NCBI RefSeq assembly: GCF_021028975.2
Contig: NC_059436.1
Span: forward strand, 35,402,001 to 35,466,000
Direction: 5' to 3'
Length of the DNA stretch: 64,000 bases
Source of the DNA: Sphaerodactylus townsendi
Taxonomy: Eukaryota
Part shown: positions 1-64,000 of the stretch, piece after piece
How the letters are laid out: every line of letters starts with the position of its first letter
Numbering within the stretch: position 1 is the first letter of the stretch
Notes under the pieces: generated by a model
Seen by the model: only the letters and a program-made list of their open reading frames with translations
Told to the model about the DNA's origin: nothing
Database searches by the model: none
Program-made: the position numbers and the translations under genes

Positions 1-743
1 GAAGATTGTGAAGGCCTATGACCAATACAAGAAAACTTTTTGCTTGCTTGCTACTTTACTTGGAGAAAGCCAACATTTTCTCTAATTGAATGAAGAAAGT
101 TCAAGTAGTCAGAGAAAGTCACTCTGCACCTACTCAAAAACACTATATTCTATTTTGCGTGTTCTAGTTCACTGAACACTGGGGCAGATCCTGGTCTTGT
201 TGACAAAAGAAAGAAATACTATGTGCCTTCCTGCAAAGTTAAATAAAAACTGATCTTTGGACTTTCTCATATACCAACCTCTTACTAAAAGAGCCACTCC
301 CAGGCCCAGCCCACAGGCTTAAACAAAACCAGTTTCACTCCATCATTGTGATGTTAAACAGCTAAACAAATAAAGCTGTTTGAGGGATTTTTTTCCTCCT
401 TCCTTGCAAAAGTTTCCTACTGTTAGTAACACTTTCCCAACACATTCCTGTTTACTAGGATTTCAGCTCAGACCTGGCTTATCCAGCTCAACATTGTGCT
501 TAGCACTTTACGAGTACTCAAAAATAAGAACACATTCAAAATGTGCAGAAAGTGTTTTCCTCACAAGCTCAGTATAGACTGCCCGCCCTATACTTATTTC
601 AGAGTAGTAAGATTCCTTGGTGCCTGCAGCACTCCCATTTGGACTATTTGTAAAATGTTATGAAAGATTCGACATGAATCTCTGGGATGCCCATCAAGTC
701 TATGTCCAAGCTCACAATTGGACTTTGTCTCTAAACCTTCTAC

Positions 744-940
744 AAGGCATTCATGGCTGGAATCAACTGGTTGTTTCAGATTTTCTGTGTTGTGTGGCTG
801 TGGTCTGGTAGTTTTGCCCATTACATTTTACCTTGACCTATTATGGTTGGCATCTTCAGAGGCATATCACAGTAAGATTCATTTCTTTCTGTGGTGTACA
901 CAATCACTCCACACTGTGCCACGGAGAGAAACACATCTTA
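744..940 (-). mobile_element. Penelope-like retroelement terminal fragment, degraded
   Basis: Same family as the copies at 11.7 kb and 39.9 kb (ggcatcttcagagg, gtggtctggtag, tcaactggttg). Confidence 0.55.
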
Positions 941-1088
941 CCATGACATGCTGACCCAAAATATCCTTCTACAAGAATTCTTTTATTTTATGTAGCACTC
1001 TACATGGAGCAATCCTAAGCATGTCTCCTTGGAAGTAAGTCCAAGTTTATTTAATGGCACTTGCAGATTTTTTTGTAGGCCCCGATGG

Positions 1089-1530
1089 CAGCCAGTGTTG
1101 TGTAGCAGTTGAAGTGTTGGACAAGGATTTGGAAGACCCAGGTTTGAATCCCAGTTCTGCCATGAAAGCTTCCCAGGTGACCTTGGGCCAGTCATATACT
1201 TTCAGCTTAACCCAGTGGTGGTGAACCTTTGGCACTCCAGATGTTATAGACTACAATTCCCATCAGCCCCTGCCAGCACGGGCTTAACCTATCTCATAGG
1301 CCCCTTCTGCACACGCAAAATAATGCGTTTTCAAACCACTTTCACAACTGTTTGCAAGTGGATTTTGCTATTCCACACAGCTTCAAAGAGCACTGAAAGC
1401 GATTTGAAAGTGCATTATTCTGTATGTGCGGAATGAGCTATAGGGTTGTTGTGAGGCTAAAATGGGGGAGAGAATGATTTAAGCCACTTTTCGATTTCGC
1501 TGGAAAGGCAGAATATAAATAAAGCAAATA
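1089..1530 (+). mobile_element. Old tRNA/CORE SINE interrupted by a half hAT MITE (1213-1279) and a Harbinger-like MITE (1299-1439)
   Basis: A/B-box head (tgttgtgtagcagttg, ggtttgaatccc), CORE (ggtgaccttgggccagtc), and resumption at gggttgttgtgagg. The inner MITE has TIRs ggccccttctgcaca / tgtgcggaatgagct and a 3-bp ATA duplication. Confidence 0.65.
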
Positions 1531-1789
1531 AACAACGTTCCCATTTTCTAGACAGGGAATTGAGGCTGAGGAAGTATGACTTGTCCAAAGCTGTTGAGTG
1601 ATTTTAAAGAAGGAAGAATGGGAGGAAAAGAACGAAAAACTGGAGGTTGCAATCATAAGCTTGTTTCCATGAAAGTAAGTGCCATAGCAAAAACCTTTCC
1701 AGGGGCTGACTGTAGTGTTGGCAAAAACTACTGTGCATACCATGGACAGCTAGGGTGACAAATGCCTCATAAAACCAGATACATCACTA

Positions 1790-2047
1790 GAGGGGAAAAT
1801 AACCAGGCCCAGACTTACATACTTCAGTCATGTGATGCGATCAAATTTGCTAGAAAAAATATATGATGCTCGGACTTGTCAATGGCGGGAAAAGACCTGG
1901 ACACCAAAGAATACAATGGCTAGATACCATAAAAGCTGATACAGGCATGAGCATCAACCAGTTGAAGGAAGCAGTACTTAATTGAAAAATGTGGAAAGAG
2001 CTTGCAAATCGGGTCGCCAAGGGTCGAGAATGACTGAATGGATAACA
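1790..2047 (+). mobile_element. RTE/BovB-like LINE 3' fragment
   Basis: Decayed ORF end resembling the L.YFGH.MR...LEK..MLG...G.R..G....RW.D.I motif, followed by the tail gggtcgccaagggtcgagaatgactgaatgg. Confidence 0.55.
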
Positions 2048-2874
2048 TCCTCACCATCAAGTGCCATTGAAAGAAGTGGGAGATACTTCCAAGGAAGCCT
2101 GGTGATGCAGATTTATTATTTATCTAAACATTTCTCTTTTTGAGTGTCTCCAGATTTGATCCGCAAACAAAAACTGTGCACTGAAGGATCAGAGTATATG
2201 TCCAGTGCTGTAGTTAAAAGGCCACATCTCCTCAATTGTAGACCCATTCATTAGGTGGTGTTAAAACAGCACTCTTTACTTGCACTATTACCTATTTGAT
2301 TTTTATCGGTCCCTTCCTCCAAGGGAGTTACAGTAACGTACCTAGTTTCCCCAAACCAATTTTATCTTATAACTTCCTTATGAGGTAAGGTAAGCTGATT
2401 GAGAGTCACCAAATGAGGTTAATGACAGAGTGAAGATTTGAACTTGGGTCTCCCTACTCCCCCCTCAACACTATTTACTATACGATAGGAGCTCAAGAGA
2501 AATCTGACAGATTTCCTGATGCAACCTCCACAGGAGTTGCCAAGCGTGGGGGACCCCAGAAGTACTTATGTTGAAGACATGATCCTTTCGCTGCCCTCTG
2601 AACAAATCTGAATTCTCTCAACTGCTCAAAAAGGATAGCAAAACAATGAGGTAACCAAGTTCTTAATTGGGCCATTCCAGTGTCACAAAGACAATGCCTA
2701 CCTCTGTTTCCAGAACAGCGTATGTATCTTTTTGAGTACCTCCACAAACACAAACTGTGTTCCAAGAGTCTTGGAAACAGCCTTTGAGCTATTTCAGTTC
2801 TTTTAAGATTGCTAAAACACATTCAAGGAAAAGGCTTTTACCCAGAAGGACACCACCAATATATGCATTATATA

Positions 2875-2880
2875 TTTATT
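2875..2880 (-). terminator. Candidate polyadenylation signal (AATAAA) of TMEM203
   Basis: TTTATT on the + strand, about 490 nt past the TMEM203 stop. Confidence 0.55.
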
Positions 2881-3363
2881 CATAAATAACCAATGCAATC
2901 AGACTTTAGTCAAGACTGAAGGTATTCCAGAGATTGGAGACAGGTGAAACACCCAATAATAACACTATAATGAGCCCACTTTTCATCCATATATGACATC
3001 AGTGTAAAAACATCTTGTTAGTGCAGAACCAGAGTTTTGTTGTTGTTCCTCTTTCTTCTGTGTCAAGGCAGAAAATCAAATGATTTTCAGCAAATGGAAC
3101 ACCAGCGAGAGGCAGTTAACCACAAGGAATGGCCATGAAAGAGACATTGACATGATGTGTACGAAAGCCGAGGTCTTTGTTTTGTTGCCAGCGAAAGAGC
3201 TTAAGTATTCAGTTAACCGCAAGTCGATCTTGAATGCAATCTGGCAGTCAGCTAATCATTGGCAAGGCAGCATCCTTGTACAGTCATTTTAGGCAAGACA
3301 TAGTACCCTTCGTGAGTGGCGTAGTAAAAGTCTCTGCAGCACCAAAAGGACCCAGGATGGCAT

Positions 3364-3774
3364 CTAGTTGACCCTGCAGGCCCGGATCATGAGAAGCTGG
3401 AGGAGGATGAAGACGGGTGCCATGATAAGTCCGTACCACAATTCATGGCTCTGCTCACCTAGCTTCTGGCAGAGAAGCATCTCAAAGACAAACTTGAGGC
3501 TGAGCAAAGTGAGGATCCAGAATAGGCGCAACACCGCCAGGCGCTTCTCGCCATCCTGGAAGAGGCGCACTGAGACGATGGTAGTGAAATAGGTGCTCAG
3601 TCCATCGGCGGCGAAGAAAGGAGCAAAGACCCCCCACCAGCTCAGTCCGGTCGCCACCCCGTCCACCTTCAGCACAAGCAGGACGGAGGCCGCCAGGAGC
3701 GCCAGAGCCTGCAGGAGCAGCTCGAAGGGCGCAAAGCCCAGCCACTGCACCAGCTCCCGCAGAGAAAACAGCAT
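3364..3774 (-). CDS. TMEM203: Transmembrane protein 203, single coding exon, 136 aa (MLFSLRELVQWLG...LLMIRACRVN)
   Basis: ATG at 3774-3772 and TAG at 3366-3364. The sequence and 136-aa length match vertebrate TMEM203, and it sits head-to-head with NDOR1 as in human. Confidence 0.97.
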   Translation of the reverse strand: MLFSLRELVQWLGFAPFELLLQALALLAASVLLVLKVDGVATGLSWWGVFAPFFAADGLSTYFTTIVSVRLFQDGEKRLAVLRLFWILTLLSLKFVFEMLLCQKLGEQSHELWYGLIMAPVFILLQLLMIRACRVN

Positions 3775-3889
3775 CACGCCGCTGGGGGTGTGGGGGGAAC
3801 TTCCCCCGTCCTGCAAAGAGCAGGCTGGGCCAGAACGAGCTTGGCTTAAGAGAACGCTGTGTCTCTGTGTGAGTCCAAGGAGGCAGGGC

Positions 3890-4260
3890 GCTGCTGCGCA
3901 TGTGCAACCGGCGGCTGTTCCTGCGGGAAGCAGCAACGGAGAGGTTGAACGAGTGCCTCCCGGCAAGGCAGAAGGACGGCAACATGCACACATTAACGAA
4001 AGAAGGGGAAGGGGGAGCCAGAAAGGAACCCTGGTTGTTTTGGTCGCAGTCCCCGCTAGTCCGTTTCTCAACTTCCGGCGCGGTCTATTGACGTATGCGG
4101 AAGCAGGGAATGCCGGTTTTGACTGAGGTGAAGTGCCTGGGGAGTGAGGGAAAATAGGATAACGTAGGGGCTAGCCGTGTATGCAGTAACTGGACGGCCC
4201 AGTGGAGCTGAAACCTCCTTGGGGTGTAGCAAGGCTGCAGTAAAGAACAAAGGTACCTCT
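3890..4260. promoter_or_regulatory. Bidirectional CpG-rich promoter of TMEM203/NDOR1, including the probable non-coding first exon of NDOR1
   Basis: Motifs: NRF1-like TGCGCATGTGCA (3895-3906), ETS/GABP ACTTCCGG (4071-4078) and GCGGAAGC (4097-4104), CRE-like TGACGT (4089-4094). Candidate splice donors on + at 4127/4128 (GAG|gtgaag) and 4252/4253 (AAG|gtacct). Confidence 0.8.
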
Positions 4261-5493
4261 GATCATGGGCAGAGTGCGGCGCCCCTTTTCATATTCTGAC
4301 TGTAGCCTTATAGCTTGGTCTGGGAATGATTATCAGTGTCATCCAAAAGACAGGGGAGACCTGGGTTCAGATTCCTACGAAGCTCACTGGGTAACTTTGT
4401 CAATCGTTCAGTCTGACTTGTGAGAATCAAATGGAGGAGGAGAGAACAGCGAGTGTTGCCCCAAGTTCTTTTGCAGGAAGGCAAGGTAAGAAGGAGGTGG
4501 TAGCTAGTTGGTTAGTTAGATGGCTGTGTAGATAGCAGTGCTAGTCCGTTGTAGCAGAAGCAACAAAGAATCATGTGGCACCTTAAAAACTAACTTATTG
4601 TGGCAGGATCTTTATTTATTTATTTATTATTTAGGCTTATATACCACCATATCCCAAAAGGGGTGACATGCAAGGGAGGGGAGGGAAGGAAAGGTGCCCC
4701 AGCATCTGAGCTAGAAGCCGTTGTGTCTGACATATGATGTGACATTTAGTTGGCAGTTGTGTGTAGAGAGAAAAAATGTAAACAGTTGACTGAAAAGACT
4801 ATGAAATGCAAGAAATATAGTTTCTAATATTTCTTTGCCAAACAGAAATGTATACAAGGCAAGGGAAATTATTATTCTTAATGATAACAAAAACTGTTAT
4901 AATTTAGTCTGTAAATAAATGTGACAATTATTTGTTTCAAGACGTAAAGAACAAAAAGTAGTTCATAAAGTATGAACAAGTGAAGTCCACACTGTGTTGA
5001 TTATTAAAGATATATTACTTCTGTTTCAGAGGGCTGCTTTTCCTCCTGTATCCCATTCACCATGCTAATTTTGCTTTCCCTCTTCCTGGCAACCCTAACA
5101 TCATCAGAGGGAGAGGGAGGGGTGGCATGCAAGGGAGGGGAGTGAGTGAGGGGTAGCATGCAAGGGAGGGGAGGGAAGGAAAGGGGGCCCAGCATCTGGA
5201 CCTGCCTCACCCACCCTAGCGGAGGGAGGGGGAGAGGAGGAAGGGGTGGCAATCAAGGGAAGGGGAGGGAGGGAAGGGTGGCATGCAAGGGAGGTGAGGG
5301 AAGGGGAGAGGTTTCATTGTAATCTCCTTGTTGCTAATTAACAAGTAGGTATGCAGAATTGTACTAGTGTGGCCAATGGGTTTGACCTTCTTATAACCAG
5401 ACTATTATCTTTTTAAATTGGCCACTGTTCAAGTTTGTAGGCAAGAGAGATACTACACAGGATGGTTACTGTGGAACTGTTACTTTTAATGCG

Positions 5494-5515
5494 CACACAC
5501 ACACACACACACACC
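5494..5515. repeat. (CA)n microsatellite
   Basis: Seen directly. Confidence 0.9.
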
Positions 5516-7084
5516 CTTAGTGGTCTTTTGTGGAAAGATTTGGATGAATTATCTCTGCCTTGCTGAAGGCTGGCTCACAGAGCCACATTTGGGAAGTGGG
5601 AGCATGTGCAGTCAATCTGGGCAGATTCAGGAAAGAAAAGAAAGCAACTTTATGAAGAACCTGAGATTAGGAGAATGGGGCAAGTCTGAGCAAGCAACAC
5701 AAAGGAAGGAGGGAAAGAAAGCACGAAGGTACCAGAGTCTCTTAACCAAGAAGGGGAGGTGAAGGAGCAGGTATATCATTGGAAGCAGTGAGGGCCGAAT
5801 ATAACATAAATGTGACTTGGTCAGGCTGGGCCCTGGGGGAGATTGTTGCGGCTGCCTCGACTGGTGAACCCCCAGCAGCTTCCCCTGCTCAGACTGGCAC
5901 TGGGGAATTGGCTTCTTTGTCTTGAGAAGGCTTATCAGATCTGTAAGCCAGCTAAGGCAAGTACCCCTTGCTTCTGATCTGGCCTGGTTAGCTCGCATGG
6001 ATTCACCAGGCCAGATCAAGGGGGTGGGGTGGGGTGGGGTGGGGGTGTTGCCTCAACTGTCTCACGGCCCTGATAAGCCCTCTCAAGGGACCAGATGTGG
6101 TCCTCAGGCCACATGTTTGACACCCCTGCTTTAGAACAAGTCTGCCTAACCCCTTGGCTCCTGGGTTCTCCCCATTCCCCACCCCCACCTACCCACCCAC
6201 CCACCCATTTTTTGGGCTTCTCATACTGCTAGGAAGCCAGGTGGAGAGGGCAGGGTGGTGCTGGAGCAATGGCATCACGACCCACCCTCCCAGTCTAGAT
6301 TGGACTTTCAGTGTCCTATAGCACCCCTATCTTGTTGTCTTGGTCCCACATCTGCAACATGTAGTCCACATACCTTACTGGGTTGCTGTAACAGTTACTG
6401 AGATGCTGTATGTGAAGTGCTTCAAGTATTTGAATAATGCTATTATCATGATTTTTCCTCCTGCAGAGCAGTATGTTCGGTTTCCCCCTTCTCTGTGCAA
6501 ATTGCCCATATCTATGACAGTAGTACGTCCTGGTTTATTTCAGTTTTTATAGAATGGTAAAAATGCTGGCTGGTGGCTTTGGTGTGAACAGAATGTCTGT
6601 CATTTATTACCTTCAATCATTGTGCAAGATGGAAAAGAATGCAGCTTCAATATTCTCCTTTCCAGATCTTGGAAGTCAGCACATTCCAAGGGAAAAGAGC
6701 AGAAAGGGCAATAGCAGCAACTGGCCGGTCATGCCTAGGATGTTCCAGTTGAGGAACCCGTATATCTGGGTTCATTCTAGACAGTAAAGAATGATATCTC
6801 TCTTAAAAGGAAAGTTGACTGAGGAGTTCACTTCACAACTGGGACTGTTTTTGACAATGCTTCTGGATGGAAGGGAAAAGAGCAGTGACTCAGAGCAGAG
6901 CACCCGTCCTAAATTTAATCAATGGCATCTCCTGTGAAAGGATCTCGGGTAGCAGGTTTTGGGGAAGACCATTATATTTATTAACTTCATTTATACTCTT
7001 TCTCCCCCACTTGGGAACCCCAAGTGTCTTATAACATTCTAGCCTCTTCCATTTGATTGTGACTGTAACCCTGTGTGATAGGTT

Positions 7085-7221
7085 GGGGTCTGCAACCCGT
7101 GGCTCTCCAGATGTTCATGGACTACAAATCCCATCAGCCCCTGCCCACATGGCCAATTGGCAGGGGCTGATGGGATTTGTAGTCCATGAACATCTGGAGA
7201 GCTGCAGGTTGCAGACCTCTG
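7085..7221. mobile_element. Palindromic hAT MITE inserted in an old SINE
   Basis: Near-perfect hairpin centred on tggccaattggca; same family as 10490, 20394 and 44256. Confidence 0.8.
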
Positions 7222-8438
7222 GTTAGACTGAGAGGTAGTATGACTGACCCCTTAGCAAAGTCACTCAGCAAGATTCCATGGCGCTGTGGGGATTTGAATC
7301 TGGGTGTCCCCAATCCTGCTCTGACACACTAACCACTGTACTGCATTGATTCCTTCTCACTGTCTGAGGTACTGAAGGGTCACTGCCGGTCAGAGTAACA
7401 ATACACAGCTGGGTGAGCCAGTGGCATGAGATATGTTCATATGGGAACACATGTTCTTATTGAGAATTTGCAACAATAGTTTATGTTCTGTAAATGACAG
7501 GATCATTTTCCTTGCTAGAAATCTATAGGTGCAAGTCTGCAGGGGAGATGGAGAGAAGAAGCCAAGGTTCTTGGGTGCAGTGTTAAGTGTTTAGTTGCCT
7601 AGAATTTTTCTCCAATCCTTTTTGTGCCAAGTGATCTGTTTGAATACTTTTGCTGCAGGCTGCAGTTGTAGATCTGGTGCTTTTAACAAAGCTGTTAAAA
7701 CAACTTTATGAAGGTAGATCTACAAAAACCTGTCATGATAGTGGAATTGAGCCTCTCCATGCAGAGGTAGCATACTACTGGAGAGAAGTTGCAGTGGAGG
7801 ACTATTGTCCTCCTTCTTGGCTTGTAAGTTTCTTAGAAGCATTTCTTTTGCAAATGGAATGCCAGACTCGATGAGCATTGGTCTGATATTACGAGGCTGG
7901 CCTCATGGATACTCCATTTGGGACCAGAGGGTGGCCTTCAGTTGTCAATTCCTGCTATGTTACAATTCTGTAAAAAAAATGAAGGCCTGCATTGCCAGTT
8001 CTGTGCTTATTTTGTAAAAGTCCGCTCTATCAAACCAACATGTCTGAACTCTGCCAGAAGGCAGAGCCCAATCTACCCAGAAGAGAAAGATGCAAATAGG
8101 AATGTTTGAGCTCCCACAATCTCTCTCTTCCATCATTATTGTAAGGAAGGCAGGCTGTGCTTGGGAGCACTTTGCAACTTTCTTGTTGCTTTCCTGAGAG
8201 CAGGTAGATGCATTCATGGCATTCGTTCCTGGCCTCTGTGGGCGTACCTGTCTGTTTGCAGCAAGTTATATTCTAGGTACAGCTGGTTGAAATTCTATTT
8301 TCCTTCTTTTGCATTGTGAACCCTGTCATCCTTTTTTTAAAAAATGGGGGAAATATTTGGCTTTTAACAAAATACAAACAGAGTTGATACACCTGCTGTG
8401 TGTCATTCCCTCCCCCCTACCCCTGTTGCTTTCTTTAG

Positions 8439-8630
<192 letters not shown>

Positions 8631-9351
8631 TGACTTTAGACAAGTCACTCTGTCTTGCCCTCAGCCTCCCTATCTGGCATGTGGTGGTAGTAGTACATCC
8701 TGTAAAGATCCACGTTAGTTGTGCTGGTCCCTGGAGAACGAGGTTGACTCAGAGGGAATCCATTGGAAGCAACTGATTCTTTTCTTCACACATTACTGAA
8801 TTTAACCTGCTTTGTTGTTCAGGAATTTCTCTACAACTGTTAAGGGCACCCCCTATACTTAGAAATAGGCATCATATTGCATCAGATTTCATTCTCCACT
8901 TTAATTTGCTCATTTCTAAAATATTTTCTTTATCCAGTACTTAAGAATTGTGCAAACTGTTTTAAGAATCTTAAGTGTACCAAAGTATAGGGAAGCTTTT
9001 CCGTTGGCAAGTTGTAATGTCTTGCTATCTTTGAGGGCTGCTGTAAGCAAATCCCTTCAAATGTGTGATTTTGGTACAGTGCCAACATAGACTATAACCA
9101 CTGTGTTGTTCTGTAGTTACTGTAAAAGTGTCAGCAATGAAATAATTGTTCCACTCTTGGCCAAGGTTACCAGCCTTTCAGCAGTACTAGTTACTCTTTT
9201 CCATGCTGAAATTTTTTTACACATTACTGGGAAATCAGCTATTTTTAAATGTAGCAATTGAGACCAGACTTTGGATGCTCTATTATATATGCAGAAACTA
9301 TAATTTGTTTTAATGGCTGTGTTACTGAAAGATCTATTGATCATAAAATGA

Positions 9352-9465
<114 letters not shown>

Positions 9466-10239
9466 TGACGTTGGGGTTGATCACCAGGCCATCTGGCTTG
9501 GGGGAACAATAGCCAATTGAGTCAGGTCCTGGAAAAAAACTGAACCACTGAGTTTGCTTGGGGCCTGAGTGCTTTGCAGTTTTGTATCCTGTCTCTAAGT
9601 TTAAAGCTTCTTTATACAAAATCTGACCATTAATTGTCTCAGGCAAGGAGAATCTCGTCTCCTAATCGCAGCAGGCAAGGCTGAAAAAGAATTCTGCCCG
9701 GTATACAGCTAATGGTGTGACTTAGCTTCCTAAACAGAGCCAAGAGGCAGTGCTGCAAAGGATTCAGGCCCAGTGCATTGATTTTGTGTGTGTTTTTCCC
9801 AGCCCTGCCTACTGATATGTTTGCAAACTGGAGATGCTAGGGACTGCCTGCTTGCTCATTGTGCACCCTATGAGTGGTGATGGGGTGTAATATCATTGCA
9901 TTGTAAATAACAAAATCAGACTTTCAGTGGCCAGTAGCTCTGTTCCTGAGAAACACAAACCTCCACATAATTGATGGCAAAGTGCCTAATAATCATGAGG
10001 AACATGGGATTGTGAAAGGGAAGTTAGTCTATACAGTTAATATACAGTTGCATATAGCGTACTGTATGTCAGATCTTATTATATACATTTTGCACCACAT
10101 AAGGTGTCACATTAATACTTATGCTATGCTACTTACTGTTCTTTCTAATGGTTCCAGAATTCTATGATCCTTATGAATTATCTATTGAATATCCCATTTT
10201 GTTTGATTGTGCTGACCCACTATGTGTAGTCAGCCCTGA

Positions 10240-10449
<210 letters not shown>

Positions 10450-10489
10450 TAAGTGCAAGATAAGTATAAGGAGAATTGTTGGGGTAGAT

Positions 10490-10643
10490 CAGGGGTGTCC
10501 AACTGTGGTGCCCCAGATGTTCATGGACTACAGTTCTCATCATCCCCTGCCCGCATGGCCAATTGGTTCAGGGCCAAGCTGGCAGGAACTGATTGGGAAT
10601 CGTAGTCCATGAACATCTGGGGTGCCAGAGTTGGACACCCCTG
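10490..10643. mobile_element. Palindromic non-autonomous hAT MITE in NDOR1 intron 3
   Basis: TIR CAGGGGTGTCCAAC; 8-bp TSD GGGTAGAT (10482-10489 and 10644-10651). Confidence 0.9.
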
Positions 10644-10702
10644 GGGTAGATTGTGCATGGTTTCCGTTGATGCTGAGAGGAGATGCAGCTCTGGGGGACT
10701 AA

Positions 10703-10861
<159 letters not shown>

Positions 10862-11545
10862 TAAGAAGTAGCAGTTGCGGTTGGCTTCTCCTGCAAACCC
10901 TGGGCACTAGTTGGCCATCTATGGAAGCCTGATCTTGAGGGATTCTCCCTGCCCCCCTTCTCTCTTTGTGAACTCACATGCCTTCCTAATCATCTGTTCT
11001 GAACAAAAGCTTAGCATCTATGACATTCAATCAGATTTTTCCAGCTGTCCATTTTTCCTTCATAATGTGAAATTTGTCCCCATTTCAGGGGATAGAACAC
11101 AAATGATATTCTCCTGCCTTTGTTGGGGAAGGTAGGTGCTGTCCCAATCGCTTTATGTTCCCATGCCTTTTTATGTTCCAAATTCTCTTCTGCCAGCAGA
11201 TTTTTAAAAGATGTACATATATAGTTTTAAGATATTTTATACTTTTAATTGCAAGTTTTATTATCGACCTTATGCTGGTCTATGACCATAATAAAGATTG
11301 ATTGATAGATGTTGTAGGGACTAAGGAAATAAACATTCTCTGCATGGACTCAGAGGCATGTTCTGCCTTGGAAGCTTGCAAGCATGGATAGAAATCCCAA
11401 AGAATGTGGGCCACCCCTGTTTTCTGGGCTTCATGCATTCTGCCATTAGAAATAGTGTTTAGGATCAAACACTGAGCATGTTCAGGTTCAAAAGTTGCTC
11501 CTCCCCCATCCAAAATGACTCCCATCTTTGGTTTGTTTTCTGCAG

Positions 11546-11647
11546 CCCAGATGCGGTAATTGATCCGTGGCTTTTGAACTTGTGGGAGAAGATCTTAGCT
11601 TTATATCCTCTTCCTTCCGGCCTCAACATCATTGGTCCAGACATCGT
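11546..11647 (+). CDS. NDOR1: NDOR1 coding exon 5 (PDAVIDPWLLNLWEKILALYPLP...)
   Basis: tgcag|C ... GT|gtaagt; 102 nt. Confidence 0.93.
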
Positions 11648-11678
11648 GTAAGTAGAGGAAAAACAACATGTTGAGAAT

Positions 11679-12069
11679 ATGCACACAGTGCATAACAGAC
11701 TATCCTCTGTGATGCACCTCTGAAGATGCCAGCCACAGATGCAGGCAAAACGTTAGGAACAAGATCCACCAGACCACGGCCACACAGCCCGAAAAACCCA
11801 CCACAACCAGTTGATTGTGGTGGGTTGGTTGTGATGCCAGGGATTCTGGTTGTTCTCAATGAATCTTTGCCTGCATCAACTGTTGGCACATCTTCAGAGG
11901 TGCATCACAGAGGATAGTCTGTTATGCACTGTGTCCAGTCTTTTAAATGTGTAACAGACTTCCCTCTGTGATACACCTCTGAAGATGCCAGCCACAGATG
12001 CAGACGAGACGTTAGGAACAAGATCCACCAGACCACGGCCATACGGCCTGGAAAACCCTCCACAACCAG
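11679..12069. mobile_element. Composite Penelope-like insertion (+/-/+ terminal units) with hammerhead-like motifs
   Basis: 12-bp direct flank CATGTTGAGAAT (11667-11678 and 12070-12081). Perfect 46-bp inverted repeat at 11683-11728 and 11889-11934. CTGAAGA...(G/A)A(A/G)ACGTT cores. Confidence 0.7.
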
Positions 12070-12719
12070 CATGTTGAGAATTTTGCCTTGTGTTGTCTCC
12101 AGTTCTGCTTTTAAAAGAGCAAGGGGGCTGTGGCTCAATGGCAGAGCACCTACTTTGAATGCAGAAGGGACCAGCTTCAGTCCCCGACATCTCCAGTTGA
12201 AAAAAATGGGTAGTCTATGATGTGAAAAACGTCTGATTGAGAACTAGGAGAGCCGCTGTAAGTCAGTATAGACAACACTGATACAACACCAGTGGCCTGA
12301 ATTGGAATAAGGCAGTTTTGGGTTCTAGTTCTTACCTTTGAAAGGATATGGGCAATAAGTGTTGTCTTGGGAGTCAGAAGAAGAATATGTTAGCTCTTTC
12401 CGCGGCATCTGCATAACTTCTTGTTCCTTTCCATGGATAGCAGAATACATGGTGCAAATATATTATCTGGGCACAGGATTTGTTTTACTGGTGCCAATTT
12501 TTCTTTTTCAAAATAGTACTGATGAAACCATCTAAAGGGTTATAGTCTGAGTTTGCATGTTTTCTTAGGCTGTTGTTGTTACTCTCTGGGTCTGCACTTT
12601 GTTGAATTCTAGAGAAAGGGGCTGGTTTCCTGTGGCAGATTCAAACAGAGACAGAGTGTGGTGCTACAAAACGAAAAGGGATATACTTGATTCTCTCCAT
12701 GTTTCTTTTTTTCTTCCAG

Positions 12720-12914
12720 TTTGCCACCCAAATTCACCTTTCAGTTTTTAGAAGAGGATTCTGGCCCTTTTCAGCAGGAGGAAGTCACCCGAGAGGCCCC
12801 TTCAGAGTTGCATCCCTTTGCTGCCCGGATGGTATCCAATCAGAGAGTGACAGCAGAATCTCATTTCCAGGATGTTCGCCTGATTGAATTTGATATCACA
12901 GGATCTGGAATGGA
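12720..12914 (+). CDS. NDOR1: NDOR1 coding exon 6 (LPPKFTFQF...SHFQDVRLIEFDITGSGM)
   Basis: ttccag|T ... GA|gtgagc; start of the FAD-binding domain; 195 nt. Confidence 0.95.
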
Positions 12915-13524
12915 GTGAGCTTCCATTTGCTTTTGCCATTTGAGGCATCTAGGAGGTCTATGGCTTCTGTTAGAGAAGCAGTGGGGAATAGGCATAGAAA
13001 CAGACCATCAGCCCAAATATGTCTGCAGGCCTCATCTCTGCCCCACCCCCCACGCCCCAATTACAGCTGCTATTCCTGAGGCCAAACTAGAGCTGGCAGT
13101 CATTCTTCCTTTGTCCTTGGAGCTAGCCCTCCAGTAAAAACTATCCCCCAGGAGACAAGGTAGGAACTGCTGCAATAGCATTAATAAGAACCAGCCATCC
13201 AAGAACATTGTTCTCTCTAGCAGAATCCTGATTTCCTGTCTACTTTAACTAGTCTCTTGCTGGGAACAGAATGGGATTTGAAGAGCTTTCAGAACCCTCC
13301 TTATAGCTTTCCACTGTGACCCCCATCCTTCATCCCAAGAGAGTACACGGTTCTCCCCTCCTCTGTTTTACTCCCCCAAGAACCCTGTGAGGTCACCTAG
13401 AGCAAGAGACAACTGCTGGCTCAAGGTCAGCTGGTGGGTTTGATGGAAGGATGTTATTCACCTATTCGAATGTCCTTCCAGTTAGTGGAAAGGGCCCTAC
13501 TCAGGTGCTGCCTGTTTCCCATAG

Positions 13525-13646
13525 GTATACTGCTGGCGATGTGGTGATGATTCAGCCGCAGAATGCGTATGAGGAGGTGCAGCTCTTCTGTGATCTTCTG
13601 CGCCTGGATCCTGACAAGCATTTTGTGCTAAGACCTACAGAGTCAG
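13525..13646 (+). CDS. NDOR1: NDOR1 coding exon 7 (YTAGDVVMIQPQN...)
   Basis: catag|G ... G|gtatgg; diflavin reductase motif YxxGDxxxxxPxN; 122 nt. Confidence 0.95.
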
Positions 13647-13969
13647 GTATGGACGGCTTCCTGATGCTCTCTCCAACCAAATGGCCACTGAAAGCCGTTT
13701 GCAGTCCTGCCTGGCCCTCCACGGGTGGCTACTGTACTCTGCACCACCACCACCCGCCCCCTTGCGATCTGAGTAGCCTGCTCATTTTCATTGACTGGGG
13801 TGATGATGCCTGAGAGCTCCCCTGGAAATATTTCCTGCTGACCAAAGTCAGCTTCATGAGGGATGCTAAACAGAACCGTTTTCTTGCCATCTTCCGTGGA
13901 TGGCTCCCTAGGGAGAGTGCTGATGCCCTGGCAGAGATACTGATGTGTTTCTTCCTTGTGACATTTCAG

Positions 13970-14190
13970 ACACCTCCCTTCCTGCCTTTCTGCCCCAGCC
14001 ATGCAGCGTCCGTCACTTGGTAAGCCACTACCTGGATATCTCCTGTGTCCCTCGCCGCTCCTTTTTTGAGCTCCTCTCCTATTTCTCACCCAATGAACTG
14101 GAGCGAGAGAAGCTGCGGGAGCTCAGCTCTGCACGAGGCCAGGAGGACCTCTACGCTTACTGCAACCGGCCACGCAGGACCATGCTCGAG
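13970..14190 (+). CDS. NDOR1: NDOR1 coding exon 8 (TSLPAFLPQPCS...YCNRPRRTMLE)
   Basis: tttcag|AC ... GAG|gtagga; 221 nt. Confidence 0.95.
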
Positions 14191-14340
14191 GTAGGACGGC
14201 TCCACAAATCTCTCTGGGTCACTCTGCACCCTCACCCTGCATCCTGGAGGCTTTTCTGCCTTCATGTGCATTTCTGCTTTGTTTGGGGCTTTCCCACTAA
14301 CAGGCCCAACATTGTTTTCCTCTTCTCCCCGCTCCCCCAG

Positions 14341-14448
14341 GTACTCTATGACTTTCCTCACACAACTTGTGCCATTCCGTGCAATTATCTTTTTGACCTC
14401 ATTCCACGGATCAGGCCCCGTGCCTTCTCGATTGCTTCCTCAATGCTG
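14341..14448 (+). CDS. NDOR1: NDOR1 coding exon 9 (VLYDFPHT...IRPRAFSIASSML)
   Basis: ccccag|GTA ... CTG|gtaagg; FAD-binding motif RxFSIASS; 108 nt. Confidence 0.95.
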
Positions 14449-14877
14449 GTAAGGAAGATACTGTTTTGTTGACGATGCAGTTCATATAGCTCACTGAGTT
14501 TTCCAAGCAGCTTACTAACCGTTAAACAATGACAATAAAACTGTCAACCTAAAAACAGGGAAACAATCAAATGCCTCTAAAAACCAGGGCTACAGTGGCA
14601 GCAATAAGGTTACCCAGCAGAACTTCCAGTGTATTAAGCATCTTCGTCTTTTAGCATTTCATCCCTAAGGAAAAAGAAATGTATTCACCTGTACCCAAAA
14701 TTAGACAAAGGGTGAAGAGAGACAGGTGACCCAGGGAACAGAGTTTGAGTAGCCATTGAGAAGACTTTGCTTCCAGTAGATACCAGTCTTTCAGACCACT
14801 AGGGAGAGATATGGGTATATTGATGTATCCTAAAGTGAAATTTTGCCAGGCATCTCAATCTAGAAGACATACTGGAT

Positions 14878-15177
14878 GCAGCAGTGGCGTAGTGGTTAAG
14901 AGCAGGTGCATTCTAATCTGGAGGAACTGGGTTTGATTCCCCTCTCTGCCGCTTGAGCTGTGGGGGCTTATCTGGGGAATTCAGATTAGCCTGCACACTC
15001 CCACACATGCCAGCTGGGTGACCTTGGGCTAGTCACAGTTCTTTTGAGCTCTCTCAGTCTTACCTACCTCATAGGGTGTTTGTTGTGAGGAGGGAAGGGA
15101 AAAGAGTTTGTAAGTCTCCTTTGAGTCTCCTACAGGAAAGAAAGGGGGGATATAAATCCAAACTCTTCCTCTTCTTC
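14878..15177 (+). mobile_element. Squam3-type tRNA/CORE SINE, full length
   Basis: A box tggcgtagtgg, B box ggtttgattcc, CORE gctgggtgaccttgggctagtcac, (CTT)n tail. Confidence 0.85.
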
Positions 15178-15563
15178 AATCTGACATTCCAGGGCCTAAT
15201 TGTATATTTGGTGTCTCCGTCTCTCAGCTTGTTCCTTCTACTCAAACAGCTTTTGCCTCAGTCTTGTGTAGGGACCATCACTGAACTGCTGACCTTGAAA
15301 TCTTGGTCAGGCCCCTTTAAGAGTTGCTTTTCCCTGTTGGATTAGAGATGTAGGAAACCAACTGTATGCACAGGGGCAGAATGCATCTTGTGTTTGCTGA
15401 AAAAGAAATACAAGATGTACTCCATGCTGTTCATCCAGTTTGTCTTCTAGCAACTTGACTTTTTGGGTAATGGAGACCCAATGGCCTTGCACGATTCTAG
15501 CATGGTGAATTAATGAGCTCAGGTCTTGCAAGGATAGTGAGTCTGAGTACCTAACAACTCAAT

Positions 15564-15867
15564 GAGCAGCAGTGGCAAAGTGGTTAAGAGTAGGTGTACT
15601 CCAATCTGGAGGAACCAGGTTTGATTCCCCGCTTTGCTGCTTGTGCTGTGGAGGCTTATCTGGGGAATTTAGATTAGCCTGTGCACTCCCACACACACCA
15701 GCTGGTGACCTTGGGCTAGTCACAGTTCTTCTGAGTTCTCTCAGCCCCACCTACCTCACAGGGTGTTTGTTGTGAGGCAGGGGAAGGGAAGGGAGTTTGT
15801 CAGCCCCTTTGAGTCTCCTTACAGGAGAGAAAGGGGAATATAAACCCAACTCTACTTCTTCTTCTTC
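15564..15867 (+). mobile_element. Squam3-type SINE, full length
   Basis: Same consensus as 14878-15177. Confidence 0.85.
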
Positions 15868-16359
15868 AAGTGTTGCTCAGCCTATCTTAGTTAACTTGCA
15901 AAGGAGATAACTTGAAGATCCTTCCCCTTCCAGTTGTATAATTGAACATTTGTAATATTTGCATATTTCTCTGTCTGCTATATAAAGGGACTAGGGACTA
16001 GGCATTTCTTGCAGCTCAGCACTTAGTGTTTAAGTAATGGCCATATATAAACTGGCCCAATTTATGTAGATTTTATATGAGCTATACATAAAATCACAAT
16101 TTTGGAGGGCAATAGAGACTGCATTTTAATTTCAGAGACAGTTATTTCCTTATTTCAACAGAAGACGGTACTCAACAGGCAACTAGTAATTGGTTTTTAT
16201 TGACTGAAATTTGATTGAATTTTAATGTACCATTATTGTTGTCAGTCACCCTGAGCCCAAAAGGGAAGGGTAGCGTAGAAGTTCAATAATTAATAAACAA
16301 ACTTTTTAGCAGCGATGTGAGTCCCAAACTAAAATCCAAAAAAATTAGAACACAATCTC

Positions 16360-16600
16360 CCTAATATCCTCGTTTAAGGCCAATTAAATGCCATATAACT
16401 GCTGTGTGAGCTTTCAAGTTCACTAAAATCCTTCATCAGACTGGATATTCAAAAAAAAAATGTTTAAAGAGACAGGATATATATGGCTTCCAGTAGCTAT
16501 CTGTTAAATCATTTTTTATAACATGCAGCCTAATGAAGGATTTTAGTGAACTCAAAAGCACACAATAGGTGTCATTGGCTGGTCTCAGTAAAAGGTGTGG
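16360..16600. mobile_element. Second Penelope-like family, inverted pair of termini with a hammerhead core
   Basis: - strand CTGATGA (16439-16433) ... GAAAGCTC (16415-16408); mutated + strand mirror copy at 16530-16561. Confidence 0.55.
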
Positions 16601-17710
16601 AGATTGTGATTTCCACCCCACCCCTGGACTTTGGCTTCCCAATATTGCCTTAGGATCTATTTCCATGTCTGTCCTGCAGATAGTGTTATTTTATTTGTAT
16701 TTGTTTTCAATTTATACCCACACTATCCCTATAGGACTTTTTTTACTGACTCTGTAGAGCTAAGGGATTTGGTACCAAATCTTCTCCAGGCACCAAATCA
16801 GAAAGTTGCATTTGGATGAGAGAACCACAGGCAAGAATTATGATTACATTGCCTGTGAACATCAAGAAGCCCAGCTGGGACAGATCAAAGGTTCATTGAG
16901 TCTAGTGTCCTTTTATCAACAGTGGCCAACCGGACACTGTTTCAGGTAGCCCACAGCTACAGACTGTAGGCCACATCCTTCCGTGGCTCCTCTGCTGCCC
17001 AAGATTGGCACTCAGAGATACACTGCCTCCCAATATGAATTAGTCAGCTGCATTCAGATACATCTTGTGACTAACGTATTTATTGTGGCACAAGCCTCCG
17101 TGCATCAGAACGCACATTAGCAGGTGCATCGGAACTCTTTGTTTTATCTGTTCCACTGAAACATTTTGGATAATAGCATTGATAGACTTCTCATCCTTCC
17201 TGAATTTGTCTGGTCTCCTTTCAAAGATATCTGAACTAGTGATCTTTGCTGTACTTTGTTGCAGTGAGTTCCATAAGCTAATCATGCATTGGGCAGAGAA
17301 GTATTTTCTCTGTCCCAAATTTCCAGTTCATCATCTTTAGTAGATGCTCCTGTTTTCCGTGGGAGGTGAAATAAAAGTCCTTTCTCCTTTCCATTCATAA
17401 ACTTATAAAATTCTATCATATCTCCCCTTGCTCTTGCTTGAAAAATAAATTACCATCCCCCCCACCCCCATGGCTTTCCTTGGGAAGGGGCTCCAATCCC
17501 TTGATCGCCCTGGGTGCCCTTTTTGGCATCTTTATTCGTACCTCTATGATGCAAGTCCTTCTTCTGCAATACTTTTTTTGGAACCAGGTCCTTTTTTCTT
17601 TTCTCAAGAGTCTTTCCTTTAGCCCTGTCGGCTTGTCCAGGAGGTATCTGCATGTGAGATGTTCCACCCCGGATCCCATTTCTAGTTCTCTTCCCTATCT
17701 GTGCCCCTAG

Positions 17711-17825
17711 GCTCTTCCCAACAGAATTGAGATCCTCCTGGCTGTGGTGCAGTACAAGACCCGCCTTAGTAAACCTCGACGTGGCCTCTGTTCATCATGG
17801 CTTGCCTCCCTTGACCCACAGAATG
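17711..17825 (+). CDS. NDOR1: NDOR1 coding exon 10 (ALPNRIEILLAVVQYKT...RRGLCSSWLASL)
   Basis: cctag|GCT ... G|gtaagt; GLCS motif; 115 nt. Confidence 0.95.
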
Positions 17826-18482
17826 GTAAGTTTGGTGGCACTGAACATCAAGGATAGGGGGGTCCTGTCACATGCGCACGCACACGCACACACAGAGTAG
17901 AATGGTCTTTGCTTTTGCCATGTAAAGACTTCCCTCTTACCTTTGCTAATTTCAGTTTTATCCCAGCTCTGCTGTTGCTATTAATGTAGGCTCTTCAATA
18001 GATGTACAAACACAAGATGAACCCTGCTGGATCAGACCAGAGTTATTTGGACATGCTGTCTCCCACAGCAGCCATCCAGTTACCTCTGTTGGGGAATGAG
18101 ACATACGATCGTGCATAGATCAGATGCTCCCCCACCGAGGCACCAACCTCTCCAAATTCAGGTTGTATCAAAGAGCTACACGCTTTTGTTCAAAACCCCA
18201 TCCAGGAAGTGGAGCATACAAGATATTAGTAGGGCATACAAGATGGTTTTGCTTTGCTTTGTTATACAAAGATGAGTAGCTGTTTGTATGAAAAACAAAA
18301 TGACTCACGAGAAGAGCCATGCAGGGTCAGACCAAAGGCCCATCCAGTCCAACATTCTATCCACACAGTCACCCAACAGCTACCCCAGGAAGCCCACAAA
18401 CTGCAACGGCATCATCCTGCCTGTAATCCCCAGCAACTGGTTTAGAGGCATATTACCTCTGGTACTGGAGACGGTAGGTATC

Positions 18483-18905
18483 CAGTGGCAGAGCTTCAAG
18501 GGGGCGGATTGCACGCCTGGGGGGCGGAAAATCGCCCCAGACCCCTCCCCCTTCCCCCCACAGCACCCCCATGGTGCCCCCTACCCCCCTTCCCACACTT
18601 ACCTTAGTTCCTTTCCTTTTCCTAGAACTTTTTCAAGCTGAAAAAAAGGCCTGTTCACAGTACAGGCTAAAAATGGCCTGAGGAACTACAGTTCCCAGGA
18701 GACCTTGGGGCTCACAAGGTCTCCTGGGAAGCATAGTTCCCATCAGGCCATTTTTAAGCCTGAACTGTGAATAGGCCTTTTTTTCAGCCTGAAAAAGTTC
18801 TAGGAAAAGAAAGGAACTAAGGTAAGTGGGGAGAGGGGGGGGTGCCATGGGAGGTGGAAAATATAGACTGCGCACCGGGCGTAGTTTGGCCCAGCTACGC
18901 CTCTG
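18483..18905. mobile_element. Non-autonomous hAT (Tip100-like) element with a long internal palindrome, inserted in a CR1 relic
   Basis: TIRs CAGTGGCAGAGCT / AGCTACGCCTCTG; TSD TAGGTATC / TAGTTATC; internal inverted arms at about 18592-18830. Confidence 0.8.
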
Positions 18906-19141
18906 TAGTTATCCATCACAATTAGTAACCATTGATAGCCCAGTCCTCCATGCATTTGTCCACTCCCATTTTAAAGCCTTCCAAGTTGGCAGCCGTGACC
19001 ACATCCTGTAATAGCGAGTTCCACAAATGAACTATACACAATGTGAAGAAATAGCTCCTTTTGTCTGTCCTGAATCTCCCACCTGAACCTCTTCTGTTTG
19101 CCCTGCCTGCTGTGGGAGAGAGCTCTTTGTTCCATTGCCAG

Positions 19142-19288
19142 GGGCCGTAAGGGTGCCTCTTTGGGTGAAAAAAGGAGGCATGAAGTTCCCAGCTGATCCA
19201 GACTCACCCGCCATCATGATCGGGCCCGGCACTGGAGTGGCGCCTTTCCGAGCAGCGATACAGGAGCGGGTGGCCCAAGGCAAAAAAG
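19142..19288 (+). CDS. NDOR1: NDOR1 coding exon 11 (VRVPLWVKKGG...IMIGPGTGVAPFR)
   Basis: gccag|GG ... G|gtagat; NADP-binding motif GPGTGVAPF; 147 nt. Confidence 0.96.
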
Positions 19289-20061
19289 GTAGATGCTCTT
19301 GAATGGAAAATTATTAAGCTTGTTTTATGTTTTTATTGTAATGTTTCACTGTTGTTGCTGCCCTGAGCCCTTTGCGGGAGGGCGGGATATAAATCCAAAT
19401 AATAAATAAAAGATGTGGGGAAGTAGCTGTTGTGTGAGTGTTTTGCTGGAACTGGATGATGTCGGTAGCAGGTTGTGTGTTCTTTTTTCTTTCCTCCTCA
19501 AGCTGCCAATAGGTGGTGCTGTTGATTCTGCTTTGGAGAACACTCGTTGAAGCCATGGCAACGGAAAGGGTGTGGTGATGATGACGGAGGCAGATATTGT
19601 CCTGGGGTCTTATCACCTTCTGCTTTTAGGTCCAGTCTGATGCCAGGGGTTTGTTCCCATCTCTGACAGCAAGGTCCACCAATCCAGTATTGTTGCTGGG
19701 GCTGTTGATGAAGCTGAGACAGTTGATTTTCATCTCATGGTTAACAGATCAATGAACTGTCAGATTGAAATATGTTTCCGTATTTATCAAAACCTCAATA
19801 TTGGTGGTTAGAATCGGTGTCATTTGGATTCAATTCTGCTTTGAAACTTAGTAGGTCATTTGGATTCAAATGTCTGCTTTGAAACTTAGTAGGTGACCTT
19901 GTGCAGCCTAATTTATTTTGTAGGGTTGTTGTAAAGATAAAATGTTGGTACCCCCATGAACTCTGGGCTCATTAAAGGAAGGCCAGAGTAAAAAAGATTC
20001 TCATAAGTGAGAAAATAAAAACTTGAGATATTGAAGAAAATGTGAAATCACATACAATATT

Positions 20062-20369
20062 AGAAGAGGAGGAGTAGGAGTTTGGATTTATATCCCCCCC
20101 TTTCTCTCCTGTAGGAGATTCAAAGGGGCTTACAGTCTCCTTTCCCTTCCCCCCCCCCTCACAACAAACACCCTGTGAGGTGGGTGGGGCTGAGAGAGCT
20201 CTGAAGAGCTGTGACTCACCCAAGGTCACCCAGCTGGCATGTGTTGGAGTGCACAAGCTAATCTGATTCACCAGATAAACCTCCGCAGCTCAAGTGGCAG
20301 AGCAGGGAATCAAACCCGGTTCTTCAGATTAGAGTGCACCTGCTCTTAACCACTATACTATCCTGGCTC
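20062..20369 (-). mobile_element. Squam3-type SINE, full length
   Basis: Reverse complement of the same consensus. Confidence 0.85.
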
Positions 20370-20393
20370 TCAAAGTGCCATTTTGTGCTAGAA

Positions 20394-20541
20394 CAGGGGT
20401 AGGGAACCTGCGGCTCTCCAGATGTTCAGGAACTACAATTCCCATCAGCCCCTCCCAGCATGGCCAATTGGCCATGCTGACAGGGGGTGATGGGAATTGT
20501 AGTTCCTGAACATCTGGAGAGCCGCAGGTTCCCTACCCCTG
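20394..20541. mobile_element. Palindromic hAT MITE
   Basis: TIR CAGGGGTAGGGAACCTG; almost perfect 148-bp hairpin; 8-bp TSD TGCTAGAA. Confidence 0.92.
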
Positions 20542-21193
20542 TGCTAGAAGGAAGTGGCTACTTCTGTATTCCCCAGGGGCTGCTTGAAATGTTACACACC
20601 TAAACTCTAACACATGAAATGCAGGGAATGTGAGTTGCAATGGGTGTGTTGAACAGGAAGCCACACTTGATGGATTGGCTATTAAGGCCACTAGGAAAAT
20701 CTCAATGGCCTGGATGCCCGCCCCCCCAACAGGCCACCCTGGCCCCAACTGAGGGGTGACCCTCATGCCATCCTGTTAAGGAAGTCACAGCCCTCCAAAG
20801 GCTTCAAGCTGCAAAGGAGACAGCTAACCACCCTGTACAAGGCATGTCTTTCCTCCCTCCCTCAGGGGCAGTCCCAGCTTTGCTTTGCCTAATCTGTCAA
20901 TGGCCCTAGGCTGTACAGTAATGTCCCTGAGCCAAGCAGAGCCTCAGAGGAATGAGCCAGTGTGCTCTTAGATCCACACCCCCAACTGCTTACGAGCCAG
21001 GGCCTTCCATTAGCCAATCTGCCTGCTAAACCCTCTCGTAATTGTCTTGTCGTATTTGTTGCAGAGACTTCCACCAAGTCTTTCAATTTAAATTTTCAGA
21101 TTAGAAGAACCAAATCACAAAGCATTTATAGTGTACCATAGAATATTGTGACATGACCCAGTTGTGATGCTCCCGTGCTCTGCTTCTTTACAG

Positions 21194-21312
21194 GGAATTT
21201 CCTGTTCTTTGGCTGCCGACAGAGAAGCAAAGATTTCTACTGTCAGGCAGAGTGGGAGGAACTTATGAGAAAGGGTCTTCTGACGCTCTTCACAGCCTTT
21301 TCCCGGGATCAG
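21194..21312 (+). CDS. NDOR1: NDOR1 coding exon 12 (NFLFFGCRQRSKDFY...TAFSRDQ)
   Basis: tacag|GG ... CAG|gtgagt; LFFGCR and AFSR motifs; 119 nt. Confidence 0.96.
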
Positions 21313-21748
21313 GTGAGTTCAGAGCATGGAGTTCTGCTGGGGTCAGATGTCAATCCAGGCACAGTGTTCATATATTCTCCAACCCCTGGACTTATTTGCA
21401 GCTTGTTCCAGAATCATAGCTGAGCTGTGTTTATCAAGCCAGGGGTAAAGGAAAAGATACTGATATTGAAACCTGGACTGGTCAGTTCAGAGGCTCTGTA
21501 CTACCTGCATATGGCAGGGGCTGAGGTTGTGTGCTCTTATTCTGTGCCCACCTGGAAAAGGTTCTGAGACACACATTGGTAGACTTGGACAGTTCACTAG
21601 GCCTCAGATCTCAGGTTTCTGCTTTGAGTGGTCTTACATTTGGGACATGAGTGGTTGGGGGTCAGGGAGCAGATGCTTTCTCTAGTGTTGACCACACGGG
21701 GACTAGCCACAAGACCTTTAGCAACAGGCAATGGTAGTCAGTGCCATG

Positions 21749-22072
21749 GAAGAAGAAGAGGAAGAGGAAGAAGAGGAGGAGGAGTTTGGATTTATATCCC
21801 CCCTTTCTCTCCTGTAAGAAGACTCAAAGGGGCTTACAATCTCCTTTCCCTTTCTCTGCCCCCCCACCCAACAAACACCCTGTGAGGTAGATGAGGCTGA
21901 GAGAGCTCCGAAGAACTGTGACTAACCCAAGGTCACCCAGCTGGCATGTGTTGGAGTGCACAAGCTAATCTGGCTCACCAGAGAAGCCTCCACAGCTCAA
22001 GTGGCAGAGAGGGGAATCAAACTGGTTCTCCAGATTAGAGTGCACCTGCTCTTAACCACTACACCACACTGG
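21749..22072 (-). mobile_element. Squam3-type SINE, full length
   Basis: Reverse complement of the consensus, with an extended (CTT/CCT)n tail. Confidence 0.85.
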
Positions 22073-23224
22073 AGGGGATGAGGTGTTGATTTTCTTGCCA
22101 AATACATTCTACTTTGTACAGTCACAGGATGAACAAGAGCTGCAAAGCCTCTCTGTGTCTCAGGAGAGTTCACTAGGGTGCTCAAGTTCATCTTTGCAGC
22201 CATGAGGACTGGAAGCTCATGTTTCACTTTTTGAAATAAAGCTTTGGATTCTAACCGTCTCCACCTACACAGAATACAGCTCACTGGTGGAATTTCCCTA
22301 TGTTGGAGCACATTGTGTGGTTGTCAAAGTGGTTTCTAGTGCAAATACAGTGGGGTGAGGTGGAAGGGAAAGCAAAGGTAGCCCATCACAGGATGCCACA
22401 GCAGAGTCTCTGAACTTCTCAAGTCCCGGCCTGACCATCTGCATAGCATTCTAAGTCTACCACCTGTCCCATTGTGGCCTATGGGTGGGAAGAGATTGCC
22501 ATGGAATGTATGGGTGGTCTCCTTGCAGTTCCCTGCTTTGGCCAAAGCCTGGTTGGGGGTGCATGCAGCCTGCATCTTCTCCATAATCACTTGGGTCACC
22601 TGTTCAAGTCCCACCTAACAGCCAGGTTTCTATAAGTGGGAACCACAGTAGATCTCAGCCATTTCACACATGCATTCTTTGACCTTCATAATATAGAGAC
22701 TTCTGTGTTTCTCCAGTTTGAGCAACTAAGTTCCTTGTATTTACCTGATAAAAGTTCTGCCCTCCTCCTGACCTTGCAAGTGCATGTGTTTTGGCTGAAA
22801 TTATTGCTGCTTCCTGTTCGGTGCCCTCCAGTTTCTTACAGTTCTCGTTTTGAGAGTGATCATGTGTATTCTACGATTCTGTGAAAGTACAGGAACGAAT
22901 GCAGAAGGTTCTTTCGGCTGCGGTTCCAGCTTCTGAAAAACTTTTCTTTCTTGTAGTTTTGCTTGGGTGTGCATATTTTAATATAGCTCATCGCACTGAA
23001 AACTGATTTGTTGGTAAGCAGATTTATAAATCTCAAAACAAAATACATAACACATTTCCAGTCCTTGTGGAACTATTCAGATATTCTTGGAAATTTGTAG
23101 CTAAGTGAAATCTCCAAAGCCTTGAGAGGAAAGAGATCCTGATAGGAAGGAAGGGTCCTTCATCAATTAAACAAAGCTGACCTAATTAGATTAATCAGCT
23201 AAACATTCTTGAAATATTAATAAA

Positions 23225-23355
23225 GTGGCTGTTGTGGGCTTTCTGGGCTGTGTGGCAGTGGTCTAGTAGATCTTGAAGATCTACCAGACCATGGCCACAC
23301 AGCCCGGAAAGCCCTCAACCAGTTGAGTCTGGCCGTGAAAGCTTTCGACAATACT
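23225..23355. mobile_element. Penelope-like inverted terminal pair
   Basis: Hairpin centred on agatcttgaagatct, ending in gccgtgaaagctttcgacaata. Confidence 0.6.
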
Positions 23356-24339
23356 AATAAAGAGTTGCCTGATGTAATCAACTCTTAGCTAAGCAGGATC
23401 ACCCCTGGTTAGTATTTGGACGGGACACCATCAAGTTAAGCAAATATTTATTGTTCTTTTAACACAGGCCTGTATAAAAACTGAAGATGGCAGGGATAGT
23501 TTTAGAAGAAGCAACCCTCCTACCTTGCTCAGGAAGGGATGCCTCTTCTTTAAATATCCCTGCTAAGCCATTGTGTGTTCCTTAATAACAGCATCTACAT
23601 TTTTCTTTTTTCATGCTATTTTTTCTGCTCTGCAAAATTCGTGATTCATTAGGTGTCCAAACATATTTATTTGCTTTATTTATAGCCTTCCTTTCTCACT
23701 GGAACTAAAGGCTCAAGCTACAGAAGCTGCACAGTGGTGTTGATCTGATGCTTGAAATCTCACTGTGCCGCAGTCAGTGAATTCATAAGCCGTACAAGAA
23801 AAGCTGACCCTTATCCAGGGGTAAGAAAAGGGTCAGAAAAGCTGACTCTTTTGCTTGGAACTTTAAAAGTGATCATTTTCCTATTAGTTTTCCACTTCTG
23901 AGTTGCATGCATGGGAGGTCAAGGCTAGCCTTTCTGGCAGCAAGCTTTACTTGCCTATCAGAAGGACTCACACTGACATGAAAATAAGCCCCATTGAGAA
24001 CACTGAGACTTACTTCCTAGTATGCATTCACAGGGATGCACTGAGCAAAGGATGGTGGGACAACATGAAGGAAGACAGCTGAGCTCTTGCGCTGAGCTCT
24101 ATTATTAGCACTTGATCCAAAGAGAGCCTTGATTGGTTGTGGGGCCCGAAAACCCATTGCAACCAGTTGAATCTGGCTGTGAAAGCCTTCGATACTACAG
24201 AACCTTGATTGTTTGAACTTTTATCCAAAAAGACCATCTTTTGTTCAATCCTGTGAAAGTGTCCTGTGAATCTCCTGTGAAAGTGTCTCAGCTGTCAGGT
24301 GTTGGAAAGGACCTTTCTCTACCCATGACTATACAGTGT

Positions 24340-25020
24340 CTATTTGGGGATTGCACAATTGAGTATGATACAGCTGGAAAGACTACAATCTAAATTCTTA
24401 AGAGCAATCCTACAACTCCCTCCAGGAGTCCCAAATATTTTGATTAGGCTTGAAACAGGAGTAATGAGCCTAAAGGATAGGATGATAATAATAACGGCAT
24501 ATAAATGGATAAAGTTACACACTGATTCAAATGGTCTCTGGCCCCTTGTAGCAAAAGGTCCTTGTAAACCTAGGTGGGTTCATGATATGGAGAGGTGTCA
24601 ATAAATGCAGCCTTTCATATAACATCCATATGATCACAAACTGGGATCATTTTAAAAGTGAACTTGTCCAAAGAATTAAAGATGTATCACGACAGCTTGC
24701 TCTGGCAAGATATTCAGATTTTCCTCTCTCCCCTACACAGAAATATATCCCTGCCCTACTCCTTACTTAACTTACCTAGATAACAAAGATCTAAGGAGAG
24801 CATTTACTCTTGCAAGAAGTGCACATTTACCTTCTGCTGTTTTAGAAGGGAAATATCAAAAGATATCTTATGCTGCAAGGTTGTGTTCTTGCTCTCTGAA
24901 TTCTGTAGAAACTATAGAACATATGTTATTAAAATGCCCCCTCTATGAGGAGGCAAGGGAAAAATGCCTGTTACATCTATTACATAATGTGACATATTGT
25001 TCTGATAAAGTTTGCTGCAA
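24340..25020 (+). mobile_element. Decayed LINE ORF2 C-terminus (RTE-X-like)
   Basis: Frame-broken peptides LERLQSKFLRAILQLP...LIRLETG, RRAFTLAR and the CCHC knuckle CSC...ETIEHMLLKCPLY. Confidence 0.65.
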
Positions 25021-26977
25021 TGCTGGAGTACTGGAGAGAGATTTGCATTTGCTGTTTTGTTATAGATGTTTTTACTGTATGGGAGAATTGTATTGTATTT
25101 GGTCATTGACCGTAAATCAAGACTTTACTTTTACCCGCGACCCCAGTGAGCAGTCAGAGCAGACAGTTATGACCTGGCCGGACCAATAACCAGCTTGGCA
25201 TAAGGCACTTTGGTATGTCAGAGCAGTTAAAAATGAAGGGCCAAATGTTTAAAAAGCCCATATCATCATCACATCACAATTCAAACCTTTCAAAACAAAG
25301 CTATACAAATTCAACATGCAACCTTAAAAAAATGATCTTTTATAAGAAAAGGACTACTCCCCCTATTTAGTCCGTCATTTCTTTTTGGAAAGCAATTTGT
25401 AGTTCTTTTATGAGAAAAGAGCTTCTGAGAAAATAACATCTAAATATATATACTTTTAATATAAAAATTAGATCTAGTCAGTGAAATACAGATTTAATCA
25501 ATTAATGTCATGTGGTTAAACAACCTCTCCTTCCAATGCATAAAGTGTTGGGCTCCCTTTCTCCCTACTGCGCTAGTTTTGTGATCTTCCAGGGATTTTA
25601 ATGCATGGAGAAGGATTTGGCCTTGCTCCTTCCCCACCACCCCTCCCATTCTGAAGTGGGAGAGTCCCAGGAGAGGGCTGTACCATGTGATTCCTGAGGT
25701 GCAGCTCAGCTCTAGAAAGTGGCCACACTTGTCCTTAGAGCAAAAGAACAAGGAACGTGGCAATTAGTGACCCATCCTGGTGTTCACACCCAGCTTCCAG
25801 CTGCAGCTGGTTGTTGAGGAACACGTAGCACGTGCAAGTATCTTCCTCAGTTACAAAGAATCGTCGTCATCAGCAACAGTCTCCTTCCATGCACCTGATT
25901 CATTGCTCTCCTCCCTGTTTCCCTTTTGAAGCCGGATCTGACACCACTGGCAAGCATCTCAGGTTGCTTGCATGCATGTGCCTTTATGAACATGCGGTTC
26001 AGGACCCATCACCCTCCAGAAACGAAGTGTGTGTTCCAAGTATTCCTTTCACCGATAATCTTGGCATTTTTTGAGTTTTTAAAAAACCCTTCAGTGCTCT
26101 TAGGGTGGCATATTCTCCAGAGTAATAGCCAGTGGTGGGGCAGTCAACATTTTGCGCCGGGAAAATTAGCACTGAAATTTTATTTTGCGTTGTTTGCAAA
26201 TCTGGTAGAGGGGCGAGAACAACGGAATCCTGTTCCCTGAATCTTACCCAGATTCTCCCTCCCCCAGCATCTCATGTCTTATGATCTCCCTTTTTCCTGA
26301 CGTATCTTTTCAGCAATAGGAGCTGTTAACTTGTGATATTTTGAAATCACAAACCAAAACAAACACTGTGATTCTGTGCTCAGTTTTGCATTTGGCATTC
26401 CATTTTGGACTCAAGCAGAATTTCAGCCCCGTAGCAGCTAAATATGCATAAGAGATTGCACAAATGATGTCTTACTGAAGGACGGGGGTGTTTATAAATC
26501 TTCTCACAGAGATTGTTTACTAAGGACATAGCAAGCCAGCTTTACTTTCACCTCTGTCTACTGTGCTGGTCAATGGGGAGATGTACCTTTAGTTAACTTG
26601 GCGTGTGTTTTGGCCTTTAGACACTGGGTTTACCCATAGCTCCCTGCCTAATCATTTATCACAGTTATTGGTCTATGTATTCTATGCTTCAACTATCATG
26701 CTGCTCAAGCAAATAATTTTCTTTTAGAGATAGGCTTCAGCATTGGTAGAATCTGTTGTTGTTGTTGTTTTTTAAGTTTCTAGTCCTGGTGGTTTCAGTT
26801 TGTGAGGGCTTCAGCTCCTGGCCCCTCTCCATGGTTAGTGGTTGCAAGATAAATTATGTAAATAGTATTTGTATAATTGATACAAGATGGAGAATTTAGT
26901 TATTCGTCATTGCTTTCAGAATTAGGTAGTTTTTAATGAGTGCAGATATCTGGTGAGCAGATGGAATTCAAGAGTAT

Positions 26978-27220
26978 GAACATAAGAAAGAACCTGCTGG
27001 ATCAGACCAGAGTCCATCTAATCCAGCACTCTGCTACTCGCAGTGGCCCACTAGATGCCTCTGGGAGCTCACATGCAGGAGGTGAAAGCAATGGCCTGCT
27101 GCTGCTGCTGCTGCTGTTCCCGAGCACCTAGTCTGCTAAGGCATTTGCAATCAAGGAAGATCAAGATTGCTAGCTATAGCTTGACTTCTCCATAAATCTG
27201 TCCAAGCCCTTTTTAAAGCT
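26978..27220 (-). mobile_element. CR1 LINE 3' end
   Basis: Matches the 3' UTR and (TTCTTATG)n tail of the copy at 44988. Confidence 0.8.
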
Positions 27221-27795
27221 AAGTAAGGTAAAGATCCCACCCCTTATCCTAAAATCAGCCTTCTAATGAGTCCTATTGGTCATAGATAACATTGTGTTTT
27301 CTTTCCTCTTCTTCCTGTACATTGGAAAATGGGGGGGGGGGGGGCTGTTCTCAGTAGTGCCTCTTGGGGGGGTCCAGATTTGTCCGCACGGCTTCTAGTT
27401 GCTGACCCTGATTATATTGTACCTCACTATAGCCTGGGTTTTAAGTTTTATATAATACATAGTAGAGGTATAGATAGAGAAAGCAGTCTTCCCCAGGGCA
27501 GGAAAGGCTACGTAGCACCAAATTAAGGGGAGCTGGCATAGCATCATGATAGAAAGCACGCAAGCTGTGACCTAAGGGGCCATCATATAGTTATTAGAAG
27601 GCTCTAGGCAATTCTACACAGCTCACCTCTGTTTTTCCCCCTTTCCCATCTGCAATAACAGGTTAATTTTACTAGCCTACATGACAGAGGTGCTGTAAGG
27701 ATTACTGTGAGAAGTCACATGGAAGTGCTCTGAACACAACAAATGCTGTATCTGTGCTGAATGTTATTAGACCATGCTTCTTCCTTGACATGCAG

Positions 27796-27890
27796 GAGGA
27801 CAAGGTTTATGTCCAGCACCGTATCCGGGAGAACAAGAAACTAGTATGGGACCTGGTGAGCCAAGGGAACACGTACATCTACCTGGCTGG
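27796..27890 (+). CDS. NDOR1: NDOR1 coding exon 13 (EDKVYVQHRIRENKKLVWDLV...IYLAG)
   Basis: tgcag|GAG ... GG|gtgagt; KVYVQ motif; 95 nt. Confidence 0.96.
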
Positions 27891-29494
27891 GTGAGTGCCA
27901 AAGAGCAGCAGTGTCGAACGCCTGAACTTTTATGTGCATGCTGGGTGGATTACCTTGCCCATGCTGGCCTGAGACACCCAGCTGGTGTTATCTGCAAAGG
28001 TTTAGTGTATCTAATCCTTGAAACTTGCTCAGAAAAAGCTTGTGTTGGGTTGTTTACGTAACAGGAGCCTTGTGGAATCGAACCTATCAGCATCCTATTC
28101 TATCCCCTTTCCAGTTCCTCAGAAGGCCCACACAGGCCTGCTGTTGTTTCTCCCCACAGCAATGGACAGATGAAGGTATGCTGCCTCTGAAAGTGGAGGC
28201 ACTATTTAGCCACCATGGCTAACCACAATTCATCTAATCCCCTCTTAAAGGCATCTAAGATAATAGCAGTGGATGTCTCTGAAGGCTGAGGGCAGCTTCC
28301 TAGGAAGCTCAGCAAGTACAATACCATAGAGTCTACCCTCCAAACGGGCATTTACTCCAGGCGAATTTATCTCTGTAGTCTCTAATTCCAGGAGGTCCTC
28401 AGGCCCATGTGTAGGTTGACAACCCTAGTCATAACTCATAGGGGTTTGAACAAGCCACGGCTTAAAAGCCGTGGCTGACTGTGATGTCTTAATGCTGCTC
28501 ATGGATATCACACTCCCATTTTGATATAGAGCAGGACCTGAGTGTGGCATTCCTCCCTTCCTGGCCAACGCTCTGTCCTCTACAACATCCTTCTCTTCCT
28601 CTTGTCTGTCTCTGCATTATTTGGCTTACTTACCATTTCTGAGTACCTGTTGTGTATTTGGTCAGTCATCTTTTTGGGTCTGCTCCCGTGGATCTTGATG
28701 GGATCCTCCAAAGTGACAAATCTTTTGCGTGGCACCTCGTACCCGGAACGTGCATTCTCGTGTCACAAGCCCTGTCAGTCCTTGGCTATGACAGGCAGAA
28801 ATTTGATTCAGCTCCCTGTCTCAGGTGGGGGAGCTGTAGGACCGGTTCTCTGGGCAAAACAGGTTCTGTTTCATTCTTGGACATGCAAAGCAGGCTCAGG
28901 AAGCAGGTGGGTGTATGCTTGGCCTGGACAGCAGCCTCCTTCTTGAGCCACTTGGAGATGTCTTCAGAGGTCGAACGTTTTAAAAACAGGCATGCCAAAA
29001 CAGAGACTGGACCATCATCCTAAAAGAGCTGGCAGAGATTCAAAGCATTTAGAGATAATCCAAGTGGCTGAATGTTCAGCTTCCACGTTTTGTTTTGTAA
29101 GATTCCAGCCCCTTTTTGGTTATAGAGAGAGGGAAAGAAAAACATTGATGAAATAGTCCGCCCCCTTGCTCAACAAGAGGGCAACACATTCCCACCTTTT
29201 AGATTTCTGGAAATGAGTGAAAAGGTACCAAGAATGACTGACAAGGCTGTGGTACAAATATGTTTAATTTAATAAAACCAAAATTGCCATTACTGTGTTC
29301 TTTGAGTATTTGAGCTTTGATATTTCTCAATGTCCTACCCGCACTCCTCCAAATTCCTGCTAAGGACCAAATTCCTTCTCCCACCCTGCCAAACATAGGT
29401 ATCATTTTTACTATCATAGCCTACTCAGGGCTGCAAAATGGTTGGGAGCTTAACAACTGTTTCTCCCTTGTAACAAAGACGCTTTTCTTTCTAG

Positions 29495-29639
29495 GAATGC
29501 CAAACAGATGCCAGAGGCAGTGGCAGATGCCCTGAAGTTTGTCTTCCAGTCTGAAGGAGGCCTGTCTGCCTCGGAAGCTGAGGAGTACTTTGCAGCCTTG
29601 GATCGGACCCACCATTTCCAGGCCGAGACCTGGTCTTGA
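29495..29639 (+). CDS. NDOR1: NDOR1 coding exon 14 (NAKQMPEAVADAL...FQAETWS*)
   Basis: ctag|G ... TGA at 29637-29639. Ends in the terminal Trp-Ser typical of diflavin reductases. The 14 exons sum to 1779 nt = 592 aa + stop. Confidence 0.96.
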
Positions 29640-29924
29640 GTTGCAGCAGATACTTAGATGGCAAAGTATGCTTCTTACCCAGGGATGAACAGATGTAGCT
29701 AATGTGGGGAAATCCTGTCCAGACCTTGGCCCAGGCAACCTGCCCCCTGACATATAGCTGTTATGGGAGAGAGGGAATGCTATTTTATTGTCTTTGTGGG
29801 CACCTACCTTTCCCTGGGTAGCCTTTTGTTGAATAATGTTTACACTTAAGAGAAAAAGCTCTAGAAAGGTATCCAGTTAGGATCAGGTCACAAACTCTGA
29901 GGTGTTTATCTTTTTGTTTTTCAA

Positions 29925-29930
29925 AATAAA
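29925..29930 (+). terminator. NDOR1 polyadenylation signal
   Basis: AATAAA 286 nt after the stop, with a U-rich tract upstream and a GU-rich tract (gattgtggttcttgggtg) downstream. Confidence 0.65.
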
Positions 29931-32119
29931 AGATTGTGGTTCTTGGGTGCCAGGCAGTTGACCATGTCATTAAGAACACAAGTCAGCCCAGTGTCTATTT
30001 TGTCTGACAGTCTGCTTCTGTTAGTAGCCAACTCTAATTGTTTCAGGATCTTCCCCATGAGGGGGACTGTTCCTGTAGGGTCTTCTCTTTCTTGTTGTGA
30101 ATTTTCTCTGCATTTCGTCTCATTGTGTGACGAGGTAAAGGGATGTATACTCCAATGGTTGCAGAGAAAGTTGACAGAACGTTTTTTTCTCCACTTCTCA
30201 TAGTACTACAGTTAAGTTTTCCCACCCTCATGAAATTGATTGGCAGAGTTAGGGCTGACCAACAGAAGTACTTCATTATGCAGTGCACAATTAACTTGTG
30301 AAACTCACTGTCACGATACAAGGTGGTGGGCTGTAGAAGGAGATAGCACTCAAAGACTCTTGATTTTTAAATGGAACTCTTGGGTTCAAAGGCAATCCGT
30401 TTCTGAAAATCAGTGCAGCATCTGTGCTGTAATTGCTGAAAGAATATTAAGTTGTGATTTCAGGACTCTGGCTCAAGACCCACCATTGATACAAACTCAC
30501 TAGCACTTTGGCCACTTTGCTATCTCTCCTCTCCCAATCTACAATATGAGGAAAATAATACTGACCTTCCTTACAAGACTGTTGTAAGGTTTGCCAGGAA
30601 GATAATGCATATGAAGCACTTAAAACAGCGAAAACACTCTATAAATGCCAAGTATTTTCTTGTTGCTGGATGACAATCGAAGGTTTTCCCTTTGTGGCTT
30701 TGCTTGAGGGTATTTCCTCAACCGCAGGAAACCAGACGCTGACCTAGGTCTGCTGTGATCTAGCAAGGCTCTCCTGATGTTGTTACCCTAATATTTTTCC
30801 AGCTGGTCAGCTGTTTCAAAGGCACAGGACTCAAAAAGCAGGGTGCCAATTTGGAAATAAAGCGCTGAATATTCTGTAGTTGAATATTCTGTAGTCTTGA
30901 GCTAATTAGTTTTCTGGCGCAAAAGTGGAAGTGTGTTGAGCAGACCCAGTAATTCAGCCCAAGATCGAGCACTCCTGCGCGCGCCCTCGTGTGCGCCTGA
31001 TCTCTTGCTGCAGCTAGTTCTGAGTCCTTATCAGTACATGCTTTTGATGCCTTCATTCCTTCAGGGCAAGATCACCAGGATGCCAGGCTAAGCCTTTCTT
31101 TCCTGATCACCAAGCCTTGCCTGTTGAGCAAGAGCTCAACAAAGCCCAGGAGCTAAGTCAGGACGGTGACCCCATTCACACTGTGGCCTGTGTCAGCCAG
31201 GCCAAGTGTTGCCACAAGGGCAGGGCAAGGGAAGAGAAGTGACTGGCTGGTTTGGGCTGGCCATTACTCTGCTATGAGTCGCTAAGGAAGCAGGAGCTGA
31301 AATAAGAGTATGAGAACAGCCCAGGCAGATCTGACCGAAGGTTCCATGCAGTCCAGCATCCTGTTTGCACCTGTGGCCAACCAGATGATCCTCGTCACTG
31401 TAACAATGTGCACCCCGCCCATCTCCTGGAAATAGCACTCAGGGTGGCTTGCAAAGTTGTTATAAACAAAAACAAAGCAAAAGTGCACACATTAAAGCCT
31501 AATATACAAGGTAGCAATAAAACAGCAGAAACAGGAAAAGCAATAGATCTAAGCTAATAAAAGACTAGAATCTGTTGAAGAATCAAAGGTCTTTGGGAAG
31601 CTCACCAGTGGGTATGAAGGCATTAACTAACCTTTCCTTTGTGGTTTGCTCTCAGGGTATTCAAGGCCAGCTATCTTTATACAAAGCTTCATGTGCATTC
31701 AAGGTTCTTGGGTATTGGGTAACCCCCAGCATCCCTGCCTAAAAGGGTCTCAGGTAGCTGGTGTTGAAAAATGCTTTCCTCTGCCTGACATCCTGGAAGG
31801 CTACTGCCTATTAGAGCAGAAAAATACAGAGCCAGAGGAACTGTAGCTCTGTCTAACTTGGTACAAAGTGGCACCTTTGGTTCCATGTGATAGAAATGGG
31901 TTCTTGGATGCAAAGGTTTCTTCCTCCCTTTCAAAATGATTTTGTTTAAAGTTTGGATTCTGATGATGACCCAGAAAGGCTTCGCTCATTTCCCTGCAAG
32001 TGTTGCTTAATTCTAAAAACACGTAGGACCCTGGACTCTGTGGTTGAAACAAAGCCCTGGAAGGAGGAAGGGAAGAGAGCGGTGCCTGGTGCAAAAATCT
32101 CCGGCCAAAGATTCGCTTA

Positions 32120-32220
32120 ATGGCTGATAAGATGAAAGGAGGCAAACCTGCGGCCCAGGAAGGTTTTACCTGTCAAACCAGCCCCGCCCTCTGGGCCGTG
32201 ACCAGCCTTGGATTGGCAGC
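32120..32220 (+). promoter_or_regulatory. Candidate proximal promoter of the unnamed RING gene
   Basis: GATA site TGATAAG (32125-32131), GC box GCCCCGCCC (32181-32189) and inverted CCAAT box ATTGG (32212-32216), clustered about 400-500 nt upstream of the ORF. Confidence 0.4.
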
Positions 32221-32616
32221 TGTTTTGGTCTGGGCCGAGTTCCTGCTTTGATTCGTGCAGAGTCTTGCAAGTTGATAAACCAGCCTGGCCACAGTCAGAG
32301 CAGTTCACTTGTTGAGCCTGGGAAGATAGAAAAGGCATAACTTGGAGAGCCGGCAGCTCAGAGGAAGCGAAGCCTGGAACCTGCACCGCAGGGCCCCGCC
32401 AGTGGCAGTGAAAGAGGACTTTTCTTGGACGAGGGAAGAACAAACATACCAGGCCTGCTGTGTCTTCTGCCATTTCCTGGGAACCGGATCCTGGCCCGGC
32501 AGCAGGCAGCAGGATTTCAGAAGCAGGCAACATGGAAACCGGTTGGGTGCCATATGTTTACCAGGTATTGAGCGGCAGGAGGTTGTGGCTGAAAAACAGC
32601 AGGACTGCAGGGCAGC

Positions 32617-33801
32617 ATGGATGCCAGCTGTTTTCTTGATACAGAACCTGGGAGCACAATGGCTGGGGCCCTCCTGGAGCCAGGAAGAGCCCTAATGTCA
32701 GAGCCAGCTCTTTCATGTGACCTGGAGAAGGAAGAGGTGTGCTTGAATGTGTGCCCTCCTGGGATCCTTAGCCAGACTGTAGCCCCAGATGTGGAACAGA
32801 GCTGTAACACTTCTCTGTATGCAGAGGCTGCTGAGGACAGACTTGCTGCTGGGGGCCCAACGGTGGAGTTCAGAGCATCAGTGCAGACCCAGTGCAAAGG
32901 AAGTGTCTGTTCAGAAGATCAGGCCACATACCTGGGGAGCTCACAGGAGGACCTGAGCCGTAGCCAGATGGCATTGGCTGAGCAGGGAGATCCAGAACAA
33001 CCTCCTGTTCATCCAAAAGAGTCTTCCTCTGCCTGCTGTCCTGAAGAACACTGGATCCCTTCCACAGCCCCACAGGGAGAGAAGGAAGTGATGCTTGCTC
33101 CCCTTGCAGTGGAGGAAGAGAACTATAGCATCAAAGTTGAGCAACAGCTTTCTTTGGAGGAAAATGGCACTGAGTCAGAACACTTGTTGGACACCAGGGG
33201 CTGTATCCTCAGAGGGGAGCCGGGGTTTGTAACACAGTCCTGCTGCATCCAGGCAGAGGACGACCACGTCGACGAGCAGGAGTGCCCCATTTGTACGGAA
33301 CTGTACGACCAAGACAAGCGCAGGCCAGCCTTGCTGAACTGCAGCCACGTGCTCTGTGGCCAGTGCCTGCGCTCCATCATGGAAGCATCCAGTGCTGCAG
33401 ACATAGGACGGGTGCGCTGCCCCATCTGTCGCCAGAAGACGCCCATGATGGAGTGGGAGATCTGCAGACTGCAAGAGGAGATGCTGTTGATGAGCTCTGA
33501 GCAGAGCCCAGCCGTGGCACCTCCAACTTTCATTGCCTTTCCAGCCCGGCGTCCGGGGGTCTGGGGAAGCCTGGAGCATCACTTCCAGGTCCGCTTCCGC
33601 ACCACCCGCATGGTCGGCTTCCTGCCCTGTCTCCGCTACCCGACTTCCCTTATCAACAGGCTAGGCCACCTGGAGCGCCACTGCCGTTGGGGTTACCGCT
33701 TAGCATTGGTGGGACTGCTAATCTCTGAGATGCTGAGCCTCTTGCTTGTCTTCCTGCCCATCGTTTTGCTGCTATTGCTGTTCCTCATACTGGACAAATA
33801 A
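32617..33801 (+). CDS. Unnamed RING-HC (C3HC4) protein with acidic N-terminal region and hydrophobic C-terminal membrane anchor; RNF152/182/183/186/223-like E3 ligase
   Basis: Intact 394-codon ORF. RING CPIC-x15-C-x-H-x2-C-x2-C-x17-CPIC at 33283-33429; hydrophobic tail LALVGLLISEMLSLLLVFLPIVLLLLLFLIL. A second in-frame ATG with strong Kozak context lies at 32659. Confidence 0.88.
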   Translation: MDASCFLDTEPGSTMAGALLEPGRALMSEPALSCDLEKEEVCLNVCPPGILSQTVAPDVEQSCNTSLYAEAAEDRLAAGGPTVEFRASVQTQCKGSVCSEDQATYLGSSQEDLSRSQMALAEQGDPEQPPVHPKESSSACCPEEHWIPSTAPQGEKEVMLAPLAVEEENYSIKVEQQLSLEENGTESEHLLDTRGCILRGEPGFVTQSCCIQAEDDHVDEQECPICTELYDQDKRRPALLNCSHVLCGQCLRSIMEASSAADIGRVRCPICRQKTPMMEWEICRLQEEMLLMSSEQSPAVAPPTFIAFPARRPGVWGSLEHHFQVRFRTTRMVGFLPCLRYPTSLINRLGHLERHCRWGYRLALVGLLISEMLSLLLVFLPIVLLLLLFLILDK

Positions 33802-34400
33802 AGTTTGAACTGGACTCTTAGCTGAGAGGGAGACTACAGGAACACAGGTTGGCTGATCCATGCAGATCTTCCAGCCCCGGCGGCTCTACTGTCATGAACA
33901 AAACTGCAGTTCATTCACTGATATTTATTCCCATCTTCTTGCTGAACTGAGCCATGGACCATTGTACCTATCAAGATGGTGTTAGGGAAAGCCCACCTTT
34001 TTCTGGCTTCTCTGAAGCGGAGGCTGAGTTGGTGGCCCCGTGGCAGGTTAACGTTTGCTGAAGTGAGAGCGCCCCAAAGTTAGCTCCAAAGTCCAATTAG
34101 CTTCTCCCTTTCTTTGGCCATTCAACAGGTCAAAAGCTTTTGTCTTAAGGACACACTCGCTGCAGGTCAGCTGTTGATGCTCAGAACCATTCTTGCTGCC
34201 TGGTGGGAGGAGCAATTGCAGGAGGGTGACAGTCAGTAGTGCTGCGAAGGAAGTGGAAGGTAGGTTTAGCAGGGCAGAAGTGTCACAGCTAAGACCCAGA
34301 GTGTCTGAGTGTTACTAGTTGGCCTGTGTGGAACACTGAGCCATGGAAAGAGAATGGAGTTGTGTGTGGTGGTGGGGGGGATGTCATACAGGCCCTAGAA

Positions 34401-34585
34401 CAGTGGCTCTCAACCTGTGGGTTGGGACCCCTTTGGGGGTCGAACGACCCTTTCACAGGGGTCGCCTGAGACTCTCTGCATCAGTGTTCTCCATCTGTAA
34501 AATGGATAAATGTTAGGGTGGGGGTCACCACAACATGAGGAACTGTATTAAAGGGTCACGGCATTAGGAAGGTTGAAAACCACTG
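34401..34585 (+). mobile_element. SPIN (Space Invader)/URR1-like non-autonomous hAT element
   Basis: 5' end CAGTGGCTCTCAACCTGTGGGTTGGGACCCCTTTGGGGGTCGAACGACCCTTTCACAGGGGTCGCC. 3' end GGGGGTCACCACAACATGAGGAACTGTATTAAAGGGTCACGGCATTAGGAAGGTTGAAAACCACTG. Perfect 8-bp TSD CCCTAGAA. Confidence 0.85.
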
Positions 34586-36467
34586 CCCTAGAAACTGCCA
34601 TCCTGAAGACTGCTAGGTGCTAGCCTCCTGATGCTGCTAGTCCTCAAGATAAAGTCATTCCCTAAAGCGAAGGCTTTTTTCCCCTGTGTTTATCACGGAA
34701 GCTGTATTGTGTTAGTTTGAGCGAAGCTCAAGGTAATCTTACAATGTCTTAATAACACTGCTGGTGGTGTGTTGAATGCAAGCTCTCACATTTGAAGCCT
34801 GTTTTTGTTCAAAGGGATCCGGATTGTCTGCCTTGTGTCATGTTCAGGGTGGGGGTGCAAAGGAAAGGCTGGGCTGGTCCCGCTTCCTCCGCACGATGCC
34901 AGATGTGTTGCAGTTTGGTTTCTCAAAGGAGAGAAACCTGAATCTCAGTTCTGCCTACAAGATCACTCCCCATTGGAGCCTGATTTCTATTCTTGGTGTA
35001 TGGGGGAGGGGGGGAGGGAGGGAGGGAGAGCTGCAGATTCTCATATCGGAGGGGAAGTCATCCTGCACATGCTCAGATACTTTCTTCCCTGTCATGTGTT
35101 CTATGCACTATAGTCCCTGGCTCAATATCAACCCGGCCCCTTAGCTACCCCACAGTCAAAGGAAGATGCTGGACCAGAGCAGCCCATGTTAGCAACCTTA
35201 ATTGTCCCTTTTCCAAATAAGCTGTAGGAACCCTGTCTTCATTTGCAACTGTTCACCCTCTATTTCCCTTCTTTAAGGCCTCATTTTCACATGTGGCAGA
35301 ATATGGATACCGAACTCAGAGCTAAGACAGAATGTCGGTGCCAGATTCTGCTTTTGAATCTCCTATGCAGTTAGAAAGCCAGCACAACAGGGGAAAGGGT
35401 TCTGCCCCTCTTAGCTTGTTTTGTTGGATTTCTATTTGAAGTGAGTTTTCAGCATGGAAGAGAATTCACAATGTGATCCTCCAGCTACAGCCTTATGTGA
35501 GAGAGGTATTTCTTTTATAGCCACGTGAATACTCTGCTTTTCTCCTTAATGGAGACCCAAAGTAGGCTACAGCATCGTTCTCCATTTCACCCTCACAATG
35601 AGATGCTGAGAGTGCCTGGCCCAAGGTCGTCTAGCAATCTTCCATGACAGAACAAGGATTTGAATCTGGGTCTCCCAAATCTTAGTCCAACATTCTAATC
35701 CTGACACCACTTAATATAGCTTGTTCAGAAAAACAGATGCAACGAAGAGGGAGGAGGGAGCGGCCCGTCTGTTACAAAATGTACACAGAACTCTTAAGCG
35801 ACTGAACAGAACAACCCTGCGAAGACCTTCTGGGGAAAAACAAATGTCGAAAAACAATATTGGGAGTCTGTTGCAGACCATTAAACCAGGGGCGGGCTGT
35901 GGATGATATTCTCCTATGGCAAAAACAAACATGTTTTCACATCTGAAGAGGTGCGGTCTGTTTTTACTGTGTCAGTTTTCTGCATGCGTGAACCAGCTCT
36001 GACTGATGATCCAGCAACAAGAGCAGAAAATGTTGCAATGTGTGGGGTTTTCAGGAATGGCAAGGGTAAATCACTCTGCGCATGCTCAATTTCTCTCTTC
36101 CTGCTAGGTCATGGGTTGGTCTTAATCTCATGTTAAGTCCTGCTTTTGGATTCCCTCCATAACAGAGCGAGGGGAAGTGAAATGGAAAGGAGGCATTTTA
36201 CCCGGGGTCTGCAGGCACACCTAGCTGGCAAAATACATTTCAGGCTTCAGCAGTGCTTCACTATGACTCAGCTAATAATCAGATGTTGTCCACCTGCCCA
36301 GCAAAAACTGTAGCTAATGCTAGGAGGACATGGCACACTTACGATTTGGATGATAATGTAAACTCAGCAGTGGCCAGATGGCTCTTTTGGTGGCTTCCTA
36401 GAGTCAAATTTATCTCAGTATAGTTGGATTTTCCCAGACTTCTGTTGGCTAGAGCAGTATTTCTTTG

Positions 36468-36655
36468 GTATTGTCGAAGGCTTTCATGGCTGGAATCACG
36501 AGGGTGTCATGCATTTTCTGGGTTGCATGGCCGTGTTCCAGCAGCATTTTCTCCTGATGTTTCGCCTGCATGGATGCCAGCCACAGATGCAGGCGAAACG
36601 TCAGGAGAAAATGCTTCTGGAACACGGCCATACAACCTGGAAAACCCACAATACC
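36468..36655. mobile_element. Penelope-like inverted terminal pair
   Basis: - arm at 36468-36571 and + arm at 36573-36650; contains GGCGAAACGTCAGG. Confidence 0.7.
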
Positions 36656-36888
36656 CTAGTATTTCCTGAAATCCTGTGTTTCTGCATATGCTCAAGGCAT
36701 GCCTCTTCCCAAGACGGAGTGCCAGTTCACAGCATTGATTCACACAGCGATACTACAAGCATCCTCATTTGAGAGTAGGGGATTATATTGCACATCTGCT
36801 ACAGAAGTAACTGAATGATTCAGTGCAGAGACTGAGCAGAATTCATTACACACAGAGTACATATCTGCTTAGAAGGAGCACTATAGAT

Positions 36889-37190
36889 CAGTCATTCCCA
36901 ACCAGGGTTCCGGGGCATGTCCCAGGGGTACTGCGGCAATGCTACCACTTTTGCGGTGTCTTCCACCGGTGCCAGCAAGGACGTGGAGCTGGCCCACGGG
37001 GCAGGCCCTGCCACAAGGTCAGCCGCCACTTCTGGCCCCACAGTGCTTCCCTTCACCCTGAGAGGAGAAGGTGGTGGGGGTGGCAAGCAGGGGCACTGGG
37101 AGGGGTAGGTGGGGTGGATGGCAGGGGTACCATGAGATATGAAGAGTGAGGTCAAGGGTACGGTGACATCGAAAATGTTGGGAAACAGTG
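36889..37190. mobile_element. Non-autonomous hAT (Charlie-like) element
   Basis: Imperfect TIRs CAGTCATTCCCAAC / GTTGGGAAACAGTG; perfect 8-bp TSD CTATAGAT. Confidence 0.8.
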
Positions 37191-39073
37191 CTATAGATAG
37201 TGCAGAGGCACAGAGGATAGCCTCGTTGAGGGGTGATCACTTTAGGCTCTGAGGAACTTTTAAATTTTACTTAAGTAAAATTTTACTTATGTAAAAACTG
37301 CATACAGTTTGGGAATCATGGTGCAATGCAATGCATACTGAAATGAGCACGTGCAGCTGTAGCCATATGGTGAAAGGATAATATCTGGGATCTTATTCTT
37401 TGAATGTCCGTATGCAAGGGAAAGGAGACCCTTGTCTTGTGAAAGGCCATCTATGTCTATCTCTAATAGGCTGCACATCGGTCCACCTGTTTATGTACAA
37501 CACGCCCCAAATATTTGTGAGCCAATTAATTAAGATAGTATAACTCTCAGGGAAGCCCCGAATCAGGCAATTGTCCTTATTGACTGTATGACTAAAGCAT
37601 CCAATATTAAAAGATATGCATCCTCTATATGTGGAGGTTCTGCTTAGCTCTCATGACTAATAGCCATTGATCTGCAAATCAAATACCCCTTTAAAGCTAT
37701 ATAAGATAGCAATAAGTGATGTGTTGTCCTGTGGCAGGGAGTTCCATAAACTCATCACATACTGTGTGCAGGAGTCTTTCCTCTTCTCCATCTGCAAACT
37801 GGTTTTGTCACTGATCTGAAAGGGAAGGGAAAAAAACCCTCTCAACAGCATCCTTTTATGAATGTAGTTTCCTCACCCTGTCCCAGACTTTTTCTTTAAA
37901 TGTTAAAGCTCCAGTCAGCTCAGCCGTCCCTCATCACCAAGGTGCTTCCAAACTTTGCTGATTTTGGTGGCCTTTCTTCAGCTCTGTGGTGTCTTTTTGA
38001 AAGACGGTCACCAGAATCAAATACTCCCGTCCAAAAATGTGGCCCCCACACCACACGTTTGTATGATCTAACGCTGCCAGTTTCATTCTCCGTCCTTTTA
38101 CTAAAAATGCCTAGTTTTGAACCAGCCTTTCTCATCGATCGCTTGTTCAAGGCCGACTATAGTTCAGCTATATTCTTCTTGAGAAATAATTCTGTGAAAT
38201 GTCTTGTTTTAAACGCTTGGCTTCTTGGAGAAAGGATGAGCAGGGAATGGACACGGGGCTGGAGCGAGGGAGTGAGGGGTGGTAAGTGTCTCAGGCAGCA
38301 GGAAGAGGAGGGTGGCAGGAGGTAGGGGAGGCTCAGCTGTCCCGAAGAGATGCTCCTTCTGCAGCATGTTCGGACTGTCCCCCCCACCCCAAATTAGGCT
38401 GCTGTTAGGAGGTAAGGGAGATGGAGGGAGACCCCGGGCCTCCAAGGGGAGTCAGAAGCTGTAGCTCGTAGTTAAGTGAGACTGTGGCAAGTAAACATTC
38501 CTGAGGAAATGTTCAAAGATGTCAAGTTCTGTTCAATGGGAGACCTAGACTCCTTGGCCTCACTAATGACCTCATTAATCTCCCTCCTCCTTTCTGGCCA
38601 AGGCAGCCTCCACTCTTCCACCTGCAGGACCTTCCAGCTCCTTGTCTTCCCGCCTCCACCTTTTCAAGGACCAAGCTTTGACAGTGGGCATGGTAAGCTT
38701 TGGCCATGTGAGACTTCTGGGGCGGACGGGTGGGACTTGGGGCACATTCTACTCACAGTGGATTGGAGAAGAGTTTTCGGGTCTGGTGACCATTAACGGC
38801 TTAGAATACCTGATGCACCCCTCTTTCCTGCCTCCCTGCCTTGTGCTCTGCGGAGGCACTGCAAGACCATTAGTAATCTGGAGTCAAATGGGGTGGACAA
38901 CAAGAGGACAGGTTCTCCTCTCCCCCTGCCTCCCCATCTGATAGGATTGGCCTTCCCCAAACAGCTTGAATGTATACTTTGGGAAAGGTGGGGAGGGGTA
39001 CAAGAATGAAGGACCTGTCCATCATCTTATGAATTAATGACCTCCAAAATGACCTCTCCTTAACAGCCTAGCT

Positions 39074-39149
39074 CAGGGGTAGGGAACCTGCGGCTCTCCA
39101 GATGTTCAGGAACTACAATTCCCATCAGACAGAGGCTGATGGGAATTGT
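39074..39149. mobile_element. Truncated palindromic hAT MITE
   Basis: Left arm identical to the 20394 element; right arm missing. Confidence 0.75.
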
Positions 39150-39865
39150 GAATTCCCTAATTTATCCTAGGCTTTCCTGGAGACTACCCCTAACTTCCAG
39201 AAGATTAATGGAGATGCACTGCTGACCCAGCAGCTATGCCGTAAGTAGAGCCATGCGTAGCACACGGCGCTCCCTCACGAGCCTTCTGGTCGCAATCAGC
39301 TCCCCCACCCCTCATCCCCTCGAATGGAGTGCATAGGTCATGAACTACCTGGCTCTACAACCCACCGGTGTGTCCAGGACAAAGGGACAAATGGGACTTG
39401 GCCCCCAGGTGAGGATTAGGCCCAGGCAGCTGATGTTCCTTCCTCCTCGCGACGCACGTAGCAGCCAGATGAGAGATCATGCATCACAAGCCTGATGATC
39501 TCTCAGTCTCCCACTCTCCCGCTCTCCCGGATTTCCCCCCGTCCCGCCCTTCTACACGCCCCCATTAGAATCATAATAAAAGGTGCCAGGAACCAGCACG
39601 CGGGAGAGTCGCTAGGAACACGGACACCCGCGCTCCCGCTGCTGGCACTCTCCACCAGATGTTATCACCGCGTCTCGTCTCGTTCTTGCGCTGACCTCGC
39701 GGTCACGACTACACTTATGTCATGCAAACCTAGGGCCCTGGCTTCCTTTATTGAGTCAATCCATCTCATGACGGGTCACTCTTTTCCTATTGTCTTCAAC
39801 GTTTCCTAGCATGAATGTCTTTTCCTGTGGGTCCTTTCCAGTGACTAAAGTACAGTAGCTTCACT

Positions 39866-40125
39866 GTATTGTCGAAGGCTTTTATGACCGGATTCAACTG
39901 GTTGTTGTGGGTTTTCCGGACTGCGTGGCCGTGGTCTGGTAGATCTTGTTCCTAACGTTTTGCCTGCCTCTGTGGCTGGCATCTTCAGAGGTGTATCACA
40001 GAGGAAAGTCAGTAACAGACTTCCCTCTGTGATATACCTCTGAAAATGTCAGCCACAGATGCGAGGCAACGTTCAAGGAATTTCCAGAATCTGGACCAGC
40101 CACAACCTTAACAAACCCACAACAT
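39866..40125. mobile_element. Penelope-like inverted terminal pair
   Basis: - unit at 39866-40010 followed by a + unit at 40012-40125; same family as the 11.7 kb element. Confidence 0.7.
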
Positions 40126-41880
40126 ACAGTTTTGTCATTTTAGTATCTAGCAGCATCATTTACCAGATAAAGCTTTTCTTGGGTTGTACTTCCATCAGGC
40201 TGCAAAGGAGCCTGAACATTCTGTCAAAATTATGTGTACTTTATTTAAAAATATCTGGGGAAAGGCTAGGCTGACAAACTTTGTGTCGGGTTTTATTTGT
40301 GCCGAGGGGCTGAGGAAACACTCAAACATTGTAGATAACATAATGTAAAAGTGTAATGATTCATTAGCAGTTCATAAAGGTCAGCGTCATTTATTCCATC
40401 ATTTAAAAGAGTTGTTGATTATATATGTGGATTAGACACACATGCTGGGCCTCATTTTGTACTTTTGCCCCCCGTTCAAAAAATGTAGGTCTGGCCCTGG
40501 ATGGTCAAATAAAGAGCCTCATTAGTGATCTTTTGATGTGACCTCGTTTAACAAGGGGGGGGGGCGGATCTTGAAGGAAGTCGCCTTTAACGAACTGCTC
40601 TCCGTAAACATTTTCAAGGCGAGTTTGCCTCTTGCCAGCTCATCTGAGGAGAGGAGCCAACCCAAGGCTTTCATTGTGCTTGCCTATATATAGCAAGCCC
40701 TTTGGGGGCAGTTGCAAGGGGGGGGGGCTTGAGCATCTTCCCCGCATCCCCTAATACGTTCCGCCAGTTGCCTCGGCAGCCGGGCCCTTTCCTGCATCCA
40801 GACCCTTTGCAGGAACCGCCAGAGGGAGCAGGGCTGGCAAGGTCCACGTGGCCTCACGCGTGTGCGTGAATGTTTTCCGAGGGGGAGGAGGAGGGAAGAG
40901 GCAAGACGATTGGTGCCTGCCTCAGTTGTTACCTGGCAACACGCATGAGCTTTGTGGTACCCACCAGCCGGCCAGTCTGGCGGGGCTAGAGAGGTGGGGA
41001 AGGGCTTTTGGAGCTGACTGTGCCAGATAAGCATTGGAGGAGGCCGGGCGGCTGAGTCAAACTAGACCCTAACCTATACAATACCTCTGAATCTCATTTC
41101 TTTGGCACGATGGCCTACTGACTAGGGGGAAAAAAGGGACTTTAAAATGTTATGTTGTTTTTGAGACGGAATGGTTGTAAGAAAATGGAGGGTCAAATCA
41201 ATGTTTTTGCTCTCGCTTTCCCCCCCTTTTGGGGGGTTTATTTTCAGTGTTCACTGTAGATGAACAACAGGATCATCTCTAGGACTTTCACAACCCAGAA
41301 CTGGCAACCCTAAGAAGAGTTCCACCCTTCTAAGTCCATTCATATCAATGGATTTAGGAGGGTGTAATTTTTCTTAGGATGACTTTTTTAGACACTTTAT
41401 GCACAGAGCACTGCCTTCAGACCGATCTGCAATTGGTTCCCTTCCAAAACACTGTATCTCCAAACCTGACTCTGCTCTTGCCCTGCTGTAGCATCCGTCT
41501 GCTTGATCCAAAGGCTCTATTCAGTCATACGCAATTTTTTTTGTTTTTTGTTTGCAATCCCATGAATGTGATCCTGTTATCTGAAAGGCCGTTTGCTGAA
41601 GCAGAACTGACTGCCTCAGTTTAGCTTTAGATTGATTTAAAAGAGGATTATATTTTTTTAAAAGTATAGGTCTGTGCGTGGCTATTCACTAGGGCAGCCA
41701 AATGGAACCTCTGTGTGTCAAAAGCAGTGTGCTTCTGAATCCTCTATTGTGGTGGGGCAACGCCAGGGAAAAGCTTTGGGCCTCCTTTCTGAAAACATCT
41801 GTGGGAAACAGAGGGCTGACTTAGATGGACTGTTGTTCTGATACAGCAGAGTTTTTCTAATAAACTAAAGAAGAAACTAT

Positions 41881-42100
41881 GAAGAAGAGGAGTTGGATTT
41901 ATATTCCCCCTTTCTCTCCTGTAGGAGACTCAAAGGGGCTTACAAACTCCTTTCCCTTCCCCTCTCACAGCAAACACCCTGTGAGGTAGGTGGGGCTGAG
42001 AGAACTCAGAAGAACTGTGACTAGCCCAAGGTCACCCAGCTGGCGTGTGTTGGAGTGTACAGGCAAATCTGAATTCCCTAGATAAGCCTCCACAGCTCAA
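41881..42100 (-). mobile_element. Squam3-type SINE, 5'-truncated
   Basis: Tail and CORE present; tRNA head absent. Confidence 0.8.
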
Positions 42101-42325
42101 GAACCTATCAACATAGCAAGTAGCTCAGGTAATTGTGCAGTGGCTCTTCAATGTATACCTTGAATGTATCTTCTTTACTGGGTCCATCAGCCTAGCAAGA
42201 GGCTCAGGTAACTGTGCTGTGGCTCTTGAACTGTGCTGTGGCTCTTGTATACCTTGAATGTATCAATCAGGCAAAAAAAGGCAGTGTGTCAGTAAACACA
42301 GCAAATACCTGCAAGGGAGTGCCAC

Positions 42326-42340
42326 TCAGTAGAGGGCGCT
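42326..42340 (+). promoter_or_regulatory. CTCF-like motif
   Basis: TCAGTAGAGGGCGCT closely follows the CTCF core CCASYAGRKGGCRS. Confidence 0.5.
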
Positions 42341-43254
42341 GTGCAGTGTGAAAGTTGCAAGCAACTTCACAAGAAATGCATTGCTGAATTTGCAAATTAA
42401 TCTGGGGGATGTCGCATGTCACCAACCAGAAAACCTTCTCCTGATATCTCTGGGCATATACAGGGTGGATTTTGCTCCCACACTAAGTAGTCATAGATGG
42501 GACCCTGGACTTTTGGCTCCTGGGCAGGTTTGAACCACAGTACCACTCACTTCAGACATGAAGTGTTGGAATGGTACACACTTGATAGGAGTATCTTTAG
42601 GCAAGTTACCATGCACTGCTGCTCCTCTCCCAAACTTGTTGGGTGATGCTGCTTCAGTCATCAGCGTTACTTTGCTAGATTAGACAGTGTTAGTTCACAT
42701 AAGGTCTGAGTCGGCAGACCATTGTTTCTGTGTTCTTGTTTGCCCCCAGTGCCTCATACTCAGAGGTATACTGCCTCTGGGCATAAGTCCTCATTTAACT
42801 ATCTGGGTTAATTTTGCTATATTTCATAAAATTGTCTCAATCCCTTTTTTCAGAGACATAGAAACTGGTGTCTGAAATCACATGTTGTGGTAGTGAGTTC
42901 CATAAATCTACAAGACACTATGTGGAAAAGCACTTCCTTTTGCCTGTCTTGGCCCTACTGCCAATTGGTTTCATTGGCTAACCTCTTGAACGAGGTGTTG
43001 CAATAAGGAACTACTTGGCTGGTGCCTGGCTTACAGTCCTTCTGTTCAAGCTCACGAGTTCTTCTCTCATCTCATTCACACTCATGGCTTTCCACAACGT
43101 TCTTGCCACATCTCACGTCACCGTCAGCCGTTTTGCGAGTTGAGACACTTCCTCTTTCCACCTTGTCCTAGGGATGTGGGCTCAGAGCAAACTATGGAAG
43201 CACAGAGGGTGGGGGCTGTCTGACCACATCTTTCCTCCCCCCTGTTCAAGCACC

Positions 43255-43822
43255 TAGTCATTACTGGCCCATGGTGTGACATCACATCTCAGGGTTTACT
43301 AGGCGGACTACGTTTATGGGGTGGTTTGCCACTGCCTTCCTCAGTCGTCTACACTTTAGAGCCAGCATGGTGTAGTGGTTAAGAGCAGGTGCACTCTAAT
43401 CTGGAGAACCGGTTTGATTCCCTTCTCTGCCACTTGAGCTGTGAAGGCTTATCTAGTGAACCAGATTAGCTTGTGCACTCCAACACATGCCAGCTGGGTG
43501 ACCTTGGGCTAGTCACAGTTCTTTGGTGCTCTCTCAGGCCCACCCACCTCACAGGGTGTTTGTTGTGGGGAGGGAGGGAGGGAAAGGAGATTGTAAGCCC
43601 CTTTGAGTCTCCTTACAGGAGAGAAAGGGAGAATATAAATCTAAACTCCTCCTCCTCTTCTTCTTCACTGCCAGCAAGCTGGGTTCTCATTTTGCCTTGC
43701 TCAGAAGGATGGAAGGCTGCATCAACCTTTAACCAGCTACCTGAAACTGACTTCCACTGGGATCAAGCTCAGGTCATGAGCAGAGCTTGGACTGCAGCAC
43801 TGCAGTTTACCACTCTGTGCCT
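43255..43822 (-). mobile_element. tRNA-headed SINE (Sauria/Squam-type) interrupted by a Squam3-type SINE (43358-43666, +)
   Basis: - strand head ggcacagagtggtaaactgc...gcttgatccc. The host body is split into 43255-43357 and 43667-43822 around a full Squam3 copy. Confidence 0.7.
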
Positions 43823-44189
43823 TAGCAACCATATAAATGTAATCCTCGGGTTCCTCGGCTTTCATTTTTAAAAACACAGCAACCACACTACTAGTTCTAG
43901 AGGCAATATGGATAACGCCTACTGGAATCTGAAGATCTGGGAGTAAGAGAAAATTCCCCATTGTTCTTCCCCTGCGCTTGGTGCCTACATGTACACAGTC
44001 TGAGGCTCCATTTAGCTCGCACACTTTGTACAGGCCAGCTTTTCATGCTCCAGAAGTTGGGTTGCTTTGGTGGAGTTCTGTTCCCAAAGCTGGCAGACTG
44101 TGTCTGCCCGAGCTTGCAGGGCTAGATGACGCTTCATGCACCACAGAACACTTCAGTTATGTTGCAGCTCCTTGTTAGGATACTGGCAA

Positions 44190-44490
44190 CCCAGTATGAT
44201 TTTCAAGGCAAGAAATTAACAGAGATGATTTGCCATTGTCTCCCTCTGCCTAGAGTAGGGGTGTCCAACTCTGGCACCCCAGATGTTCATGGACTACGAT
44301 TCCCATAAGTCCCTGCCAGCATGGCCAATTGGCAGCGGCTGATGGGAATCGTAGTCCATGAACATCTGGGGTGCCAGAGTTGGACACCCTTGGCCTAGAG
44401 ACTCTGATATTCCTTGGTGATCTCCCATCCAAGTACTAACCAGATCCAACCCTACTTAGCTTCAGAGATCTAATGAGACCTGGGCCATCC
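44190..44490 (-). mobile_element. 5S rRNA-derived SINE interrupted by a palindromic hAT MITE (44256-44392)
   Basis: 44416-44486 is the reverse complement of the 5S internal promoter region (GAAGCTAAG...TGGTTAGTACTTGGATGGGAGA). The MITE TSD is GCCTAGAG. Confidence 0.75.
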
Positions 44491-44987
44491 AGGTCACGGT
44501 GCGGATCTCTCCTGAATGAGCTAAAATTCAGAAGTCCATGTTGTGATTTCTCCACCATCCCAATCAGTTCTGCACCATGCTATATAATCCTGCATCTGCT
44601 GACCATGGAAAGAGGAAAAGGAATTATGGGCAGGGTTTACAAAGAGGCTCTCCATGTGAGGTTCTCTGAGTTTAAATGTATATTCACAGGGTTCAACTGA
44701 AGCAGATCATTGTGTAGAAGTCCTGCATGGCTCCAGAGCTGCCCGCCCACCCCATCATGCCAGGAGAATGTTGTCAGGTGTAGCTCCCATCTGTCCACAG
44801 GGGTCTCCACAGACATAAAGGCCAAAAACTTGCTTTGGTTTTTAAAGTGTTTTTCTTTTTTGCAACGTTGAGCCCCTATTCATGGGTGCACATACAGGAT
44901 TCAGCCGTAGACCTAACATCCCAACAGAAATCAGAGGAGCACCCAGGAAAGTATTCTGGAATGCATCGTTATTTAAGCAAACTTTAC

Positions 44988-46051
44988 CATAAGAACATAA
45001 GAACATAAGAACAAGCCAGCTGGATCAGACCAAAGTCCATCTAGTCCAGCTCTCTGCTACTCGCAGTGGCCCACCAGGTGCCTTTGGGAGCTCACATGTA
45101 GGATGTGAACGCAATGGCCTTCTGCGGCTGTTGCTCCCGATCACCTGGTCTGTTAAGGCATTTGCAATCTCAGATCAAAGAGGATCAAGATTGGTAGCCA
45201 TAAATCGACTTCTCCTCCATAAATCTGTCCAAGCCCCTTTTAAAGCTATCCAGGTTAGTGGCCATCACCACCTCCTGTGGCAGCATATTCCAAACACCAA
45301 TCACACGTTGCGTGAAGAAGTGTTTCCTTTTATTAGTCCTAATTCTTCCCCCCAGCATTTTCAATGAATGCCCCCTGGTTCTAGTATTGTGAGAAAGAGA
45401 GAAAAATTTCTCTCTGTCAACATTTTCTACCCCATGCATAATTTTGTAGACTTCAATCATATCCCCCCTCAGCCGCCTCCTCTCCAAACTAAAGAGTCCC
45501 AAACGCTGCAGCCTCTCCTCATAGGGAAGGTGCTCCAGTCCCTCAATCATCCTTGTTACCCTTCTCTGCACTTTTTCTATCTCCTCAATATCCTTTTTGA
45601 GATGCGGCGACCAGAACTGGACACAGTACTCCAAGTGCAGTCGCACCACTGCTTTATATAAGGGCATGACAATCTTTGCAGTTTTATTATCAATTCCTTT
45701 TCTAATGATCCCCAGCATAGAGTTTGCCTTTTTCACAGCTGCCATGCATTGAGTTGACATTCCCATGGAACTATCAACTAAGACGCCCAAATCCCTTTCC
45801 TGGTCTGTGACTGTTAGCACTGACCCCTGTAGCGTGTATGTGAAGTTTGGATTTTTTGCCCCTATGTGCATCACTTTACATTTTGCTACATTGAACTGCA
45901 TTTGCCATTTCTGAGCCCACTCACCTAATTTATCAAGGTCCGCTTGGAGCTCTTCGCAATCCTTTGTGGTTCTCACCACCCTACATAATTTGGTATCATC
46001 TGCAAACTTGGCCACCACGCTACCCACCCCTACTTCCAGGTCATTTATGAA
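44988..46051 (-). mobile_element. 5'-truncated CR1 LINE with an intact ORF2 C-terminal frame (RT FADD motif to stop at 45185)
   Basis: FINDL...KFADDTKL...WQMQFNVAKCKVMH...LEYCVQFWSP reads without stops; (TTCTTATG)3 tail at 44988-45011. Confidence 0.95.
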
Positions 46052-47172
46052 ATGTGCATGGCCCATTATCCCCTCCTCTTCTTTGACCAGCCAGCTGTCA
46101 ATGTGTAAATGCTTGGGAAACCGGTTTGTCTTCCTCCCCCCCTTCAAAATTGTTCCTGTCCCTGGATTATTTCCTGTTTATGTCCTGTCCTGGTCATCCC
46201 AATGCAACCAGGTGCGGCTTGTTGCAGGCAGGCGACATGCTTTTCTTGGACAGTGAGGTGATATCTTTAATATAAGGACTTTTTAAGATGTCAGTGCTCC
46301 TGATATGGCATGCAAGCTTTCAGGCTACACAGAATGTTTCTCCTGGTTGGGATGTTTAAAAAATTTAGAGGGGGGAATGTTTGTGAGCCAGGGCATGATA
46401 CAAAGCCAAGCCTGTAATTTGATTCAGCCTTAACCATATAAAAGAGGTAGATCTTGCAGACTAATTGAGTTAGAACTGGGCCACGTGCAAAAAATAATTT
46501 TGCTTGCTCAGGTTTGCTGGGTCACGGAAGGTTTTTGCAAAGGCAAAACCTAGTATCCAACACACAGCTGGGATCTAGCAAGACGGGAGCTATCTCTTAG
46601 CCACAGAGGCTCCTGCTGCCATGGGGATACTACTAATGGGCTACCTTGCATGCTTGTTGGCAAGATGACTGAGGTAATGGGTGTGGAGTGCTCCAAATGC
46701 TTCAGATGTTCTGTACGTTGGGATATTATGTATGCAAGAAGAGGCTTCTGGAGGGCCAGCCCAGAAGTCCATCCTAGCCCAACATTCTGGTTTGAACTGT
46801 GGCCAGCCTGATGCTTCCAGGAGGCGAATCAAGAGGAGAGCCTTTCCTTGCTTTCTGCCATTAGCGTTGGCTTTGGAGATTACATTTAGCTATCATGCCT
46901 CATAAGCACCAATGGATCAGAGCAATAGCCCATCTGGAGCAGTAGCCTCCTGTTTCCAGCAGTGGCCAGCCAGATGTTGCCTCTCCCCCAACCCACTCCC
47001 AGATATTCTCAGCGTTTCTCTCCAGCATCGACCATTCAAAGGCAGCTTTGGGATTAATATGTGCGAGTGCGGAGGGGCGTCCTGGTCCCATCGGTCTGAA
47101 GATGGCTGCTTTAAATCATGTGCCCTGAATTGATCCGATTTAATGGGATGCTTGGCACTGAATCTAGCTCAG

Positions 47173-47322
47173 CATACTTTCAAGCACTGCCAGTTCCGTA
47201 CGGGCGATGTTTGCAAAGCGCAAGGACAAAGGATGCTGGCTTTGTTGCTGGGATTTGCCATGGGGCGGGGTTGGGGGGGAGGAGAGGAATGGGAAAAGAA
47301 GAGAAGGGTGTTGCCCTTTGGC
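47173..47322 (+). repeat. Copy 1 of a diverged ~150-bp direct duplication (copy 2 at 48870-49022)
   Basis: Colinear similarity ending in an identical gaatgggaaaagaagagaagggtgttgccctttggc. Confidence 0.85.
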
Positions 47323-48341
47323 CTGCATCCTTTGCGAGCTTCATTGAGCTTGGGTCGCCTGCACTGCTAGCAGGGCCCTTCTGTTTGCCAGACATGCACA
47401 TTTCTTACAGGGCTTTTCTTGCCTGTGGAAACCTGAATTGCTTTAGAATCTGGCGCCATTAAATTGCTCCATCACTAATAGTTACACTTTCTGTTCCTTT
47501 GGTGCCAATGGAGGAAGAAGCAGGCTGGGCAGGCTGGGGAAAGGAGCAGGGAAAGAGAGAGAGGAGGCCACAGATGGGCAAAAATCACACTGTAAAAAAA
47601 AATCTGGTATGGTTCGTATGCTGGCTTTCATTAGCGCTGACAAAGATCTGTGTCCCCCTTTTTTTCATCTGCCAGGATTATTTGGCGAACGATGGGCAAG
47701 GTGTTCTTGGGAATAGCAGCTTTCATATCAGGGAGAACTGGCACTTCCACAGCCAGGGGTGTCACTGAGGGACAGCTGAGTGCGTCAGAGGTTCAATGAG
47801 TATAAAATGAGTAACACTCCTTGGCGGTAGGACAGGGTGCTAAAGTGGTAACAATAAAATAACTCACTCATCACATTTCCATCTTACTTTTCCACCAAGG
47901 AGCCCAGGGAAGCTTATGATTTTATGTCCGCAACAACCTGGGGAGGAAGATTATGTCATGATAGGCTGGCTCGAGGCCGCTGGGACAGGCCTTCGTGACT
48001 CACAGCTGAAGGTGGAAAGTGGGAAACCCCACTTAAAAGGAAATGGGGTAAAAGGCATATTCTGCCTGGCAGCATTTAATCAGCAACCACTGGGTTATTT
48101 TGTTTATTTAGACACCAGTGTGGACCCCAAAGTGGTTTTCAACATACTCCTCCAGTATATCCTCACCACAAAAATCCTGGGAAGTAGGTTTAGCTGCGAG
48201 TCTGTCAAGCACAATGTTTCCAGCAGACTTCTGTGACAGAGTGGAGATGCAAACTTAGATCAGTTTTTAAGCAGCCTTGTATGATAAAAAAACATGGTGC
48301 AATTCTCAAAGAAAGAATATAGAAAATCCAAAGCAGCAGTT

Positions 48342-48639
48342 GAGCAGCAGTGGCATAGCGGTTAAAGCAGGTGTACTCTAATCTGGAGGAACCGAGTTTG
48401 ATTCCCCGCTCTGCCGCTTGAACTGTGGAGGCTTATCTGGGGAATTCAGATTAGCCTGTGCACTCCCACACATGCCAGCTGGGTGACCTTGGGCTAGTCA
48501 CAGTTCTTTGGAGCTCTCTCAGCCCCACCTACCTCACAGGGTGTTTGTCGTGAGGGGGGAAGGGAAAGGAGATTGTAAGACCCTTTGAGTCTCCTGTAGG
48601 AGAAGGGGGGGGGTATAAATCCAACTCTTCTTCTTCTTC
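48342..48639 (+). mobile_element. Squam3-type SINE, full length
   Basis: A/B boxes, CORE and (CTT)n tail. Confidence 0.85.
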
Positions 48640-49189
48640 AAATCGTCAGCACTGAGTCCAGGCCTGGGCAGGTGCTTAGGTTTGGGATGATTTACTTTAT
48701 AATTTTATTTACAGGCCCCTCATATTTGTGAAGACTTTAACTGTGGCTTATCTGTCTTAATCTTAAATCTGGATCTGTTGATATTCCATTCACATATGCG
48801 TGAGAAGCATGAATGCATGCTTGTAGAGGGTTACAGCATAGCTATGCTACAATCATATCGGCTTTACATCATATTTTCAAACATTGCCAAGTTCTGTAGG
48901 ACCTGTGTTTGCAAAGCAGAAGGACAAAGGATTGCTGGCATTGTTGCTGAGATTTTTCCATTGGGGGGGGGGGGCGGGGGGCAGAAGAATGGGAAAAGAA
49001 GAGAAGGGTGTTGCCCTTTGGCATGTAGCTCCCACCCCCACCCCACCCCCACACACACTCACACACTAATCCTGGGAATTTCAATTTGATGAGGGTGCAA
49101 GGAATCCCTGCTACAGATCCCAGTTGCTTGTTTCCATTTTTGCAGAACTGCAATTCCATTCTCAGGGTATGTAAAGTGCTGTCAAGTTG

Positions 49190-49352
49190 CAGCTGGTTTA
49201 TGGTGCCCCCTGTAGGGTTTTCAAGGCACGAGGCAATCGGGTGGTTTGCCATTGCCTGCCTCTGCCTGGACTTTCTGGGTGGTCTCTTATCCAAATACTA
49301 ACCCAAGCGGATTCTGATTAGCTTCCGAGATCTGACAAGATCAGGCTAGCCA
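49190..49352 (-). mobile_element. 5S rRNA-derived SINE
   Basis: 5S-like head at 49278-49350; body (ttttcaaggca...tttgccattg) shared with the 44190 copy. Confidence 0.7.
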
Positions 49353-50899
49353 GTGCTATCCATCAGGATATTCTCAGTAGTGACTGCCCCACCAGTTTAG
49401 GTCTGCAAATAGATATGAGAAATTTGCATCTCATTATCCATTATTGGCTCCTTGGCCTGCTGTGCCCCGTCTTTGCAGAAGCCACTCAATGCCCAGCCCC
49501 TCCCGTGGCACAAGACATTCTGAACAGAGATTGGTCCAGTAGTATAGCTTTATTTTGGAGATTCGGTTGAGGAGGTTAACAAGACCAAGTATAAAACAAC
49601 AGCTATGTCGCAACCAGCAGCCAAAAGGATTTGGCATGTAGGGAAGGTGTTAACCAATAGCCTTTTCTCAGCCCTGTTCCCATTTGGCAGGCCACCTTGG
49701 CATCCTCTGTGGCCTCCTGGGCTACAAGAAACACTGTGCTCCAGGTTTGGATGAGCTTTTCTAGCAACCTGGCACAAGATTGGCAGACCTTCTAAGCAGA
49801 TTTTGGATACTTTGGGGGTGGGGGACAGCACCATCACACTGTAAGCGACTGCTTCCCCATCCGTTCTGGAAAGAGCCCAGCCCTTCATCTATTTGTGCCT
49901 GTGAACAAAATGAATGCTGGCAGGATCTGACTGGGACCACCCTTTGAAACCAAAGGGAGAGGTCTTGGCCAGTCAGCCAGCCCAAAATGTTTCAAAGGCA
50001 TTAGGCGGGAACTGACCCTGATTGACTAGAAGCTAAAGGTCAGATTCCCCCTTTGAAACACTCCACCAGCTATGACCATCAACAAGTTTCTTCAACCTCA
50101 CCTCCTGATCTCTCTAGCCCAACCCTCAGCATTCCTTGGACTTACTTTCTGGGTTGCAGGTCTGGCATTGCTCCCCAAGTTTGCTTGATCTATGGTCTCA
50201 ACTTGTCAGTGGGCCCCACTGATGTCAGCAGCCAGTAGAGGAAGGAGCTGCAGGGCCTTGGGGTTGACTGCTGGAAAGATGTGCATGTGTAAGTGTGTAG
50301 CAGTCAGATGACCAGTATGCTGCCCAAGGTTTACTTGAGACAGCCAACCCCTAAATGCCTTCTTTCTTCATGATGAGCACCTGGGGCTGAACCCCACTGG
50401 ACAATCAGCTGAGGCAATCCCAGAGCCCCCAAGTCACTAGTTTCAACCCACTTGGAGGGCTTGCTTGCTAACCAGACATCTAGCTATATATGGCTTGCTT
50501 ATTATTTTTATTTTTTGGCTTGGAACAAGATGCACGCCAAGTGACCAAGTCCTGCAAGAGGAAGGTGGTATCGTGCTCCCCCACTACAAATTCACATAAA
50601 CAGCTCTTCCCACTACAAATTCACATAAACTGAGTGTGGAAAGCTCCCTCTTTGCTTCCCCCTTCCCCCAGTGTATCCTTCTCATGAATCAGCATGTCTT
50701 TGCATACAGTGCTGTAATAAAAAAGAGGGGGAGAGTTTGGCTAGGGTTTGGGAGTAACCCACGCCCGGTTCACTCTGGAACTCTCACTAACTAGGGAAGA
50801 CAGCAAGGTGGACTCTTCCTTCCTCCAGGGGGAAGGGCAGCGCTGCCCGTGGAAAGAGCCCAAGCTGCACCTTTTGCCTTGGACATGGCTTGTCCTTGG

Positions 50900-51110
50900 A
50901 TCTATGGCTACCAATCTTGATCCTCCTTGATCTGAGGTTACAAATGCCTCAGCAGACCAGGTGCTCGGGAGCAGCAGCAGCAGCAGAAGGCCATTGCTTT
51001 CACATCCTGCATGTGAGCTCCCAAAGGCACCTGGTGGGCCACTGCGAGTAGTAGAGTGCTGGACTGGATGGATTCTGGTCTGATTCAGCAGGCTCTTTCT
51101 TATGTTCTTA
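50900..51110 (+). mobile_element. CR1 LINE 3' end
   Basis: Same 3' UTR as the 44988 copy, ending in ttcttatgttctta. Confidence 0.85.
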
Positions 51111-51172
51111 CGGCTAGCCTTTTCCCTTAACGCGGACGCAATCCAAGAAGCATCATCGTAACTTCAATCTGT

Positions 51173-51178
51173 TTTATT
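51173..51178 (-). terminator. Candidate RNF208 polyadenylation signal
   Basis: TTTATT on +, about 840 nt past the RNF208 stop, at the edge of repeat-free 3' UTR-like sequence. Confidence 0.6.
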
Positions 51179-52018
51179 GACGGCCAGGGCCCAAACAAGA
51201 TGCATTTCTGAAACAGTAATGAGGAACAGAGATCCTCAAGAACGAGGATTTAAAAAAACAAAACAAAAACAAACCATATATTTTTAAAAAGCTTCCCTCA
51301 AGGACATCAGGAAATGGGACCCTTCCAGGAAGTCTGTTGGCAACTGTCTTTCGATTGGCAGCAGCAAATCTGGACGCACTACAGCTTGGGCACAGAAACG
51401 GAAGCTTTGGCAAATAACTTAAAAAGAGAAACTGGCATTTGAGTTGGCCTCTGGCACAGGCCCGCCTGGCACCGCTTCTCTGGGATTCCTATATCTTGCC
51501 ATCTCCTTTGGCTGCTTCTGACTCCTAACATGGGTGGCTCCCCTGTCCAAGCCACTGGTAGAAAGGTGACCAGAGCTGATCTCCTGAGACCCCACACCGT
51601 GCACCACAGGGAAGGACGGAACACTGCCTTGGGCAATTAAATCCACAGACTTAATCCACTAAGATACTGCCGAGAAGGAGGGAAGGTGAACTGAAGGATG
51701 GACGTAGCTGTGGGCCGTGAGAGCGTGCTAAAATATCTCTCTCCGCCATGATTCTTGATGGTCCATCTTCCATCCTTCATCTAAGAGCTGAACATTCCGC
51801 TCTCTATTTCCCCTGTGTCAGTTTCCAGCAGGACACAACAGCAGGTTCTGGAGCCAGAATGGTTAAGAATCCCATAAAGCCATATAAGACAGATAAGCTT
51901 GTCCAAACGGGGGTCTCCCAAGAAAGGCTGCAGTGTTCTCCGCTCTCTTACGGTCCCGCTGCCCAGGGTGGTGGAGGGGTACAGGGGGAACCAGGGGGAA
52001 GGGCAAGGAGCACACAGC

Positions 52019-52819
52019 TTACATGATGGTGCAGGAAGACAGTGGGTTTCGAATGTGGCATGTGCAGGCCGCCCCGCAGTACTGGCGGAAGGTCTGATAG
52101 CAACTGCGGTCAGTATCGCTGCTCCACTGCACGGGGTTGGAAGAAAGAGCCTCCGCGGGAAGTCTGTTGAGGATGCTCGTGTTCACTGCCAGGGCAGCCA
52201 GTCCATAGTCAGTGAATAGCACGGTCTCCCTCTTGCAGGTGGGGCAGGAGATGAACTTGTACTTCGGGCAGGATTCGTAGAGGATCTGCAGGCACTCCTC
52301 GCACACAGAGTGCAGGCAGGAGAGGATGCGCGGGCGCTTGTTGGTGAAGTTGTACATGTGGCCGCAGGTCGGGCATTCCAGCGGCTCGCACGGGGTGGAA
52401 GCGTGCAGCACGTACTGGTTCACAATCACCTCGTCCGATGGCGGGGGCTGGCGATGGTAGCAGATCTCCGAGCTGCCTTTGCGCTGTCCTTGGTAGAGCC
52501 GCTCACGCCGGGGCAGAGGTGGTGTCCGAGATAACCCCAGAGCCCCCGGGTTACTGTCTAAGGCTGGGATGTCCCCACAAGCCTGGTTCACGATGATCTC
52601 TGACTCCGAAGGCCAGGCCCGCTTGGCAACCAGCGGAGGCTCACGTCGGGGGGCAGGGACGTAGCGCGACTGGGAGCTCTGCAGCTCCGAGAACTTCTCC
52701 GGATGGATGATCTTCATGGCTTCCATTTTGATAATGACCTGTTGCCCTTTCAGACATGACATGAGGAGGTTCTTAACATTACTGTCCGTGGCTCTGGGTT
52801 CTCCGAGGGTCTCCTGCAT
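52019..52819 (-). CDS. RNF208: RING finger protein 208, single coding exon, 266 aa (MQETLGEP...MSCLKGQQVIIKMEAMKIIHPEKF...SSCTIM)
   Basis: Recognisable RNF208 motifs (MSCLKG, KMEAMKIIHPEKF, EVIVNQY, RING CPTCGH...CLHSVCEEC...CPTC). The first ATG is at 52819-52817; the ORF-track start at 53056 is a TTG. Confidence 0.95.
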   Translation of the reverse strand: MQETLGEPRATDSNVKNLLMSCLKGQQVIIKMEAMKIIHPEKFSELQSSQSRYVPAPRREPPLVAKRAWPSESEIIVNQACGDIPALDSNPGALGLSRTPPLPRRERLYQGQRKGSSEICYHRQPPPSDEVIVNQYVLHASTPCEPLECPTCGHMYNFTNKRPRILSCLHSVCEECLQILYESCPKYKFISCPTCKRETVLFTDYGLAALAVNTSILNRLPAEALSSNPVQWSSDTDRSCYQTFRQYCGAACTCHIRNPLSSCTIM

Positions 52820-54171
52820 GAGGCTAGAAGTTGTTCGTAGCAGGCCAGGCTTTGAATCGTGTGCGAGCCGTGAAGCGGCAGTGCTGGAGAAAGCCGCTGG
52901 AACAGGGGCACATCCTGGGGCGAAAGGTGCCAAAATACTTCCTTCTTCCTGGTGGGTTGCAACCACAGTGCTAGGACCCCAGTTCCGTGTGCATTCCTTG
53001 CAAGGCAGGTTGCAGGGTGACAGGTAGGAGGCGAGGACCGTGTTACGTTTCCACAATTCGGGGCTTGGTGGGATGTTTCAGAATGCAGCTGGGTTGGGCA
53101 AACTGTAACACTTTACAGCGCTGGGATGGATGCCAGCCCTTGCGGGATGACACCTCACAGACTGGCTAGGTGAACAAAGCCAAAGCAGGCTGGGCTTTGA
53201 TTTTTCCACACTCCAGGCCTAAACCACTTTGACTGCAGGTGAGTCAGGCAGCATCTGCATCTCAGGATGGAATGCTATCAGAGCAGCCTGTGCTATGCCT
53301 TTGGCCCCTCCCTGCAAGTACCCCTCCCCCACAGGGCCTTGATTCCTGTTTACATTCGAGGAGATCCTGACCGGGCTCAAGAATGTGTTTTGCAAATTCC
53401 AGAGCTCTGACTTTCCCCCGTCTCTCCCACTCGCCTGGTCACAGACTTCTGCAAAGCTCCTTCCTCCGGGGCAGGTACCAGGAGAGAGATCCACAACTGG
53501 AACACATCCTGCTCAGGTGCAAAGCAGCAGGTTCCCACCTGACAGCAGGCAGACAGCTCCGTCTCTACAATGTGTTCTTGTGGCGCTTGCTGGAATGTCT
53601 GGAAAACAAAGCAGATCTTTTTTAAAAAAATCTGACAAGTGTTTGCAGAAATACATGCTTGGACTGGAACCTGCTGCTTATTCCTTCCTTGCTGAGGAAA
53701 AAAAGTTTATTCCCATTTGGACAGCCTGACCACCAGAGACCAAAGTGCTGTTTTAGCATTTCTGCTTCCTCCATTGTCCTCCACTCCCCCAAAAGCAGCA
53801 GCAGCAAGGTAAACAAACAAAAAACAACAATATTCAGGCTATATACTTGCTCAAACACTTGACCCCAAGACGAGTGCTGTAAAATTCAAAAGCTTGCCTC
53901 TAATGCTGTAAAAAATCTACTCTACCCAGTGAGAAGTATCATTCCACTTGTCCTGTGCTGTGATAGGCTATTGTGATTGTTCATTCTTCCACCCTCCCAC
54001 ACTGCATTGGGGTCTCTTGTTTGGAATAATAGAAAGATTCCATTTTCTCCTAGCTGCTGCTTGTTCTCGTTTTTGAAAGTCTGTGGAGTACACTGGTGTA
54101 TGAGGGTGGAGAGCTACTCCAAACATTAATGCACTGCACACAGCCATCATGATGGGAAAAGACGTGTTCTC

Positions 54172-54704
54172 CAGACATAACAGTACCACTCTGTTCTGCA
54201 TTGGCCAGACCTCGCCTGGAATACTGTGTCCAGCTCTGGTCATAATTCAAGAAGGATATTGACAAGCTGGAACAGGTCCAGAGGGGGGGCGACCAAATGG
54301 TAAAAGATCTGGATTCCATGTCCAATGAGGAGCGGCTCAGGGAGCCAGGTATGTTTAGTTTTGAGAAGAGAAGGTAAAGAGGTGACATGACAGCCATGTT
54401 TTAAATATTTGAATGGGTATCATGTTGAAGATGGAGGAAGCTTGTTTTCTGCTGCTCTAGAGACTAGGAAAAAGGAGTAATGGATTAAAAGCACAGGAAA
54501 ATAGATTTCACCTAAATGTTAGGAAGAACTTCCTGAAATAAGGGCTGTTCGACAGTGAAATACACTGCCTTGGAGGATGGTGGTGTCTCCTCCTTTGGAG
54601 GTTTTTAAACAGAGGCTGGATGGCCACCTGTCAAGGGTGCTTTGACTGTGTATTCCAGCATGGACTTGATGGCCCTTGTGGTATCTTCCAGTTCTATGAT
54701 TCTA
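54172..54704 (+). mobile_element. CR1 LINE 3' fragment, different subfamily, frame-broken
   Basis: PRLEYCVQLW...KDIDKLEQVQR-like peptide; ttctatgattcta tail. Confidence 0.85.
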
Positions 54705-57700
54705 GACTGTCCTGAATTTTTTTTCATTTATTCAAAAGACCCTTTCAAAAAGAAGTTGGCTCTGACTTTCACTAAAACAGAATGTAAAATGCTGAACGTT
54801 CTGGGGCCCTGCTAGGCCTGCTAATTTTTTTGCCTTGGGACAAAAAACAGGCTGTTTGAATGGTTCCCGGTGCTCAGAACTGATTTCCAGTGCTAGGGTC
54901 AATGCTGGAAATCCATGAACATAACACAAAAAATGGCCCGTATTTCCTTTGCTTTTGATTAACTACAGCTAATCTTCCATACACCCATGATGGAGGCAGT
55001 GTTTCCCTGATAGGGTAAGTGAATAAATTCCAATCTAGCTCAAACAATAACTTCTCGTTTTGGAAATTAAAGGCAAACTTCCGCCTGTCACTGGGGGTTG
55101 GAAAAGGAGATGTTGTGGTTTCTTGCTGTGTTAAGTTCAAAAGCCCACAATACAGACATACAACACACTCAGACCCAGGCACATCAGAAACCCGGTGCAT
55201 GCAACAGGCAGAGTTTCCAAGCTGGGCCAAACACTTTGTATGTGGTTGGGAACCGCAGTATGCATTCCCACGCAGGCACACACCATCCAGTCTGCTGCTT
55301 CTCACTAGCGCTCCAGCCCTGTCACAGCTCCTCTTTCAAGATATATCTAAACCGCAGACCTAAACAGGCTCCAAAGTCATTTCCTCTCTCTGGGGAACTG
55401 CAGGTCTCTGACGAAAGAGGTGAGCAGATACCAGGGGAACGAAATGATTTTGGACCAACTCAAGTTGAAGCTTGCAGTTGGGGAGGAGAGGAGCCAGCTT
55501 GTAAGCCTCCCAAGCTCTTCTTTTTAAGGGCTGGGCTGAAATAACAGCACAATGGAGCTGCCAGGCGTGAACACACAAGGCTTTGGTAAGCGGCTATATA
55601 CCCTCAGTCCTATAGTATCTGCTGCATGGGGATAATAATACGGACCTGGATTATTTCAGGATAGTTGTGCAGATGAAAGAGAAGAATTTAACATAGTTCA
55701 TTTTATACATGTGTGTCATGAACTCGAACTGTCTCAGTTTACCAGGAATGGTTTTTACTAGTGAAGAGCAAGATTCCAGTCCAGTAGCATCTTAAAGGCC
55801 AACAAGATTTCCAGGGTAGAGAGTCAAAGCTCTTTAAAAGGGACTACTGATAGCCCAACACAGCTGCATACCTGACATTGCCCTGGGTCAATAACTGCCC
55901 CTCTTGTTTAGCTTTTGGACGTGCCTTGTTCAAACAAACCAACAAACCTAAATAATGTTTCTCTCCGTTCTCAGAATCTGAATTTCTGAATGGAGGAAGG
56001 TTCATGGTGTCTCAAATGCACAGCCACATAAACGTACATGCACATAAACACTCAAGTATTCGGCGGCACACAGCTGGTCCCTTTGCACACTGCACCTATA
56101 GGTAGAACTCATGACAACAGTTTGCAGAACAATTCTGGTTTACCTATCATAACTATTTCATTATCCTCTTGACCTTCTTCTAAAGAGCACAGAGCAGTCA
56201 TATGTGGCTTTATACTCCTCTGTTTCATCTTTACCACAACTTGGTAAAGTAGGTTGGGTGAGAAAAAGTGATAAACCCAAAGTCACCCGGTGACTTTTAT
56301 GACTGAGCAAGCAAGGATTTGAACCTGAGCTTACCTGGCTCCAGTCCAACACTGTAACTACTACATGAAACCGGCTCACGACTGAGCTCCAACCAAACTC
56401 CTGGCTTTTCAAATAGTGCAAGGTACGCTATGGCAGACTGCAGGATTAGGATTAGGTGCGGAGCAGACGGAATAGACCCTTCTGCAGAGCCTCATGAAGG
56501 AGCTCAAGCAACAATTTTTCACACGGAAGTGGGGATGTCACAAGTACATTTTTCATCTGTCAAGTGATGGAGACTGTGTTAACGTTCAGCCAGAATGGAA
56601 ATGCAACTGCACCGGAAAGAGTTTTGCAACGCAGAGCAGGCGTGTGGTTTGGTTTTATTCTGAATGGTGGAAATTTGTGAGTCACACAAGGCTCTTCTTC
56701 AGAAAATTCCTTCTGAACAACAGGAAACATTCAGTAGAACACAATTAGTTGTTCTTGCTATACTAATTGCTAATACTTACTACACTGAGTCTGGTCACCT
56801 TTCCTTTACTCAGCAGTGATTACTCAGTTGCAAGATGGAAAAAGGAAGGTGGGAGATATAGCAGGGATTTTTTTAAAAAAAGAAAAAGAGAACTGAAGGT
56901 GGTTTAGAGAGCTGTGAGGTGTTCAAACGTATCCACTGGTCAAACAGGTTTTGCAAGTTTTTGAAGCAATACAGCCCCCTTCCCACAAAACTTGTTTAGC
57001 GGAGATGAAATTTTGAATGGCAGTCTCTTTTTCTAACTGCCTTCAGGAGAAGGGGGTCTCCAAATCAAAGTGAAATGGATGTTTTATTAGATTACCGGTA
57101 GACCCTTACAGCAAGAAAAGACGAATAGTGAATACCAGTGCTGGGCTTGTACTGCAACTCCCAGGTTCAAATGCCTCTTCCAGCTTATCCTACCTCACGG
57201 GACTGTTATGAAGATGAAACAGGATTCCTACGTGGCCATGCTGCCTCAAAAACAGAACAGAAATATCATGAGGAAGAGTAATAAATTTTCCACCAAAGAT
57301 ATAATCAGCTTATGGAATTTGTGGCCATGAGATGCTTTGGTAGTTGCTAGCACCAAGAGCTTAAAAGAAGGAAAATACGTGGCAAGTGAATTGTCTGTCA
57401 ACCGCTGAATGGATCCTCTATCTTCAGGGGCAGCAGGAATTAAAATCTATGCTGAGGTTTGAGATGCCAACTGCTATAGCACCAAGGGTGGTATGATTTG
57501 TAGAACATCATACTTAAGAATATACTGATCAGTGATATCCCATTGCACAAATGTGGTCTGGAAGTATAGAAAACAATTTCCTTCATCTGTTTTACTGTCG
57601 TTTTAAACCACACCCTTCCTTTGTTGAGTTTATCACAATTTAAACTGTAAACTCCTTGGGGCACAGACCTGGGGGGTGGGGCAGGGAGCTGCTCCTTTTA

Positions 57701-58859
57701 TTCTGTAATCTGCCACACGTACAGATAAAATGTTTGATAAAATGTTTCTACTACTATTGGTAGCAATAACAGTAAGTTACCTGGAAAACAGATATCTTCC
57801 CACATAACCTTCCTGGATCAGATCACAGGTCAAGATAGTCTAGCATTCTGTCACTTACAGGGACAAGATGGGGTACGAAGGCAATACCACTCAATCCTGC
57901 TTGCTCCCAGCATCTGAAATTCAAAGGTAGCCTCCCTCTGTGTAGGGATGCTTTAAGTCCCATGGCTGACAGGCACTGATACACTTCTCCATTTCATCGG
58001 ATCCATTTTTTAAAAGCCATCTGAGCTAAAAGCTGTCACCATATTTTGCATGCAGCAAATTCTTCAAGGTAATCGCTCCACGTACAAAGAATGATTCATT
58101 TGGATCTGCCTTGAAATTAGAGACACATTTAATCATTTTGATGTAAACCCTCGGGCAGTAAATCATCTTTGGTGGTGAAGGGATGCGGCTGTGTAAATTG
58201 CTCTGCACATCAATTATCACATAAAGATAACATGGCGGGGGCATGCTGCCCGCCAAGACCCCCGGAAGCAGCTTCTATCTGCCTCTTGTGCCCTGCTCTG
58301 TTCTGAGGAGCTCACATGATATTAAACAAGTGTACCTATTTTTATCTGACAAACACTAGAGGGTACACATCTCTTGCACGCCTACATACCTGGTTGCACA
58401 CGCGCACACACACTCAAGAGTATTCCCAGCTGCCCCAAGACACACCAACACAGGCTAGCGTTCCAAAGATCATACACCAAATGATGTTCTCACCAAGCTC
58501 GGTTTGTATCTCCGCAGGGCCTTGTTTACTAGGGCAGCTTTGCAGTGCACCCAAAACAGCCCTTCTCTGCCGCTTCAGTTCCAGGCGTGCTTCCAAAGGC
58601 CCAGTCTTAGAGGTTATCTGAAAGGCAGCCGAGGGCTGTGGTCCTTCTTGACACCCTATTAGGGCCCCTAATCCAGCCCTGCTCAGACCATCTGACCTAG
58701 GGTGTCCGCAAATGCCTGCAGGCTGCAGCCCCTTGCTCCAGAGAACCCAACTGATCTTACCAAAGGCAAAGCCAAGAAAGGCTGCTCCTGCAGATGTGAT
58801 GGATCCAGATGTTTGCTGCCCAGGCCAGATGTTCCGCCGGGCCTAAAACAGGTGCTGTC

Positions 58860-59995
58860 AGCTCCAGAGCAGGTTAGCAAGAGGCGCTCCCTCTAATCCA
58901 GTGGTTTCCTTGCAGAGGCGGCGAAGGGCAGCCTCCGGGGCAAGGGCTGGTAACTCCACACTCTCCCCTCCTCTAGCTGGCAATGCTGCTTTGGCTTCCT
59001 GAAGCAGGAGGCCGGATTCCTCTTGCCTGGCGATGGAGAAGACGATCTGGGAAACAGTGGAAGCCGCGGCAGCTCCGGACCGCGAGCCCAAGGAGCGAGT
59101 CGTCCGCCTGGAAGGGCTGCGTTGCTTTTTCCTATCTCTGCAAGGGCACAGATGCTGGCAAGTGCAGAGAGATGGGGCGGGGGGTGGGGGGAGAGAAATC
59201 CTGCCTAGATCCTCCCTCCTGCTGCGTGCCTGGTTCCTGGATGGAGGGGAGGGGATGGTCGGTGCCAAGAACCACGGCTTCTGTTCCTCTCCTCCCGGCT
59301 AGCCGAGGCTTGTGCTTTCCCGGGGGGTGGGGGGGCGTCTCTCCCCGAAGGATGCTGCTGCTCACAATCCGGGAAGAGTGTCGTTTCCAGAATGCCCGGG
59401 ATGCCGCAGGGCCTCCTTTGGGGAAATGCTCCAGGGTAGGGGTGGGGTCGGCCTTGGATCCCTTTGCAAGCCCTCTTGGGCGCTTAGCAGGGGCGCGGGC
59501 AGGCTCGCTTTCCCTCCCTGCGGCAGGAACTCCGACCTGCAGCTTGCAAGATGCTCCGCCGCGGGGGCTGTTTTGTTTCCCGGGCGATGAAGAGCCGGGA
59601 TGCCGGGAAGCGCGCGAGGGCTGCTGCCTGCTTGCTCGCTCGCTCGCTCGCCCGCCTTCCTTCTCCTCTCCCGTCTCTGCAGTGAGCACTGCAGTGATGC
59701 AGCCAGCTGAGCTCACGTTTCTCGCACTCAGCAGCCCACAGCCTCGTGGGCCGCAGTGCCTTCGCGCCTGCTGTTGGCTGCTGGTTTTTCATTCAAGGCC
59801 AGCCTCCCCTCCCCTACGCTGCTCCCACCCCCAGCCAGCCCCGCCAGCCGCGGGCTGCAAAGAAGCCCCCCGGCCGCCTTGCCAGGCCCGGCCCCCGCCC
59901 GCCCAGACAAGTGCAGAGGCGACTGCGGCTTCCTGCCGCCCCAGCGCTGACCCCTCACCTCCCTGCGGGACGCCAGAGGAGCTCCCCCCCCCCCC
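58860..59995 (-). promoter_or_regulatory. CpG island, probable RNF208 promoter and non-coding first exon
   Basis: Sharp rise in GC and CpG content, GC boxes and a (GCTC)n tract. It lies about 6-7 kb upstream of the RNF208 CDS on the - strand. A strong - strand acceptor (tttttttcctcag) at 53692-53704 could receive it. Confidence 0.65.
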
Positions 59996-61588
59996 AAATA
60001 TTATGAATGGAGAAAACCAGGTGTTCTTGCTGGAGCTGCAAGCCTTCTTATTCATAATAAACAATGGCAATAATAATTATGATTTAATTTTGTCTAATAT
60101 CACACATGCCAGTTCTTTAGATGATGATTGGCCTTTCTTTATCATTTCATTGCAATTACAATTCGAGCCCCACCCAGAGTCCTAGGACGTTGGAATGTAT
60201 CAGGGTAGTGTGTGTTTATGTGGATCCCAGCAGGGCTGCCCTTTGAACCTGACAGAGGTTGATTTTGTTGTAGATTTGAAGGTGTTTCAAATGCAGCCCT
60301 GGTGTTTTCTGAATGCTGCCCAGGGTGCCGATTACCACTGGGACTGCCTCATCTGGTTTGTGCCATAGTAACTGAATCTCTATCTTCCAATTATGATATT
60401 TAGTGACATTCTCATGTTCTTTTTCATTGAGGGATCATTATTATTATTAGTACAATACAATAAACCTTTATTGACATAACTATGAGCCGTTATACATTCC
60501 CACGTCAAAGTTTATTTATGAAAAGGATAATGTGGATTAGAAATTTAACAGTTCAATTATAAAACAAAAAGTTTATAAAACAAAAGGTATGATTCAGTTG
60601 AGATTAAAATCCAAGTTTAACAAATTTCTAGCAGATCCCGAGTCTCAGCATATTTGCTAAAAAGGTGTAACCTTCCCCATGATCTATCTAAGACGGTATA
60701 ATACAGAGTAATTGCCTTTTGCTATAGAAATTGCAATGGATAACAGTGAACTCCTTAAATCCACATTCTGCAATGTAACAGAGGTACCAAAAGATGAAAA
60801 ATATTCCACATTTAGATATGGTTTTGTATTTATTTGAAGATTGTTTACCATTCGAATTTGAATTCAATGACTTTTGGTAGATATATTTATGTCAGGTTGC
60901 ATTTCGAGACAAGAAAATGTAATCTGTAATATTACATGTCTCTTAAGGACATGACCTGCAATAATAATAATTTAGTAGTAGTAGTATTGTTTAGCATCTC
61001 AAAAATCCTGCCAACAGTCCTAAGAGGTAGCCTGCTGGCATTTTTACAAAATATCCATACCCTCTCATTTCCTAATCACCAATTTTCCCGTTTTCTTCCT
61101 GCTTTGATGCAATCTTTCTCTGAACTGCTTTGATGCAATCTTTTTGCAGAAACTACGACAACTACGTGAAGAATTGCTGCTGAGCAAAAGCAGCCATAAC
61201 CAGTTTTAAGAGTCGGAAGGGACATTAGAGATCATTCATTCCAGCACCCAGAGGACTTAGCAATTGCAGCATTCCTGACAGATGGCCATCCACCTTTGCT
61301 TAAAGACCTCTATTGAAGGAGAGTCCACCAGTTCCCAAAGCACTCTGTTCCACCACTGAATAGCTGTTAGGAAATTTCTCTATTTAGCCAAAATCTACTT
61401 CCTGGCTCTTACTTACCCTCTCAAAACACTAGACCACCCTTGCTTTGTCATGACAGCCACTACAAATTAAAAGTACTAGAGAAATTAATGAAAGGCCATT
61501 ACCTACAAGAGCAAAATGAGGCAGAGGCCCTATACCAGAAGCTGTTGTCTTCTTGCCCGGCTTGTGGGCTTTCCAGCTGCATCTCGTT

Positions 61589-62592
61589 TTTTTTTTTTAA
61601 ACATTTTTATTGATATTTCGGAATTATTACAGATTTATAATGTGTACTTTATATACATCCTCCATATCTTTTCCCCCCTTTTCCCCCTCCCCCTCCCCCT
61701 CCTTCTTCTTCTCTTCTTTAGATGCGCAGCAGCAGGTCCATTCTTTTCAATCTTCTTGTCCATTTTTCTTCTGTAATTCCAATTTCGTTTAGCCAGTCTT
61801 TGAATTCCATCCAAATCTCCTTCATGTCCTTTTGTTTTTCTTGCCATATTTGATTTCTTGACATTGTGTCGAAAATTTCTAATTGTATTTGCTCCCATAT
61901 ATATTCCAACCATTTCTGCATTGTCCAGATTTTTTTGTCCTTCCACCCCAATGCTATTACTGCATGGGCCGCTCTGATCATGAATTTGAAAAGTTTTCTT
62001 TTTCTTTGTTCTATTATAATATGATCCACTATACCTATAAATAGTAAATCTATATTTATCTTTATTTTTACCTTTACATATTTTTCTATGTATTTTATCA
62101 CATTTTCCCACATATTTTTACTTCTGTACATTCTAGCCACATATGGGTATATATTGCATTTTTATCTCCACAATGCCAACATTTAGGACTGTCTCCTCTT
62201 ATCATATCTGCCATCTGTTTATGTGTTCTATACAATTTTAATATTAATTCCTTCTCTATTCCTACATATTTATCTCTTTTTATTTTATTTATATTGTCTA
62301 TAGTCCTTTTAATAAGCTCTATGTCTTTCACTCCATCTTGTTGCCATTTTTCCATTATGATTCTTATCATAAATCCTTGATCTTCTATCATGTTTTTGTA
62401 TAAAACACCTAAGATTTGTCCTTTCTTTTCCTTATATATTTTTATACAACTTTTAATTATACACTCTTCCTCCCTCCTGGAGGCTTTTGTCTTTTCCCAG
62501 ATTCCTCTTAATAGTAACCAGTTTTCTTTACCTCCTTTCTCTAAAAAATTTGGAAACGGTATTAATTCTCCTCTTTCATTGTACAGTTGTGC
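61589..62592 (-). mobile_element. 5'-truncated L1-clade LINE (about 1 kb) with poly(A) tail and 18-bp TSD
   Basis: ORF2 CCHC knuckle CWHCGDKNAIYTHMWLEC; one frameshift near 62115; AATAAA plus poly(A) (poly-T on +). TSD TTCCAGCTGCATCTCGTT at 61571-61588 and 62593-62610. Confidence 0.9.
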
Positions 62593-64000
62593 TTCCAGCT
62601 GCATCTCGTTGGTCATTGTTGGAAACAGGATGCAGAGTCAGGTGGCTCTTTGGTCTGGCCATCCAGGGCAGTTCTTACATTGGCATGAAATTAATCTGCA
62701 CCTTTATCCTTCTGGATATGCTGCTTTTGTTGCTGGATATGCATGCCCAGAGATTTTTTTTTAATGGAAGCGCTCCCAGTTATAGTGCAGTAGCACACTG
62801 ACCAAAAAGATTGCATGCTGACTGTGTATTTTAACTGTTAAAACACCTCACAAGAAAAGGTGGCTGCAATTTGAGTTTAGGAGCAAGCTTTTGGGAGTGC
62901 CAGGCAAAGCTGGAAATTTCTGCCTCATGTAATGGTGAGTAGCCGGTTTAAATTCCTGTAAATCAGGATTTCTTCTTTTTTTAAAAAAATGTAGCAAACA
63001 CAGTAATGCGAGAAATACATCCTGCACCCTCATAAATGCATTTTTTTTCATGATTCCAGATCTCAGCTGTGCTCTTGAGAGTAGAGTCTGGAGCTGAAGC
63101 CCATTCCCCCCCCCCCCCCCCGGCCTCCCCAGCTTCAAATCAGTTCAACATTTTCTATGAATCCCAGGGGCATATCGCCCAGTGGGACATATGGGGTCAA
63201 ATGTCCCCAGGTTGCAGCCATTTAGTCACACAGGGGGCGGAAAATTGTCCCCACACCCCTCCTCCTTCCCACAGGGTCCATACACTGACTTTAAGACCTG
63301 GTGCAAAAAAAGTTGTTTAGTCGTGGTGGGGGAGGGCGGCTGCCCATACCGGGGTGGGGTGGGGGACTCAGATTGTGCATTTTCTCTAGATACCTGGAGG
63401 ACAGAATGACACAGCCATCATCCCTTCGTTGTTCTCTCCATAACATCTCCCGTTCTCCATTAAATCTTTTGCATTCCAGTGCTCAAGTCATTGTAATCAT
63501 GAGCATGAGGATTTCCATCCGGACCAAGATAAGGAAGAAGCAGCTGGCCTGGTGTTTAACTCAGCATGATGTGCCGGCTATTAAAAAGCTGTGTATTCTG
63601 ATAGAAACTGAAAGAAACTTGCAAACTCGATCAACCTGCTTTGTGCAGAGTCAGGCTGTCCAGCACAGAATTGTCTACAGCGGCATTCTAGGGGCCCAGG
63701 CAGAGAAAGGTCTTTCTCAGCATCTGCTGCTTAAATCTCTTGTACTAGTGATTGAACTGGGGAATCTTCTGCATGCAAAGCTCATGCTCTGAAGTTGCCT
63801 TGTCAAATTATGAGTCCATCTAGTCCACCAACTCTCCGGACCTTCAGACAAAGGAGGGTCAAGGTAGATAGGGATCCTTCTAACCAGAGCTATTGAGCTT
63901 GGGGCTTTCTGCGTGCAAATTGGGTAAACTGATATGTACTGGATGCATTTCAAGGTTAGGAAACAGCTAACAGAGGCCAGATGTATAAAATTAAAAGTGA

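Follow-up and report, generated by a model that had tools for sequence, protein, structure and literature searches.

Location and organization of the open reading frame

The window, which is the whole stretch of DNA that was analysed, consisted of 64,000 bp of the Sphaerodactylus townsendi genome (assembly GCF_021028975.2, contig NC_059436.1, positions 35,402,001–35,466,000, forward strand), and all coordinates given here count from its first letter. The ORF list revealed an ATG-started ORF of 394 codons plus TAA at 32617–33801 on the forward strand, consisting of a single exon, and no longer or competing long ORF overlapped it on either strand. The encoded protein gave a 100% match to the protein P0001 in the similarity search. 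The genes and signals of the locus were distributed as follows:

3364–3774, minus strand: TMEM203 (82% identity to rabbit TMEM203)
13945–14469, plus strand: NDOR1 coding exon with the FAD-binding domain (Pfam FAD_binding_1, 1.2e-16)
32617–33801, plus strand: complete single-exon coding sequence, gecko orthologue of "ring finger protein-like" (ORF list, similarity search), referred to below as the RING gene
32659–32661, plus strand: second in-frame ATG (M15), a start codon kept in four of four geckos
33797–33802, plus strand: AATAAA overlapping the stop codon (pattern scan)
52019–52819, minus strand: RNF208, 266 codons plus stop, in convergent orientation to the RING gene (92% identity to zebra finch RNF208)

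When the Paroedura gene model was aligned to the window, NDOR1 ended near 29.6–29.8 kb, so that about 3 kb separate it from the downstream RING gene. The first-pass annotation, made from the letters of the window, had described an intact 394-codon frame between NDOR1 and RNF208. The frame was confirmed by the ORF list and by the lack of any in-frame stop in four geckos, and its position by the Pfam match in NDOR1, by the identity of RNF208, and by the gene order in geckos, finch, and rabbit.

The first methionine (M1, at 32617) was not conserved; read-out of the upstream frame together with the alignment revealed alanine at this place in Eublepharis and threonine in Heteronotia. Both the M1 and the M15 ATG carried A at -3 and G at +4, and M15 may be the true start codon of the gene. 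After the AATAAA that overlaps the stop codon, the pattern scan came upon no poly(A)-like signal until ATTAAA at 34547. No CpG island could be found at the 5′ end of the ORF, and a promoter or upstream exon could not be separated from its surroundings since non-coding conservation among the geckos was too high overall (65–77%).

Across three DNA samples of S. townsendi, the ORF contained no indels and four substitutions (V218V, T275T, Y68N, and L373M). The ORF sequence was present in four public runs, all from one study. These runs are DNA, as their contigs are multi-kb long and reach across intergenic sequence.

Orthologues, phylogeny, and synteny

The closest matches of the protein were those of Heteronotia, Eublepharis, and Paroedura with 71–74% identity, all under the NCBI name "ring finger protein-like". 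Proteins of the same name were also found in other squamates, turtles, crocodilians, birds, amphibians, and placental mammals, with E values from 1e-177 to 1e-40. The bird orthologues had 60–65% identity over the part from the RING to the transmembrane (TM) segment, covering 98% of the C-terminal half. Searches with this RING-to-TM half and with a profile of it further added bichir, bowfin, arapaima, characins, catfishes, and a 201-amino-acid human protein. The human-labelled protein and an unlabelled, nearly identical match (P0109 and P0110) were left out of the alignments and trees. The gene had been described earlier as unnamed, which is correct in that it has no RNF number, but well over 100 vertebrate members already carry the NCBI name. 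Annotation pipelines had also given orthologues the names RNF182, RNF183, RNF186-like, RNF208-like, and rnf224; this mixture indicates that the gene is close to a small set of RING genes, with no clear orthologue among them. Judged from these matches, the protein is not a one-to-one orthologue of any well-studied named RNF gene; grouping as one would, in the terms of the first-pass annotation, have refuted its reading.

The tree constructed from the C-terminal half of 51 taxa followed the species tree and placed the Sphaerodactylus protein within Gekkota with support of 99/99. Fish, amphibians, mammals, and geckos each formed one clade. The stem branch of the mammals was very long, with 1.27 changes per site, for which reason the function may have shifted in mammals.

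Comparison of the neighbourhoods revealed the same arrangement in distant lineages. In three other geckos the orthologue was located just downstream of the flavodoxin/FAD/NAD-binding reductase gene (NDOR1), with both genes on the plus strand. The order in zebra finch was NDOR1, RING gene, and RNF208, and that in rabbit was TMEM203, NDOR1, RING gene, RNF208, CYSRT1, RNF224, and SLC34A3, with names assigned by exact look-up. The bichir copy adjoined a GRIN1-like receptor gene, and GRIN1 is a member of the same human chromosomal neighbourhood. As read from these gene orders, the RING gene is always located just downstream of NDOR1 and, in tetrapods, adjoins RNF208. An unnamed RING locus had been suggested, with reservation, at the equivalent human position; the rabbit synteny and the 201-amino-acid human protein bear this out for mammals.

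The coding sequence was one unbroken exon in the DNA of rabbit, three geckos, Astyanax, and zebra finch, and the bichir gene call, taken without its DNA, had an uninterrupted length matching a single exon. Judged from these sequences, the gene is single-copy and intronless in bony vertebrates, and in the present genome it was seen from one window.

The RING finger

Pfam analysis of the protein revealed a RING-type zinc finger:

33283–33429, plus strand: C3HC4 RING, C223 to C271 (Pfam envelope 221–274 AA)

Three Pfam models matched residues 221–274, namely zf-RING_UBOX (3.5e-09), zf-RING_5 (3.6e-09), and zf-C3HC4 (8.2e-07). The eight zinc ligands were C223, C226, C242, H244, C247, C250, C268, and C271. 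The Pfam match and the eight ligands agree with the complete C3HC4 RING at about residues 223–271 that had been noticed by eye. When Pfam was searched with E values up to 1, only RING-type and marginal zinc-finger matches on this same stretch were obtained, and no B-box. The best solved match of the RING was TRIM32, both by sequence (9.6e-11) and by fold, and TRIM2 was also matched. All matches of the full model in the fold search were RING domains, and its C-terminal helices matched nothing.

A competent RING has an isoleucine contacting the E2 after ligand 1, a proline after ligand 7, and a linchpin arginine after ligand 8, and these E2-contact and linchpin positions are known from RING-E2 structures such as those of RNF4 and TRIM25. 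All eight zinc ligands were invariant in 169 orthologues, as were P269, which follows ligand 7, and R272, which follows ligand 8 at the linchpin position; I225, which follows ligand 1, was isoleucine in 96% and valine in the rest. With its ligands and with I225, P269, and R272, the RING carries the sequence marks of a catalytically competent RING E3 and is predicted to be one.

C-terminal helices and the predicted tail anchor

The AlphaFold (AF2) model contained four helices on the C-terminal side of the RING (279–294, 315–329, 343–355, and 357–393 AA), which correspond to the following features:

33451–33498, plus strand: helix directly after the RING, 279–294 AA, with W280 (AF2 model, conservation)
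33547–33603, plus strand: conserved juxtamembrane block RRPG.WG.LEH.FQVRF, 311–329 AA (conservation, AF2 helix 315–329)
33643–33681, plus strand: basic amphipathic juxtamembrane helix, 343–355 AA (AF2 helix, hydrophobic moment)
33685–33792, plus strand: C-terminal hydrophobic helix, predicted tail anchor, 357–392 AA (hydropathy, AF2 helix 357–393)

W280 was invariant in the 169 orthologues. Within the juxtamembrane block, G314, L319, E320, and R326 were conserved in 98–99% of them, and the helix 315–329 was modelled with a pLDDT of 81–86. The peak hydrophobic moment of the protein (0.55–0.62) was reached by 14-mers starting at residues 335–352, which cover about residues 335–365, and residues 280–355 contained 9 K/R against 6 D/E. 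The basic amphipathic segment proposed earlier between RING and tail could thus be recognized by its charge, by its predicted helices, and by this peak.

The anchor helix had a pLDDT of 90–96 and a Kyte-Doolittle maximum of 3.28 for a 19-mer. Windows of 19 residues with hydropathy above 1.6 started only at residues 359–376, and the only strongly hydrophobic stretch, residues 359–392, was followed by DK and the stop codon, as expected from the earlier description of a hydrophobic tail of about 30 residues ending in DK. With one C-terminal hydrophobic segment, two residues left for the lumen, and neither a signal peptide nor another TM segment along the protein, the architecture is that of a predicted tail-anchored protein. 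Two residues mark the TM segment throughout the family: position 371 was glutamate in 168 of the 169 orthologues and aspartate in the other, and P381 was present in all 169. Since the most hydrophobic core of the anchor spans residues 372–392, E371 may be placed where the bilayer borders the cytosol and not deep inside it.

Selection on the coding sequence

Values of dN/dS were calculated by the Nei-Gojobori method among four geckos, for which dS was about 0.3–0.5. The lowest values were obtained for the RING (0.02–0.05), followed by the C-terminal half as a whole (0.09–0.22) and residues 280–355 (0.20–0.45). Residues 15–214 gave 0.45–0.61 with bootstrap 95% upper bounds of 0.72–0.94, so that all six pairs were below 1. 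Among the geckos, the rate of evolution of the N-terminal half was about five times that of the C-terminal half. The comparison of the two halves, which the first-pass annotation had suggested as a check, hence gave ratios below 1 for both with the higher values in the N-terminal half, and the syntenic copies were intact.

The N-terminal half and the dileucine motif

The part upstream of the RING contained two features:

32617–33258, plus strand: acidic, predicted-disordered N-terminal region, 1–214 AA (model pLDDT, charge, dN/dS)
33172–33189, plus strand: ESEHLL, 186–191 AA, fitting the acidic dileucine pattern [DE]xxxL[LI] (pattern match)

Residues 1–214 contained 38 D/E against 11 K/R, giving a net charge of -27, and were predicted to be disordered with a pLDDT below 50 in the AF2 model. 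The acidic character that had been assigned to this region could therefore be confirmed by the net charge. Its supposed low complexity could not, as the entropy of its 40-residue windows was 3.5–3.8 bits compared to 3.9 in the RING, and the coding DNA of the ORF contained no tandem repeat.

The N-terminal region could not be aligned outside the squamates. In the annotated orthologues the RING started anywhere from residue 25 to residue 368, the latter in a newt. In most sauropsid orthologues it started at residues 137–226, with shorter models in some other lineages. The long extension is hence typical of the sauropsid members, contrary to the earlier view that its length was unusual. Within the geckos, the frame from M15 was free of stops in four of four species, whereas the other two frames of the N-terminal half contained 6–11 stops each, and the N-terminal indels among the four were all multiples of three. 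The open frame, the indels in threes, and the dN/dS below 1 indicate that the N-terminal half is translated and weakly constrained. Two islands, E..CLL and CCIQ.E, kept their position across squamates. No methionine was present between M159 and the RING, and the next one, M255, is located inside the RING. As read from the alignments, the N-terminal half is a fast-evolving tail of variable length.

Of 24 squamate orthologues, about 20 contained a [DE]xxxLL motif 29–47 residues on the N-terminal side of the RING, and many mammals had DSEPLL at the corresponding position. Among the surveyed birds, turtles, and crocodilians the motif was absent throughout. The acidic dileucine signal noticed in the gecko protein is therefore present and keeps its position in squamates and in many mammals, but the family as a whole cannot depend on it, since archosaurs and turtles are without it. 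By its placement, the motif appears to be under positional constraint in some lineages and is no constant of the family.

Comparison with known RING proteins

The "ring finger protein-like" members of other vertebrates are the same gene, with the same position, single-exon coding sequence, RING, juxtamembrane block, and tail anchor. They differ from the gecko protein only in the sequence and length of the N-terminal tail. We take LOC122513141, on the shared NCBI name, to be the probable human orthologue. A compendium of the human E3-ome lists this gene (UniProt A0A2R8Y4M4) among the category-1 RING E3s and as absent from every screen (PMC13061254). In a preprint, LOC122513141 was reported to encode an unknown protein of the ER membrane, for which PLPP6 was predicted as the partner (bioRxiv 10.1101/2024.10.01.615885). 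What has been published on this locus thus amounts to a catalogue entry and one predicted interaction. The accession A0A2R8Y4M4 itself occurred in no searchable paper. The literature search found no functional study of any family member, and papers on ZFP36L1/2 swamped the family name. Two candidate names were also considered. Gm996 was dropped, as only Gm9968 could be matched, and RNF228 was found to be an entry separate from LOC122513141 in the E3-ome tables, with nothing linking it to the RING gene.

The RNF183 family consists of RNF183, RNF186, RNF182, and RNF152, which share high mutual homology, an N-terminal C3HC4 RING, one or two C-terminal TM segments, a lysosomal location, and tissue-specific expression (PMC7313026). 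The gecko protein resembles these in its C3HC4 RING, its C-terminal membrane segment, and its intronless coding sequence, and it, too, is probably a ligase of the endomembranes that faces the cytosol. It differs from them in that its RING is not N-terminal (residues 223–271 of 394), in the lack of an RNF152_C domain by Pfam and of detectable similarity outside the RING, and in marks of its own, namely the juxtamembrane block and the TM signature of E371 and P381. Two word-based searches with the C-terminal half revealed none of RNF183, RNF186, RNF182, or RNF152, either in the 24 matches of one or in the best 120 of the 132 matches of the other. The nearest language-model clusters of the RING-to-TM half were RNF183-like (0.95), RNF183 (0.95), RNF222-like (0.94), rnf152-like (0.92), and RNF182 (0.86). 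Kinship with RNF183/186/182/152 is accordingly offered as a lead, suggested by architecture and by language-model similarity.

RNF208 and RNF224 have the same RING subtype with 35–37% identity and belong to the same small gene cluster, but in the comparisons they bore no similarity to the membrane helix of the gecko protein or to anything beyond its RING. RNF208 is also far more conserved than the RING gene, with 92% identity between gecko and finch. In TRIM32 and TRIM2 (PDB 2ct2, 5fey, 8a38, and 7zj3), whose RINGs bind E2, a helix follows the RING, and the gecko protein has this arrangement as well. It is nonetheless not a TRIM protein, as it is membrane-anchored by prediction and contains neither a B-box nor NHL repeats by Pfam, nor a coiled coil in the model.

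Alternative explanations

The ORF is, as far as sequence can tell, a real and intact gekkotan gene encoding a membrane-anchored RING protein with predicted ubiquitin ligase activity. If it were instead a decaying or non-functional relic, the finding of DNA runs only for the species and the lack of a CpG island at its 5′ end would fit. The ORF and its syntenic copies are, however, intact in every sampled lineage, purifying selection on them is strong, and the population variants are synonymous or conservative. An ORF with these features and with orthologues down to E 1e-177 lies far beyond chance, and the relic reading, which we hold to be extremely improbable, is close to refuted. It could also be that only the C-terminal 200 or so residues are made from an internal methionine and that the N-terminal half is a 5′ leader. 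Such a product would resemble the 201-amino-acid ape and human models, and the variability of M1 among geckos, the widely differing annotated N-termini (RING start from residue 25 to residue 368), and the roughly fivefold faster evolution of the N-terminal half would fit. A leader would not be expected to keep the M15 frame open in all four geckos, with no stops against 6–11 in the other frames, to vary by indels in threes only, to have dN/dS significantly below 1 in six of six pairs, or to conserve the islands E..CLL and CCIQ.E across squamates. A suitable internal start is also wanting, as no methionine occurs from M159 to the RING and the next is M255 within it. We therefore regard this short product as very improbable. 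Slightly less so, though still improbable, is a RING that has no ligase activity and serves in a structural or adaptor role, with the protein working as a scaffold at the membrane or inhibiting another ligase. Some RING proteins are indeed inactive alone, but the zinc ligands and the three E2-contact and linchpin positions have been kept for about 400 million years, which is unexpected if the domain were purely structural.

The origin of the family allows a further reading, in which the RING gene would be an old local duplicate of RNF208/RNF224, standing outside the RNF183/186/182/152 group, with its tail anchor gained independently. Local duplication is a live alternative because the RING is equally similar to those of both neighbours, with identities of 35% to RNF208 of the window (E 6e-10) and of 37% to RNF224 of rabbit (E 4e-9), values as good as those of any other match found. 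Moreover, the three RING genes occur within a few kb in rabbit, and pipelines labelled orthologues as "RNF208-like" and "rnf224". This similarity is nevertheless confined to the RING of about 55 residues and does not exceed that to TRIM32, no similarity of RNF208 or RNF224 to the membrane helix appeared in the comparisons, and the language-model features were nearest to RNF183-like (0.95), RNF222-like (0.94), and rnf152-like (0.92) proteins. Weighing both sides, we consider such a duplicate origin possible but somewhat unlikely. The duplicate and the RNF183-group origins would be compatible if all these genes formed one superfamily.

Proposed mechanism

The explanation that we favour, and hold to be likely with good confidence, is that the gene is the gecko orthologue of "ring finger protein-like" and that its product is a tail-anchored RING-type ubiquitin ligase acting in the following way. 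The C-terminal helix would be inserted post-translationally into an endomembrane, probably that of the ER first, leaving two residues in the lumen. The RING would remain in the cytosol, kept near the membrane by the two conserved amphipathic helices, and would recruit ubiquitin-charged E2 through the canonical surface of I225, P269, and the linchpin R272. E371 and P381 together with the juxtamembrane block would be the part most likely to bind a partner or substrate. The long acidic N-terminal half would be a fast-evolving disordered tail that may add sorting or regulatory signals, and in squamates and many mammals the [DE]xxxLL motif may direct adaptor-dependent sorting to endolysosomes.

Significance of the gene family

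The gene is already annotated in RefSeq and catalogued, it is functionally uncharacterised, and its presence in the window is no discovery in itself. What the analysis adds is the comparative picture of an orphan ligase that is single-copy and syntenic from fishes to mammals, with very strong constraint on its RING and its membrane helix and a disordered N-terminal tail of very variable length. The conserved positions provide concrete residues to mutate in the human gene or in that of a model organism. A further proposal, tentative and rather doubtful at present, is that the family represents a distinct class of tail-anchored E3, about 400 million years old, which would read its partners in or at the edge of the bilayer through E371, P381, and the juxtamembrane block, with the N-terminal tail left free to evolve and to carry lineage-specific sorting signals. 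If this were true, the family might for example control a polytopic enzyme of the ER, and the predicted partner PLPP6 would be one such candidate.

Start codon of the RING gene and conservation of its surroundings

Of the three other geckos compared, two lack the first ATG of the RING gene (32617) and all retain the second (32659, M15); the annotated start sites of 'ring finger protein-like' also vary from species to species. Two conserved features lie downstream of this gene.

40535–41092, conserved non-coding block (80–81% identity among four geckos)
52019–52819, minus strand, RNF208 (92% identity, S. townsendi versus zebra finch)

RNF208 was far more constrained than the neighbouring RING gene, which reached approximately 62% over its conserved C-terminal half in the gecko–zebra finch comparison. 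Among the four geckos, the identity of the non-coding block exceeded both that of the flanking intergenic DNA (65–75%) and that of the RING gene block overall (74–78%). The non-coding block contained no convincing ORF (the longest one encodes 116 aa and lies on the minus strand), and an Rfam search of it gave no match. This block, located between the RING gene and RNF208, could serve as an enhancer or promoter, or could be a non-coding exon missing from the annotation.

Repeats, a 5S rRNA match and other ORFs

14994–15166, 20085–20373, 21789–22072, short interspersed repeat copies
15737–15867, 43528–43666, 48513–48637, short interspersed repeat copies
44396–44510, minus strand, full-length 5S rRNA match
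45185–46147, minus strand, 320-aa ORF weakly matching reverse transcriptase
58983–60185, plus strand, 400-aa ORF
59132–59716, minus strand, 194-aa ORF

The interspersed copies matched each other's counterparts in other gecko loci at 75–95% identity and therefore belong to a SINE-like family common to geckos. The 5S rRNA match scored 43.9 bits, above the gathering score of 38, with E 2.9e-06. Lying in intergenic DNA, it probably represents a 5S-derived SINE or a pseudogene and not a functional 5S gene. The 320-aa ORF is a non-LTR retrotransposon remnant, its RVT_1 match (E 1e-4) falling under the Pfam cut-off. The 400-aa and 194-aa ORFs overlap on opposite strands, and their translations are rich in proline, glycine and alanine. 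Both probably occur by chance within a G+C-rich stretch past RNF208, possibly a promoter region of the next gene.

Placental mammal copies

In the orthologue tree of 51 taxa, built on the C-terminal half of 'ring finger protein-like', the common stem branch of the placental mammal copies was very long (1.27 changes per site), and several ape models were only about 200 aa. Together, these observations suggest that in mammals this protein has changed at a faster rate and has lost most of its N-terminal tail.
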